Assembly (NCBI GenBank): GCA_001662655.1
Contig: KV460248.1
Direction: 5' to 3' (one strand)
Source of the DNA: Pseudogymnoascus verrucosus
Lineage: Eukaryota
DNA length: 64,000 nucleotides
This document shows, piece after piece, positions 1 to 64,000 of this stretch. Both the position numbers and the translations under genes were made by a program. The first letter of the stretch is position 1. The number at the start of each line of letters is the position of its first letter. The notes under the pieces were generated by a model that had not been told where the DNA came from, made no database searches, and saw only the letters and a list, made by a program, of their open reading frames with translations.

Positions 1-3000
1 TGGGCACCCTTCGGGGGTTATGCCTCGTTTTTGGGCAGAAGGGGAGGGGGAGGGAGGGGGAGGTATCTTTGTGATGGGTAGTGTGTACTTTAACTCTTTG
101 GGCTGTGGTTTGGAGGGAGGGGAGGGATTTGGGGTATTTGGGCATGGATGGATGGCCTGGGGATGGATGGGATGGGGGATAAATGGAGACCACAGTGCTG
201 GACGGACGGGGATGGAGGAATTGGAGAAATGGAGAAAAAACATGGGAGAGATTGGTAAACTGTAACAGTACCACGGCAAGCCCACTGCCACTTAAATCTG
301 GCACTGTCCTCGATCCGGCGCACTCTCTGCGGAGCCCAGATTACAGTACCATCCATCCGTCGTCGCGACGGTTTGTGTTTGTGTGGTTGTGTGGTATTGG
401 CACTGCGTCAGAGGGGGAGTCCAGACTTTCGGCGACGGGCTGGCATCGGGAGTTTCCTTTCCACAACCCAAGGGCAAGTCGCAACGACATCAAGATACAC
501 CGCACTCACCCTCTCTACAGTGAAGTGCAGTACGCCCGCCCTATCCCTTCCGTCAGCATCCCGTCACTCACAAACCCCTCACCATCACCAAGAACTCCTA
601 CATACATACTATTGCATCATCCCCCTATATAACCGCCTTGCCCTGTGTGTCAAGTGACGTTGGACCAAAAAACCCTCCCTCGCGCCCGACCAAACCTGAA
701 CTGAACTGCCTTGGGCCGCTCCGCTCGGGGCACTGCAAACACCAGCACCACGGGTACTGGGATGCGCTGCTGCACCTCGCCCGAAACCGTCGGCTGCGAC
801 ACGACACGACACATCGATATGATGGACTGCTGTTGCGGACGCAGGCAGGGTCCTTGACGCAGGCGGGCTGCGAGGCATGGCATGCAAGCAAGCACGGCGG
901 TACGGTGGGCGCGTCGTCGCCGTTTTGTTGAAAGGGGGGGAAGGGGGGGGGGGGTTGTTGGGTTTGCGGTTGCGTTGACTTGACTTGATGTTCAGCTTGC
1001 TGCAGGATGCTTATCATATATCTCATTGAGATCATCAGGCCGCGATGAGACGGCCTGCCTCGTTGGTGCTTGTGTTGGATTGTTGGCTGTCCATCCCCCT
1101 TCCTCCCTCCCTTTCCCCTTTCCCTCCCTCTCCCTCCCTCCCGTACATCCTCACCTCCCTCCAACTACCAACGTCGCACACCCGCACGCCCACCCAACCC
1201 CAATCGACAGACAAACACACCGTCCTGTCTCCGCCCTACCCTGCGTCCGACGCAACGGCGGTGCACAGGCGCAACGCGCGGGTACTCCCTCCCTCCCTCC
1301 CTCCCTTCGCCGCCTGAAACCCCCATCCATCCCGCGCGCTGCGCTCAGGCATCGCGCCCCCGTCCGTCCGTCTCCTTTGCCGATTTTCTGCATCGCGGGA
1401 GGGAGGGACGGGGCATCGGCGGTGCGTGCGGTGGGGGGAAAAGGGGGGAGCCCGGGGGGGGAGGGGGAGGTGAGGTGTCGTAGATCAAACAGGTCTGTTC
1501 TCTGTTCCTCCTTGCTGTGCGTTGGCGGGCTGCTGGGGGCGGGGGGGGGGGTGGAGAGGCGGATTGGGGGCGCTCCGAGACATTTGCAAGTCTCGGTGAA
1601 GGACCGAGGCGAGGGTGAAGGGGGGAGGTGAGGATTGATAATTCCTCCTCCGTGTTTGTGCTTATCACCTGCCCTCCACCCCCCGGCGACCGTTCGCCCC
1701 TTTATTTTGCTTTTGTTTAGGTGGTTAGGTGGTGCCCGAGACACGGCCTGGGGAGCTGCTGGGGGAGGGAATTGGGATTGGGGGTGGGACTCATTTCGTA
1801 TTTTCCTTTCCCGTCTCGAAGCACGGCGAGAGAGAGATTGTTAATTTGGCGATGATGGCGCGTGGTGCTGCACAAACTGGATACAAACTGCACACAGACA
1901 GGCGTTGGGTGTTTGGGGGCAGTGCGTGTGTGTGTGTACTTTACGGTACTGTTACTGTAAGATACATTCCTCTATCTAACCTAACCGCTGCCCGAAATAA
2001 TAATAATAATTCTGCAAAATGCGTGAAAGACCACAATTCATCACAATCATAATCACCAACACACGCCAATTTACCTAGGCCCCGTTGACAGCGACCGTGG
2101 TATCGACCGACCGACCAACCGCCCCACGATGAAGGCCGCATACATGGCCGCCCGCCACACCACACACCACGCACACCGCGCGCGCGCGCGCGTCCGCCCC
2201 CGCATCGAATTCTCGTCAGGGGACCAGAGATGTATGTAGGTCTTGCAGCCATCACACCCTCACCTCGTCCCACCCCCTGGATGCCCAAAAAATGTCGTTT
2301 ACAGTCAGTACCCATCCATCCATCAACCCTGTTGTCGTAGGGCGAGGCGAGATATGCTTCTCGCTCGTTGCGGTAGTGGTGAGCCGGGGGAGGGTATGGA
2401 ATCAAGAAAGCAGATGGGCGCGTAGGTGGTGTTGGATGGATGGAAGGGGGGGATAGATTAAATCATCGCCACTTCCAACAACAGCACATGGGGAATGAGT
2501 GGTGATGATGTGACCAACACGTAGCGGAAATCGAACGAACACTACGATTCCCGTTCCCGTCCGTCCCTCATGATCGCGGAATGAAAATCTCGAATCGCCA
2601 CCACCACACATCGAAGGATAGCCAGGGGGGGGTTGGTTGTAGTGTCGATATTTCGTCTATCCCCCTCACCCGCCAAGAACCTGCGCTGCGGCATTCCCGC
2701 CCTCCCGCTGTTGGTGATCCCGACCCCCCTTCCCGAACCCTACGATGCGCGGGCTGGAGCGGGCAAGATTTCTCGTTTCTCGCTAGGGGGCTAATGTAGT
2801 GCTTACACTCTACTGTACGTATGTATGTACACCGGACAGGTTGAGTAGTGACGCACGATACTGCGCGCTGTTTACTACTTGGCGGTAGGTATATGCAGTG
2901 CTGACCACATCTCCGCGGAAGTGCAGCGGACTGTTATGGATGATGATGGAGACGAGACGAGACAAGACGGTGTACTACTACTGCACTGCGCTGTTGTGAA

Positions 3001-6000
3001 CACACACCGGTGGGGCAACCGAGCGAGCGAGCGAGGGATGCGATCCCTACGGGAGGACTGCGGCTACGGCGGTGAATTTCCCTATGCGCGCCGCCGCCGC
3101 CGCTGTTAGCGACGATGACCACCTTTCCATCCCAGCTGGGCTGGGTAATAAGATCATTTCCTGATGGTCGTGTGTGCATGCATGTGCTGGTTGCTGGCTA
3201 GTTTATGTCGGAAGGGGAAGGGAGGGGGAGAAGCAGGGGGTAGCCACTGATGCCGCGTTGAGCGCGTGGTGAGAACTAAGGCTATTTTGTTGTTGTATGA
3301 CACGGCTGCGTTCCTTGCTGCCGTAATAAAACGCCGAGGGGGATGAAATGAAATGAAATGAGAGGAGATACGAGGATCTCTCTACTACGGAGGAGGCAGG
3401 TGAGGTGAGACAACAGCCTGTCATATTAAAATTGAATTCCAATATGTGCCATCCCATCCCATAGTAGCAGCCACGGCCCGCGCTGGGCTCGGGAGTTGTA
3501 CGACCTCGGTGAGCGGGTAGACGAGGGAAGGGGAAGGAGGGCGTAAGGGAGGATCCAAGACCGCATGCGACCCTTTCTGCAGATATTGATAGATTGCTTC
3601 ATTAAACCGGGCAAACGCGGTGCACTGAGATGTTTGCGAATATCTCACCTCGCCTTGCCGCCTATGCAGGTAGATGCACTGATGCGGCCGGGTGGTCGCA
3701 GGTGGTGGGTATCCAACGGAGAGGCAAACAAACTGACAGATGGAGTGACAGATGCAGGTGGACGGGACGGAAGCAGGGAGGAAGGTCGGGAGGGAGGGAA
3801 GGGGGGGGGAGTGACACGACGCAGACGGAGGTCTGACGTCTCTTTGGGTTGTCTGTGTTGTATGTATGTGGAGAGCGCAAATGGGGATACGGGCATAGCC
3901 GCCGTAATCGCGTGTTCCAACGAGGAAGCAGGGTAGAAGTCCAAGTCCAACAGACATGTTAATTTTACGGGAAGCTGCAAGCCTGCCCTGCCCTGCCTTG
4001 TGCCTCGTGGCCTCTGACCGAGCGCGTACAGTTACCAGAATAGGCTCGTTGGGTTGCGGGTTGGGGGCTGGGTTCGGGGGTCCCTTGCCGCCGCCGTTAT
4101 ACCATGAGGTAGGTGACCAAAAATGCGCCGCCGCCTCCGTCGAAAATTCTCAGCTTGGGGCGGAGAAAGTGGGAAAGTAGTGCCCAGTGAGTGAGTGAGT
4201 GGAGGAAGGGACTGGATGGACGGACGGACGGGGTTGCATTACATAGCCGTCGCTAGCTAGCCAGTGTGTCTCTGTCTGTCTGTACTGTCACCTCTCACAC
4301 CGAATGCATGGGACGGGTGGTGGCGACGGGTAAATTGTAAACTTGGGTTTTTTTTCCCCCTTCGGTGGTGGGTGAGTCTCTTGGTATCATGTCGTATGGT
4401 TGAGGATGCTTGCGTATTGCGTGGTGGATGTGGTAAGGCGTTAGTAGTGTTAAGTCGTGTTTAGTCGTGTTTAGTCGTATTAGTCGTATTATCAGCGTTA
4501 GTACTCCTTAAGTGTCCTCCCCTCGTCTCGGCACCCACGCAAACCCCATACATCGTCGTCATCCCTCTCCAAAACTACTCCCAGCAAGCCTGCACGCGGA
4601 CATCGCCAAGCATTCGAAGGGAAAGGGACGAGACGAGACCGAGGGGAAGGAAGGGAAGGGAAGGGAGCGGAGCGGTAGAGTAGTAGGTTTGGTTTGGTTT
4701 GTGGTAGGGTACGGGTACGGCGGTACGGTGCATGCGGTAGAGGATACTTGTCTCTCTCTAGCAGATGCTACTTACTGTACTGTACCCATAGATCTGCCGG
4801 GAAGGGGAGGAAGTTGGTGGCGGATAGACCGACGGCGTGGCAGTGGGTGGGATGGGGATGGGGAGGGCCAGTGTGGGATGGGCTGGGCTGGGTTACAGGT
4901 ACCGCATGTTCTCTGTGTGTGTATGTAATGTACGAGAAGGTGCAGGTGCAGGAGAGCAGGAAGGGAAGGGTATGTGATGTAGAGTACGGTACTGCTTCGT
5001 CCTGCATCTTTGTGGCCCTGTGTCCTGCGTCGTTCTTTCTCTCCACGATCCCGTCCCATCAAAATCCCCATCGGCATCATCGACGCAGCACAGCCACCAC
5101 TTTCACTCCCTTCCAAGACATCTTGTCCATTGCCCATCTGTGCCATCTTCCCACCACACCCATCGTCTTCCCCGATTGTGGCACCAAACACACGACACAC
5201 ACACACAGACTCCCTTACCAAGTTCCCTCTCAACTGAATCGGTATTAGTAGTCTCGTATGTACACTCCAGTACCACTCCTAACCCATCGCCTCTTCCTCC
5301 TCCATCTCCCCATCCGGAGAGTCCATCCTCACCATCATACCATACACCATACACCAAACACGCCTCCACTCCCATCCCATCCCATCCGTCTGACCGCATC
5401 CATCCAGCATCGCCCCGCCCCTTCCCTCCCTTCCCATTCCCACCCCTCCCCCCTCGCCCCCATCCCTGCACACCCGAACCCCCATCTCCCCCCCCCTGCG
5501 CGCGGCCATTGGCTGCACCCGCTCCCCAACCCACGCGCCAGGAATTCCAGGCTGTCGCCAGCCAGACCCAAGTCAGCCGAGCTGGGTCGCGCTTGTGCAC
5601 GGCGGACCGGGGTAGGGGGGTGGGTGGGAAGTGGGTGTGTGGGTTTGGGTGTACTTTGTAGGTGGGTGGTACCCTGGTGTACTTGACTTGTAGTTTGTGT
5701 GTGTGTGTGTGTGTGTTTTTTCACTCACTAGCTGGTACCAGAGACGGTACGGTGGTACGCTGGAGGCGGTGGGTTTGGTGGGTTTGGTGGGTGCTGGGGC
5801 GGGTTGTTCCAGTGAGTGGATAACCCCTGTTGGCTGTTAGCTGTTAGCTGTTGGGAAGATGGAGATGTGGACATGGGAGTTGGATGAGACATGGTGAGGA
5901 GGAGGCCGATGAGGAGTTCTACTGGCTACCAAAGTATTGTACGGAGTTACAGTAGTAAGGCGGGGCGGAGGGGGGAGAAGGAGAGATGTATGTATGTGGA

Positions 6001-8779
6001 GAGTAGGAAGAGATTCATGGGAGGGAAGAAGGGAAGGAAGGAAGGGAGGGGAGGGGCGAAATGGGAGGGGGGGAGGGGTGATGGTGATGGTAGGTGAGGT
6101 AAGTACTCTACTGTATACTGCACTATACTACACTATACTGCAACCTGCACACATACTACACTACTTTCAACGCTGGACAGGCAAAGAGAAAAAAACGATG
6201 TGTGTATCCATACGTGATGTTGTTTTATGTCTACTACATACTATACTATCCCTAATATGCCTGTCTGCGTTTGTGCGTGGATACTGGGTGTACGAGGTGA
6301 GACTGGCTGACTTTACCAGAAACTATCTATTTTGCTCCATCCCTCCCCATACACTATCTACTGTATCTACTCTAGATGACTGTGTAGTTATATGTACTCT
6401 ACTGTTAATTGACCGACTGATCGTGCACATACACACAGGCATACATACACACGATAGTCGACGGGGATCATGGCGGATGCTACTGCAAACTACCAGTTAT
6501 ACCTTACACCTTACACCTTACACCCATAATCCATAATACTACACCATACTACTCACGGACTGAATGACTTGCATCTGAACTTGTACTGGCCTGACCTGAC
6601 CAACTCCGTCACCGTTCTTGTTCTATTCTAATCCTCGTCTTCTTCATCCTATCTACTTTCTCTCTTTTCTATCTTTCTATCCTCCGTAAACTCTCTCTCT
6701 CTCACCCACTCACTCACCTCCTCCTCGACTCACTCCCCTCCCTTGCGCCCCTCTATACACAACCTTCAACCCACACGTAGGCCCCGCAAAGGAAAAAAAG
6801 AAAAGAAACGAAACGAAATTCCTCCTTCTCTTTATTACTTCGATTTTGCCCTCGCCGGACCGCACAAAATTCCCCGCAGAGAAATCTTGCCCTGAGAGCT
6901 GAGCTGAGCTGAGCCGTGCCGCACCGCACTCCACGTCAGCAACAAACCACACACTTCACTTCACATCACACAACCCACCAACAGACAAACAAAAAAATAT
7001 CCTACCCACGAAAGGAATCCGCGCCCACTCTCACTCACTCAAATTCACCCCCACCAACCCACCACGAGGAAATCTGAATCTCAGCTTCCCAAGTGTCTCG
7101 CGACCCCTCATATTACAGTCGCACACACAGCAAGCAAACCAAGCACCTCCCCGCGACTACTACTACCCCCCCCAGCGCAACCGCAGCGCTCCGGCTCGCA
7201 GCATCCATTCCCCATCGCCGGCAGATCAGGGTAGCTAGTCTTCCCTTCGGTCCGGTTCGCGGTCCTTCCTTAGAGGTCGACACCCGTCAGGATCAACAGC
7301 GCGGGCGATAGTCGCAAACAAAGGCTGGTAACGAGTCCTTGGGCGCACCACAAAAATCTCGGAGACCCGAATAAGTTACCATTTCCCAGATCTGGGCAGA
7401 CGGGGACTAAAGACGGACGACGGACTTGAATTGAAGAGGGTATTGCCACTTGGTTGTACGGCTCAGGTTAGTATTTTCTACAGTTTGTACTGTACGAACT
7501 GAGAGAAAGAAGGAAAGACAGAAAGTTGAATTGGCGCGAAACAGACGCCAGAATACTCTCACAATAAACCTCACACCTCATACCCACGGGAAGCGCGAAT
7601 CTTGCTACCTGGTTGAGCCCATTACAACCCCCATTCCAAGGAATTTCTCAAGAACCAAAGGAACATCAGAAAAACATCCTGAATCGCAGAAATACCTCTC
7701 CCCCCAAATCCTGCAATCTCGCGGCCCCAGAATTCCGATTTCCTGGTTGAGAGGGCACCGAAGGTCCACTTGGGGCGATCTACTGTTCCGCAAAGTTTGG
7801 TACACTTGTCACCGCCGGAGGCAGACGAAATTGGCGCTTGGAAAATTTTAGAAGAGTTACTTACGGGAGGGAAGGCGCGAAACGCAGTGGGACGGTGAAA
7901 AAAACCCACAGCCACACACAAAACACGCACAAGCACCAAGGAGCACAAAGCAGAAACGCGCGCGCACACACACACACTTAAACTATCTACGGCAGTACGG
8001 TAAAGAAAGTAAAGTCGTGCAGCAGTTGCCGGGTTTTGTGGACTCGTCCAACTTCAAACATCACACCACTGGGAATACAAGGGAAATACAAAGAGAGAAA
8101 GGAAATATACAGTTGAGCCGGATCAGCTGAATCGCGGACCTGAATCATCGATCTTTGGTCGTTCTGGGTCGACCTCGCTCGCTATCCGCAGGGCCCGTCC
8201 GCTATCACATACACTAAAAGGCCCCCCCCGAGCCTTTGCAACCCCGCTGAAGGACAGCCCGGTCTGAGAGCTGAACAGCCCAATCCGCGGGTACATTTGG
8301 AACCCCTCTCCCCCCCTAAACCTCCCCCACCTCATCTCTCCATTATCACATAATCCATCTTCTGCCCTCTGCCACCTCCTCTTCCTCTCCATCCGACTTC
8401 AACTTATCGGGTACAACGATCACATCGCAAGCAGTTTGTGCATATCGCCACTGTCTTGCTTCTGTATCGGACTCTCTCACAGTCCTTGCCGCCAGACCAA
8501 TTCTTGACGTTTTTCCAAGAATAATCAACCGGCTAGAACTGCGACTTATCGCCTTCTCACCTTCCACACCGACATACGACCACCAACTTCGAATTTCGCC
8601 TCCATAAACACACCTAGCGATACGAAATAAACCACAATAAACCGCAAACGACCATCTCTCACTTCTCCCTACACGACCAATCTCCCGGACGTGTAAACAC
8701 CATCCAGCGACTTCATCTCGCGGACTTTTGAAGCCAAAACCTCCCCAATCAATCCGTCACCGTGGCGATCTATCACAAT

Positions 8780-9956
8780 ATGTCGTATTCGGAACAGCAA
8801 GGAGGTCCCTATCCTCCCCCTAGAGACCCGCGCGATCTTGGAGAATCGCAGTACCCTCCACCTCCAGGAGAGTACCCCCCGCCACCCGGGGAAGAAGACG
8901 ACCGCGCGAGGGCGTACCACCAGCGCGCGCCAATGCCGACCAACGTCACGCTGCCCTCAATATCTCCGTACGATCCACAGTATGCTGCGACAAACGGCTA
9001 CCCGCAGGATCCGAGGTACAGACAGGATCCGTATCATCAGGGGCCGCCACAGGGCGCCTACGACCAGCGTGCTTATCAGGGAGAGTACAATAGGGGCGGA
9101 CCTCCACATATGGCATTCAGCCAGACCGCGCCGAGGCAACGGACCGCAATCGCATGCAGGTATTGCAGAAGACGCAAGGTAAGCCTTATTCCCCATGCCG
9201 ACTTGCGAATCGCAAGTTTTGGCGAAAGTCTTGTATGTTTCGAGTATTAGAGGCTGACATCACCTTCAGATTCGCTGCTCAGGTTTCGAGGATAACCCGA
9301 CGGGCAAGTGCCAGAACTGCCAGAGATTCCAGCAGGAGTGCATCTTCACCCCCGTCTCGTCGCAGGCTCAGGCTTTCGTCCCAGCGCACGCCGCGTACCC
9401 ACACATGCGCAACGTCATGGGCCCCGACGGGCGCCCGCGACACATGTACCAGAACCAGCAGCTCTACGGCGCGCATGGACAACCCCTAGGCCCTATTCCG
9501 CAGCAGGGAGCCCAGGGGTCGCAGTATGGCGAATACGCCGTTCCGTCGCCGACGGGGTCGTATAACAGCTTCACAGAAGACCGAGGAGGGGATACTGGTA
9601 GGAAACGACCGCACGGCGAGCCGCAGGCGTCTATCCTACCGCCACCTAATCCGGGACAACCTCCTTATCCGCGCCAAGAGCCGGGAAGGCGGCCTCCTGT
9701 CGATGACGATTTGCGCCTCGCGCCAGTGACACCGGTGGTTGGACAGGCGAACTCGAATTACTCCCCTGGCTCCTCTACTTCCTCCACCTCAGGCAAGCGT
9801 CCAGGAAATGAAGGACTGCCGTCTATGTCCCGCACACCGCCTCTGCGTTCGTCTCCTGGCGATCGCAGTGATCCTATGGCTCTGGGGAATATCATGGAGC
9901 GGCGTCCTGAAACGGAGATCGATAGGAATATGCTCGGTCGTCTTGGTCGGAAGTAA
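8780..9956 (+). CDS. Zn(II)2Cys6 transcription factor, small Pro/Gln/Tyr-rich type (tentatively McrA-like); exons 8780-9178, 9270-9956
   Basis: Splicing GTAAGC..GCTGAC..CAG (9179-9269) rebuilds ACRYCRRRK|IRCSGFEDNPTGKCQNCQRFQQEC, a complete six-Cys binuclear cluster. The frame continues to TAA at 9956. The McrA assignment is from memory and uncertain. Confidence 0.9.
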
Positions 9957-11317
9957 AGCAAGCAAGCAGAGCAGATGAACGCTTCTGTGGAGCGAACTGC
10001 TATGCGCTAGCGACGAAGAATCCATTCTTGCAAATTCATTTATAAAAACCTCATCTTCTCGTAATAAACCAGCCCTCGGGGTTTGTCGACGACCTCCTTT
10101 TCTCGCATGCCAAAGAGACGGCCCCGAGGGTTGTTTTTTACGGAGTAGGGTATTGTGTCTTCCGCCGAACTTTGAGGGGAGACGGGAACAGCTGGCTGCA
10201 CTCCCAACATCTCCTGTGGACGCCGCGGAGCTCAGGACCCGAATATTTGGCCCGTTTACTTCACTTTTATTCTGTGCCGTTTTTACAGTTTTTTTTTTAC
10301 TCTTATAACAACCACTAGCTTTCGTCAACACACGGTTCTAGAACACAAATATTTCTCCGCTCCTTCCCCTTCTTACCTTTTTTGAGGCAACGAGAAATTG
10401 GGAGAGGGGCTAGAGGGAGGGGTGGACAACCCTTTTCTTCTTATTTCATAGTTTTTTTTTTTTTTTTTTATCAAGTCAACACCGGAGTCAAAAGAGAAAT
10501 GTTAGATGGGAACAACTGCCTCACGGCAAAACAATCAGAAATTCATATCGGTGTTCATCAGGAAACGGACAGGGGTGTGGGGCGGAATTTTAAAAAAGGG
10601 GCGGAAATCTTATTGCTAGGCTTTTTGTCCTCTTTTTTGGTGGGGGGTTGGTTGGGCGGCTATCTGCTTTTTTGCATCGGGCGGCTGGGCGGACTGACTG
10701 GGTTTTTGTCGCGCGCGAGAGGCGGGAGGAGGAAGGCGGCGAGGTGATACTGGGGAGCGGGGCCGTTGCGGCTCTTGGGGGGGGGGATGGGAGTAGGGCA
10801 GAATGGGAATGGAGGCACACTTTTTTGGGGGGACACGGACGGGGTCGGGGGGTGGGCGGCTTTTTGCTTTATTGTTTTTATGCGCGCGGGTTCTAGTTTT
10901 TTTTTTTGCTACTGCTGTTTTTTTGTAGTTGGTTGATGTTGATGTTGATGCTTTTAACGCTAATGCATGTTGAGAGAATATGAAGAATGAGCTCTTATGT
11001 GTGGTTGTGTTTGTGAAGATGGGGGTATGAGGGTGTGAGTGATGTGATGAGTGATGTGAATGATTAGGGAGGGGGGTTGATATGCGGTGAGGGTGTGTGA
11101 ATGTATGGTGGTGTGCGGTGAAGCGAAGATGAGTGAGAATACTGTAGATAAATACTCTGCCCATTCATAAGGAGTAAGATCACAACGGCGGTAGTACACA
11201 CAAATAATATGCCAAGGTATGGCATTGGTTCTATCTACGTAAACTACCACCATCTATCCCATTACCCCAAACCATGATGATCTCCGTATCTAGAAAACCA
11301 AATGTATCCCACCAAAC

Positions 11318-13104
11318 CTACGCATCAACCCCCTCCACCGACGGCAGCGGAATCGATCGATACAGCAGAATCAGCGCCGAGTGCGACTCTCCGCCACCAC
11401 ATAGGGTGTCAATCTTCTCCGCCTCCACCTCGGTAACCTTGTCATCATTAAACCACCACCACTTCCCATCCTCCTCCTCCCTCTTCCCCGTCTTCTCATT
11501 CATCCGCCCCTCCTTCTTGACATACGACGTGTAATGCCCACTATCCGCACTAGCGCCCTGATGTGTGACCACACCCCGGAGCTCGTAGAGGCCTGACTTA
11601 TTCGCGCCTTCGTCCTTGGCGAGCTCGGGGTTGATCAGAGCGTGAAGCTCCTTCTTGGCGTTAAGAATGGAGGCTGCGCGCTCGGCTTCGATCTCGGCAT
11701 CGGTTCTGTAGGTCTCATCAGTCATCTCGGTGTCCCCCCCCGCAGCCGCAGCACTGCCCTCTGCGGCCTTCGCGGGGGCGGGGTCGGATTTCTTAGACTC
11801 AGTAACGGAATCCACAATCCCCGCCGCCTTATCCGCCTCCTCCTTATCATGCTGGCGCTTCTGGCGCTTACGCGCGCGCTCGACATCCTCGACCTCCTTC
11901 CGGACATCGCGGACCTTGTCGCGCACAGGGATGAGCATGGACTTCAAATGATCGGTGCAGAACTCCACGACATCGAGCTCGTGCGGGAACGTGACCTTGC
12001 GCATGATCTTCGCCTTCTTCTGGGCCTCGCGCTTCCAGTAGAAGCGGACGAAGTGGACGGTGAGGTAGGTGGGGAGGCGGGCGAGCTTGGATTTCTTGGT
12101 GTACATTGTGTCGCGATCTAGGAGGGCGGATTTCTTCTCAATCTGCTCGTCGAGGCCGGCGGCGAGGCCGTCGCGGAGGTGGTTGGTCGTGGCGCTGATG
12201 TGGCAGTCGAGTTTGAGGAAGGGTTCGGATGTTACTATGGGTTCCTCGCCGAGTTCCTTGGCGGCGGGGTCGTCGCACTCGAGGGAGGAGGAGAAGCGGC
12301 CGGCCATGTATTTGTCGATGAAGGAGGTTTCGGAGTCGTCTGTGTCCTTCATCTTGAGTTTTTGGCGGAGTTGGGAGACGATTTGGGACCAGGCTTCTTC
12401 GGCGTCTTGTTGGGCGTAGCCGTTTCCGGACTTGGCTTTTTGGGCGAATTGGGGATAGAGGTTCCGTAAGGCGCTGAGGAAGACTAGTGGTGGGAAGCCC
12501 TCCTGGGTATCGGCCATCTGGGAGTAGAGGTCGCGTAAGGATGCGGTCAGGTCCAATCCAGCAGAAGGTCCCCCGAGTCCAAACTGGCTCAGACCACCAA
12601 GTGCGCTGTTGGAATCCGTTGTGCCCTTGTATTTTGCGAGTTCCTTTTGTAGCTCGGGAACGGCGCGCAGTGTCTGGAGGGTGGAGTTGAGATAACATGT
12701 GTTGCCCAGGTTCTGCAATCCAGCTGGTGTGGCGCCATCCTGTCTTGCCTGCTCGGCTTCCGTCATATCCTCAACGAACTTTGTTTTCTCCTTCGGCCGC
12801 GAGATGGCGTTTCCATCCGTAGCTGGTGTGCCCATCATCATGAATGTCTGCCCCGGCTTTGCGCCGAGCTTCGATAGGTCGGTATCATCCTTGAGCTGGC
12901 CGCCCTTGACGAGGATCTTCTGTCGCTCTGGTTCGACGCCGGTAAGGGAATATAATTGGAATTTGAAGACCTCTCCCAGTGATGTCGGGTCGAGTTCTAC
13001 CTCGTATTTCTTCCCCTGGTGCTTCACGATGACTGACTGAAGGTTAGCATGTATTTATAATACGGCTGTTTGGGGCGCCGTGACTTGCCTGGTATGGTCG
13101 CCAT
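11318..13104 (-). CDS. UBP6: Proteasome-associated ubiquitin C-terminal hydrolase Ubp6/USP14; exons 13104-13089, 13032-11318
   Basis: N-terminal UBL (VIVKHQGKKYEVELD..QKILVKGG), Cys box GLQNLGNTCYLNS, His box HQGASADSGHY and WWWFNDDKV. The first exon MATIP joins through a GC-AG intron. Confidence 0.95.
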
Positions 13105-13479
13105 GATGCTTGTTCTCCTGTGAACAGGATATGAAAACGATTGAACTTTTCGGTTTTGTAGTTCCCTGCCAGATATTACAGAGTTGAGGAAAATGGCAAA
13201 CAGAAATGGACTGAGTGGTTGTGTTCTGAATCACTGATCAATTTCTGATTTAGGTGGCACACAACATACGCAACTACAAGGTAAACGATGGAGTCGCGGG
13301 GAAGAAGCTCAGTGATTGGTTGGGGCGCTTAGTCACAATGAGAGACGTCAACGTTCCTGTCGCGATGCGTGGCCGCCGCAACCCCACCATCCCAACTCGA
13401 CCCGGACTCCACTTCACGAGCATTGAATACGTTGACATCACACAGCTGCGTTGACTCGTAGCTCCAGCCATAGCTGATC

Positions 13480-14193
13480 ATGGTAATGTTCCTGAGTACT
13501 ACTAGTACAGCAGCTGCTAAATAGTTACAGTCTCAATCATTGCGCCCTTACCTGCAATGCGTCCGCTCCTCCCTCACCTCCGCACTCTGCTTATCGAACT
13601 TCGCATCCCAGACGTCTGAGAGGCACAATGTTCCCGAAATCGAAGCACAGACATCCCCAGAGGTGCTGCTGAACCCCCTCACAATTTCCCGCAACGAGAA
13701 CGAGCGTGTGCTCATCGAGCCGAGTATCAACAGCATCCGCGTCAGCATTAAGATCAAGCAGGCAGACGAGATCGAGCACATCTTGGTGCACAAGTTTACG
13801 AGGTTTTTGACTCAAAGAGCTGAGGCGTTCTTCATTCTGCGCAGAAAGCCAGTGAAGGTGGGTCTAGAATGTGATAGCGGGGAAATATAGCTTTATACTA
13901 ACTTTGGCCAGGGATATGATATCTCATTCTTGATTACGAACTTCCACACCGAGGAGATGTTGAAGCACAAGCTGGTTGACTTCATCATCCAATTCATGGA
14001 GGAGGTAGACAAGGAGATATCCGAGATGAAGCTCTTTGTATGTACCATTCTCTCAGGCGGCTGGATCATTACTGATATCTACCTACAGTTGAACGCAAGG
14101 GCGAGATTCGTTGCCGAGTCGTTCTTGACACCTGTAAGCACCCTTTATGACGGTTCACGAAGGCAAATACTGACACAATCCTAGTTCGACTAA
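13480..14193 (+). CDS. ARC19: Arp2/3 complex 20-kDa subunit (ARPC4); exons 13480-13482, 13531-13857, 13912-14037, 14089-14133, 14185-14193
   Basis: [101 protein letters not shown]; four canonical introns. Confidence 0.96.
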
Positions 14194-14986
14194 AGAGATA
14201 CTTCTGTTTTATGACCTTGTAGCGTTTTGATGTATATATCAAAATGCATATTGCGCGGCGTTGACGGATCAAAATAAATCCTACTAAGACATTGATATAG
14301 CTTTTCATGACACTATTGCTTCCAATACTCTGAATTACATATCCCATGACTGCTCTATGTGCTTTGGTTGTCTTCCCAAGTGGATGAAGATAGCACTATG
14401 GCAGATGATCAAATGAACCTGAACTGTTTCCTCGTCAGTATGGACTTGGGAAACTGACCCAACATTGAAAGAGATCTCTGGAAGTAAATTCCTTATTTTG
14501 TCTTGCTACGTGACTTCCAAGGTTGGGTTGGCATTTAATATGTGCTCTTGATACAATTCCATTGTGTTGCCTCTCTTTCACTGCCCCCTTTCTATCTGAA
14601 ATCATTGTGACTATGGAGCTTCTGGTTGATCACATTGGAAAGAGCCCATGAGATACCCTCCAATAGGATACATTTCTTGTGATTGAATGTGCTAGTAGCT
14701 TTTTTTCTGACACTGGTTGCCTGCGACATATATTTCCTGGGGCAGTTTGACTGGGGAGGGGCCCATTGCTAGGAGCCAGTTCCCACATTCCCTCTTAGCT
14801 TTCCTCCACCCCTCTCCAACCTTGAGGTCTACTCCAGCCTCGGGGTCTACTCTAGCCCCCAAGGTGAATATCGGCCGGAAAAGCATCAACTCCGATCAGA
14901 AGGCTACCAAATTCAAGGCACTGTTAAGGTGAATTCTATATCTCACCTCCACTAAAGTTTGGCTGGTCTCGCCTGAGCACACAATC

Positions 14987-15113
14987 TTTCTTACTCCACC
15001 CATCCTGCTTCCTCTTCTTATACCGCCCATCCTGCTTCCTTTCTTTACTCCTTCCATCCTGCTTCCTTTCATTACTCCTTCCACCTTGCTTCCTTCCTTT
15101 CGTATACTCCCAT
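14987..15113. repeat. 27-bp pyrimidine-rich minisatellite, about 4 degenerate copies
   Basis: Unit CCATCCTGCTTCCTTTC(T/A)TTACTCCTT recurs with a 27-bp period. Confidence 0.85.
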
Positions 15114-15370
15114 CGACACCTTGCTCAGAAGCTATATAGGTATGTTGAACTCCGAACACACCATCCACCAACAACAACCTGTCATGCAGTCGTTGGCAGA
15201 CCAGCTTTCTCTTTTTTACCTCGTTGATTTTGAGCACGACTGAGCTAACTATCCTGACTAGTCTCTTTGTTCTGCAATCCTTTGGCTATTGGTCGCCAAC
15301 GGAGTTGATCGAAAACCAAATCATACCTGTCTTTAACTACTCAGTTGCAACTGACTTCGTCCTGATTGAG

Positions 15371-17988
15371 ATGAACCAGGATTCCTTTAGGAACCCTGCT
15401 GAGGGCCATGGCCAGCTATGGCTTTTGTCCAACCAAATGAGATTGCCTACAGTGGCATCAGTCGACTCCCAGGAGTCATTTGCCTCACAGGTCCCACTGC
15501 CCTACCATCTCCCAGCGGACTATCCTGAGCATGGGTATCCATCGACACCACTGACAGGTCAGCCTTGGACATACCAAGACCCAAAGCAGCCTTCCGGGGC
15601 ATCCAAGGATGTTCATGGCCACCAATCTGATCAGTTCTACGGCAACCAGTATGGGACTCCACAAAACCAAGGTGCTCCAGCAGTACAGCCACCTTCATAC
15701 AATGGCCGTGGAAGATTTGATCCTGCATATGCACCAGGTTACAACTCTGGATATCCTCATGATTTTGGTAACTCTGGATATCAGCATCCACCAGGCGGCT
15801 ATTCTCATGATATGCAACCTTATGGCCACAATGTTTGGCAGGGCTTCTCCGTTCCTCAGCCAGTCTCAGGATACCAGCAAACCTTTGGCCCAGATCGGAT
15901 GATGTCTCCTCTTGGTTTTCATCCCCACGGATCTCAACACCCTGGGCAGTATCCCGTCGCTTACGGACCTAACAACGGAAACCAGAACCACAACCACAAT
16001 CACAACCACGGAAAGCCCCCTGCCAGGCGTAATGGGCACAGGCCTCGCTCGTCTGTTGCAGCAATCAATCTGCCAAGCCAGTACAATGATGACTTCAAGC
16101 AGAAAAATGGCGGCTTGGGACAAAGGAGATATGTCTCCAGTGGCGCTGAAACATCGAGAGACAACCACGGCGGCGGCCATGAGTCTATTCATGAGACTGC
16201 GGAGCCATTCCCCTGGAGTTCAAAGGAGTACCAGACTCCAAATGGGAAGATCATCGAGAGTCAACCCACACCCAAGACTGCCAGAGAGCTGGGCCAGGAG
16301 ACGCCCACGCCACTCCTCCGCTCTCGTCGCAATGAGTCTGTCACCAATGTCACCAGATCTTTCAAGACAGAATCCATGAATGACCCTCCACCATCTTTCT
16401 CCATCAATAGCAGACGTCAATCCACAACTACTGATTCAAGCCAGGTGTCGCCCCGCACTGTCCCTGAGAAAACAGTCCACCGTGATTCAGATACCGTTGA
16501 TCCATTCTATGCTGAGTCCACTGATATTGCCATTTATGGTAAGAAAGCTCGCTTTGATTTTGGAACTCCGGCACGTGCGGCGGTTATGCCACTTCATGTC
16601 TCTCTCTACCAGCCTGCCCCTGGCCCCAGCACTCACTTGGCTGCTTTGTGCCCCAATGGAGCGAAGCCTGATGTGGAGGTCGCATTTGATTCCGCCAACA
16701 TGCCATTTGTGGAGCCTGCCCGCACTCATCCTGGCCATAGAACAACGGGAGTGGTCCGCATCTCCAACGTAAGTTATTAATACCCTTTATTTATGATTTG
16801 TGATGCTGATGATAATTACCAGATTCCATTTTCTTGCACTCTGCAGGAAATTTCGGCCTTCCTCGGACGTAATGCCAAACTGATTCCCGAGCCTGAAGAG
16901 CCTATCCATATTGTCATGGAGCGTGTTACTAGCAAGACCATGGATGCATTCGTGGAATTTGTTGATATCAATGAAGCCGTCAACGGTGTGACTCGCTATG
17001 AATCCAACCGTGCCGGAGGTCGTGGAGGCCGTCTCGGCGAACGCCATGTTGCCCTTGAAGTCTGTGGGCATGAACTTTTCATGCAGGCCCTGTTTCCAAA
17101 AGCTGTCAATGTTGTCTGGAAAGGCTCTGATCCCCAGATCTCGACCGAACGTGACCTTTACAATTCTGGCTTCAAAGGATTCATATCTCGCGAGGAGCTT
17201 GTTATGCTTGTAAAGCATGTTGAGGCGCCACAGCGTGTAAGTTATTATGTGATTGATGATATGAAACAGACTTGCAGAACTAACGGCTTTATAGTCTCCA
17301 TTCTCAAGTGAATGCCCCCAGAGACCATTCGAATGCTTGATCAGCAGTGTCATCAAGGTAAGATATTACTGTATGTTCTATATTTGTTATTGGCCTAATG
17401 TATATCCAGTACCCATGGCACAAGGTCCATGATATCACTATTGGTGATCGTGATGCTCTTTTCCAAACTGCAATTGCCCTTTGCAAGAACCTCATTGAGC
17501 GCATCGACAGTGGTGGCCAAGATCTGGCACTCAATGATAGACTCCTCAAGCGCGTTCAACGTGCCGTGCTCAGCTGCTGTGGCTTCAGCGAGTCACAGAA
17601 AGATGACTTTGCATTCCTTTTTAGAATGACATCTCTTGAGGCTGGACTGCCACCTCATGCAGATCACTGGAGCGTGTTCAAGACGATTGGAGCGAAGCGT
17701 AACTGGAATCAAGATGTTATTCTTGTAAGTTTTGCTGCTGCTTAGTTATTGACGCATGTTCTAACTCGAAGATAGTACTACATTGCATTGCTTCGAGAGG
17801 CCACTACTTCATCTGCTCTTGTCAGTCTGGCTGAGAGGTCTGCCAAGGGCCTCCAGACTGGTGCCTTGTCCGTATTCGGCAACATTGAGATTGAGTATCC
17901 AAAGGATGTCTCCAACATGTCTCTTTCTGCTGTGGGAGAAATTGAGTGGCACGCCATTGAGGCCCTGCTTCGAAAGGTCTTGGAATGA
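15371..17988 (+). CDS. Low-complexity N-terminus plus quasi-RRM-like RNA-binding protein; exons 15371-16768, 16823-17236, 17295-17357, 17410-17724, 17776-17988 (start uncertain)
   Basis: Four GT-AG introns join the ORFs in frame. VVRISNIPFSCTLQEISAFLG..IHIVMER..DAFVEF..RLGERHVALE resembles hnRNP F/H/ESRP-type RRMs. Confidence 0.8.
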
Positions 17989-18137
17989 AGACTGTTTCAG
18001 TTAGCTGCAACATTCAGTATTCACCACGTGCAAATCTTTAAGAAGCTCTGACAGCGCTAGATCCAAGAAGAAGAGTTGGAATCGCCGCCGCGGCTGCACA
18101 AGTTTGCACCTATATTTTGTGGCTCGTTTTCAGGGTT

Positions 18138-18353
18138 ACTCATGTACTATAGATCGAGGTCGTTTTCTTTTTCTCTGCAGCCTATACTTGAGAGTTAAGG
18201 TCAAAGGTGGTGGGGCCGTTGGGTTTCTGCTGATATTACCACGCCTTAACTCGTGTACTATAGATTATCGTTCTTTGCATCCGCTCTTCGGCCTATATAT
18301 GAGAGTTGAGGTTCATGATGGTGGGTATATGGTGTCTCGGGCGATATTACCAC
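18138..18353. repeat. Degenerate 111-bp tandem duplication downstream of the RRM gene
   Basis: ACTCRTGTACTATAGAT at 18138 and 18249, TGAGAGTTRAGGT in both copies, and GATATTACCAC at 18232 and 18343. Confidence 0.8.
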
Positions 18354-18651
18354 AGCGTATCGGATTCTTATAAGGTGGCACTTCAGTCCTGATTGCCTTC
18401 ATTGGTTATTATAGGAACTGCGTGTAGTTATCTGAATAAGAAAAGTTTCATGCTTCTTTGTGCGATAGCTCCTTTGTGTGTTCGATAATGATCTTGAATT
18501 TTTATATTGCATGTCCCGTGATTTTCGACGGCCGTATTATACCACAAAGACCGTCAACCCCTCAATACCCAACACTCACTCCTTTCACCCCTCCATGAGT
18601 CAAGTCGTATATAATAAACTTATCTATTGCTTGGGTACGCCAAAGCATCAG

Positions 18652-19715
18652 ATGGCGTCGTCAGCATTGCCTGCGCTAGCTCCAAGCTTTGTCGCCAAAA
18701 AATCAGCAATTTTACATGATCTGTCAACCCCAGCATCGTCTTATGAGGATGCATCGCCAAAAGGATCTGTTGATATCGCTATCGTGGAACTGATTGACGA
18801 AATCAATAAATTAGATGGGTTTGTTACAACAAGTAGCTGCGCCGGGAGGATCAGTGTCTTTGTTGAAGGAAAGAAAAAGACCGAGGACCACCAAGTTGAT
18901 GAAGACCCCGCCAATGACGTAGAGGGCAGAGGGCAGAGTAGTCAAGACAAAGAGACTGTAGCTGGTACTGGTGGGAAAGGCGGCGGTGGAAAATGGCTTT
19001 ATGTCTCTCATGATCCATTTACCTTCCAAGCTGGGCAGGATTTGGCGGCGGCTTTAGGCATGACGAGGACGGGAGATAGAGAGAGCGCTTGGGAAGGACA
19101 TAGGCTTGTGAGATTTAAATTTGAACCGATGGTAAGTTATTTCTATTTCCATGAGTTTTGCGTGTTTCACCTTATTTTGTTATATCTGAAATCCATTCTA
19201 CATAAAATAGAGTCGTTTGGTGGCCGTCGTCATTTTTTTATATTAATATTTTATAGATTCTTCACATCCTCACGGCGTCATTGGAACATGCACAAATGGT
19301 TTTAAGGGCAGGGCTTGCAGCAGGATTTAGAGAATCTGGTGCAATAAACCTAACAAACCCTTCTTCAGCAACTCCCATGGTTGCAATTCGGAGCATGGGA
19401 CTCGGTCTAGAATCTATGGTGGGGCTGCTCGATAGTAATGACGAGGCGATGTGTTTTGTGTCGGAGAAATCGCTGGGAGGGTTATTGACGATATCTAACG
19501 AGAGATTCGAAGAGAATTCCAGGCGGAAAGAGAGGTTCTGGAAGGCTTTGCAAGAAGGTGTTCAGGCGGGAAGCTCAGGAGATGGGCTGAAAAAGAAGCG
19601 AGGTGAAGATGGCGGGGATTGGGAGGATAAGGAGGTAAGGAGGGAGAGGTTAAGACGAGAGGGACTGGAGAGAAGCAAGGCAAAGAAGGAATCCACCAAC
19701 ACCGAGCCATCATAG
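18652..19715 (+). CDS. TYW3: tRNA wybutosine-synthesizing methyltransferase Tyw3; exons 18652-19131, 19257-19715
   Basis: DASPKGSVD, FVTTSSCAGRISVF, WLYVSH, FKFEPM|ILH, AGFRESG and VAIRS motifs. Confidence 0.93.
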
Positions 19716-20048
19716 TGTAATTTAATACTTTACAATAAAAGGACTACTAGCCAAACTCGAGGCTTACAACAAGTAGCAGCAAGACACTTCGGAATTTGGT
19801 GAAGCCACATCGGTCCATATAGCTCATATTTTGTCTACATGCTGTCTACACACTGTTGATGAGCCTTCGTGGTGGCAGATCGAGGGCCGAATGGCAGGTG
19901 CTGAGAACTCTTGCCTAGCACACGACAGTGCTTCAAGACTGTGGCCTTTGCAAAATAACCTAAAGCCTCTTCAGGTAGCTTGGCCACATCCCTATCCGAT
20001 TTTTGTAGTTCGGGACGCCACAGTTCTATCCAGTCAGGCGCGAGATTC

Positions 20049-20666
20049 TTATTCCTCCTGCTGTACGAATGGGTTGGCGATCGACTCGCTCCCATCTACT
20101 GGGCTGACTAGCACCAGAAGTGTTCCTCTTGCCACCACCAATCCCAATGATCGCGTAGTCTCGTTTCCGTCATCATCTAAAAACTGGGTCAGCGGTTATA
20201 AATAATGAGGGTGCAAGGTACGGACCTCGTAAGACTTCCTGCACATCGTCCAGGACCAAGTTCATCAACGCGTCGTAACCCTTTAATGCGCCAGTAACTA
20301 AAAAACCCAGAAGTTAACATAAATCCAATGGATACAGAACTATGCTTCGAAGTGTATGCTGGTTCAGGTGCTTCTCAGAGCCAGTCGCATCATGCGACTG
20401 GTTCATACGCTTATCGAACCAGTTCGAGGCTGACGCTGGGAGAATCGCCTACCTTCTCTACCACCATTGAACTTCACCGTAATCCTCTTATCCATATATT
20501 TGCTTAAATCGAGAATGTTCTCCTTCTTTGGCCGTTCCTGCTGTTGTGAATTGTGCCCGCCGCGCCCTCCACCTCCGCCGCGCCCACCTCTGTGTTCACC
20601 TCCACGCCCGCCTCCACGTCCACCACCGCGTCCACCGCGAGACTGGGAGCCCTGATGTTCGGACAT
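20049..20666 (-). CDS. LSM7: Sm-like protein Lsm7; exons 20666-20453, 20297-20226, 20176-20049
   Basis: RGG-rich N-terminus, then KKENILDLSKYMDKRITVKFNGGRE|VTGALKGYDALMNLVLDDV..TRSLGLVVARGTLLVLVSPVDGSESIANPF. Confidence 0.95.
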
Positions 20667-21139
20667 TGACTGATTTGTGCAATGTTGTAATTGCACTTTG
20701 TGCTTTCGAATCGCGGGGTTTGGGCTTCGGCGAGTAGGTTATCTGGGATTAACTTTGATACAGGTTGTTCCACCTGGTCGTCCGGCGGAGCTTGGGCCGC
20801 CGCTAACCCTAAGCGGGAAGTTTTGGGAGGAGCGGGACTTCCAGCGGAACTCGTCTTTCTTGTGTGCGCTGCTGAATGCGATGCCTCTCCGAATGTTCGA
20901 GACCGACCCTACGCAGTTGAAAATATACCTAGAGATCGAGAGAATCCAGTGAACATTTCATTTCACACAAGTCCGCCCCCGACATCCCGCCTACGTGGCC
21001 AGCAAATTGCGATTCCGCCGCCGTTCCCTCCCCGCTCCGCGCCGCTGCATATCAAAGGCCTTCTTCATATAAGAAAGGAGGGAGGAGGCTCAACCGCTCA
21101 AGGATCTATCATATTCCAAATCCCAACGTTGCATCCGAA

Positions 21140-22810
21140 ATGGATAACCCCGAAGCCCCTGGCGGAAAGCGAAAGCGTAGTATATCCACGGCCATGCCTC
21201 AACAAACAAGACAGCCATTGCAGCCCCAAACGCCAGGTACGTCATCAGATCTTCAAGCATCTCTCATTCTCTGCGGTTTTCATCACACATGGAACTCGAC
21301 TTTTATAAGCCGGGACCTTGACTGAACACTGTCATACTATTGTAACACATCACAAGCTCAAAAGAAATCACGTGTACATATCACGTGTTGGTTTTATGCC
21401 TTCTCGAGCTGTGTTGATGCCCGCTGTTTGCTGGTTATGAACTGTAGCTGATTAATCTAGGCAATGCTCCTCAAATAAACTACCTGGCGAAGGCGAGAAG
21501 CGGCAAGATGAGGTTGATAGAAGGCGACGCAGATGATTTCGGTAACATTCTCGGCCTCATTGACGATTACGAAGGTTAGTAATTACTTGTATAACTTACT
21601 CATGCATAAGTTAACGAAGATAGGGGTGCTCCAACGCCATGAGAGTCTCGCCGCAAATTTGGGGGCGAAGCTTGTTGGCCCACTCCTCTTGAAATCTGTC
21701 GAGAAACTCTTTGAGGGCCCAATTAAAGTCACGACGACTTATCCCGGTGAAGCTGTACCTATAACCTGGCTCGATGTCCTTGATTTTGCAAGATCAACGC
21801 CCCAAAATTTTGTTCTAAGCGAGTCAAGGAGCGGTGGCAGAGTATGCCAGTTTTGGATCAATCAATGTAGCGTTGAGATATCAGAAGATGACTACAGATT
21901 GATTATATCAGGCGCACCAGAGAGAATGCTTCCAACTCAGCCGATTGTTGATGATGAAGTTGCAGAAGTTGGCACAATGGATATCCTAGAGCAGCGCCTT
22001 TCAATGCTCATAAAGCGGGCTGACCTTGTCGCGGCTCGAGCGAGGCAGTTGAATTACCACCTCAAAGGGAGAAAATCTGCTATAGCAAGCCGCCGCACAG
22101 TAGCACAATCACCCGAACAAACTGGTGCAAGCTCATCGGCCCAGTTCATGACAAACCAGACGCAGGCTTCCACAAACAATGGTGAGGGCCGCTCAATCCA
22201 CCTTGATTTGCTTCGGCAATTCCAACATGATGATCGAAAGGGGATGCCATCACGCATTAAGGGTAGCCATTCTCAAACAGATGCTACAGGCTCGCCAATA
22301 TCGGGAGGATCTCCGACGCCAACCAGCTTTGGCAGGCGCGTCACTGCGCCAATGCCTTCTGGAGCCGATGATGGAACCGGGGGACAGTATCGACCTTTGA
22401 TCGCCGCCAGGATAGAAAAAATGAACCGGAACGACCCAATATGGCCTCCATGTGATCGATGCAGGCGCTTACGTATGGAATGCACCAAATACCTTACAGC
22501 CTGTGGCGGCTGTACAAAGAAACATGCGAAATGTTCCTGGCGAGATATCACAGAAGAAGAAATTGCGTTCCTGATCCAGATCCCAGAGTCCTCTATTGAA
22601 AACGAAGATGGAGCTCTTGAAGTAGCAGACATGAATGCTAACCTGGATCCAGACTTACGTCTTATGAATGGCGGAGGGATGCATCTGGGCGGTCATGGTA
22701 GTGAGGGTCTTATTGGCCCTGGGGAAGGCAAAAGAGGGGATGTTTTAACAGATGAGCACTCTATCTTGACACAGATGGCATCCGCCGCAGCTACCGAGGG
22801 AAACCGCTAG
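21140..22810 (+). CDS. Uncharacterised nuclear protein with a C-terminal Zn2Cys6 cluster; exons 21140-21236, 21461-21574, 21624-22810
   Basis: KRKR NLS-like motif; two canonical introns join in frame; CDRCRRLRMECTKYLTACGGCTKKHAKC fits CX2CX6CX6CX2CX6C. Confidence 0.8.
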
Positions 22811-22962
22811 ACAGCTAACACAAACTTATGTTGTCTAATGTCATCTATATAATAATAGTACAATGTGAATTACCATTGCAATTCTGTATATACTTTGCGG
22901 CAGATCATGTGATATATTCCACCTTTCGGGCCATAGATTTGCTACCCCGCGCCTACCCGTGG

Positions 22963-23003
22963 TGACTCTTAGAACGCCAAACAAAAAAATAACCAATGAC
23001 TCA
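22963..23003 (+). promoter_or_regulatory. Gcn4/Cpc1 (cross-pathway control) elements upstream of LEU4
   Basis: TGACTC at 22963-22968 and TGACTCA at 22997-23003, about 180-220 bp upstream of an amino-acid biosynthesis gene. Confidence 0.65.
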
Positions 23004-23182
23004 ACCACCAAGGGAACCGCAACCCAACTAAAATATTTACTTACACAGCATTGGAAACAGCTATTTGTACACTCACCCATACCAATCGAATATACAGAAC
23101 CTTGGGTTATATACCCCCATTGTAAACCACGAAGTATATTTCAAAAGGCAACACTACCAAGTGTTACCCCGCCATTTTCACA

Positions 23183-25137
<1,955 letters not shown>

Positions 25138-26004
25138 TACCAATTATTTGTAGTCTGTTATTACACTTTGTGGCAACAATGGCCAGTCTGCCTTAGCATC
25201 ATATGCTCCAAAAAATAATAGAAACAAATGGAAACAAAAGTAGTCCTTTTAGTGCGGTTTTGATTACTAGCTCTTTGATATAGCTCCGAGCTCAAAATGG
25301 TAGGACAGAAGGCAAACAAAGTTTGATAAGCATATCGGAAAAGCAAACAAATAAAAAAAACAAGGCCTTTGTTTCAGGCACGACAGAACCATAACTTCTA
25401 CTTCATATTCCCTGCTGAGCCTAGGCAGTGTAACATTCGTAACCTACAAATCAGCAAATATTTGTGACACCGAAGAGAAACGGAAAGGAGATAGGAGAAA
25501 GACCACTAAATCACGTGTCAGTAATTGTGACAGAATAAACAGTCGATCTGTGATTTGCCTGTTAGACGAGGGGTTTACGCCAAACGCGGCCGGCAACCAA
25601 ACAATCTTTGCCTGTGAAGCTGGTCATCGAAGCACTTCTTTGTCCAAGTGCTACAGATCATAAAATCTGCCGACCTAAACCTACAAATTCTTTCTTTTAC
25701 GTATTTTGCAGCAGCAAGAAATAGTGAGTTTCTTAAAGCCGAACCACTTCACAAGCGGCGTCTACTTCGGGCAATCGTTAACCCCATTACCGCAGGTATC
25801 CACCAATAAAGTCTCGCTTCAAGAAAGCCCCGTCAACATCATCTCGTAGCCTGAGATTGTAATTTCAAGTCGTTGTCATCTAGCAACGCCAAAGCCTCAA
25901 AATACAACAGACATTTTACAAACGCTTTGTGCGTTGATCGGTGTATTTATTCAAGCGGGCCACCACCACAGATCTCCCTCCACACCGACTCTCAAGCTGC
26001 AAAT

Positions 26005-28923
26005 ATGGATGTTAATGCCGTCCTCGAGGGGACGTTGTCAGCTGGTTAGTTCCCCCGCACAACAACTCCTTTTCTTTCAACTTCTAGGTTTGAACCCTGC
26101 TGACAAGTTTTAGATGCCAATATCCGTGGCAATGCTGAGCAACAGTTGACACAAGCTGCCGACGCCAATTTCGTATGAGACCCCCCCCCCTTGGCTCACC
26201 CCTCTTCCGAGCTTTCTTCGAATTCACCCCTTTGCTAACTTCAGAATTTAGTCTGCATACGTCACGACCCTCGTCACACAGCTTGCGAGCGAAGACGCAG
26301 CAAAGCCTATACGTGTAGCAGCTGGTTTAGCTCTTAAGAACGCCTTCTCTGCCCGAGAGTACGCCCGTTTACGTGAGGTCCAAGAGAAATGGCTTCAACA
26401 AGTCGACGCAGACACCAAGAAGGGTGTGAAAGATATTACACTCCGAACACTTTCTTCGGAAAACGCACAAGCTGGCCAGGCTGCGGCGCAAGTTATTGCA
26501 TCTATAGCTGCCATCGAGCTTCCCAGGGAGCAGTGGTCCGAGCTTATGCCAACCTTGGTTCGCAATGTTGGAGAGGGTGCCGATCATCTTAAGCAATCGT
26601 CCCTTACCACAATTGGTTTCATCTGCGAGAGCGAGGACCAAGATCTACGAGAAAGCCTGGTCCAGCACTCGAATGCTATTTTGACTGCTGTTGTTCAGGG
26701 TGCCCGCAAGGAGGAGACCAATGACGAGGTCCGCCTCGCAGCCATTTCGGCCCTTGGCGACTCTTTGGAATTTGTTAAGGAAAACTTCAAGAATGAAGGA
26801 GAGCGCAACTATATTATGCAGGTGGTCTGCGAAGCCACTCAAGCATCAGATTCTCGCATCCAAGAGGGCGCCTTCGGATGCCTCAACAGAATTATGTCAT
26901 TATACTACGAGACCATGCGTTTCTATATGGAGAAGGCTCTGTTTGGCCTGACTATTATGGGAATGAAGAGCGAGGACGAGGATGTCGCAAAGCTGGCTGT
27001 CGAGTTCTGGAGCACGGTCTGCGAGGAGGAGATTGCCATTGAAGATGACAATGCACAGGTTGACTCCGCGGATCAAATGAGGCCGTATTACAACTTCAGC
27101 CGAGTGGCCACAAACGAAGTTGTCCCCGTACTCCTCACTCTTCTCACGAAGCAAGATGAGGATGCTGCTGACGAGGAGTACAACATCTCTCGCGCTGCCT
27201 ACCAATGTCTTCAACTTTATGCCCAGTCTGTTGGAGGCTTGGTTATCCCACCTGTGCTTTCATTCGTTGAGGCCAACTTACGCCAGGAAGATTGGCACCA
27301 CCGTGACGCAGCCGTTTCCGCTTTCGGCGCGATCATGGAAGGCCCAGACGAGAAGGTCCTTGACCCAATCGTGAAGCAAGCCCTCCCTGTGCTCATTGAT
27401 ATGATGGCCGACAAGGTCCTCCAAGTGCAAGACTCAGCTGCCTACGCACTGGGCCGCATCTGCGAGGCCTGCTCAGAGTCGATCGACCCAGCTCTTCACC
27501 TTCCTGCGTTGATCTCGTCTCTCTTCACCGGATTGGCGAACAACCCCAAGATGGCCGCGTCTTGCTGTTGGGCACTGATGAACCTTGCCGAGCGCTTCTC
27601 TGGCGATATTGGCTGCCAGGAGAACCCATTGTCTCCCCACTTCAACGAGAGTGTTTCGCGTCTCCTGCAGGTTACTGAGCGCCCTGATGCGGATAACCAG
27701 CTGCGCACTGCGGCCTATGAGGTTCTGAACACCTTTGTCATGAACGCGGCCCAGGACAGCCTGCCAACTGTGGCATCGCTTTCCGATGTCATCCTCAAGC
27801 GCTTGGAAGGCACTATCCCTCTCCAGGCCCAGGTCGTCAGTGTTGAAGACCGCATCACCCTCGAGGAGATGCAGACCAGCCTTTGCAGTGTCCTCCTTGC
27901 GATTGTCCAGCGCCTGGAGAAAGAGATTGCCCCGCAATCCGATCGCATTATGCATGTTCTCCTCCAGATTCTCAACACCGTTGGCCCCAAGTCGTCTGTT
28001 CCTGATGCAGTATTCGCCACTGTTGGAAGCTTGGCCAATGCTCTTGAGGAGTCTTTCGCACCATACATGGAGGCTTTCGCTCCATTCCTTTACAACGCAT
28101 TGACCAACCAGGAGGAGCCAGCCCTTTGCTCAATGGCTATCGGCCTCGTCAGCGACGTTACCCGTTCCATGGGCGCCCAGTGCGAGCCTTACTGCGACAC
28201 CTTCATGAACTACCTACTTAACAACTTGAGGGTGCGTTTAGACCCATTTGGCCTCATATATATTAATACTGACATTCACAGAGCACTGCCCTGGCAAACC
28301 AGTTTAAGCCTGCGATCCTTCAATGCTTCGGCGACATCGCTGGAGCTATCGGCGGAGCATTCGAGAAGTACCTCTCGGTTGTCGCACAAGTGCTTCAACA
28401 AGCTGCCACCGTCCAGGCCAGCCCAGAAGGTTCTTACGAGATGTACGACTACGTCATGTCTCTTCGTGAGGGAATTATGGATGCTTGGGGTGGTATCATT
28501 GGTGCCATGAAGTCCAGCGATCAATGTAAGTACTATCGAACTGCGCAACCCAATTCATATGCTAACTATCAGCAGCAGCTCTCCTTTCGCCATACGTCGA
28601 GTCCATTTTCCAGCTTCTCAACGCTGTCCATATTGATCAGAACCGCAGCGAGGGCTTGATGAGATCCGCCATGGGTGTTATTGGGTAAGTTTTAACAGCT
28701 ACTAAAGTGGTTTCATTTTTACTAACAGCATTTTAGTGATCTGGCCGAAAGCTTCCCCAACGGAGAGTTCTCTCAGTTCTACCGCGCCGATTGGTTGACT
28801 TCGATGATCCGCGAGACTCGCTCCAACAGAGAGTTCCAGTCACGAACGATCGACACTGCCAGATGGGCCCGCGAGCAAGTCAAGCGCCAGATTGGCGGCT
28901 CCCAAACCGTGCACCAGACTTGA
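26005..28923 (+). CDS. KAP95: Importin beta-1 (karyopherin), multi-exon
   Basis: IBN_N start (IRGNAEQQLTQAA..AGLALKNA), HEAT repeats, AVEFWSTVCEEE, DAAVSAFGAIMEGP, LREGIMDAW and a TARWAREQVK end. Confidence 0.95.
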
Positions 28924-29610
28924 GCCGGTCAACACCAGTCCGAATACACTTCTGTTTCTGGTTCTAGGGTTGGCGTATCGTCATTCACATAGAACTCGTT
29001 ATCAGCGTCCGTTATTTCCCACCAATACACCCCCAATATTTCAATAATATCTTACAAAGCAGCCTGGCCATTCAGAGGGGTCTTGTCCTCGACCGGCGTT
29101 TTTGATTAATCGGTCAAGTGATCGGTCCCCAGTACCCTCACCAGCACATTTCTAGCACCATGTACAAAAGAACCCCTATACCCCTTTCACAACACATTTC
29201 ATTCGTTAGAAGATTATGAGGCCATGTCACCGAAGATATTCATGTATTCCCCAACTTTATGTAATAGTCATTCCAAGACTTTATTTGGATGGCTGGTGGC
29301 TGGCAAGGAGCGATAGAGAAGACGGGCGGAGGAAAAGGTAGAAGAAGGAAAATGCTTCGCAAGAAAGTTCTTGTGTACAAGCTGGCTGGAAGTGGGATGC
29401 CTGCTTCCATGCCCCATGGAGTCGGAGGAGGCGTGAATTGGACGAATGATGAACAGTGTAGAGAACCCCCCAATCAATGAACACACAGATTCTCATGAAA
29501 TAATATAACTCCGTTGCATATGTGTGCCGTTTTAATTGAGCAGTGCATCTTCAGGCTTACTCTAGGGATAAAATGCTATCTCGTTCGCTATTTACATGTA
29601 ACACCCTATC

Positions 29611-30208
29611 TTATGCGGTCTTAATCCACTCCTGTAGAACTTCCACGACCACACCGTTATCCTCGTCCTGAGACAGGCCGCTCACAATAACCACAGCCAC
29701 CGGGGCCTCCACGCCCTTCACTCTCACAGGGACAGCACCACCGTGAATAGCGTACTTAGACGCATCGGTTGGGCTCAAGCCAAACTTGGCAGCGAAAAGC
29801 TTCTCATCGCCCTTCAACTTCTGGCCCATATACCAGCTGGACACGCCGAAGCGGAAGACGGTCTGTGCCTTGCGCGCGACCCAGACCTCGTTGTCGGGCG
29901 ACACGCCTGCCCTAGCCGAGCATTGGAAGAGAGTTCTTGTTGGGGATAAGGGGGCAGCGAGTCCGCTGGGCGCGACGATGCTGATTAAAGCTGGTTTGGA
30001 GGCGTCGGCGAGGCGTGTTTGGAGAAGGAGGCCGAGGTCGAAGGCATCGCTGGTGGTGAAGTGGGGGACGACGAGGGATTCTTCGATGCGGAGGATCTCA
30101 TCAAGCTGGTGGGATGGTTAGGCGCGTGTGGATAGGAGGTTAGTAATGGATTTGGGGGCTTACATCTGTTGGCGACTTTGCGACGGGCTTGAAGGTAGCT
30201 GAAGACAT
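29611..30208 (-). CDS. UPF0303/YBR137W-like protein (GlcG/HbpS heme-binding-like fold); exons 30208-30164, 30105-29611
   Basis: HFTTSDAFDLG, DNEVWVARKAQTVFRFGVSSW, YAIHGGAVPVRV and VIVSGLSQDED motifs; intron GTAAGC..CTAAC..CAG. Confidence 0.85.
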
Positions 30209-30691
30209 GTTTGAGGATGGCTTTGGTGGGGTAAAATCAATATAAATTCAGGGTGCGGGGTAACGATTGCGACAACGACCACGAAGTGACTGTCTATACA
30301 AGAGATGCTGATTGGGGATTCGGAGTCGCAATTATCGTTGCTAGCTCGATTGATATGTAATTACTGTAAATGGCGTTTGTGAAGTATATATTGTCGAAGC
30401 GTTGAGATATTTGCCTATTTACCTTACTTAGCCCATATTTTTCTATTGCTCATCTGCATAAGTGGACCGTGTTGAGAGAGCGAGTGGGTGGATGACGTGA
30501 CCCTGAGACATACAACACGGTAGATACAGATACATCACCCTGACGAACTATTTTTCGAACGGCAGGTTTATAGATTCTAGCGCTGCCCTTTTATGAATTT
30601 GAGAATAGGAATAAGTAGCTGGGAGGCATCACCTGGATATATATATTCCAACTTTCATTTATACATTCGTTTGCCTATCTACACTCTCCAG

Positions 30692-30758
30692 ACTGTTCCA
30701 CCGACACTGTTCCACCGACACTGTTCCACCAATACTGTTCTACCGACACCCGGGTGTC
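30692..30758. repeat. 14-bp tandem repeat x4 followed by a 14-bp perfect palindrome
   Basis: ACTGTTCCACCGAC x2, ACTGTTCCACCAAT, ACTGTTCTACCGAC; GACACCCGGGTGTC at 30745-30758. Confidence 0.9.
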
Positions 30759-31041
30759 CCGGCAAAAAAGCAGGGGATTGTCGCTTACTTAGCAAGGCGG
30801 TGAGGAACGTGGGGTATGCATGAACAGGCACAAATTAATTATCGCCATTTGCTTTGTCACATATGCCAGTGCACTTTTTGAGGCACTCGTGCATAATAAC
30901 AACCACGTTTCATCCCTTGATCGGGTTGGGCGAAAAGACATAAGTGACCGACACAGCACCTAGAGCGTCTTGCGAGACAAACAGAGTGTTGCCGAAGCTA
31001 CGCCTGGCCCTGGAGACCAGAGCACAGCTTCTTTCTTCGCC

Positions 31042-34000
31042 ATGGATCCGGCCATTACCGATGAGCTCAGCAAGCTCGACGATGGCGTCGCCTTTCGAGC
31101 TTCTCCCGACCATTTCCACCATACTTGGGCCCGCACATTTTACTCTGCGCCCGAATTGTATATCCAGCCTGAATCAATCGAAGAAGTCGAGAAATTGACT
31201 ACGCTGGCACGACGATGCCGACGACGCATTACAACGGTTGGCTCCGGCCACTCGCCGTCCGACTTGACCTGCACCTCAAGCTGGATGGTGAACCTGGACA
31301 AGTTCAACAAGATCCTCTCTGTCGATAGAGAGACCGGGCTCGTGACTATGCAAGCTGGGATACGCCTCTTCCAGCTTTCAGAGGAATTGGACAAGCTTGG
31401 TCTCGCGATGCCTAACCTCGGCAGTATCAACGAGCAGTCAATTGCTGGCGCCATTTCTACTGGAACCCACGGCTCGACTCTGCTTCACAGCATTCTCTCT
31501 TCTTCGGTTACCCGGCTGAAGATCACTCTCTCGAATTCGCAAACAGTCACTTGCTCGCCAGACGAGAATGAAGACCTTTTCCGTGCCGCGCTCTGTTCTC
31601 TTGGCGCCCTCGGCGTCATCACCGAAATCACTTTCCTGGCCGTTCCAGCATTCTCACTCCATTGGAAGCAAACTCTGTACCCCCACAAGCATGTTTATGA
31701 CAAATGGAACGCCAACCTCTGGACACAAGGCGAGTTCGTGAGGGTATGGTGGTACCCATATACTCGCCGCGCAACTGTCTGGCATGCCTCGAAAACTACA
31801 CAACCTGCTTTGGACATCGTACATAAAGCTGCTTCCTTCGATTCCGCGTTTGGTTACCACGTCTACCACAACCTACTCTACATTGCACAATGGGTTCCCA
31901 GGATTATGCCGTGGGTGGAATGGTTCATTAATGGAATGCAATTTGGATTTTCAGCAGGAGAGCAGACTACTATCGAGGCAATTCAGCCATCGCGACAGGC
32001 TCTCCTCATGGACTGTCTATACAGCCAAACCGTGAACGAATGGGCTATCCCACTTCGCAATGGACCAGCTGCCCTTCGCCGCTTGACCTCTTGGCTTAAC
32101 CGACTCCCGCCTACCGATCCCGAATACGTCGAACATGGTATCCCATACAGCGCAGAGGGACTCTGGGTTCACGCACCGATCGAGGTCCGCGTCAGTGATA
32201 CAACTCTCCAGTTGAAGAACACTGACGGCTCTCCACGGAAATCTGTTCGCCCACACCTCGACACATCTGCCAAAGACGGGCCAACTCTCTATCTCAATGC
32301 GACTCTCTACCGGCCTTACAACATGGATCCTCCCTGTCTCGCTCGATACTATCAAGCTTTCGAATATTTAATGAGAGATCTTGACGGCAAACCTCACTGG
32401 GCAAAGAACTTCGAGACCACGAACGAACAACTAAAGGAAATGTACGGCGACGACCTAAAGTCGTGGCTCAATGTCAGAAACGAGGCAGACCCCGAAGGGA
32501 TGTTTGTTGGCGCGTGGCACAGAGAGTATATCCTGGGCGACGAACAACCAAGATTTGCGCTCGAAGAAGCTGAAGTCGACAGAAAGCCCATGCGAAAAGG
32601 TGGCGTTCAGATCTTCGGAGAGCTCACGTCTAAAACGGCACAAAAGGAGCGCGACGACGTAGAAGAGACGCCTATCGCCGTATCTGAAAATGTCTCTAGC
32701 TACTCAAGCCAATCGAGCTTCGACTTCCTCAACAGCAGCGAGGCTACAGAGAGCCAGCACCTGCCGACTTCCAGCACAACCGGGACAAAGGGAAAGGGAC
32801 TTGCAGAGGCAATGGAAGAAGTTTCCGGGAACAGTGAACTAACTGAGGCTGTGACCCCGGCGGCTACAATTGCCACATTGAACAGCAGCATTTCCAGCAT
32901 TGAAGCTGTTCTTCGCGACCTTGCTGATAGCCAGACTGCTACGTCTGAGAATACCGCTTCATCGACCCCAGACGGTTCTTTCCTGGAGAAGTCCGAGGAA
33001 ATTACTTCTACGTCCGAAGAAGCTGCTGCTGCCGAAGAAGCTGCACTCGTGGCCGAATTCTGGGCTGGTGCAGCTGCCGCGAAAGCAGAGGCTGCCGCAA
33101 GGGAAGAAGCCGCCGCCAAGGAAGCCGCCGCTCAGCAAGAAGCTGCCGCGAAAGAGCAAGCCGCCAAGGAGCAAGCTGCAAAGGAAGAAGCTGCCCAAAA
33201 GGAACAAGCTGCTAAGGAGCAAGCCGCAAGGGAACAAGTTGCTAAGGACCTAGCTGCCAAGGAAGAAGCTACCCGGAAGGAGCAAGCTGCTAAGGAAGAA
33301 GCTGCCCGGAAGGAACAGGCTGCCAAGGAGCAAGCTGCGAAGGAAGAAGCTGCCCGAAAGGAACAAGCAGCAAAGGAACAAGCAGCTAAGGAACAGGCTG
33401 CTAAGGAGGAAGCTACCCGGAAAGCAGAAGCTGCTGCGAAGGAACAGGCCGCTAAGGAGCAAGCTGCAAAGGAGCAGGCAGCTATGGAGCAGGCTGCCGA
33501 GGAGAAGAAAGCTGCCGAGAAGAAGGCCGCCGAGGAGAAGAAGGCTGCCGAGGAGAAGAAGGCGGCCGAGGAAAAGAAGGCTGCCGAGGAGAAGAAGGCG
33601 GCCGAGGAAAAGAAGGCTGCCGAGGAGAAGAAGGCGGCCGAGGAAAAGAAGGCGGCCGAGGAGAAGAAGGCGGCCGAGGAGAAGAAGGCGGCCGAGGAAA
33701 AAAAGGCCGCTGAGGAGAAGAAGGCCGCTGAGGAGAAGAAGGCCGCTGATGAGAAGAAGGCTGCTGAAGAGAAGGAGGCCGCCGAGGAGAAGAAGGCTGC
33801 TGAAGAGAAGGCTGCAAAGGAGAAAAAGGCCGCCGAGGAGAAGAAGGCTGCTGAAGAGAAGGCTGCCGAGGAGAAGGCTGCAAAGGAGAAGGCCGCTAAG
33901 GAGAAGGCCGCTAAGGAGCAAGCAGAGAAGGAGAAGAAGGCCGCCGAGGAGAAGAAGGCTGCTGAAGAGAAGGCCGCCGAGGAGAAGGCTGCAAAGGAGA

Positions 34001-35337
34001 AGGCCGCTAAGGAGCAAGCAGAGAAGGAGGAAGCTGCCCGGAAGGAGCAGGTTGCCAAGGAGCAAGCCGCAAAGGAGCAAGCTGCTAAGGAGAAGGCTGC
34101 TCAGGAAAAGGCTGCAAAGGAGCAAGCTGCCAAGAAGGCTGCTGAGGAGAAGGCTGCTAAGGAAGAAGCCGACCGGAAGGCAAAGGAGCAAGCCGCAAAG
34201 GAGCAAGCTGCCAAGGAAGAAGCTACCCGGAAGGCAGAAGCTGCCAAGAAGGCTGCAGAGGAGCAGGCTGCTAAAGAGCAGGCCGTAAAGGAGCAAGCAG
34301 CGAAGGAGGAAGCTACCCGAAAGGCTGAAGCTGCAGCGAAGGAGCAAGCCGCAAAGGAGCAGGCAGAAAAGGAAGAAGCTACCCGGAAAGCAGAAGCTGC
34401 TGCCAAGGAGGAAGCTGCTAAGAAGGCTGCACAGGAGCAGGCTGCTAAGGAAAAGGCCGCGAAGGAGCAGGCTGCCAAGCAAGTTGCGGAGGAAAAGGCT
34501 GCGAAGGAACAGGCGGTTGCTAAGGAGAAGGTTGCCAAGGATCAAGCTGCGAAGGAGCAAGCTGCCGCTAAGAAAGAAGCTGCTGCGAAAGAATCAGCTG
34601 CCGCAAAGAAGCCAGCTAACCCAAAGAAGTCAGCCAAGGATGCTGAGGAAAAGACAACGACCACGAAAGCGAGGCGTCTGTCGTTCGCCAAAGCAGCTGC
34701 CCTCACCCCCGAGGAAGCACCGAAATCCACCGAGCCCGCTGCGCCAGTCCTAGACCTGCACCACCTGCCACCATCACCATCGGCACCTAAAGCCAATGGC
34801 AATGGCCGCCACGTCCTCCCTCTCCAACCACGCCCCAACGGCGCGCATGCCAAGTCCAAGGCATCCACCACCAAGGAGGGAGAATCCCCGAAGGCAGCAG
34901 TAAAGAAGGAGCAGCAGCAAAGCACTACCACTGATGCCGCCGCAGCATCCCCGAAGCAGGCAAAGAAGGAGCAGCAGCAAAGCGCCACCATCACTGACGC
35001 AGCTCCCTCCAAACGCGAAGCCTTCGACGGCAGCGCCTCCACGCGCGCCGCCAAACGCGCCAAGCTCGCTGAGCTGACCGAGCAATTCGTGCAAGTCGAG
35101 ACGGTAGAGGTGACGCAGCAGAAGGAGAATGTAGCCCCGGTTGTGGCGAGACCGAACTCGCTGGATGATATGCTAGAGGAGCAGGCGAGGGCGAGGGGGG
35201 AGAGGAAGGTGGAGGGGGGGTGGAGACCGCAGGCGAGGCCGAATTCCTTGGATGAGTTGATTGAGGAGCAGAAGAGGGGAGGGGAGGGGAAGACTGCGGA
35301 GGGGGGGTGGAGACCACAGCTTAGGGCTAATTCGTAG
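31042..35337 (+). CDS. ALO1: D-arabinono-1,4-lactone oxidase with a ~900-aa C-terminal extension containing A/E/K/Q repeats
   Basis: TWARTF, covalent-[44 protein letters not shown] and PHWAK in the first ~530 aa; the ORF stays open for 1431 aa. Confidence 0.9.
33070..34611 (+). repeat. Coding repeat array: [10 protein letters not shown] 15-bp units flanking a central AAEEKK 18-bp array (~33493-33810)
   Basis: Visible in both DNA and translation, with variable third codon positions. Confidence 0.95.
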
Positions 35338-35949
35338 AGGAAGATGAGGGGAGGGAAGGGTGGTAGGGGGGGCGGGGGGTGTTTTGATATTTGATTGATT
35401 TGCTTTGGTGTGTATTATACAGCTGACTGCTATGTCTGGCGTCATAGAGGGAGATTAGATATGTTGCGATAGAATCTCCATACAATAAACCTCTACTTAA
35501 AATACTTGACTTCTAAAGATGAATTGAAGGGTTCTCGAAGGGTCCTTCGAGGACTCTTCGATGTCTTATGTGTATCACAAGATGTCACTATCCCCAGATG
35601 TGCAAAATATGTACTTGACTGTGAATCTCTTTCGTCTTCATAGATCCGAGTAATTAGTTTCGTGACCATCTACTCTAGTCCGTCTCTCTGTCCATCCATC
35701 CGTGTATATCTTCCAGAAAACGCCAAACGCCATCCCAAAATGCAAAACCCGGCTAGTATGTAGGTAGCCACCACCTATGCCAGTTGGTATACCAAACGCC
35801 CCCCTTCCCAGATCCGATTCCCATATCTTCCCCTCCCAAATGCAGCCTTTATACAAAATCCTACTCCAGAATCTCCGTAAATATATACTTCCTCTCCCAC
35901 CGCAGCGCGGTCGAGTGGTCCTCCTTCCCACCTCCTTCCTGGTAGACGC

Positions 35950-37794
35950 TCACCACGTAAACGCCTCCTCCACAAAATCAATAACCCCGCATCCCTGCAC
36001 CTCCCTCACAACCTCGCGGACATTATCGGCCAGGCCTCCCGGTCCACAAACCGTAACGCACATAGCGCCTACCTGGTTTACAACCTCATTAAGTAGAAGC
36101 ACGCGGATATTCGGACGCCCAGGGAACATCTGCACCGTCTGACTCGGACTCGTCACCTCAGCCGCGGAGCGCGGTCTCGTGACAAACAACTTGATAACCA
36201 ACAGCTCCCGACGCTGCGGCATGCGCAGCAACTCGTCCATCCACGGACGCACCCACTCCAGGTGCTCGAGGTCGCGGACGATCCAGATGAGTGTTATCTT
36301 GCGAGTTGCGATAGTGCCGTGCGGGTACTCTGTTAGGAGCTGGTGAACGTGTGAGATCTGGTGGGTGATTCCCGAGGACCCGGCGACGAGGACGCAGTGT
36401 CCGTAAGACGCGAGAGAGTGGTGGCCAGCGTAGGGTCCCTCGAAGGCGGCGCGGGTGCGGAGACGGTGGGAGGGAGCGGCGAGAGCGCGGGTGTAGAGGG
36501 AGCGCGTCATGCCTGTGTGTGCGGAGATGAGGAAGGAGACGGAAGTGCGCGCGGATTTGGGGATGGGGGAGTCAGGCGCCTTTTCGGTGGTGGGGAGGAC
36601 GCCGATGGTATCGATGCAGGTGTGGCTCGTCCAGGCGATGGAGAAGGGGTGGGATTCCCAGGGCTTGATGGACAGGAAGCGGAGGTAGGCGTGGGAGCCG
36701 GGGGCGACGTGGAGGAAGGTGGGGAGGTGGAGGGTGACGCGGCAGGCGTCGCCGGGGAGAGCTTCGACGGTGGCGTAGGTGCTGCCGCGGGAGGAGTAGT
36801 TGTAGTAGATTATGCGGGCGAAGCGGGAGAGGCGGTCGAAGAACCAGATTGCTAGGACGCCGATTGCGTAGGGGAGGAGCTCGTAGAGCTGGCCGAGCTT
36901 GCAGTGCACGCAGACGGCGAGGATGGCGGCGAAGGCGAGGATGATGTGGATGTTGAGGAAGGTCTCATAGAAGGCGTGGCGGAGGGGGGAGGGGGAGGAG
37001 ATCAGAATGATGAACATAGACGCAGTCCCGATAGTTCCCCACAGAATGAAAGGGTCGTGGGAGATTTTTCTGCCGACGCTCGACCAGCCATCGCTGGCAA
37101 TTTGGGTGATTAGCCAGGCGAGTGTGTGGATGAGGGATTCAAAGACCACCATCCTTCCCATCCAGCGGTGGAGCAAGTTGTAGGTGTCGAAGCTGATCTT
37201 TAGCATGGGGATGAGGATATTGTTGCGCCCAGCGAAGATAACAAGGGGAACCATGTTCGATAGAGCAAGCATGCCACTTCTTCCTCGTAGTTGAGCAACG
37301 ACAGACCATCGGTTCTCAACACTGTAGTCGAGTGCAGCGCAGTACGCGAAGTTGGATATGAAGTAGACGGTTAGGAGAACCATGTGGAAACGAGAGGGTA
37401 AGGTGCCGACGCTGACAGCAGAGGAAAGGCGCATCTCTCTGTTGTGTCTCTTACTCCCAAGAGGGGCGTATGTTATATTCCTCTTGATCCATGGCCACCA
37501 TGCGGACTGGTTATCTCTCCAGAATACTTGACGACCCTCTGGCTTGCCCATTGCGACCTTGTGTCGGATCCATGCCCTGGATATTTCTAGCATCCTGATC
37601 AGAAGGACGCAAATTCCGAGGATTCCTAGGAACCAAAACAAGGCATCTCGGTAGCGTCTATTGCCCAGTTGATCAACGCCATTTAAAGCTGTGGTATATG
37701 GCTCGATCGTGGGGTTTGGTCCTGAAATTCCAGTTGTTGGTGTACTTGATAGTGATCCGAGTGAGGATAACTCGGTTGACGACTCGGCCGCCAT
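35950..37794 (-). CDS. Ferric/cupric reductase transmembrane component (FRE family)
   Basis: Heme-His motifs LLHRWMGR, LIHTLAW and FLNIHIILA; FAD-binding SHPFSIA; EGPY; VAGSSGIT; VCGPGGLAD; FVEEAFTW C-terminus. The start codon is uncertain. Confidence 0.93.
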   Translation of the reverse strand: MAAESSTELSSLGSLSSTPTTGISGPNPTIEPYTTALNGVDQLGNRRYRDALFWFLGILGICVLLIRMLEISRAWIRHKVAMGKPEGRQVFWRDNQSAWWPWIKRNITYAPLGSKRHNREMRLSSAVSVGTLPSRFHMVLLTVYFISNFAYCAALDYSVENRWSVVAQLRGRSGMLALSNMVPLVIFAGRNNILIPMLKISFDTYNLLHRWMGRMVVFESLIHTLAWLITQIASDGWSSVGRKISHDPFILWGTIGTASMFIILISSPSPLRHAFYETFLNIHIILAFAAILAVCVHCKLGQLYELLPYAIGVLAIWFFDRLSRFARIIYYNYSSRGSTYATVEALPGDACRVTLHLPTFLHVAPGSHAYLRFLSIKPWESHPFSIAWTSHTCIDTIGVLPTTEKAPDSPIPKSARTSVSFLISAHTGMTRSLYTRALAAPSHRLRTRAAFEGPYAGHHSLASYGHCVLVAGSSGITHQISHVHQLLTEYPHGTIATRKITLIWIVRDLEHLEWVRPWMDELLRMPQRRELLVIKLFVTRPRSAAEVTSPSQTVQMFPGRPNIRVLLLNEVVNQVGAMCVTVCGPGGLADNVREVVREVQGCGVIDFVEEAFTW

Positions 37795-39454
37795 TGCTGA
37801 TATTGGGGCGTGCCGTATTTGTCGCAAGTTCTGCGAGGTCAATTATGGTGGAAGTAGGTTGAGAAGCGTAATATGTAACGAGGTAGTTGGTGGGGACCAA
37901 GATCGAAGTTAAATGTCTGAGGCCCTGATTAATTTCGTGATTCAGGAAGATTCGGGGGGGTTGGCAGGACTCACTCAACAAAGAGGTAGGCGAAACAATA
38001 TTCACAATGGAACAATAGTCCTTCTGCACCTCGCTAACAATAGATAGCCATTGTCCAAGTGAATTTCAATTCTTATCTTTTGTATTCTTCGCCTGCTGAA
38101 TACTGTTGAATAGGTGCGCCTGTCGCCTAGTCGAAACTCAACTGCTTGAATATCTGTCCAGCAAATATGTACTGTGAATGATGTCTGATGTCGATCAACC
38201 GCTAACGAATGTGTATAGAAAAATTAGGACCGAAGGGAAAGGAGGTGCAGGTTCATGATATAGTAATATATCACCGAGTCACATATGAAAAGTACAGCAA
38301 TGATGAAAGTAAGGAGCAAAAGCAAGCAGACGTCAAACCCGCAATATAACGAAGGCTTGGGAGAAGGGATTGGAGATTGACTGGAGATATGATAGGCATG
38401 GGTGCGGGCAACGCCAGAGCTAGTTGGGACGGGATTACAGACATGGGTATGCGCAAGCCAGCGGGGAGTCTGTGCCTTGAGAAACTTCAGAACACGTCGA
38501 CGACGCGGCAGGCTATGGCTCGTATGAGTGGAGGTCACTCGATATAGACAAGACCAGTCATGAGATGTGCAGCAAAACTGCCGACTCGGCCACAATAACG
38601 CAATAACGCAAGGAAGCGCCGGCAAGGCAGGTTTCAATGTTCCTGTTTGTTGTCCAGACATGCAGCAATTCACTCCAGGCGGTGTCGAAAGTGGCCGCCG
38701 CCACGCCAAGACGACTGGCTCACAGTCGCTGGCACCTCATCCCGTCAGCAAGGCTATGCGGTGCTTAGCGTGGGGATTGCCCCTGGCGGGCAACAAGGGA
38801 AAGGCCCGGATACGGTGCGATTCGTCGATCTTGGGGGCGTGCTGTAACCGGCGCACCTATCCGATCGGCCACAGCGACCCAATGGTCGCTGGATGTTTCA
38901 ACACTTGGCGTTTCGTTTCTGTTCCTTGCGTTTGTGCGAGGCAAGACTTACCGACGCGACGGACTTGCGCGGGATGGGGAAGGTGATTGGCGCCTGTTCA
39001 ACGGTGGCGTGGGAGACATGGGCGACATGAAACGCACGCGGCTGAGCCTGGAAATCTACGTACGTACAGTACATATGCCATACAGCGCTGTCAAAACATA
39101 CAAAGCTGAATACTCTGAACTGCTCCGAATATTCCGAAAAACTCAACAAAGAATGTTTCGCCATCAACGCCTCTCCCCCACCAAGTCAGCTTCATGCATA
39201 TTGCCCTCTCCGCGCAAACCCAAATCTCCCCAGCCCCGTATGACGCAGTTTATATTGCAAGTCTCGCCGCACAAATTAACAGTGCGGGTCACAGACTCAG
39301 ATAAATAAATAACCTGGCACTTCCATGCGGCCTCGACGCCGCCTCGGACGGCTCCTATATCCTGCCGGCTTATTGCGCCTAAATGTCACACCCGCAGTCG
39401 GGTAGTGCGGCGGAAATCAAGCCATGATGGTGTATATTTATTAAACATCAGCCA

Positions 39455-40116
39455 GCCGTATCTAAACGGGCCTGTTATGATCGCCTACCCCGGACCCCAG
39501 AGTTAGGGCACCGAGATGCCGATTGGAGATCCCTCTGATCATGTCGCCATTGCATCTAATCAGTCGCGCTTCTGCCTTGAAATGATTATATTGATCAGAC
39601 GGCCGTCTCCAAACGGGCCTGTTCATCCCCCCTACCCTAGACCCCAGAGTTTGGGCACCGAAATAGGGAATGAAGATCCATCTTATCATTTCGCTATTGC
39701 ATCTGATTAGTTGCGCTTCTGCCTTGCAATGATTATAGAGTATTAACAAGTATTGACTGAAGCACATGATCTCAAAATGTGGCTGGCTCAGAGGCAAGAG
39801 AGCCCAACAATGTCATAAGGTGCCGAGATCTGCCCGGCAAAATAAGAGGATATTGATCTTTTGAATTCTATACTTGCTATCCTAGAGCTCATGGCTCAGA
39901 GATAAGAGGGTCAAACGATCTCATCAGATGCCCAAAGCAAGCCAGCGCAAGAGGATGTTGATCTTTGAATTCTAACAAGTATTTACAGAAACACATGATC
40001 TCAAAACGTGGCTCAGATATTAAGAGAGCCCAACAATGTCATGAGATGCCGAGATCCGGCCGGCACAAGAAGAGGATATTGATCTTTTCAATTCTATACT
40101 CGCCATCTTAGAGCTC
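39455..40116. repeat. Composite degenerate tandem array: unit A (147-bp period) x2, then unit B (~145 bp) full-partial-full
   Basis: AAACGGGCCTGTT..GCGCTTCTGCCTTG..ATGATTATA at 39455-39590 and 39602-39737. TAACAAGTATT..CACATGATCTCAAAA..AGAGAGCCCAACAATGTCAT..AGAGGATATTGATCTTT..AGAGCTC at 39744-39890 and 39973-40116, with a partial copy at 39891-39972. Confidence 0.9.
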
Positions 40117-40195
40117 TTGCCCACGTGTCCATGCCACCATGATTTTATCTGCCAGTCTGTCCCGTCATACACCCTCTATAATACAACCCCTCCCT

Positions 40196-41008
40196 CTATC
40201 TAACAACCTTCTCCACCCACCCCCCCTCCAGCCTCGCTACCCCCTCCCTAAACGCCTTCACCTCCCTCCAGCAATCCAGCGGCCTCGTATCATTCCCCCT
40301 CAAGCACTTCACCACCTCCCCCCTCGCCCTATCAACCTCCTCATCCAGCTCCCCCACCTCACGCATCTTCTTGCGCTGCTCCAGCCTCTCCCTTAGTTTC
40401 GCTACATCCTTCGCCACCGACTCGCGCCCTAGGCCACGAAGGGTGTCACCCGCGCTCGATTCGGCCGAGGTCGCTGCATCGGGCGCGGTCTCGTTCTTCT
40501 CGGCTTCGAGAAGGGCCGCGAGGGTCGAGGACTCGCGGGCTTGGAGGCGCTTGAGCTCTTCGGCTACGCGGGCTTGGACGTGCAGCTCGAGGGTGTTGGC
40601 GCGGGTGGAGTCGGTCTGTGGGGGGCGTGTTAGTTACCAGTTATTGCGCGCCACGTTTTCGCCATGTTGGCAAAGCGAGGGGGGTGTCAATGTAAGGGGG
40701 GTTGAGGGTGCTTCTGCGATGTGATGTGATGTGCTGTTGGGAAGATGGGTGGGATCGGCGAGCGCGCGTACCTCGGTGCTACTCTGGAGAGAGTCGACGA
40801 GCTCTTGGGAGAAGCGGACGGGAGTTTCGCTGGTGGTGTGTTAGTTACTGTGCAGGCTGAGAATTCAATAGCCTCGGAGCGACTGCATGCCAGAATCCGG
40901 ATGGAAAAGGCGTGCCATTGCGCTTTGGGGCAGAGGAATTGGGCAGTCATACCTTTGCCAAACGTGAGATGGCGCCTGCGACGCAGGTTTTGATGGTGAA
41001 CTTCCCAT
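40196..41008 (-). CDS. MIC19: MICOS subunit Mic19 (DUF1690); exons 41008-40953, 40829-40772, 40615-40196
   Basis: Myristoylation-like MGSSPSK; FSQELVDSLQSSTETDSTRANTLELHVQARVAEEL; VKCLRGNDTRPLDCWREVKAFR. Confidence 0.9.
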
Positions 41009-41264
41009 TGTAGAGTTGTGAAGAGGACCCAGTAGCTGTGCGGCTTTGAGCTCAGTTGATCTTGGATCGGGTGCTTAAGCTTCAAGATTCTCGACGTTCC
41101 CGGGAACAACCTTTGGTACCTTATTATTAAGGCCACAAAGTAGTTTAACTCCTAATTCTGACGACCGATCCACGTGACTATCTATCACGGGAGCACTTTC
41201 AAGACGACGATTATATATAACGAATACTTTGTCGTGAGGGGAAGCAATATCGACAATATTGGAT

Positions 41265-41616
41265 ATGTCTCGACAGACGATTCGGCGAGTTGTGATGACC
41301 GGGTCTGTTGCAGCCATCACCGCGACCGGGGCCTGGTATGGCGCTGGGCTGAAGACGCAGAAGCAAGCAACTGAGGTAGGGCCGACTCGACTCTGATCAT
41401 CCCGCGTGCACTTAATATGGCGAATACTGATATTCTTGCTAGGCAGTTGAAAAGCACCGCGAAGTGACCGCTGAAGAACAGTTGGCGCTGCTTAATGAGA
41501 GGCGGGGTCAACTTGTGGGGAAGAAGATGACTATGGAGAGGAAACTGGCCGAGTTGGAGGCTAGGAAACACGGCGCTACGAGGGAGGAGTCTAAGTTTGG
41601 ACGGGAGAGGAGGTGA
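41265..41616 (+). CDS. 94-aa microprotein with one hydrophobic segment and a coiled coil; exons 41265-41375, 41443-41616
   Basis: MSRQTIRRVVMTGSVAAITATGAWYGAGLKTQKQATE|AVEKHREVTAEEQLALLNERRGQLVGKKMTMERKLAELEARKHGATREESKFGRERR*; phase-0 intron GTAGGG..ACTGAT..TAG. Confidence 0.8.
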
Positions 41617-42168
41617 CGACAGTCAGTGCGGGGGAAAGGGATGTACGTTAGAGTTAATCAGCGGGAACGTAAGGCAAGAGCGAGCCTGGGGTGTTTGGTC
41701 GGTGCCGCGGGCTGGTGGTATCGACAGGAATCCTTCACCAAAACATACGCAAACCATGTATTTGTATAGCCATCAAAGCGAGTTTACGAACCCGTTTATA
41801 ACTTGTACATATTGAACAGCAGAAACAAGGAAGATATTCTAGGTCTGAACAAGGCACCAAGGAGAGATGCGATTTAGAGTAAGTGTAAGTTTTGACTTCA
41901 TTTTTTGCTATGGGAGACTGAGACGGAGACAGAGATTCAAGCACAACAACCAAGTATCAACTGCCCCCCATCATACTCCCCAATTCGCTCTGGAACATTC
42001 GACAAGTACACAAGTAATGCCTGTGCTCCTTATTTTTCTGCCGTTGCTGGATTTCAAACGGAAGCAACTATACTTCGCACCAATATCCTACTATCTCCGT
42101 ATAGTCATACCCTCAAACGCAGCTACATAATATTCAATCCATAAATACTTGTTCACGCACAACCCCCC

Positions 42169-44564
42169 TTAAAACTGCCTGTTGGGTTTGGCCACAGCAG
42201 GCTTCATCAGGTCACCAAATGCTGCAGCAACCTGCTTCTTCAATTCCTTGTACGAGACAACGAAGGATGTCTGGTCATCGCGGCTCGTCAGCAGGATCTT
42301 CTCATCCACGCCTGCATCCAGCTTGTTGAGACAGCGGATCATATGCCCGATATCCAAGACCGGGTTGCCGAGGGCATCAACTTGGTGGAAGACGTAGTCC
42401 CTAAACAGCTTGAGCATGTACCGTTCTCCATGCTCAGACCAGCTGCGCTCTCCCTCGTATTCCTGGCGCTCGTTGATGGTACCGAGCTTCATGAGCAGAC
42501 GTGCGAGGCGGCCGTTTTCAAGCTCTCTGCTGAGCTCGGAGGTGAGGCTATCCGCTTGGTGGAACGCGCTGTCCAGGGACGAGACGACATGGCTAGAGAT
42601 GCCGCAGAGGAATTCATCAATGGACTTTGTAGCTGGAGCTACCGCCGGGGTGAGAAGCCATAGAACTGTGTCACGAACTTCTGTAGAGTAGATTCGCCCA
42701 AGCTGCTCGACGGCAACTTTCATATTCTGCTGGGTGAGAAGGCTATTGGTCCCAAGAGCTAGGATAAGCTTGCCAAATAGCTGCAAGTCATCCTGCTGAA
42801 GCTCTTGTAAGGATCGCTGGATATCGTGATGTACCACGTCGAGGACAGCACATGCACTGAGGCGGACACGGTTCTTGTCCGTAACGAGGACCTTGCTAGG
42901 TTCCAAACAGCGAACTGCAAGGTTAGAAGCATGCACACTCTTCAGAGCAGCTGAAATCTGAACAATGTAGCCCCAAAGGACCTGCTCCGGCACGGTTGTA
43001 GCTACGCGGTTGCCAAATCGGTTGGCGGTGGAAAAGTGCGTCTCGACCAGCGTCTTTGCTAATGGGTGGTAGTCAGTGACAAAGATTAGTGAGCTGTCAC
43101 CGAAAGCACGGGTGGTAAACGCGTCTAACACGGTTACTACGCCTCCACAATCGACCCGACGCCACTCTTTGACTGATCTAATGGCCTTCTCATTCGTTAA
43201 ACGGTAGCCTGTTTTATATTAGCTATAGTATGCCTCATAATGATTAACAAACATGCCTTCAAGTCTTCTTAGGCAATAGAGGTTTCCATTCTTGCTTGAA
43301 GTAGCCTTATAAACCCAGCTCGGATATCCAAAGACCGTGGCGCTTTTGTGATGGCTAGTATCCAGCGCAACGAGAGAATGGTAGTTATCAAGAGTTGGAA
43401 GTTGCGAGTCTGATTGTGTTAAAAAGGTCATTTCTTGCTGTGAAAGCTAACTCACTGGGCATGGTTTGAAGAGATGCTTCGGACTTTCTCTGCAACTCTT
43501 CACGGAGCTTTTCTGGCATAAAGAAGTCATGGGGGAGCCTTTGATATGCAAGCAAATCTTCACGGTGAGGTCCCATTGGGGCGTAGAGGTGATATTGTAA
43601 CTGGATCAGTCAGTATGGATCGGATAGTATGGGGGCTGGTCTTACTGGCTGAGCAGTTGCCGCGTAAGAAGCCTGCCCTGGATAGTATGCAGCACTGGCA
43701 CCGGCGCTGGTATCTTCCAAATATGGATTGTATTGTGCCGCAGGAACGGCTTGTGTAGAGTTAGGGATAGTGAAGGGATCAAAGGGCACTTGGGCGTCGA
43801 GGCCTCCGCCATTCAGTGTACTCTGAAGAGGTGTTAGATTATCTCTAGATAAGTTCTGAGGTGTGAACTCACTGTGTTGAGATCATAATTTTGTGGCGTA
43901 AACTCGCGGATTTGTGCAGGGTTAAAGCTCACAGCATCCTCTTGCTGAGTAGGTGTTGCGGTTCCTGTAATTGTCAGTGATAATCATACAGCAGAGTTTG
44001 GGATGTTGCATACCGCTTGCAGCAGATCTAGGTGTAAAAGGAGCGGCACTTGCTGCCCGCGAACTCATCGCAGACAACCCGGCAGAAGTGTTCGCTAAGC
44101 CGATGGGGGTGAATGAGGGAGAATCAACGTTGAGGCTTTTCTTGGACCTATTATTATTATAAAATCTTAGCTATATTCCGCATCGTCGTGCATTATCGTC
44201 CAGGGACATGGGTCCTCGAGGAGTAATCCTGGGCACGGGAAGCTACATGATGGAGCGAACAAACAATAACAATGGTGAGAGATAACCTACATTTCAGTTT
44301 GGGTTGTATGCGCTTTATTTGGCTCATGGTTGAAAGCACATCCCTGATCTTCGTAACGACAGTGTCCATATATTAAGACGTTTCGACATAGCGTATCCTT
44401 CGCATTCTCTGTCATACAGCCATCAGCAAGTATTATTGTGAAAGGTTGCAGATCTCTCCAGTCGAATGTCTCGAGTATATGGGCAAATAAATAGACCTAC
44501 CACGGCCTTTGGGTCTCGGAGACCCGACAGCTTTCTGCCCTGGGACAAAGCGAGTTGTAGCCAT
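42169..44564 (-). CDS. PAN3: PAN2-PAN3 deadenylase subunit Pan3, multi-exon
   Basis: CCCH finger LCRNVLIYGHCRYEDQGCAFNH, PAM2-like LNVDSPSFTP, pseudokinase (YCLRRLEG, AFTTRAFGD, FVTDYHP) and C-terminal RELENGRL..KLFRDYVFHQ..LNKLDAG. Confidence 0.95.
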
Positions 44565-45199
44565 AGTATATTAAGCGCGTTGCACCTATCGGCCTTGCCC
44601 CGTTGAGTCGCAGCGGATCCTACGAAGATATTAGCTATATGTACAAACCGAGGCATACAACCAGGTTATAACATCACGCCATCTCCAATCTAGCAATTCA
44701 TAGAAGTTCGGACGGGAATGGTGCAACAACATAGGCGCCACTTGAGGGAGGGGGCGGCCGTCACTTACTTGGCTCTATGGGACATGTCGTAGTGGTCGAA
44801 AGCGGTAGCTTATCCCCCTTGGGGTTATATAAGGGCACAGATCCTTAGATGATATTTATCAATTGATACAACACGGTTTGCGGTTGATTGGGCGTTCCGT
44901 AGAAGTATATTGCCCCATATCTCGAGACGCGATCACTCGAGTTTGTGAGGGCGGTCGCCAGTTGTCAGCCTTACAGCATCCGTGCGCTAGCCACACCTTG
45001 TGAGGCTCCCAAAGCCGGGGTCCGCTCAAGCCATTTATGGCGGGTATGACACGAGGCTAACATCAGGTTATTGGAATATCATACTTCCATACGATAATTG
45101 AGTTTGTGCGAATACAGTAACTGAAACATCGGTTACTCCTTCATGGACTCCACATCACCGATCTCTTTGTGCGATTGAAGTTCGTGAGATTCCAGTGTG

Positions 45200-46789
45200 A
45201 TGGCAACTCCGGGTGAGGTGGACATTGGACAGCTGTCGCAGTCGCAACAAGAAGCGCTCCAACAATATACTTCCGTCACGGACCAAGACGTGCAAGCAGC
45301 AATCCCAGTACTTCAGCGGGCGCAATGGAACGTGCAGGTATGGACCCCAAGATCAAACCCGACTTATGCCAGGTAACTAACTGTGGCAAAGCTAGCAGTT
45401 TCGAGATTCTTTGACGGCGATTCCGGACAAGTCGACCCTCTTGCCGACGCCATCGCAGCAGCTCAAAATGCGCCTCCGATTCGATCTAGCCGCCATGAGA
45501 ACCTACAAGAAAGCCTTCTACGGGGCCCTTCAGCTTCGACGCGCCCAGATGCAGCTCCTAGAATCGTGCCCCAGCCAGAAGACCAGATCGTCCGCCGTCC
45601 CCCGTTACTACTAGGCCTTCTGTTCATGCCATTCAATGTCATTTATAAGATACTGTCATCCTCCTTTAGCTTTTTTGCCTACCTCTTCCCGTTTCTCCCG
45701 CGACTCTTTCAACCTCGAAATAGGACAGCCCAGAACAGACGGAAGAATACGACGGGACGAAGGATGTTGAGTCCACAAGATACAGCAGCGAGGTTCAAAC
45801 GGGAATTTGATGAAGAATACGGATCTAATTCGCTTCCATTTTTTACAAACGGATATGCCCAGGCACTTGATCTGGCGAAGAAGGACCTGAAGTTTTTAAT
45901 GATTATAATCATGTCTCCGGAGCACGATGACACCTCTTCATTTATCAGGGATACCCTTCTTTCGCCCGAAGTCACTGCCATAGTCAACGACCCTTCCAAC
46001 AATATCATCCTTTGGGCTGGCAACGTGCAAGATTCTGAAGCCTACCAGGTGTCAACTGCACTGCGCTGCACGAAGTTCCCTTTCACGGCCTTGATTACGC
46101 ATACCGCCGAGAGCGGTCCTACATCAATGTCGGTTGTTGCCAGACTTACTGGGCCCATGTCGGCAAGTACGTACGGCGCCAAATTACAGAATACGATCAC
46201 CACCTACACCACGCAGCTGAATGAGGCCAGGCAGGCAAGGTCAGCACAGCAGTTTGAAAGGACTTTGCGGCAAGAGCAAGACTCAGCGTATGAAAGATCT
46301 CTTGCACAGGACCGTGAACGGGCCAGGCAAAGGCGTGAGGACGAAGCCGCCCAGGCAGCTGAGGAACAGCGAGCTAGGGAAGCAGTCGAGGCAGCAGAAA
46401 AATACGCCAACGGCCTTCAACAATGGAAACTATGGAGAGTGCAGCGCATCTCATCGGAGCCTCCCAAGGATGCAACAAATGCTGTCCGGGTTGCATTTAG
46501 AATGCCAGAGTCAGCAGAGAGAGTGACAAGACGATTTAGCCCAGATACCCCTCTGGAAGAGCTCTATGCCTTTGTTGAATGTTATGGAACTCAGGAGCCA
46601 GGCAGCGGGGAAAAGGTCGCGGAACCCGTTGATTTCGAGCACGAATATAAATTCAGGCTTGTCTCGCCTATGCCGAGGGAAGTGTACGACCTTGAGCAAG
46701 GTGGATCTGTTTTGGACAGGATTGGCAAAAGTGGTAATCTGATTGTCGAGCCTATTGTTGATGACGACGACGCCGAGGACGATGAATGA
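45200..46789 (+). CDS. UBA-UAS-UBX domain Cdc48 adaptor (FAF2/Ubx2/Ubx3-like); exons 45200-45337, 45392-46789
   Basis: UBA-like LQRAQWNVQLAVSRFFD, hydrophobic hairpin, UAS (YAQALDLAKKDLKFL..LWAGNVQDSEAYQV), LRQEQDSAYERSLAQD and UBX (RRF..LYAFV..LVSPMPR). Confidence 0.9.
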
Positions 46790-47410
46790 TCATAAATATG
46801 ATTCATGCATGTAAGATGTGGCTATGCTGCCTATGTTGAGGCTTCCAAGCATCTCAGGATGCCACATAGGTTCCCATGGGGTGGGCACCGGGCCAGAATT
46901 CTTGTACTCCCAATGGAGAAATTGTATGTAGTAATAGCAACACCAAGAACATATATCATGGTTGTTACGTGGATGCGGGGGCTGTGCAATTCAAATGCGA
47001 CTTGGGACACAACCTTATCCAGAGTAAACTACAACTAGCTTTTTTGTATGTAAATGAGCAATGCGCCACACATAAATAAACATTGTGAGTAAACAATATA
47101 ATATATTTGTGAGTCGACGTGGTTTTGACTCATTTCGGTGCAGCTTCTCGGTCTAGTTTCTCGGTTCAGGTCCTCGTAAGTTACCCCATATATCCGCAGA
47201 CGCCTAAAGTCCGGCCGGTCTAGCGCCCCTGCCACAGACACAAACCTGGGTGGTTAAAAGGAACCACCGCTAACGCGGGTGTTGCCTTATCGGACCCTGA
47301 GACAAGATTGTCGTCGCGACACATGCTTTTGATCGACTCAGACCACGGCGGCCCATCGATATAATCCACTGTGCGACAGAGGACAGAAAAGATAACTTTT
47401 TTTAATAGCG

Positions 47411-49001
47411 ATGAAGTCAATAAAGAGCTTCGGCAACGTAAACCGGGTTCTGGCTAGACGTCAGACGGCTCGTGAGATGAATTCCTTCCTTATTTGTCCA
47501 TCAATTACTATTTACTGAGCAATCCATTAGCTACCACCACGGATACCTCGCCAGAGACCACATTGGCCACACCAGAAGAGAATGCGTCGCGCAGTGTTGT
47601 ACGTGGCGCATATTCACAGCATGGAGTCTAAATGGCTGACGGGCATCCATAGAAACTCTTCTGCGAATCTGGCGGACCCGGCCATACGGTATGAGAAGCG
47701 CAGACTGTGTGAAGGCATGCGCTAATCTCATATCTAGCAAGGCGAAGAAATATTACACCTTCCTGCGATTGTAGAGGCGGCGGAGTCTTCTCCTGTGGCA
47801 GCAAAAGAATGCGCATACCAGATCCGAAAATTCCTCTCGAAGGATAATTCGAGCCGGGCCTACGTCCAATACAATGCTGTTATGCTCATACGCATATTAT
47901 CGGATAACCCGGGATCGACTTTCACCAAAAATATCGACAAGAAATTCGTGGATGCCGTGAAGGAGTTAAGCAGGACGAGCCGTGATCCCAGTGTTCAGCA
48001 GCTGCTTTCGGACACACTAAACAACTTTCTAAGAGACAAAGAATCAGATGTCAATATGTCTGGTTTGTTGGAGATGTGGAAAAAAGAAAAAGTTAAGATT
48101 GAAAAGGTTCTCTCTCAAGCGGTAACTAAAATCAGTTTTTTGGGTGCAAATCTGTAAAGCATTGTGTGCTGACTGGTTTCAGGGTCAACCCGGCCGCGCT
48201 CCATGGATAGGGCATCATCCTCACCCGCATGCCCCAGGGAGACATGCTAATAACGGGCCGCCCGGTCGACTTCCTGGCCCAGAGGAGTTGGCTTCTCGTG
48301 TTGAGGAGGCCAGGAACTCAGCAACACTCCTGACACAACTCATTCAATCAACACCTCAATCAGAGTTTCTTCAGAATGATCTTATCCGCGAGTTTGCAAA
48401 CCGTTGCCAAGCCGCAAGTCGAAGCATTCAATCTTATATGGCTACCGAGCACCCAGCTCCGGACAATGATACTATGCTCACTCTGATTGAAACGAATGAG
48501 CAGCTATCGCTGGCCACAACTAAGCACCAGAGGGCCGTTTTGCAGACGAGGAAGGCTCTAGGCGTTGCTTCCCCAGATCCGCAACTCAGCCCTTCCGTCG
48601 GACCTGTCATGACATCCGGTGTTGCTCCCGCACAACCTGCTTCAATGTTCAAGCCTGTTGCCCCTCCGTCACGGAAATCGTTTCCGAAGCCTGCCCAACC
48701 CGTTCCTTCGGAGCGCACAGCTTCACCAGTTTCGCCAGAGACAGAAAATCCATTCACTGACCCGGTCGAGCCATCAGACGTCGCTACGCACAGCGTGATT
48801 GACCACAATGAGCCTTATCATCCTGGCTTCGGTTCGAATACGGCTTCCAAGGATCGTCGGGAGTCTGCCACAGGAGGAGCAACATTGGATACTACTAGCA
48901 CTTTGAAAGATGGGAGGAACCAACCGCGAGATGCAGATGATAGCGACGATGATCCATATGCGGCTCCAGTGCCACAAACAACACCGGTCTATCGATACTA
49001 G
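47411..49001 (+). CDS. VHS-like/GAT domain protein (Lsb5/Tom1-like), multi-exon
   Basis: Short spliced 5' exons lead to LPAIVEAAESSP..YNAVMLIRILSDNPG; GAT segment EEARNSATLL..LIREFANRCQAASRSIQ..LIETNEQLSLA; NPF motif. Confidence 0.8.
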
Positions 49002-49768
49002 GTTCCAGTTGTTTGCACATTCAAATGATTCTCAGTCACGAGTTTTCTAGGGTATTATTGGTCGTCTTTAGCCTTGGTGCTATGGAGTAATCTACATTTT
49101 TGCACATTTTATTGATATTGATGAATATGCCAAATGACTTAGTAAAGGCGTGGAGTAACTGTGGTCCAATTATCTCGGGCGCCTATGAAGCATATGTGAC
49201 AATACGTGGGCTTTTCATGTTGGCAGATGTCCACTCTATAGAATTTGCCACCCATCGTCCCTTGGATCAAGAAAGGGGCGGGGTGACACCGAAGTGGAGC
49301 CGCCAACGTCATTCACCGCCTACTTGTTTTGGGAGGTCCAAAATCGTACTGACGCGTCCCCAAGTACTTTGAATTACGAATTGTAATGCTTGGGGAAATA
49401 GTGTAACTGTTGATAATACCGTTAATTTTAAATTATTCTAATAGAGTTAAGATTGGATCTGTGCTATCGCTAACGATTTGTTATCCAATACTTGGCGGGC
49501 CGATCTGTAGATTTAAGGCACAACATGGGATTGTTCCTTGGCCGAAAGAGCGACTATCAAACGAGATTGGAACCCCAAGATTCTATTCCGCAGCTACATC
49601 TACCGTCCTTCACCAAAACGACGCGCTAGAAGCTGTAGTCGTCGCTCGCCCTTCAGATATCTTCCAAGAACGCAAACCGGATTTATATTTCGGAAGTAAA
49701 CTCTTTGTTTTGGAGGTTCTGGGCTTGAAAGAGCTCCAGACCTCGTTACCCCACGTGGAGGCGACAAC

Positions 49769-52700
49769 ATGACTGAACAGGAAAGGTAAGACTCCTCATC
49801 CACTGCACCAGTCACCACGAAAGAGCCCGGAATATTAGAAGGTACCATTTGGTAGCTATTTCCGCGTCTCGTTCACTGGAGTTTAAAGTGAAGCGCGACG
49901 TTTCTTGGTTATGGCAATAACGGAGGTTCTGTCCTTTCTGGAAGCAAGTGCTTCGGCCTGTCGTCCCGACAGAACCTAAAATCAACAACCCATGTACGGG
50001 GGGTGGTATGAGACAGCTATGTGATAAATAGCTAACATCAAACTCATCACAGCCACAAGCGCACGAAGTCAACACTGTCGTTACTACGCCGTAACCCAGC
50101 AAAAATCATCGACGACGAAGGGGCGTCTGATTCTGGGTCCGTTGGAAGTAGCTCCCAGCCAACCTTGCACCCAAGCGCGTCAGGCACCTCGTTACTATCG
50201 AAATCGCCTACGATGGCTGGACTAACGAAAACCGTCTCGGATTCTGGCCGGAGCGCCAAGTTGCCAGCTGCCGCGACACCAGACAAAACATTATCAATTG
50301 AACAGTCGGTTCGCAAGTTCAGAATATTCGAAGCTTTGCGGGGTGGCGACACGGCTCAGATATCCAAGAGCATTCGCGAGGCGTCTGAAGGAGCGAATGC
50401 GGCTGGCCAGCTTGAGGATACGACGATTCTACATTTGGCGATACAATGTGCGGAGCTTCCGGTTGTCGAGTATGTCCTATCAGACGGTGCATCCGCTATC
50501 GATATAAATGCGAAGGACAAAGATGGAAATACTCCGCTGCATCTTGCTGCACTACAAGGCAGGGGACAGATTGTGCGGCTGTTGCTTGCGCAAACTGGGA
50601 TCAACGACTCCATCGCCAACACTGCCGGTAAACTTCCACTGGATTTGGCGCGAACCCCGGATATCTTCCAGCAGCTGCAACTTTCCCGGTCGTTGTTCGT
50701 CGATACCAAGATCAAAGAAATCCAACTACTCATCTCCGGCGGCAACTATAAAGCGCTCAGTGATGTGCTCGAAGAGCCGCGCGTAAAGACTGTGCTGGAT
50801 ATTAATGGCGGGGAGTTCGCATCTGAGATAAGCACGGTTCAATCGGGTGGCACGTTGCTACATGAAGCGGCCCGAAGGAAGAATACCCAGCTTATCCAGG
50901 TGCTCTTGCTACATGGCGCCGATCCGTTCCGACGTGATAGGAGGGGTAAGCTTCCCCAGGATGTCACCAAGGATGAGGCGACAAGGGCTATGCTTAAGAG
51001 GTCTCCAGCAGCAGTTGCTGCGCAGAGGGGCATTCAAGAAAAGGCCGTGCTGGGCAACCTATCACAAACTGCTGCTGGGACCACCGGTGCTGCAGATGCC
51101 CTCGCAGCGAAAGAGTCACGAGAAATGAAAGGGTACTTGAAGAAATGGACAAACTATCGCAAGGGCTATCAGTTGCGATGGTTTGTGCTTGAGGATGGAG
51201 TGCTGAGCTATTATAAGAACCAGGACGATACCGGCTCAGCATGCCGCGGGGCTATCAACATGCGCATTGCCAAATTGAACATGGATCCGACTGAGAAGCA
51301 AAAATTCGAAATCATTGGAAAATCTTCCGTGAAGTACTCCCTGAAGGCCAATCACGAGGTTGAAACCAAACGGTGGTTCTGGGCCCTGAACAACTCCATC
51401 CAGTGGACAAAGGATCAGGCGAAGGAGGAGTATAAGCAGAAGGAACGTGTTTCCGAGCTCCTTCGTCAGGCTAAGGCTGAGCAATCAGAGAGAACTTCAA
51501 GGGATCATTCATCGGTTAACTTGGCGCCTGAAAGCGTTTCTGGTAGTGATATTCGACGAGGCAGCATGCAGAGCGTTAGAGCGACCCCTACGAGCGAGCC
51601 GTCCCGCCAGCCAAGCCAGCGTGTTACATTTAAGGGAACAAGTGTTGCTGGTAGTGTGCAAGATGAAGATGAGGGCACCGCATATGGCTCATACGAGGCC
51701 AGCTTTGTGAACGATGCAACTCGCATTACAGGCACTATCGCCAACCAACAGTTCGATGGTGACTACGAGGAAGACTACGGCGATGATGCCAGCAGCCGAG
51801 AGCGTGCACCTGTCAGCAAGGATGCGTTCGATATCACCGCACAATCCGCCAAGTTACAACTTGACATGATGAGCCAAGTCCACACTGCTATATTGTCGGA
51901 ACAAAGCCAGAACCCAGGTGCAACCATCTCAGATCCTTTGATCAGACAAGCACTATCTACCTATGACAACTCTATTCGAAGCCTTAACGGTCTCTTGAGC
52001 GATATGACCAAGATCTCGAAAGATCGAGATGACTACTGGCAACGACGACTTGACCACGAAGCAGAATTGCGTCAAATGTGGGAAGATAGCATGGCACAAG
52101 TTGCTCGGGAGCAAGAAGTCTTGGAGGCTAGAATGGGTGAATCAGAGGAGAAGCGAAAGCGCACGAAGCGGGCTCTGCGAGAAGTGATAGAGAGCACCAG
52201 CAGACCAGAAAGCAGGGGTTCTGTTCACGAACCTGGGTTGGTCGAGGCAGTGGAGGCTATCGAAGCTCCTGACGGCGTCGCTACTCTCAGGAGGCGTGCA
52301 TCATCGACCAAAAGCACGTTGCGGCGTAAGTCGATACTGGCAGACATCAAAATCCTTTCCGATTCTGATTCGGAAGATGATGAAGAGTTCTTCGATGCCG
52401 TAGATGCTGGCGAGATTGCCGTTGGCGAAATGCCAATGAGCCCAAAAGCAGAAGAACCTACAGAAGAGAAGAGCATGCAACTCACTCTAGCTGGTGGTGT
52501 TGACTTGACCTCGTCCTACCTCGGTTATGAAGATGGTATTCGAAAACGTCTGAAGATGGATGCCGATGACAGGCCGAAGATTTCACTCTGGGTAAGCTAT
52601 CACACTACAGTATTGGAGAAGACAGTTTGCTAACATTCGCTCAGAGTATTCTCAGATCTATGGTTGGCAAAGACATGACGAAGATGACATTACCTGTCTC

Positions 52701-53814
52701 ATTTAACGAACCAACTTCCTTACTGCAGCGATGTGCTGAAGATATGGAATATACAGATCTTCTAGATACTGCTGCCGGGCGGGCGGATCCTACGGAGCGA
52801 ATGGTGTATGTTGCAGCATTTGCCGCAAGTGAATATGCTTCAACTATCGGCCGTGTTGCAAAGCCTTTTAATCCTTTACTCGGCGAAACCTTCGAGTATG
52901 CTCGGCCAGACAAAGAGTTCCGCTTCTTCATCGAGCAAGTCAGCCATCACCCCCCTATTGGAGCCGCGTGGGCAGAATCGCCAAGGTGGACATACTGGGG
53001 AGAGTCTGCTGTCAAATCGAAGTTTTACGGAAAGTCCTTCGATATCAATCCCCTGGGTACATGGTTCTTAAGGCTTCGTCCCACAAATGGGGACAAAGAA
53101 GAGCTCTACACCTGGAAGAAGGTCACCTCTTCTGTCATCGGTATTATCACTGGGTCCCCAACAGTTGACAACTATGGTATCATGGAAGTGAAGAACTGGA
53201 CTACAGGCGAAGTTTCGACAGTTGATTTCAAGCCGCGAGGCTGGACCGCCAGCTCAGCCTACAACATCAGTGGTCGTGTCCTTGATGCCCGCGGCAAGCC
53301 ACGCTTCAGCTTGGGAGGCAAATGGAATAGCAAGTTTTATGCCAGGTTAACGCCCGGGTACGAAGCACCGATTGAAGAGCCCAAGGGTGAGCTTCGCCAC
53401 CAAGATAGCGTTGTCGACGTGAACCAGGCTTTCCTGGTCTGGCAAGCAAATCCCAGACCAACAGGAATCCCCTTCAACTTGACGCCGTTTGTTGTCACTC
53501 TGAACGATATCAATGATAAGTTAAGGCCATATCTGCCGCCAACCGACACGAGATTAAGACCGGATCAAAGGGCTATGGAAGATGGAGAGTATGCTCTTGC
53601 TGCGACAGAGAAGAACCGTGTTGAGGAGAAGCAGAGAGCTACAAGGAAGAGGAGAGAGATGAACGGAGAGGAGTTTATTCCTCATTGGTTCAAGAAGAAT
53701 AAGTGCCCGATTACTGGAGAAGAGTACTGGGATTTCACGGGCCAGTATTGGGAGGAGAGAGAGAAGGCTGGCAAGGGCGAGAGCAATTGGGATGGGGTTG
53801 AGCGCATTTTCTAG
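49769..53814 (+). CDS. OSH1: Oxysterol-binding protein with ankyrin repeats, PH domain, FFAT motif and ORD (Osh1/Osh2 type); exons 49769-49785, 50053-52591, 52646-53814
   Basis: Ankyrin [56 protein letters not shown] and EQVSHHPP. Confidence 0.93.
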
Positions 53815-54085
53815 ATTGTTTCCCCTGCAATGGTTTGCCTTGCGATCGATGAGATTAATAGAACGTGCGAATGTCAGTTTTGTACCATCTTCAAAGTTCA
53901 AGTATAATACAAATATGAATGTAAATGTGAACGTAAATGAGAAATGAGCTGTCCCAATGAGGACTTCCCGAGGCAGGCTTGGCGCGAAGCAAACAGAGCA
54001 AACATGTCCCAAAATTATAGTAATGTCCACCTCCCTCAACCGCATGTCCAGTGTCAATGCCAACATCATCACAGCAGTTGTTCAA

Positions 54086-55351
54086 ATGAAGCGCATATCA
54101 CAATCAGTGTCCTCGGAGGCCGCAAGGTCTGCCAGAGCAGTTTTCCCTCGCCGCCCGGCGCAAGCATTATATACCCAGCGGAGTTTCGGCACCACATCTC
54201 GTCTATCCGCAGATGTCGCACCGATAACAGCGGCTGGGCCACCGCCTGACGCACCCGTTGCGTCGGTGGAGCATACGGATATTCGAGTTGCGCGGAAGAA
54301 GAAGCAGGCGGAGCTGTTGAAGAGGGGCCAGGATATGAGGGCGATTGGAAAGGGTACTGGCGGCGGCTCGGCGAAGACGAAGAGATTTTGGAAGGACGTC
54401 AATGTCAAGAAGACTGATGGTATGCAGTTATCCATGTATGCTTCGATGGAATAGCAGAGCAGATTGCTAATTATTTTTGTGTATTAGATGGTCATCAAAT
54501 CTTCCTAGACACTCGCCCACTCCGAACCCCGACGAAACAGATCCTCAGCGTCGCGCATACCAAACCCCATCTCGCCCACGCCATCGCCTTAGAATGGGAT
54601 TTACTCGTCTCCGCGCAGCAAGCTCTCCGCCACCATCTCATCCCCCTCACCTCCCTCACGTCTCGCGCTCTTGACATCGCCGAAGAAGACAAGAAGTCGT
54701 CATCAGCGTCCAACCCAAATGGCCTCCGCAACACCATCACCGAGACGCTGATGCGATACCTTGACACCGACTCCTTGCTCTGCTGGGCACCTACACCGCC
54801 TGATGACCCACCGGGATACGAGACCCACGTTAGCCGCACCGAGAGTCTGCGGACCATTCAGCAGAGGACCGCCTTGCCTATCATCCAATACTTGACGGAG
54901 CGTGTGTGGCCAGGCGTGGAAATCGTGCCTGTGCTAGACGAGGGCAGCATTATGCCTAATGCGCAGCCACAGCAGACGTTAGATGTGATCAAGGGGTGGA
55001 TCATGGGCCTTCCTGCCTACGAGCTGGCTGGGTTGGAACACGCGGTGTTTGCGGGCAAGGGGCTGCTTGTTGCTGCTAGGTTGCTTGTGGAGTGGAGCGA
55101 GGAGCTTGCTCATCTTAGGGGGGAGGAACCGGAGAAGAAGTTTGGTATTGAGGAGGCTGCGAATGCGGCTACGCTTGAGGTTGAGTATCAGTTGGGGATG
55201 TGGGGTGTTGTGGAGGTAAGTTATTCTACTGGTTCTGTCCGATGTGAAGTTGCTAATATCTACATAGGATACCCATGATGTGGACCGCGAGGATGTGAGG
55301 CGGCAGTTTGGCAGCGTGATCCTTTTGGTATCTGGAGAGAAGGCACCATAG
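54086..55351 (+). CDS. ATP12: Mitochondrial F1-ATPase assembly chaperone Atp12, three exons
   Basis: Arg-rich presequence, KRFWKDVNV, LDTRPLRTP, AIALEWD, IPLTSL, RYLDTDSLLC and QLGMWGVVE|DTHDVD. Confidence 0.93.
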
Positions 55352-55943
55352 ATGTAAACTTGTAGCAATATTTGTACTTTTGTATTATCAATGTAAACTA
55401 CGAGATGGCTTCCATTCATTTGGCGCTATGCTATGCATCTCCACATATAATATCCCGGCTGGGGTTTAATAACGCCCAGTGAAATAACCCATCATTGTGA
55501 TATGTAAACATTTTAACAGCAAAAAAAATAAGATATATAAGATTTAAGCTATCTCATACGAATCCAATACCCAGATGCTGCCAAGACATAGCTTCCAAAA
55601 TGCCATCCTCTCATTGCCCCTCCAGGTACACAGAACCATGACTGGTTCGCGGACATGACGACGCTGCCCCGCACTCGCACCCCCACCATCACCAAGCCAA
55701 GCCGCGCAACACAGCTCAGTAGTTGGCTAGATTGCTCTTTCCTACATGGCATTCAGCTTGCTTTACACGCATCATGTCTCACTCAGGCACTGGCTCCCTA
55801 TATTATGGGTCCTGCTATCCTCCACAGTATTTTGATTCAGACCCCTCATTGAACCATTCTCCTACATAAACTACTACAATTCCTATAGATCTACAGTCTA
55901 CTATCAACTACAGTCTTTTGAAGAACCTACAGAAGTAGCAATT

Positions 55944-56733
55944 ATGGATTTCATTAACAAGCTTGCCAGCAGCGCTGGTGATAACAACAACAACAACGGT
56001 GGTGGTAACAACTCTGGGAACAACCAGTACAATAACAACAACAACCAGAGGAACGACGACCAGTACGGCAACAGCAATAACAACAACAACCAGAGGAATG
56101 ATAACCAGTACGGCAACTCTAGCAACAACAACAACAACAACAACCAGAACAATGATAACCAGTACGGCAACTCTGGCAGCAGCAACAACAACAACAACCA
56201 GAGGAACGACGACCAGTACAGCAACAACCAGAGGAATGATAACTCCGGGGGCAGCAGCAACCAGAGCGGCGCTGGCGGCTTCCTGGGTGGCCTGATGGAC
56301 AAGGTCAACTCATCCCAGAACAACAACAACAACAACAACAACCAGAGCAATAATAACTCTGGCGGCAGCAACAACCAGAGCAGCGGCGGCAGCAGCTTCT
56401 TGGACGGTCTGAAGGACAAGGTCAACTCCGCTGCCGGCGGTGGCCGCGACAGCGAGAAGAACGAGGATATGCTTGACAAGGGTATGTGACCCCGTGCTCA
56501 GTCTTCAAGCCGTGCCGCGAATTTCTTCGAGTTGGGTTGCACAGATCTGTACTAACAGATTCATAGGCATTGATTTCGTGCAGGAGAAGTTCATGGGCCA
56601 GGGCAAGCAGGATAATGAGTCCGCTATTGAGCAGGCGAAGGATGGGCAGATCGCGGACTTCATCCGTGGGCAGTACAAGAGTGCTACTGGGTCTGATTTC
56701 CCCATCAAGGACAAGAAGAATTCCTTTAACTAA
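55944..56733 (+). CDS. Asn-rich hydrophilic protein with a conserved-looking C-terminal domain (DDR48-like annotation class); exons 55944-56481, 56567-56733
   Basis: N/Q/G/S repeats, then DKVNSAAGGGRDSEKNEDMLDK|GIDFVQEKFMGQGKQDNESAIEQAKDGQIADFIRGQYKSATGSDFP. Confidence 0.85.
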
Positions 56734-57072
56734 GCGGTTGGTTGATGGGTATGTGGTTGGGGAGAGAGGACAGCTTCCGGGCTGTGTTTTGATGCCTGGG
56801 ATGGCTATATCATGATAAACCACTCACAGATCGGCTTTCAATGCAATCAATGATTTTATGTGTGTTTTTTTGTCTTGGGGTGAAGACCCTTTCTCTAGTG
56901 ACTATGTTTTCTAAGTGCTCTGTCTTGAATACCAACAAGTACAGTATAATGTTCAAATTAAACGTAAATATGCGCTCCAAAGGAAATCTGGTGTATGTAG
57001 GTAGGTAAATGTAGAGATACAGTAGGAAATCTAATGCGTAAACAACATATCCGATCTATAGCTGGGCGGGTA

Positions 57073-58270
57073 TCAAAGCTTAGATTCAGATGGAGGGGCA
57101 TCCTGTCGTAATCTCACGACACCCTAAATCAACGTTAGCACCATATACTGCGTGAAAGGGGCATCTATGCTGTATAAACAGTGGATTACATACCTCTTGA
57201 ATGCAAGTTGCAATTAGTCTACCATCCGCAGACCACATCTTCTGGAAAACCAAGCCCCTCCCATCCCCAGACCACGGACTCTCCATCTCCGTGAAAATCC
57301 ACTCATCCGCCTTCAAGCTCCTCGGCTCATGGAAGTAAATAGTATGATCGAGACTAACCATCATCCCAATCTCCGGCCTATTAGTTCGATTATCCAAATC
57401 GTCCCCAAAGCCCTCCGTAATCTTATTCCTGCGCATCTGCTCCGCAGCCAATGGATTCGCCTCAATCTTCTTCGCAATCGCACTTCCCGGCGTCGGGAAG
57501 CGCCAGAGGTTGTGGATACGCGAAATCGTGCCAATGAAGTACGAATCAGACATATACGCCAGAGCGGACAAATGAGCCTCGTGGCCACCAGCCTCACTGA
57601 TCTTGCCCCTCGCGCGGATCCACTGCCTTGTTTTCTTCGCATTCGGCTCACCGTCGTTATTCAGGATAGCTACTCTCTGGCTCTCGAATGGAGGGCCAGA
57701 ACTCCCATCCCTCTTATCACCCGGAAGGTCAGGCTCGGGGCCCATAATACCCTCCGGCATCAACGCAGCATGGTGCACCGTCTCACGGCCTCCTGACCCT
57801 TCTCTCGCGAACGACATTGTGGTAGTGAAGATGCACTTCCCTCTCTGGCGCGCCTGGACAGTGCGCGTGGCGAAGGACTTGCCCTCCCGAACGTGCTCAA
57901 CGTGGTAAAGGATGGGGATGGTCGAGTCGCCGGCGAGGACGAAGTAGCAGTGCATGGAGTGGATTGTGAAGTGGGAGGGCACGGTGCGCTGGGCTGCGGC
58001 GAGGCATTGGGCAATCACGGCGCCGCCGTAGACGCCACGCGCTCCGGGGGGGTGCCATAGGGGGCGGGTGTTGGTGAAGATATCCTGTAGGGGGGCGGAG
58101 GGGTCAGCGATTGTCAGGGACGAGGGGGGGGGTGGGAGGGAGATGGCAAGACAGATAGCACATACAGGTCCGATTGCATTCAATTCCGTCAGCTCAAGGG
58201 TGTTTTCGATGGCGGAAAGTTCGGGGTTTTGAGGTGGTGGTCGAACCAGAGTTGTCCTGCTGTCCGACAT
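57073..58270 (-). CDS. TES1: Peroxisomal acyl-CoA thioesterase II; exons 58270-58166, 58084-57194, 57123-57073
   Basis: GVYGGAVIAQ, HSMHCYF, ALAYMSD, SLDHTIYFH and CIQE|GVVR; the spliced C-terminus ends in the PTS1 signal SKL. Confidence 0.93.
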
Positions 58271-58869
58271 TGCGCTGTGGGCGGTGCGATGCGCCTTTGA
58301 TCACTCAGGGCACAGTAGGGTAGGTACGGAGTTGTATATGGCGGGTTTGAAGTGCTTATAAAGTGCTCAAGAGTGCGAGATGTATTTCGAGATGTTGGAC
58401 CGGTCTCATATTCTATAGAAATGCTGCATCTTTTCTCATCCGAAACCACCACTATGGGTCGGTTGCTTTGAGTGCCAAGGCCGTCAAACGTGCCGAGGCA
58501 TTGTTCCAGAAGCCAACCAACCACTCGGAACTGTGGTTGCCCCGGAATTAGAACCCCAGGACACCCCAGTGATTAGTGATGTAACCCCGCCGTTCTCCAT
58601 TAACCATTCAAGCATCGCGAACCTTGAACCTTGACTCTTATTTACACAGCCGCTCTCAACAAAACCCAGGCACCGGGACAAGCATGTGATAATAGTAACG
58701 GCTTAAGATTACCCCTATCTTACACTTCTTTTTAAATGCTCTCTATGCGCGCCCAGAGAACCTTCTTGACTGAAAAAAATAGAACTGGCAAGACAGCACA
58801 GCGCGCTGGCTTCGCTCAAAATACAATAATACTAATCTACATTCAACAGCTTCCTGCGCCATAACCAGA

Positions 58870-61800
58870 TCAATACGGAGGCTCTACCATCCCTGGGTCC
58901 TGGCGTTTGTCATTCCCAGTGGTGATACCCTTCAACAATAACTCGAGGTTCAGACCTGGACTGGCTTCGCGACCCTGCTTTCCATTTTCTATACTCTGAG
59001 GTCCTTCCTGGGTACGCCGGCCGCGACTCTCACTCCGTCCGTTTTGCAGATAGTCCCCAAGCGATATTTCTTGAGCTCGAGTTTTTAGGTTCCTCGACCG
59101 GTCCTCGTCGCCTGTTGGACTGCCACCGATGGTCAAAGACGCGGGCAATGGAGGTACCGGTGGGACCTCCTCCTCATCTGCCTCCCTCGCACTTCCATCA
59201 CCGTATGCGGGCACAGAGTCGGACTGGACAGGGTGAGACCTCAGTGGCTTAAAACCCTCATTGGCAATGGTCCTCTCCTGAGACTTCGATCGTGGAATCT
59301 CGTTTGAGGGCTTCCGTCCCCTGTCGGCTATGGGGCCACGATTGTCGTAAGAAAACTCCGAAGGAGATGCGTCGTAGCTCAGCATACTCTCACTGCTTGA
59401 GTCGTTGTGAATAGTACCGACGCCTCTTGATGGTGGCGCTTGGCCAGACAGGACTCTCTTCAGATGGTCAACACGAGTTATGGAGTTCTTGCTTGAATCA
59501 CTTGGAGTGCGATCCGGGCCGGTGCTTTGGCGTAGTTTTGATATCGCAGACAGTCCACCTATGATCCCGTATGCCTGGGAAGGCGGCCTGCTACGTTGTT
59601 GGTGCAAGCTATGAGTTGACAGGGCTCCACCATTGCCGTTAACTGTGAGGTAGTTTCGAGCCTGTCCAGTAGCATTCGTTCCAGATCTAGATCCACTGAG
59701 AGATACGGATTTGCTGCCAGTAATTCTTGAAGCAAGAACAGCTTCTTTGCTCCATTCAGATAGCATCTCCTCCTTGACAGCTTCTGGGATAGTAGCGACG
59801 GGGCTTTGGACTTCCTGGGGTTGACTTAGAATTGGATGATTGAAGCTTCGGTTGGGCGACGAGACTGGACTAGTCGCTGCTGCAGATGCTTGGGAATAAG
59901 ACACTTCAATCAGCTCGACCAGTGTTTCCCGATCATCAAATGGAGTAAGGGATTCGGACTCGAGTTCATGCGTAGGTAGACCTTGATGTGGCGATATCGT
60001 CCCTGGGATACCAAGCTCCGGCAGTGGCACAGGAGGCATTTGGATTATCTTGGCCCAGAAGCCCTTGCTTTGGCGGCGGAATATCTCATCGTAAATCTCC
60101 ATTCCAATTCCAGACGATCTCAAATCGAATTTTTCGCTCAATGCCCAGAAATAGCCATGGCAGAGACTACCCATGCGCACCTTAGCAAGCGTTTCGGCGT
60201 CTTGGATATCTTCCTGGAGGCGGAAAATCATAGGTAGTCCGCTCTTAACAGCATTCATGCCCAGCTTGTCAACCAGTTTGACAAGAAGTAAGTGCAGCAA
60301 GCCAATATCTGGTTCAGAATCCGTATACTGGAGTGCATTTTCGTATATTGCGAGGTGGAGAAGCTCAATGACGTTCGTCTGCTGAAGCTTTGCTGCCCTT
60401 TCCCTATGCGACGTAGCAGAAACTGCACGCCTTGCCATGTTGTCGGTAGAATCGTCGCCAGAGGTTCGCATAATACCCTTGTGATGGGTGTGGGGGGGTG
60501 ATTTCTCGTCCAAGGCAGTAAGCTCTTCGCTACTCGCCTCCCGGTCCAGCCATGTCAGAAAGGCATCAGCATATGCAAGTCGCACCAGCCCATCACTATC
60601 ACGTAAGAGCCATTGCGTAGACTCCCACACGCCAAGTCCGACTCTGGTTCTACCAAGAGTACTTTCGGCTATCTTCGATCGTTTGGTGGCCACGGTGAGG
60701 ATGCTTTTGACGGCTGTCAATGCAGATAGCTTCGCCGTGTCGAAAGAAAAGAATCCATCGATTCTGCCATCCTCAACAATATTTGCCGCCGCAGCAACAA
60801 GACTTGAGGTACCTTCTGCATCCTCGACGGTTGCTCCATCAGTTGGTGTAACTGATACTGGTAACGGCTTTAAACGAAGCAACAAAGCTGAGATCATATC
60901 CGATATTTGATCAGCATAGTAGACATGGGTCGCCAAATCTCCAATGCAGCGTTCAAGAACACGCAAAAGATCTATCTGAACTCGAGAAGGCGCGTTCGGC
61001 ACGCCGTCCGCGGCCACTCTATCGGAACTCGTAGTTGGTAGTGTCTGTTTCGATGACCTGCCGTCAAGACCTCCTCCATTTGTAGACTGAATAGGAGACT
61101 TTGCCTTGCCTAAGTGGAGCAACTGAAGAACATGCTGTATAAGACCGAGTAAAACGTCCATAACGCTGAGACCTATTAAATTGATATCGGAGCGCAGTAA
61201 CGAGCCTATCATCGTAGCAAGGACAAGTTCTTGTGGCGCACTGTTTTCGTTCAAGGGGCTTCTGACAAGAGCATCCATGGCTGTGACGAGTATCGTGTAT
61301 CGCTCTTGTACGGGCGTCCACCTAGCAAACATGAGAAATACAGTGGTTGCCCATCCACGGTCTTCACTGTATGGATATTGTTGGTCGATCAGGACTTCGC
61401 CTTGGATGACTCTATCCGAAATGAAGCTCAGTGTTGCGAGAGTTCCACTTCGAATTTGAGATCTGCTGTTGACCTCAAAGATCTGCTTCAAACACTGGAT
61501 GGCCAGAACACCAATGTCCTCCTCGGCGAGTTTGTCGGCATCGGCTGTAGTACCAGAAAGTGCTATTGGGTTTACGTCTGTTGTTGTTTCCACAGTTCTT
61601 ACAGTCGCAATACTTCCTCGTCGTGGTAGGAGCTTCTCAGAACTGACCCTCTCTTCTAAATAAGCCCTACTGAGCAGAGTGTCGAGATACTCTGGGTTAT
61701 CGGTCCACAAATTCTCGAGAAGTACGGGCATAATGACACCAAGTTGTCTCCCAGCCACGGATCCCAGAGCTTGTGAGGAAACAACACTTTTAAGTGCGCG

Positions 61801-62437
61801 TAGGCCAGCAACTCTCCACCTCATCGCCATGGGCGCACTCGCTGAAACTATTGGCGGTGGCTTAGGGCGGGTTGATGCAAATGATGCATAAGTTCTGACT
61901 ATATCTTCGTAGTGTCTGAGGTATTCCTGGTCTGCCGACAACGAGGCGCCATCATGATGCTCACAGAAAGCTTCAAATGTTGGTATGGAAGCTTCGACCA
62001 TCGTAATATCGCCAGACTTCAGGATAAGATGGAGAATCTTCAAGACATATCGCGCGTATAGGGGGAGGTCGCGAGGAGTTTTCTCGATCAACGCCTCCAG
62101 TATTTGTAAGGTTACTTGGACATTCCTATGCGATCCGGAAAATTAGCTTTGTTTATGGCTGAGGGGCAACTCTTGATCGCAACACTTTCCATCCACAGCG
62201 ACCAAAAGGAGATGAAACTTACCCTATGCGCGCTCTCCAGACATCACTAGCTGTCTTGGTCTCCAGGAAAGCTCCAACTTTTTGTACCTTGCTGCGCCGT
62301 GTTGTTGCGTAATATGAGAGATAGCTCAACTCGCTGGAATTTGGCTTGACGTCAACGGCGCCCTTCGTAATTCTTGGATAGCATTTCAAGACCAAAACCT
62401 GATGCTTCGGGCGACATTTTTGGCTTATGGCGTGCAT
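58870..62437 (-). CDS. EFR3: Efr3, plasma-membrane PI4-kinase scaffold; exons 62437-62223, 62125-58870
   Basis: CRPKHQVLVLKCYP..NSSELSYLSYYATTRRSKVQKVGAFL; NLIGLSVMDVL; LATHVYYADQISDM. Confidence 0.92.
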
Positions 62438-63305
62438 CTGTTCGGTGGCCTCGAGCCGCGTGGATGGGTTCGAGGTTCAGGTCCTGGCCAAGTTCCAACC
62501 GGGTTGAAGATCCGAAGATAACAACAATTAGGGTGTCCTCAGGGTTCAGTTGCGATAAAGTTGGGAGATTAAATCATCGACGTCTGAAGCGATCGCAACT
62601 GAGGTAGGGCGGAGACTTGCAAGCAACATCGATGGACTTTAGGCAATTGAGGGTATTCGGACAGGTAGGTGTCAGCGCGATCAGTTGACTCCTGTAATCT
62701 TTGTCGTCGTCAGGCTCGTGCCTCTGGCCACTCTTTCCATCATTCCGGCTTGTTCCCCTGTCAGCCCTGGAACAAACAATTCCCGGGTCCCGTTGATCTG
62801 CAACACCAAAACAAAGCCATGACCACATGCTACCAGCCGTTCCAACAATCGGTCTCTCCCGGTCTCTCCAGTGATTTATCATATTTCGCGATGAGCAGCT
62901 TAAGCGCTTCGCCATGGGCCATATTTTCTAAAAATCCACGTCTTAAGATTTTATCTTCAAGTTTGTTGAGTTGTGAAGTGCCAGGTATGTGTTAATGATT
63001 TCATGTGCAATCTCCTCTATGTAAGAACTACAGTACCAAAAGGACCGAAACGCCCTCTCCAACCGCCCCGTCGCCAAACACCGTCTTATATAGCCTTCAC
63101 GACACCAATATCCAGGCCTAGGCAACCATGAACCTCAGCAAGTATGCAATATAGAAGTAATGAAAAAAGCTGCCAGGTGATGACCCTCAAACCCAAACTA
63201 ACGCCTTCATGTATCCCCCACCCCTTGCCCCCCGCCCTAGCCTGACCCCTACTTCGACCTTATCATTCATTCGTTGCAGTTTCCAAAGGTCCGTCATACA
63301 CATCA

Positions 63306-64000
63306 TCACATCCTCCTGATCGGCTGCCTAGTCCTCACAAGGAAAGGACTTGGCATCTCGTCGCGCTCCGGATCCCATGAGGCAGCTTCTCGTTGCGCCA
63401 TACGATCAGCAAAGGCGCGTTTCGACTTTGGCGAGTTCTCATCGACGATAACATTATCATTAATATCCAACTGACGACCACCAGCTCGTGCCTGCGCGAG
63501 TTCGACCAGAGTGCGCCCTTTCGGAGGCAGGTTGACCTTCATAGCCATGTTGTTCTTTATGGCGAATTTATTAAGTTCTGATGGGTCGGTGCTTGTTGCG
63601 GTTTTCCTTGTGAGGCTTGGCTTCCGGGTGGGTGATGAGCCAAGATCCGCAGCATGGAGGTTTGAGGAGGAAGGGATTTTGGAGAGGCGTCGGTTTGGTG
63701 ATGTGCTTCGCTCCTTCAAGGCGCCACTGCTTGAGGCAGGTCGGAGACCAAGATTATTGCCTTGAGTTGGCAGGGATGGCGCCGTAATTCCTCTCGCAGC
63801 TCCATTCAGATTCGACATGTTTGAGATCCGTGGCATAGGCGCTGTTCTCTGTGCTAGTAGGGCAGGGCGTGCACTCGATGGCTTAAATGGGTTCGCCGAA
63901 GATTGTCTGGTCGGCGATGGGATCGGAGGCATGTCATCCTCATCTTCAGAATCAGATGTCATCAGGGTTGCCTGCCATCTATCACGCGGGTTTCCACCTT
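63306..64000 (-). CDS. nimA: 3' end of a NIMA-type G2/M protein kinase; the gene continues beyond the window
   Basis: The frame is open to the window edge. GRTLVELAQARAGG and WDPERDEMPSPFL match my recollection of the NimA/Nim-1 C-terminal tail. The kinase domain is not in the window. Confidence 0.75.
   Translation of the reverse strand, partial: GGNPRDRWQATLMTSDSEDEDDMPPIPSPTRQSSANPFKPSSARPALLAQRTAPMPRISNMSNLNGAARGITAPSLPTQGNNLGLRPASSSGALKERSTSPNRRLSKIPSSSNLHAADLGSSPTRKPSLTRKTATSTDPSELNKFAIKNNMAMKVNLPPKGRTLVELAQARAGGRQLDINDNVIVDENSPKSKRAFADRMAQREAASWDPERDEMPSPFLVRTRQPIRRM

Follow-up and report, generated by a model that had tools for sequence, protein, structure and literature searches.

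The 64,000-nt stretch of contig KV460248.1 of Pseudogymnoascus verrucosus that was analysed as a whole (the window) contains a gene for a 361-aa Zn2Cys6 transcription factor of a Leotiomycete, and directly upstream of it lies a long region without a sense-strand ATG. The features of the locus are as follows.

6567–8779, + strand: AUG desert, 2213 nt without a sense ATG (ATG count, Markov model and shuffles)
6600–6760, + strand: pyrimidine (CT)-rich tract at the upstream edge of the desert, a putative core-promoter or transcription start site (TSS) context (read from the sequence)
6770–8761, + strand: probable 5' leader of the C6 factor mRNA, ~2.0 kb, C/A-rich, G-poor and weakly structured (X1 and X3 contigs, fold energies)
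8729–8731, + strand: in-frame TGA limiting N-terminal extension, with the open frame from it at 8732–9250 (read from the sequence)
8750–8779, + strand: start-site motif caatccgtCACC-GTG-GCG-ATC-TAT-CAC-AAT (alignment of orthologue starts)
8780–9178, + strand: exon 1 from the annotated ATG, 133 codons, ending within the Zn2Cys6 motif (..CRYCRRRK) (matches P0001)
8801–8817, + strand: small conserved hairpin GGAGG(7 nt)CCTCC, 18 nt past the ATG (alignment pairing against shuffles)
9179–9269, + strand: intron, 91 nt, GT..AG (a spliced X1 contig joins 9176 to 9268)
9270–9956, + strand: exon 2, 228 codons plus TAA at 9954–9956 (matches P0001)

The product matches protein P0001 with 98% identity at 100% coverage, and the zinc-cluster pattern CX2CX6CX5-12CX2CX6-8C is satisfied by residues that read across the exon junction (C-RY-C-RRRKIR-C-SGFEDNPTGK-C-QN-C-QRFQQE-C). 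Each exon by itself falls below Pfam detection because the intron divides the Zn2Cys6 domain; PF00172 (Zn(II)2Cys6) is the precomputed domain of the 98% identical P0001. A search of the ESM Atlas returned generic Zn2Cys6 clusters only, and kinship with the Aspergillus regulator SclB (556 aa) was dropped, as no literature passage ties SclB to the factor family. In the hairpin at 8801–8817, 93.8% of the alignment cells are paired compared with 84.7% in shuffles, none of 500 shuffles reaches 93.8%, and the middle pair shows compensatory changes (UA 9, AU 2, CG 2). The evidence for this hairpin is moderate because a slide by +3 likewise pairs 92.8%.

The AUG-free stretch in the window

No + strand ATG lies between those at 6564 and 8780, and this 2216-nt gap is the longest between ATGs on either strand of the 64-kb window; outside a coding repeat, the remaining gaps on both strands are at most 807 nt. 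For 6567–8779 (A 614, C 728, G 408, T 463), base composition predicts 23.7 ATGs and a first-order Markov model 16.1, compared with none observed. Dinucleotide-preserving shuffles (n = 2000) gave a mean of 16.1 ATGs (sd 3.2) and a minimum of 7. Among the 64 trinucleotides ATG is the most strongly depleted (z = −4.0, with the runner-up at z = −2.3), and 29 CATs are present. The depletion thus affects one strand only, and it greatly exceeds what chance would give. An earlier note on this DNA had claimed that the + strand holds no ATG between 6564 and 8780, that the depletion is confined to one strand with CAT frequent, and that the gap begins at a CT-rich tract. The recount by computer, including that against the Markov background, bore out the first two statements, and the tract is present at ~6600–6760. 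Two further candidates were rejected: the long trinucleotide gaps at 32950–35400 are unrelated to the desert and represent a coding Ala/Glu/Lys repeat, and the 601 ATG-free nt at 5258–5859, considered as a possible distal exon, resemble C-rich and then G-rich low-complexity sequence with no usable splice signals.

The absence of ATG could in principle be a compositional artefact of C/A-rich, G/T-poor low-complexity sequence, with no translational selection involved, and the region is indeed skewed (C 728 versus G 408, CAC 82 versus GTG 9) and has CA and CT runs. However, dinucleotide-preserving models still predict 16 ATGs, with no shuffle below 7, and parts with balanced GC skew (7280–8279; skew −0.05 and −0.03) also hold none. 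Moreover, the depletion recurs in orthologues of unlike sequence, where it stops exactly at the start codon and the ATGs that occur sit in introns. An origin in composition is already refuted and retains practically no probability.

Contigs of two sequencing runs from a close relative, X1 and X3, bear on the transcription of the region; the status of X1 as RNA is a guess in its listing, and the contigs are silent on TSS, strand and continuity. X1 contigs lie within the leader at 6770–7153, 7216–7432 and 7533–7850 and onward to ~8110. Leader and CDS are bridged by an X1 contig at 8593–9048 (record 4) and by an X3 contig at 8480–8856 (record 25). One spliced X1 contig runs from 9176 to 9268, skipping 91 nt with GT..AG borders, and an X3 piece stops at the exon end, 9178. 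None of the X1 and X3 contigs contains the whole window leader; X1 has no contig over 5800–6723 or 8110–8571 and X3 none upstream of 8420, although such contig-free stretches carry no weight for TSS or intron. Among the 40 of 280 base differences listed, 14 fall in the leader and none makes an ATG, a partial count. We infer that one transcript runs across the whole leader in the source species, and place its exact TSS on the same footing.

The mean minimum free energy per 120 nt is −20.7 kcal/mol for the leader compared with −29.6 for its antisense and −34.9 for the CDS, with no excess of leader fold energies over shuffles (mean z = −0.2). An Rfam scan of 6300–9000 gave no match at E ≤ 1 and thus no known structured RNA or IRES family, and Pfam gave none on the leader's four longest stop-to-stop frames (two per strand).

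Conservation of the depletion among orthologues

The depletion extends to orthologous loci from metagenomes, which are phylogenetically related, so that locus counts do not equal independent events. In 16 distinct loci, counted with predicted leader introns removed, 13 ATGs occur in the 1 kb upstream of the start compared with 151.6 expected (CAT 270), and 37 in 2 kb compared with 294.6 expected (CAT 550), which answers the earlier proposal to look for the same depletion upstream of orthologues. The leaders of 14 orthologues (20,580 nt) contain 24 ATGs versus 208.9 expected (z = −15.9). Near-cognate codons show no depletion in the same 14 leaders, those in strong context numbering 20 versus 20.0 expected, and because they sit at expectation a purge of non-AUG uORFs is unsupported. 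Paralogues served as a control: 215 ATGs were counted in 2 kb upstream of 11 distinct loci compared with ~249 expected. The AUG desert is conserved and gene-specific.

The closest upstream ATG lies at −2285 in L020/L060, −1818 in L014, −1700 in L024/L029, −1210 in L007 and −1006 in L011, and L019 has none out to the contig end, i.e. beyond 1717; in L020 the desert extends over 4.2 kb and contains one ATG. Among 10 long loci, 6 have as their longest ATG gap, both strands considered, the one that ends at the transcription factor start, and the remaining 4 have their larger gaps within the same upstream region. Some orthologues retain upstream AUGs in the first kilobase of the presumed mature leader (4 in L052, 3 in L034, 2 in L030 and 1 each in L009, L012, L013 and L016), which makes the purge strong yet incomplete.

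The leader sequences themselves are mostly unalignable. A blastn comparison of the window leader with 19 orthologous leaders found two short blocks only, of 33 nt (L012) and 29 nt (L002). Eight orthologues (L007, L009, L010, L014, L016, L020, L030 and L052) have in common a block of ~100 nt at about −1.5 kb, for which nhmmer found no match in the window and inspection by eye no convincing covarying stem.

The few ATGs close to orthologue starts fall in predicted leader introns. The close upstream ATGs of L008/9, L010, L018 and L021 all lie within a predicted GTAAG...CAG intron of 68–227 nt, and a predicted 89-nt GTATGT..CTRAC..CAG intron common to L011 and L034 contains 3 and 2 ATGs, respectively. 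In 7 loci (five lineages) an intron interrupts the start-site motif at the DNA level, immediately ahead of the GTG, and the spliced junctions of L010 and L014 recreate exactly the context of their intron-less relative L017, aaagtcgtcacc/GTGGCG. The earlier note had proposed a very long, probably unspliced leader purged of upstream AUGs. Its length and purging have three independent lines of support, the statistics, the orthologues and the RNA-derived contigs; its unspliced state is not shown for the window, in view of the X1 gap at 8110–8571, and several orthologues have leader introns.

Whether the purged region forms one leader can be judged in part from L007, a 6351-nt contig with an intron-less ORF of 375 aa, whose upstream 4391 nt contain 4 ATGs versus 89 CATs and no further ORF of at least 90 aa. 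The CDS intron is kept in 29 of 33 loci examined (28 without the duplicate L060), and the contig could join a 4.4 kb leader to a spliced CDS or, alternatively, not be cDNA but stem from a lineage in which the CDS intron was lost. A set of nested leaders is possible, if doubtful: start sites would be spread over the 2.2 kb, used depending on conditions and mostly giving shorter leaders, and the purge would reflect the union of isoforms. The contigs cannot reveal starts, and L020, where CT-rich runs at about −2.3 and −4.5 kb accompany the 4.2-kb desert with its one ATG, fits two start regions. Against nested leaders, X1 contig depth, a poor measure, is similar over 6770–8110 (2.8–7.0) and the CDS (2.8–5.4), L007 presents 4.4 kb of leader and spliced CDS on a single contig, and the purging of AUGs still requires that the longest isoform be translated. 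We consider it very unlikely that the upstream region gives rise to a separate non-coding or antisense RNA and that the factor mRNA starts near 8780, perhaps with internal ribosome entry. The contigs have no strand, and no X1 contig covers 8110–8571, as such an arrangement would allow. However, an untranslated or antisense RNA gives no cause for a purge of sense AUGs that ends at the start codon; internal entry would make upstream AUGs harmless and leave them unpurged, as purging would be unnecessary; and leader and CDS are bridged by the X1 contig 8593–9048, the X3 contig 8480–8856 and, over 4.4 kb of leader and spliced CDS, by L007.

A conserved GTG upstream of the annotated start

The alignment of orthologue starts brought out a conserved GTG start-site motif, which is a new finding here. 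The sequence tCACC-GTG-GCG-ATC-TAT precedes the ATG by 18 or 21 nt in 33 of 34 orthologue starts (24 distinct), at 18 nt in 7 sequences and 21 nt in 17, and in all carriers it is in frame 0 and never followed by a stop before the ATG. In the exception, L043, the motif is missing, an in-frame ATG stands at −21 and the peptide differs. All 24 distinct sequences agree in the GTG itself and in A at −3, C at −4, G at +4 and C at +5. This context agrees with the Kozak pattern of Neurospora crassa, for which passages of PMC7049704 give A at −3 together with C at −1, −2 and −8. In codons 2–4 the variants fall 10 times at the third, 3 times at the first and never at the second position, a tally from related sequences to which no formal test applies. 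At the DNA level ATC is kept in 21/24 sequences, TAT in 20/24 and A at −10 in 24/24.

The GTG at 8762–8764 is probably a near-cognate start codon, judging from the sequence comparison, and would add a 6-codon extension, (M)AIYHN, at 8762–8779. The in-frame TGA at 8729 excludes a long N-terminal extension, as the earlier note had stated, yet the conserved GTG points to a short one. The tCACCGTGGCGATCTAT motif might instead be bound by an RNA-binding protein, or enhance initiation at the AUG at 8780, with that AUG alone used. We regard this as rather improbable. More nucleotides are conserved than the peptide AIY would require (ATC 21/24, TAT 20/24, A at −10 24/24), and the 6–7 added residues form a very short extension with no evident function, both of which favour a binding site. 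The spacing to the ATG, in contrast, is just 18 or 21 nt with an in-frame stop never present, third positions take up most of the changes (10, versus 3 at first and none at second positions), and the flanks form an optimal start context that is not required of a generic binding site. We infer actual initiation at the GUG.

Known systems and proposed explanation

The closest known case is the leader of Candida albicans WOR1, described in passages of Guan & Liu 2015 (PMC4552353) as ~2 kb long and without AUG-initiated uORFs. It reduces translational efficiency and polysome association, and similar long leaders are listed there for EFG1, CZF1, RFG1, FLO8 and UME6 (PMC4552353). The probable leader here would resemble it in being ~2 kb long on a fungal transcription factor mRNA, and like it has no AUG-initiated uORF (0 ATG in 6567–8779). 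Unlike WOR1, the present leader belongs to another fungal class and precedes an unrelated protein (WOPR in WOR1, Zn2Cys6 here); its AUG-free state is conserved across many species, over lengths reaching about 4 kb, and at its end stands a conserved GUG/AUG tandem start.

Conserved non-AUG N-terminal extensions in fungi are described for N. crassa cpc-1 in passages of Ivanov et al. 2017 (PMC5487733), and near-cognate starts in strong context for Cryptococcus ArgRS and LeuRS in passages of PMC7049704. The predicted GUG start would resemble these in its near-cognate codon, strong Kozak context, conservation, frame and lack of stops. The extension here has 6–7 residues and no recognisable targeting signal, whereas those of cpc-1, ArgRS and LeuRS, as far as these sources describe them, are long or contain organelle signals; cpc-1 also carries AUG uORFs in the same account, whereas the GUG here follows a multi-kb AUG-free leader. 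Neurospora leaders are long and AUG-rich and AUG-poor leaders are exceptional in fungi, according to passages of Wallace et al. (PMC7049704), and general purifying selection against upstream AUGs in eukaryotic 5' UTRs is described, for instance, in PMC7889888. The locus follows that general trend in that AUGs upstream of the main ORF are removed, and differs in scale, with none left over 2.2 kb here and a single one over 4.2 kb in L020.

Control by uORFs of the GCN4/cpc-1 type requires AUG uORFs. A long leader on a transcription factor mRNA and presumed translational control are features in common with that type, but the leader here lacks any AUG uORF and falls outside it.

We propose, with a probability of roughly 0.8, that ~6770–8779 is the transcribed ~2-kb leader of the Zn2Cys6 factor mRNA, purged of AUGs by selection and equipped with a GUG start. 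The observed basis consists of the depletion, its conservation and gene-specificity, the RNA-derived leader contigs and the coding-type conservation of the 6–7 codon extension. Purifying selection would strip every AUG from the leader, so that a 43S complex loaded at the cap could scan the full distance uncaptured; the C/A-rich, G-poor, weakly structured sequence would fit such a scanning-permissive runway. Ribosomes moving along it would come upon their first start signal at the GUG at 8762, in an optimal context for a filamentous fungus (A at −3, C at −1, −2 and −4, GC at +4 and +5). Some ribosomes would probably start there, giving (M)AIYHN-MSYSEQ..., a form that would begin (Ac-)AIYHNMSYSEQQGGPYPPPR; the remainder would scan past it and start at the AUG at 8780, which likewise has a conserved purine at −3. 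Leader length may lower or regulate translation, by analogy with C. albicans WOR1, and the factor would then be under translational control.

It is also conceivable, although unlikely, that the 2–4-kb unstructured AUG-free runway and the GUG/AUG tandem start form a dedicated translational sensor throughout the family. If so, scanning capacity (Ded1/eIF4A-type helicases) and start-codon stringency (eIF1/eIF5 balance) would be read out in how much factor is made and in the proportion of its two N-terminal isoforms, and a Leotiomycete regulator would be coupled to the global initiation state. The intron that directly precedes the GUG in some lineages could then contribute an exon-junction mark at the start site.

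The gene model is corrected by a probable second form of the protein, initiated at the GUG and exceeding the annotated one by six residues, and the Zn2Cys6 factor is marked as likely to be under tight post-transcriptional control. A 2-kb AUG-free leader, up to 4 kb in relatives and conserved class-wide, is among the cleanest natural signs of linear scanning from the cap over kilobases, with ATGs tolerated only in leader introns under a purge that is strong, not absolute. The locus provides a natural model for long-range scanning, for translational control of filamentous-fungal regulators by leader length and for non-AUG initiation.

The ATG-free stretch and its gene

The plus strand carries an ATG at 6564 and then none until 8780, the start codon of a Zn2Cys6 (C6) transcription factor gene; no other ATG-free interval of the window, on either strand, is as long as these 2216 nt. 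The gene and the proposed upstream start are arranged as follows.

8762, + strand: GTG, in an open frame that starts after a TGA at 8729
8780, + strand: ATG of the C6 factor
8780-9178, + strand: exon 1
9179-9269, + strand: intron of 91 nt, GT..AG
9270-9956, + strand: exon 2

The absence of ATG from 6567-8779, described from a manual scan in an earlier note, is reproduced by the computer recount: no ATG is found compared with 16.1 expected under a first-order Markov model, although the segment (A 614, C 728, G 408, T 463) contains 29 CAT, 102 AT and 73 TG. Dinucleotide-preserving shuffles (n = 2000) contained 16.1 ATG on average (sd 3.2), and never fewer than 7. ATG is the most depleted of the 64 trinucleotides (z = -4.0), followed by one at -2.3. 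The same note's frequent CAT, CT-rich tract at the upstream edge (~6600-6760) and in-frame TGA before the start (8729-8731) were likewise recovered. The remaining multi-kb trinucleotide gaps of the window, including an 1812-nt CAT gap, all fall within 32950-35400 and result from a coding tandem repeat. This plus-strand region consists of ~2 kb of imperfect 15/18-nt repeats encoding an Ala/Glu/Lys-rich low-complexity segment (AAKEE/EEKKAA), with one ORF of 617 aa from 33484.

The gene encodes 361 aa, and its intron interrupts the coding sequence of the zinc cluster, CX2CX6CX10CX2CX6C. The protein closest to exon 2 is P0001, a hypothetical protein of Pseudogymnoascus sp. WSF 3629 (PF00172; 98% identity). 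Among 622 candidates, 317 protein relatives had E ≤ 1e-3, and many named Leotiomycetes have full-length relatives with 60-70% identity, among them Leptodontidium, Clarireedia, Mollisiaceae, Lachnellula, Rhynchosporium, Blumeria and Erysiphe. No functional assignment is attached to the family, for which Atlas gives generic Zn2Cys6 clusters only.

The surroundings show several further features. No convincing ORF was found on either strand of 1-6500, where only low-complexity frames occur, and these >6 kb form an unusually large gene-poor region adjoining the regulator. A second ATG-free stretch of 601 nt (5258-5859, + strand; 0 ATG and 18 CAT within 5280-5779) has a C-rich part (ccatcc-type) and then a G-rich one (gggtgg-type), and is adjoined downstream by an ATG-rich, G-rich block at 5859-6564. 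The convergent downstream neighbour (11318-12841, - strand) is a 507-aa ubiquitin carboxyl-terminal hydrolase (UCH; PF00443, E = 1.3e-55).

ATG depletion upstream of orthologues

Metagenome contigs were scanned with A1, an alignment of 12 homologues, and the best 80 of 192 confirmed relatives were kept. In 33 of these best 80 loci (L-handles) the match starts at residue 1 with an ATG; by blastx, they are nearest to named Leotiomycete proteins (57-96% identity). The nearest upstream ATG lies at -2285 (L020/L060), -1818 (L014), -1700 (L024/L029), -1210 (L007), -1010 (L055), -1006 (L011), -977 (L013), -950 (L012) and -881 (L052/56/58), and beyond the contig end in L019 (1717 nt) and L015 (1380 nt). 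L020 has a single ATG in 4234 nt and 87 CAT in its last 4 kb, and L007 has 4 ATG compared with 89 CAT in 4391 nt.

Counts were made in 16 distinct loci whose upstream sequence extends 868 nt or more, leaving out duplicates (L008, L015, L019, L060, L029, L056, L058, L006) and those with 613 nt or less (L002, L003, L004, L005, L017, L021, L022, L023/25, L043); apart from L021 and L043, these short loci show no ATG before the contig ends. With predicted leader introns removed, the last 1 kb contains 13 ATG compared with 151.6 expected, and 270 CAT, so that depletion upstream of orthologues, a check named beforehand, is borne out; the last 2 kb contains 37 compared with 294.6, and 550 CAT. In 14 leaders (-1500 to -30; 20,580 nt) there are 24 ATG compared with 208.9 in shuffles (z = -15.9). 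CTG, GTG, TTG, ATC and ATT are enriched in the same set, and near-cognates in strong context occur at expectation. In 6 of 10 long orthologous loci, the gap ending at the factor's start exceeds every other on both strands; in the other four the bigger gaps fall in the same upstream region. As a control, 11 distinct paralogous loci contain 215 ATG compared with about 249 expected in 2 kb, counted from provisional starts (the first in-frame ATG, obtained in 13 of 14 loci).

Leaders of distant orthologues can mostly not be aligned, and the purge is therefore kept up irrespective of the primary sequence. The sense strand of the leader is C/A-rich and G-poor, and the C>G skew recurs in orthologues. 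Mean minimum free energy per 120-nt window is -20.7 kcal/mol in the leader, -29.6 on its antisense strand, -34.9 in the coding sequence and -30.5 in the UCH gene; the leader shows no folding excess over shuffles in such windows (mean z = -0.2). No Rfam family matched the leader, and no Pfam family its ORFs.

Two local similarities were seen among orthologues. A ~100-nt block (..AAGCGCC.CGCATCGCATCGTACCGCATCGC..CCCGCAGCTCGCCTC..GGCCGCAGAAAAGCGACCGTC..), with no match in the window, is conserved within the ATG-free leaders of 8 loci (L007:1562-1702, L009:440-580, L010:406-566, L014:1171-1311, L016:120-255, L020:8421-8556, L030:8091-8226, L052:1052-1172), about 1.4-1.6 kb before the start, or 2.8 kb in L007. 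L011 (-2094) and L034 (-2107) share a tiny uORF, M-S-Y-stop, ~2.1 kb before the start, which spells the first three residues of the main ORF.

RNA-derived contigs and leader introns

None of the listed sequencing runs is recorded as RNA. A contig from run X1 joins 9176 to 9268, skipping the 91-nt GT..AG intron, which shows that X1 contains sequence derived from the RNA of a close relative (~97-99% identity). Its contigs cover 6770-7153, 7216-7432 and 7533-7850, continuing to about 8110; a further one (8593-9048) bridges leader and coding sequence. In X3, a library labelled metatranscriptomic, one contig spans 8480-8856 and another stops exactly at the exon end, 9178. Strand, start and continuity cannot be read from contigs of either run.

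The coding intron is present in 29 of 33 loci and absent from L007, L003, L005 and L006. L007 is a complete 6351-nt contig with an uninterrupted 375-aa factor ORF and no other ORF of at least 90 aa besides two overlapping or trailing frames; no GT[AG][AT]GT donor occurs in the 4391 nt upstream. Either the contig derives from mRNA, the leader then being at least 4.4 kb long, or its source lineage has lost the intron. L003, L005 and L006 are spliced as well, their ATG-free leaders measuring 358, 91 and 122 nt.

ATGs close to the start (up to ~100 nt away) occur in five distinct lineages (7 loci: L008/9, L010, L014/15, L018, L021), and every one lies inside a canonical 68-227-nt intron (donor GTAAG, branch tactaat or tactgac, acceptor cag). 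L011 and L034 have a common 89-nt intron (GTATGT..CTAAC/CTGAC..CAG) at about -1 kb, with 3 and 2 ATGs inside. The leader therefore admits ATGs at places that are spliced out, and such introns indicate that the orthologous upstream regions are processed as pre-mRNA. Within 1 kb, the presumed mature leaders retain four ATGs in L052, three in L034, two in L030 and one each in L009, L012, L013 and L016. The intron exactly before the GTG differs between close relatives, being present in L014 and L018 and absent from L017 and L023, all 80-85% identical to one Mollisiaceae protein, which points to a recent gain or loss of the intron at the start site.

A conserved GUG and the predicted leader

The motif tCACC-GTG-GCG-ATC-TAT stands just before the ATG in 33 of 34 starts (the window and 33 loci); the exception, L043, has an in-frame ATG at -21 and a different peptide. 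All 24 distinct versions share the GTG together with A at -3, C at -4, G at +4 and C at +5, and 23 of them also have C at -1. Seventeen versions place the GTG 21 nt before the ATG and seven place it 18 nt before, always in frame and with no stop between. Codons 2-4 vary as GCG/GCT/GCC, ATC/ATT/GTT and TAT/TAC/CAT, with 10 differences at third positions, 3 at first and none at second. The codon just before the ATG starts with a purine in every case, so that the ATG keeps its purine at -3. The five lineages with an intron near the start have it exactly between cacc and GTG, so the motif exists only in spliced RNA there, and the spliced junction rebuilds the 12-nt context of intron-less relatives (aaagtcgtcacc; L010/L014 compared with L017). 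These patterns suggest that the GUG at 8762 is probably a near-cognate start giving an N-terminal extension, (M)AIYHN before MSYSEQ in the window; ribosomes would initiate there as well as at the AUG, by leaky scanning.

Downstream of the ATG by 18 nt, a 5-6-bp hairpin (8801-8817, + strand; GGNGG-7 nt-CCNCC) is conserved over Gly-Gly..Pro-Pro codons, with compensatory changes at synonymous sites in 17 orthologues. Pairing holds in 93.8% of cells compared with 84.7% in shuffles, none of 500 reaching 93.8%, and the +3 register is almost as good (92.8%) because of Pro repeats. Kozak is said to have reported in 1990 that a hairpin downstream of a start can favour its recognition.

The GTG context matches that of N. 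crassa as given by Wallace et al. (A at -3; C enriched at -1, -2, -5, -8; PMC7049704). The nearest precedent for a long AUG-free leader is C. albicans WOR1, further morphology regulators of that species having leaders of 0.8-2 kb (PMC4552353); conserved non-AUG extensions are described for cpc-1 (PMC5487733) and Cryptococcus tRNA synthetases (PMC7049704), and uAUG depletion is established as a general phenomenon (PMC7889888). Word searches of the open-access literature, supplements excluded, turned up nothing published on this gene family, nor any account from filamentous fungi of a multi-kb AUG-free leader that is conserved.

The original reading of a long leader purged of uAUGs is thus supported for a predicted leader, by depletion conserved in orthologues and RNA-derived contigs over it. 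Judged from sequence, this is a new example, unusually clean and deeply conserved, of a fungal regulator whose mRNA has a predicted long AUG-free leader, probably joined to a GUG-initiated N-terminal extension.

Follow-up and report, generated by a model that had tools for sequence, protein, structure and literature searches.

On the evidence of its sequence, the gene at 31042..35337 of the 64-kb window (the whole stretch of DNA that was analysed) is the D-arabinono-1,4-lactone oxidase gene (ALO1) of a Pseudogymnoascus species near P. destructans, and it forms one frame of 1431 codons in which an insertion of about 850 residues splits an ancestral C-terminal peptide (...SSFDxL..ESQxLP / PQxRxNS-end). 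The insertion consists of three parts, a Ser/Thr/Glu linker, a charge-balanced A/E/K/Q segment of 514 residues that we call the rod, and a disordered tail. An earlier reading of this DNA, made from the letters only and referred to here as the sequence-only reading, had taken the gene for a true ALO1 orthologue whose very long A/E/K/Q segment is helical and constrained at the protein level, and our analyses support this.

A reading-frame scan found the frame, which like all features described below is on the + strand, to be open from 30970 to the stop codon at 35335-35337. The first ATG in frame is at 31042, in agreement with the orthologue N-terminus MDPAIT, and the 1431 codons and stop that follow are apparently one exon, collinear with the Pseudogymnoascus gene models P0002-P0006 and P0152. 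Two Pfam domains were identified in the translation, FAD_binding_4 at residues 37-172 (31150..31557; E 1.7e-27, 96.3 bits versus a gathering cutoff of 26.4) and the ALO domain at residues 196-495 (31627..32526; E 9.1e-80, 268.5 bits versus a gathering cutoff of 23.1, profile positions 1-257 of 258). The first of these includes histidine H70 of a GHSPS motif, in which G69, H70, S71, P72 and S73 are invariant across 74 aligned sequences including the window protein. We take this histidine to be the covalent FAD attachment site of ALO/GULO (VAO-type) flavoenzymes. Both domains and the histidine are shared with fungal Alo1 of S. cerevisiae and C. albicans and with Bcalo1 of Botrytis, and the ALO core is 61-69% identical to that of other Leotiomycete ALO proteins. 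In the AlphaFold2 model of the orthologue P0006, made with an alignment, the oxidase fold extends to about residue 530 (block-mean pLDDT at least 80). Because the ALO domain ends at residue 495, the frame goes 936 residues beyond it. An ordinary fungal ALO1 has about 515-625 aa, whereas the window protein has 1431, with the insertion placed before the last seven residues. Public records label these proteins 'hypothetical protein' or plain oxidase.

The position of the insertion was determined by comparison with shorter relatives, whose end reads ...SSFDxLxGGEAxESQxLPQFRPN[SA]. In the window protein, ESQHLP stands upstream of the insert and PQLRANS is the final peptide. The upstream flank is an ancestral 21-residue motif (residues 555-575, 32704..32766) that aligns with SSFD[VI]LHGGEAEESQxL(M)P near the C-terminus of relatives of 592-624 aa. 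PQxRxN[SA] is present in 12 of 143 ALO homologues, five mid-length and seven long forms, and in all 12 it lies within 10 residues of the C-terminus; the seven long forms have a second copy 27-39 residues upstream, and the motif was found at no other position in the 143 homologues. In a metagenome relative (L001), ESQLLPQ, a rod and then a 35-residue end peptide all lie in one frame. The sequence-only reading had described an oxidase with the rod fused to it; what the comparison shows instead is an insertion within the ancestral C-terminal peptide, with PQLRANS still terminal.

A gene fusion was rejected because the tail has no stand-alone relatives and the ancestral end is retained. The tail-only HMMER search, against 1.84 billion representatives, gave three matches and no stand-alone donor gene, the matches being one Pseudogymnoascus representative, one 197-aa fragment with the same tail and one spurious repeat protein. 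A long intron, by which ESQHLP would be spliced directly onto PQLRANS, was also rejected, because a pattern scan found no GT donor after ESQHLP, a strict pattern for donor, branch and acceptor signals gave no intron candidate in the frame, and frame and motifs are conserved across the insert. An intron at the insertion site is suspected in some mid-length relatives, for example P0034. The P0034 protein stops cleanly at ..LMP. Among 80 metagenome loci examined, there were no genes of mid-length relatives with the motif.

Long inserts also occur outside this strain and outside the genus. Within Pseudogymnoascus, seven orthologues have 1029-1481 aa, six of them ending GGWRPQLR[AV]NS, and lengths are 1078 aa in L001 and 812-898 aa in a sister group (P0009-P0012). 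The long forms constitute a clade of 14 rows in IQ-TREE (support 99/98) and, with L001 included, a clade of 15 rows in FastTree (support 0.996), in which all members have at least 792 aa, the 23 rows outside it having 624 aa or less. The lengths given as typical of fungal ALO1 by the sequence-only reading hold equally well, since 119 of the 143 homologues retrieved do not exceed 624 aa, typical proteins having 514-624. Not all long forms keep the ancestral end: the P. destructans model P0152 ends ...RPQARPNLSDELVGGEKGKGGK, without the final PQLRANS, and the sister group is without both flanking motifs, P0012 having a real stop and no PQFRPNS. The helix sequence turns over between lineages, with units of the AAKEQ/AAEEKK type here, ARLAEE in L001 (Leu in every hexad) and mixed E/K/R/A/Q/L elsewhere, while the tail motifs stay and are multiplied. 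Rod length among orthologues, measured as the run free of Pro, Gly and aromatics, varies from 89 to 514 residues. Part of this spread may come from collapsed short-read assemblies; such wide variation weakens the idea of a strict 'ruler'.

The linker (residues 576-676, 32767..33069) is rich in Ser, Thr and Glu, and a short helix is predicted in it at about residues 606-633 (model residues 87-114; AlphaFold2 block-mean pLDDT 73-76), where a 25-residue motif is found at 32863-32937. The post-ALO segment and linker are 67-88% identical within Pseudogymnoascus. The tail of 241 residues (1191-1431, 34612..35334) is predicted to be disordered, with pLDDT mostly below 50 in two AlphaFold2 models, and in the P0006 model it is not docked on the enzyme. 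Its identity is 61-81% within Pseudogymnoascus and 35% to L001, and the ancestral terminal peptide recurs in it three to four times, together with other conserved short motifs. KARRLSFAK (34666..34692) is retained in Pseudogymnoascus, and LPLQPRPNG (34816..34842) is an internal, degenerate version of the ancestral LLPQFRPN[AS] that aligns with LLPQFRPDA in L001 and with LPLQSCPNG in P0153. Further downstream, a 23-residue block (35008..35076), with a short helix predicted at protein residues 1333-1350, has K, R, E and R-A-x-K-R-x-K invariant in seven sequences including L001. The terminal motif cluster (35143..35334) has the ancestral C-terminus last and contains an 87-nt tandem duplication (35145-35319).

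The longest run free of P, G, F, W, Y and H comprises residues 677-1190, and the 514-codon Pro/Gly/aromatic-free segment at 33070..34611 first described from the letters was thereby confirmed exactly. Its composition is A194 E129 K123 Q39 R11 V6 T5 D4 L1 M1 S1 (94% A/E/K/Q). Among its units we counted AAKEQ 20 times, AAEEKK 16, AAKEE nine, EEATRK five and EEAARK three, and Tandem Repeats Finder detected periods of 15, 18, 33, 48, 63 and 111 nt. The 20 copies of AAKEQ are encoded by 16 distinct DNA versions and the 16 copies of AAEEKK by seven. The earlier argument that wobble positions vary while residues are kept is consequently valid in part: the synonymous variation is real, but 80 nt are repeated exactly after 36 nt (at 33538 and 33574), which indicates that part of the AAEEKK block is a recent expansion. 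The AAEEKK hexad array (33491..33987, 18-nt period, 28.9 copies) seems, judged by its sequence, to have expanded recently and in this lineage only; no such array was seen in the P. destructans orthologue P0152. No other A/E/K/Q-rich stretch (at least 80% over 100 aa) was found in the six frames of the 64-kb window. A protein search with the rod alone gave, besides the orthologues, just compositional look-alikes in unrelated proteins, and the one Pfam family found for rod, linker and tail was HC2, a compositional match at 18 bits versus a cutoff of 40.

From its charge pattern and from structure predictions, we infer that the rod, rather than being a coiled coil, forms one semi-rigid alpha-helix that is monomeric and about 77 nm long. 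The rise of an alpha-helix is 0.15 nm per residue, so 514 residues give 77 nm, close to the 75 nm originally estimated. With 133 acidic and 134 basic residues the net charge is +1, and eight of the 514 residues are larger hydrophobics (L/I/V/M/F/W/Y/C). At i/i+4 there are 137 pairs of opposite charge, where 500 shuffles gave about 69 (z 8.7 and 7.0), and five of like charge versus 68 expected, and 249 of the 267 charged residues have a partner at i+-3/4. The apolar-seam index of the rod is 0.11-0.12, compared with 0.20 in shuffles and 0.66-0.75 for the heptad motif AEEAKKA, and lag identities are 0.56 at 5, 0.47 at 6, 0.43 at 11 and 0.20 at 7. AlphaFold2 run without an alignment predicted one unbroken helix over protein residues 663-1184 (model residues 144-665), with 10-residue block-mean pLDDT of about 58-86 in the helix and a mean of 58.7 for the whole model; in the P0006 model the rod has block means of 71-92. 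Dense opposite-charge pairing, few same-charge pairs and the lack of a hydrophobic seam or heptad register are features of single-alpha-helix (SAH) domains, and the heptad with apolar a/d positions that defines a coiled coil was not found. The single-helix claim of the sequence-only reading thus agrees with the charge statistics, the missing seam and both models. A complex prediction with two copies of a 250-residue rod piece (score 0.00, mark 0.32) speaks neither for nor against it.

Contigs of relatives were compared with the frame. Seven of the eight indels listed inside it are multiples of 3, and one single-base insertion is found at 33671 (run X23, one contig); the four listed upstream of the ATG are of 1, 2, 1 and 4 nt. 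The three rod joints with intervening letters listed have net changes of -111, +120 and +99, all multiples of 3. Codon position 3 holds 24 of the 38 listed in-frame substitutions, which come from 40 differences shown of 289 in all, and the synonymous to nonsynonymous counts derived from them are small (4:4 in the rod, 7:6 in the tail). One relative's contig bridges 32397-33183 gap-free. None of the sequencing runs listed is recorded as RNA; contigs of run X1, whose RNA origin is a guess, cover domain, linker, rod and tail and are not countable as expression.

Since the insert is mostly one long charged helix standing just before an ancient C-terminal peptide, the enzyme probably carries a spacer or leash. 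Our proposed explanation, to which sequence and models lead us to give an even chance, is that the insertion would act as a single-helix spacer or leash holding the multiplied C-terminal peptides away from the oxidase. Yeast Alo1 is described in passages of one report as a mitochondrial outer-membrane protein that serves as a C-terminal GFP marker (PMC10783438). By analogy, the oxidase would be located on this membrane, the helix would be the length-setting spacer or leash, and the multiplied peptides would be held tens of nanometres off the enzyme, where they could reach a putative partner. What selection would maintain is a long, charged helix that keeps the tail in frame, rather than the helix sequence, and perhaps because selection ignores that sequence the repeat units keep being replaced by slippage. 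A more specific version, which we consider doubtful, is that a Leotiomycete clade turned an outer-membrane redox enzyme into a leash of 50-80 nm, in which LLPQFRPNS would be a docking motif, multiplied and displaced on a single helix that is rebuilt by repeat turnover with helicity and charge balance kept. Such a motif might dock on the cytoskeleton, on a second organelle, or on a factor of signalling or autophagy, for example. If this were true, few natural single helices would be longer than the rod, and it would exemplify the evolution of a tether by insertion inside a short linear motif.

An alternative is that the rod is tolerated repeat junk, a slippage-inflated, microsatellite-like A/E/K/Q tract in a disordered C-terminal region, where selection would only keep the frame open for the downstream motifs and the helix itself would be functionless. 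The spread of rod lengths among close relatives, the replacement of units between lineages, the ongoing expansion seen in the 80-nt exact repeat and the numerous in-frame length changes in relatives' contigs are all consistent with this, as are comparable A/E/K-rich linkers in unrelated proteins (P0156-P0164). However, a long charged helical segment is kept in every one of the 15 clade members despite three repeat chemistries, and in the rod the charge order of the i/i+4 pairs is far above that given by composition (z about 7-9), the net charge is +1 with helix breakers fully excluded, and identical peptides are made from many synonymous versions. Overall, we regard junk as a rather improbable account of the rod.

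The sequence-only reading had also suggested an LEA-like module, that is, a hydrophilic helix giving protection from stress or cold by shielding the mitochondria or the enzyme. Pseudogymnoascus is a psychrotolerant genus, and the rod resembles group-3 LEA (LEA_4) proteins in being A/K/E/Q-rich and in having a weak secondary periodicity of 11 residues. Unlike those proteins, it has primary periods of 5 and 6, of which the 11-residue signal is the sum, and it lies within an enzyme, flanked by conserved motifs. Rod, linker and tail gave no match to LEA_4 or any other LEA family at E up to 10, which leaves the suggested relationship unsupported, and protection would leave unexplained the retention and multiplication of the ancestral terminal peptide beyond the rod. 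This role is therefore unlikely. Self-association of the rod as an Ala-based coiled coil or bundle, which would join the oxidase into oligomers or a surface lattice, is very unlikely. It would fit the 38% Ala of the rod and the Leu in every L001 hexad, and the portions consulted of two studies report that de novo designs enriched in Ala formed dimers or aggregates (PMC5812594, PMC5347031), the AEEAKKA heptad design being helical yet apparently dimeric (PMC5347031). Against it stand the low lag-7 identity with no heptad signal, a seam index far from that of the heptad control, with Ala spread more evenly than in shuffles, and the eight larger hydrophobics in 514 residues. Finally, it is hardly credible that the long frame is owed to an assembly error, to a long intron left unspliced or to the joint reading of two genes, with an ordinary ALO1 of about 580 aa as the real product: repeats are difficult to assemble and an older P. 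destructans model (P0031; 690 aa, partial) is cut at the rod, but independent assemblies from at least eight strains and one metagenome contig have the same in-frame architecture and conserved end, the relative's contig spanning 32397-33183 has no gap, splice signals were not found, and the tail motif blocks are conserved across about 25% ALO-domain divergence.

The enzyme family and the helix type are each known, and their combination appears to be undescribed. Our literature search found no publication mentioning both Pseudogymnoascus and lactone oxidase and none naming the P. destructans accessions GMDG_06905, OAF63268 or XP_024328537. If the rod is a monomeric helix, it would offer a natural test of the maximum length of an Ala-rich E/K helix, of selection keeping length, charge balance and helicity while the sequence is replaced, and of a short C-terminal motif becoming a long-reach tether. 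A conserved, unstudied C-terminal peptide on fungal ALO1 is also brought to notice. The bat white-nose pathogen belongs to Pseudogymnoascus, and its copy has a deviant end; the finding is without evident bearing on virulence.

Among known systems, one likeness is to alanine-based E/K peptides and (EAAAK)n rigid linkers, in which Glu and Lys stand four apart on an Ala background. The AAKEQ pentad follows the same logic, although, unlike these designs, the rod belongs to a natural protein, runs for hundreds of residues, has Gln replacing one Ala and has hexads mixed in. TolA domain II of Gram-negative bacteria, a long Ala/Lys/Glu-rich helix that leads across a defined gap from a membrane-associated part to a C-terminal binding part, may serve as a functional analogy for the spacer idea, but it is unrelated, bacterial and shorter than the rod. 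A further comparison is with the SAH (ER/K) domains of myosin 6/10, INCENP, caldesmon and the CAF-1 KER, with which the rod shares dense, seam-free i/i+4 Glu-Lys pairs and its place as a predicted isolated helix between a globular domain and a terminal region, the latter serving in binding in SAH proteins. In the relevant passages of three papers, the role proposed for SAH domains is that of a connector, spring or 'dog leash' (PMC5812594, PMC4183817, PMC4571873). The rod differs from them in its simple 5- and 6-residue tandem repeats and in composition, being 52% charged with 8% Gln and 38% Ala, whereas SAH domains, as excerpts of PMC5812594 describe them, have about 80% of positions E/K/R or polar and few alanines per heptad; this composition counts against the single-helix reading. 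It is also several times longer than the characterised SAH examples that we found cited, such as, in excerpts of their reports, designs of 98 residues (PMC5347031) and the KER helix of 128 angstrom (PMC10335832).

The ALO1 gene lies in a single open frame on the + strand, which an ORF scan of the window traced from 30970 up to a stop codon (35335-35337). Its first ATG, at 31042, gives a protein of 1431 residues (P0001) whose N-terminus agrees with the MDPAIT start of the orthologues. In Pfam, FAD_binding_4 matches residues 37-172 and the ALO domain residues 196-495, both with scores far over the gathering cutoff, and these two domains together with the GHSPS histidine identify the predicted product as a member of the ALO family. 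An identical protein was absent from the collection searched, and the closest protein matches were from Pseudogymnoascus; P0001 is sister to the P. destructans orthologue P0152 (IQ-TREE, ALO core, support 100/98), with 95% identity in the ALO part. The genes around ALO1 (isopropylmalate synthase, importin beta, a convergent ferric reductase, Pan3 and an oxysterol-binding protein) are ordinary fungal housekeeping. The ferric reductase ORF (35950-37842, - strand) has its 3' end approximately 600 nt from the ALO1 stop, and GC falls to 45% in the interval (35338-35949). Further along the + strand are two adjacent ORFs, one with ankyrin and PH domains (50165-52633) and the next with an oxysterol-binding domain (52627-53814), which probably represent exons of a single OSBP-type gene.

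The central observation of the sequence-only reading was confirmed, and its 514 codons without Pro, Gly or aromatics proved exact on recount: residues 677-1190 (33070-34611), here called the rod, contain no Pro, Gly, Phe, Trp, Tyr or His, and no other such run is as long. The rod contains 194 Ala, 129 Glu, 123 Lys and 39 Gln, with A/E/K/Q making up 94%, and includes 20 AAKEQ, 5 EEATRK and 3 EEAARK units besides the AAEEKK units that had been described, of which there are 16. At the DNA level, Tandem Repeats Finder gave periods of 15, 18, 33, 48, 63 and 111 nt. The variation of wobble positions with residues kept also held, the AAKEQ copies occurring in 16 DNA versions and the AAEEKK copies in 7. 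However, the AAEEKK block (33491-33987) is partly recent, because it contains a stretch of 80 nt repeated exactly at an offset of 36 nt (33538-33653), the mark of a very recent expansion or of a site where short-read assembly may have miscounted copies. Two long ORFs antisense to the rod (33132-34058 and 33250-34560) were not taken as genes, since low-complexity DNA yields such ORFs in any frame. Segments rich in A/E/K that score against the rod were also found in unrelated, mostly metagenomic proteins (P0156-P0164, including TsaA methyltransferase, S1-C protease and PD40-repeat proteins), and linkers of this kind seem to arise repeatedly.

Comparison with relatives makes a strong case that the long frame is genuine, and an artefact is very unlikely. 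Seven long Pseudogymnoascus orthologues are available (P0001, 1431 aa; P0002, 1320; P0003, 1261; P0004, 1285; P0005, 1481; P0006, 1029; P0152, 1298), and two others are broken off within the rod by contig ends. GGWRPQLR[AV]NS closes six of these seven proteins, so the frame has been maintained across rods of very unlike length. When the relatives' contigs were aligned to the gene, seven of the eight indels listed inside the frame were multiples of three (3, 3, 3, 30, 3, 3 and 3 nt), the sole exception being one base in one contig of sequencing run X23, while the four listed upstream of the ATG measured 1, 2, 1 and 4 nt. The net length changes at the three rod joints with listed intervening letters were -111, +120 and +99 nt, and one relative's contig spans 32397-33183 without a gap, from the end of ALO into the rod. 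Codon position 3 takes 24 of the 38 listed in-frame substitutions, and synonymous to non-synonymous counts were 9:4 in ALO, 3:1 in the linker ahead of the rod, 4:4 in the rod and 7:6 in the tail beyond it (residues 1191-1431); as a small subset of 289 differences, these counts are only suggestive. A strict scan for fungal intron signals detected none within the frame, nor does a GT donor follow ESQHLP.

The origin of the extension is suggested by the mid-length relatives (592-624 aa), which finish ...SSFD[VIM][LM]HGGEAxESQxL(M)PQFRPN[AS] (P0032, P0036, P0039, P0040), the ancestral end in a mid-length orthologue being ESQLLPQFRPNS. In P0001 the SSFD..ESQHLP-type motif lies at residues 555-575 (32704-32766) and PQLRANS forms the final seven residues. 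The pattern PQxRxN[SA] is present in 12 of 143 ALO homologues (5 mid-length and 7 long), in all 12 at most 10 residues from the C-terminus; an extra copy, 27-39 residues upstream, is found in the 7 long forms, and no other positions occur among the 143. A metagenome contig, L001, encodes in one frame a 1078-aa ALO protein (P0155) with the order ...SSFDILHGGEAGESLESQLLPQ, a short linker, a rod of ~330 residues, LLPQFRPDA, KREVPDPSAFTRASKRVK, a 20-residue stretch and a VWMPQLRVNA end. This is a bridging form, and on this evidence the Pseudogymnoascus ARPNSLD[DE][ML]LEEQ...GGWRPQ units are copied from the ancestral terminal peptide, the final two through an 87-nt tandem duplication (35145-35319); LPLQPRPNG (34816-34842) is a degenerate fourth copy. 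A search with the tail alone against 1.84 billion representative proteins gave three matches (one Pseudogymnoascus representative, a fragment of 197 aa that shares the tail, and a spurious repeat protein) and no stand-alone donor gene. With PQLRANS still C-terminal and the tail without a donor, the extension is, as far as these comparisons go, an insertion and not a fusion onto the end of the enzyme, as had been proposed. The comparisons show a real, conserved insertion, in which a helix-former is flanked by conserved motifs.

Many ALO proteins of Leotiomycetes and Dothideomycetes have, after the ALO fold, an acidic motif rich in Ser, S-S-x-S-S-F-[DG]-x-[LMV]. It occurs at 32704-32766 in the window and in P0047, P0049, P0066, P0019 and P0020, and the strict pattern is present in 21 of 143 homologues. 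The F-x-x-[LVM] core of the motif, preceded by Ser or acidic residues, resembles an Atg8-interacting (LIR/AIM) motif, which could be of interest on an outer-membrane enzyme.

The long forms belong to one clade. IQ-TREE, using 37 ALO cores (48 rows were chosen, and 11 without a match to the anchor patterns were left out), placed them in a group of 14 rows with support 99/98, consisting of 9 Pseudogymnoascus and 5 sister-group rows of 812-898 aa. FastTree with 38 rows including L001 gave a long-form clade of 15 (support 0.996), all at least 792 aa, whereas all 23 outside rows were at most 624 aa; the placement of L001 within the clade had support of only 0.42. The comparison of lengths proposed in the sequence-only reading therefore makes the long form a property of the clade and not of one strain. 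There is no common rod sequence, the window units being replaced by ARLAEE hexads in L001 (ORF L001:3166-6402), with Leu in each unit unlike the window rod, and by non-repetitive E/K/R/A/Q/L in the sister group. A 593-aa ORF lies on the opposite strand just downstream of the L001 ALO gene (L001:7748-9529). Within the genus, identity is 89-95% in the ALO part, 67-88% in the post-ALO segment and linker and 61-81% in the tail, where the blocks K-R-E, R-A-x-K-R-x-K and R-P-x-S-L-D-x-x-L-E-E-Q-A do not vary among 7 sequences. KARRLSFAK (34666-34692) contains an R-R-x-S site of basophilic-kinase type, and [AP]RRLSFAK is found in all five Pseudogymnoascus rows of the tail alignment and not in L001. 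Several ends count against tidy conservation: neither flanking motif is present in the sister group, whose member P0012 has a real stop without PQFRPNS, and the P. destructans model P0152 ends differently (...RPQARPNLSDELVGGEKGKGGK), without the final EEQ... unit carried by six other Pseudogymnoascus proteins, whether through a real change or through a gene-model or assembly error.

The rod carries 133 acidic and 134 basic residues and only 8 of L/I/V/M/F/W/Y/C in 514. Opposite charges at i/i+4 number 137 versus ~69 expected (from 500 shuffles of the same composition; z 8.7 and 7.0) and like charges 5 versus 68 in shuffles, and for 249 of the 267 charged residues a partner lies at i+-3/4. A coiled coil is unsupported: identity autocorrelation peaks at lags 5 (0.56), 6 (0.47) and 11 (0.43), with no peak at lag 7 (0.20), and the apolar-seam index, which adds up Ala and hydrophobic positions as vectors at 100 or 102.9 degrees per residue, comes to 0.11-0.12, below shuffles (0.20) and far below an AEEAKKA heptad control (0.66-0.75), a design described in PMC5347031 as helical and apparently dimeric. 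AlphaFold2 without an alignment, applied to residues 520-1431, predicted an unbroken helix over 663-1184 (ten-residue block-mean pLDDT ~58 to 86), short helices at 606-633, 1333-1350, 1374-1386 and 1403-1412, and disorder in the remainder outside the rod. For the short-rod orthologue P0006, modelled with a 74-sequence alignment, the enzyme is confident to about residue 530, the rod has block means of 71-92, and the SSFD motif and C-terminal peptides are undocked from the enzyme. At a helix rise of 0.15 nm per residue, 514 residues would reach ~77 nm, in agreement with the earlier estimate of up to ~75 nm.

The extension would point toward the cytosol, because the intermembrane space, tens of nanometres wide at most, would be too narrow for a rod of 77 nm. 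Yeast Alo1 is described in PMC10783438 as an outer-membrane protein that tolerates C-terminal GFP, and a passage of PMC7338081 reports its cross-linking to Por1. Perhaps the rod is a semi-rigid spacer offering the multiplied ancestral peptide to a putative partner, in which case selection would act on helicity, charge balance and frame, and not on rod sequence. As the main rival, the rod would be no more than a tolerated product of slippage whose frame is kept for the sake of the tail. The wide range of rod length (89-514 residues) and the ongoing expansion favour this rival; against it speak the non-random charge order and the long helix, which 15 of 15 clade members keep although they use three different chemistries. 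An LEA-like module, the other function first proposed, has no LEA profile support and would leave the tail unexplained. The original interpretation is partly supported and now more precise, describing an insertion that has a conserved cluster of terminal motifs, and the tether reading of the ALO1 rod becomes a testable hypothesis. The orthologue sequences are already public as unnamed or plainly named models, and no publication on this ALO1 insertion was found in open PMC and bioRxiv full text.

The proposal of a single alpha-helix is favoured by the charge pairing, the low apolar-seam index and the AlphaFold2 models, and a monomer is a prediction from these. According to PMC5812594, typical SAH domains are ~80% E/K/R or polar, and Ala-enriched helix designs are reported in PMC5812594 and PMC5347031 to have dimerised or aggregated. 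By these predictions the rod behaves like SAH domains, but its 38% Ala and 52% charged residues depart from their composition, and for this reason we class it as SAH-like and not as a proven SAH.
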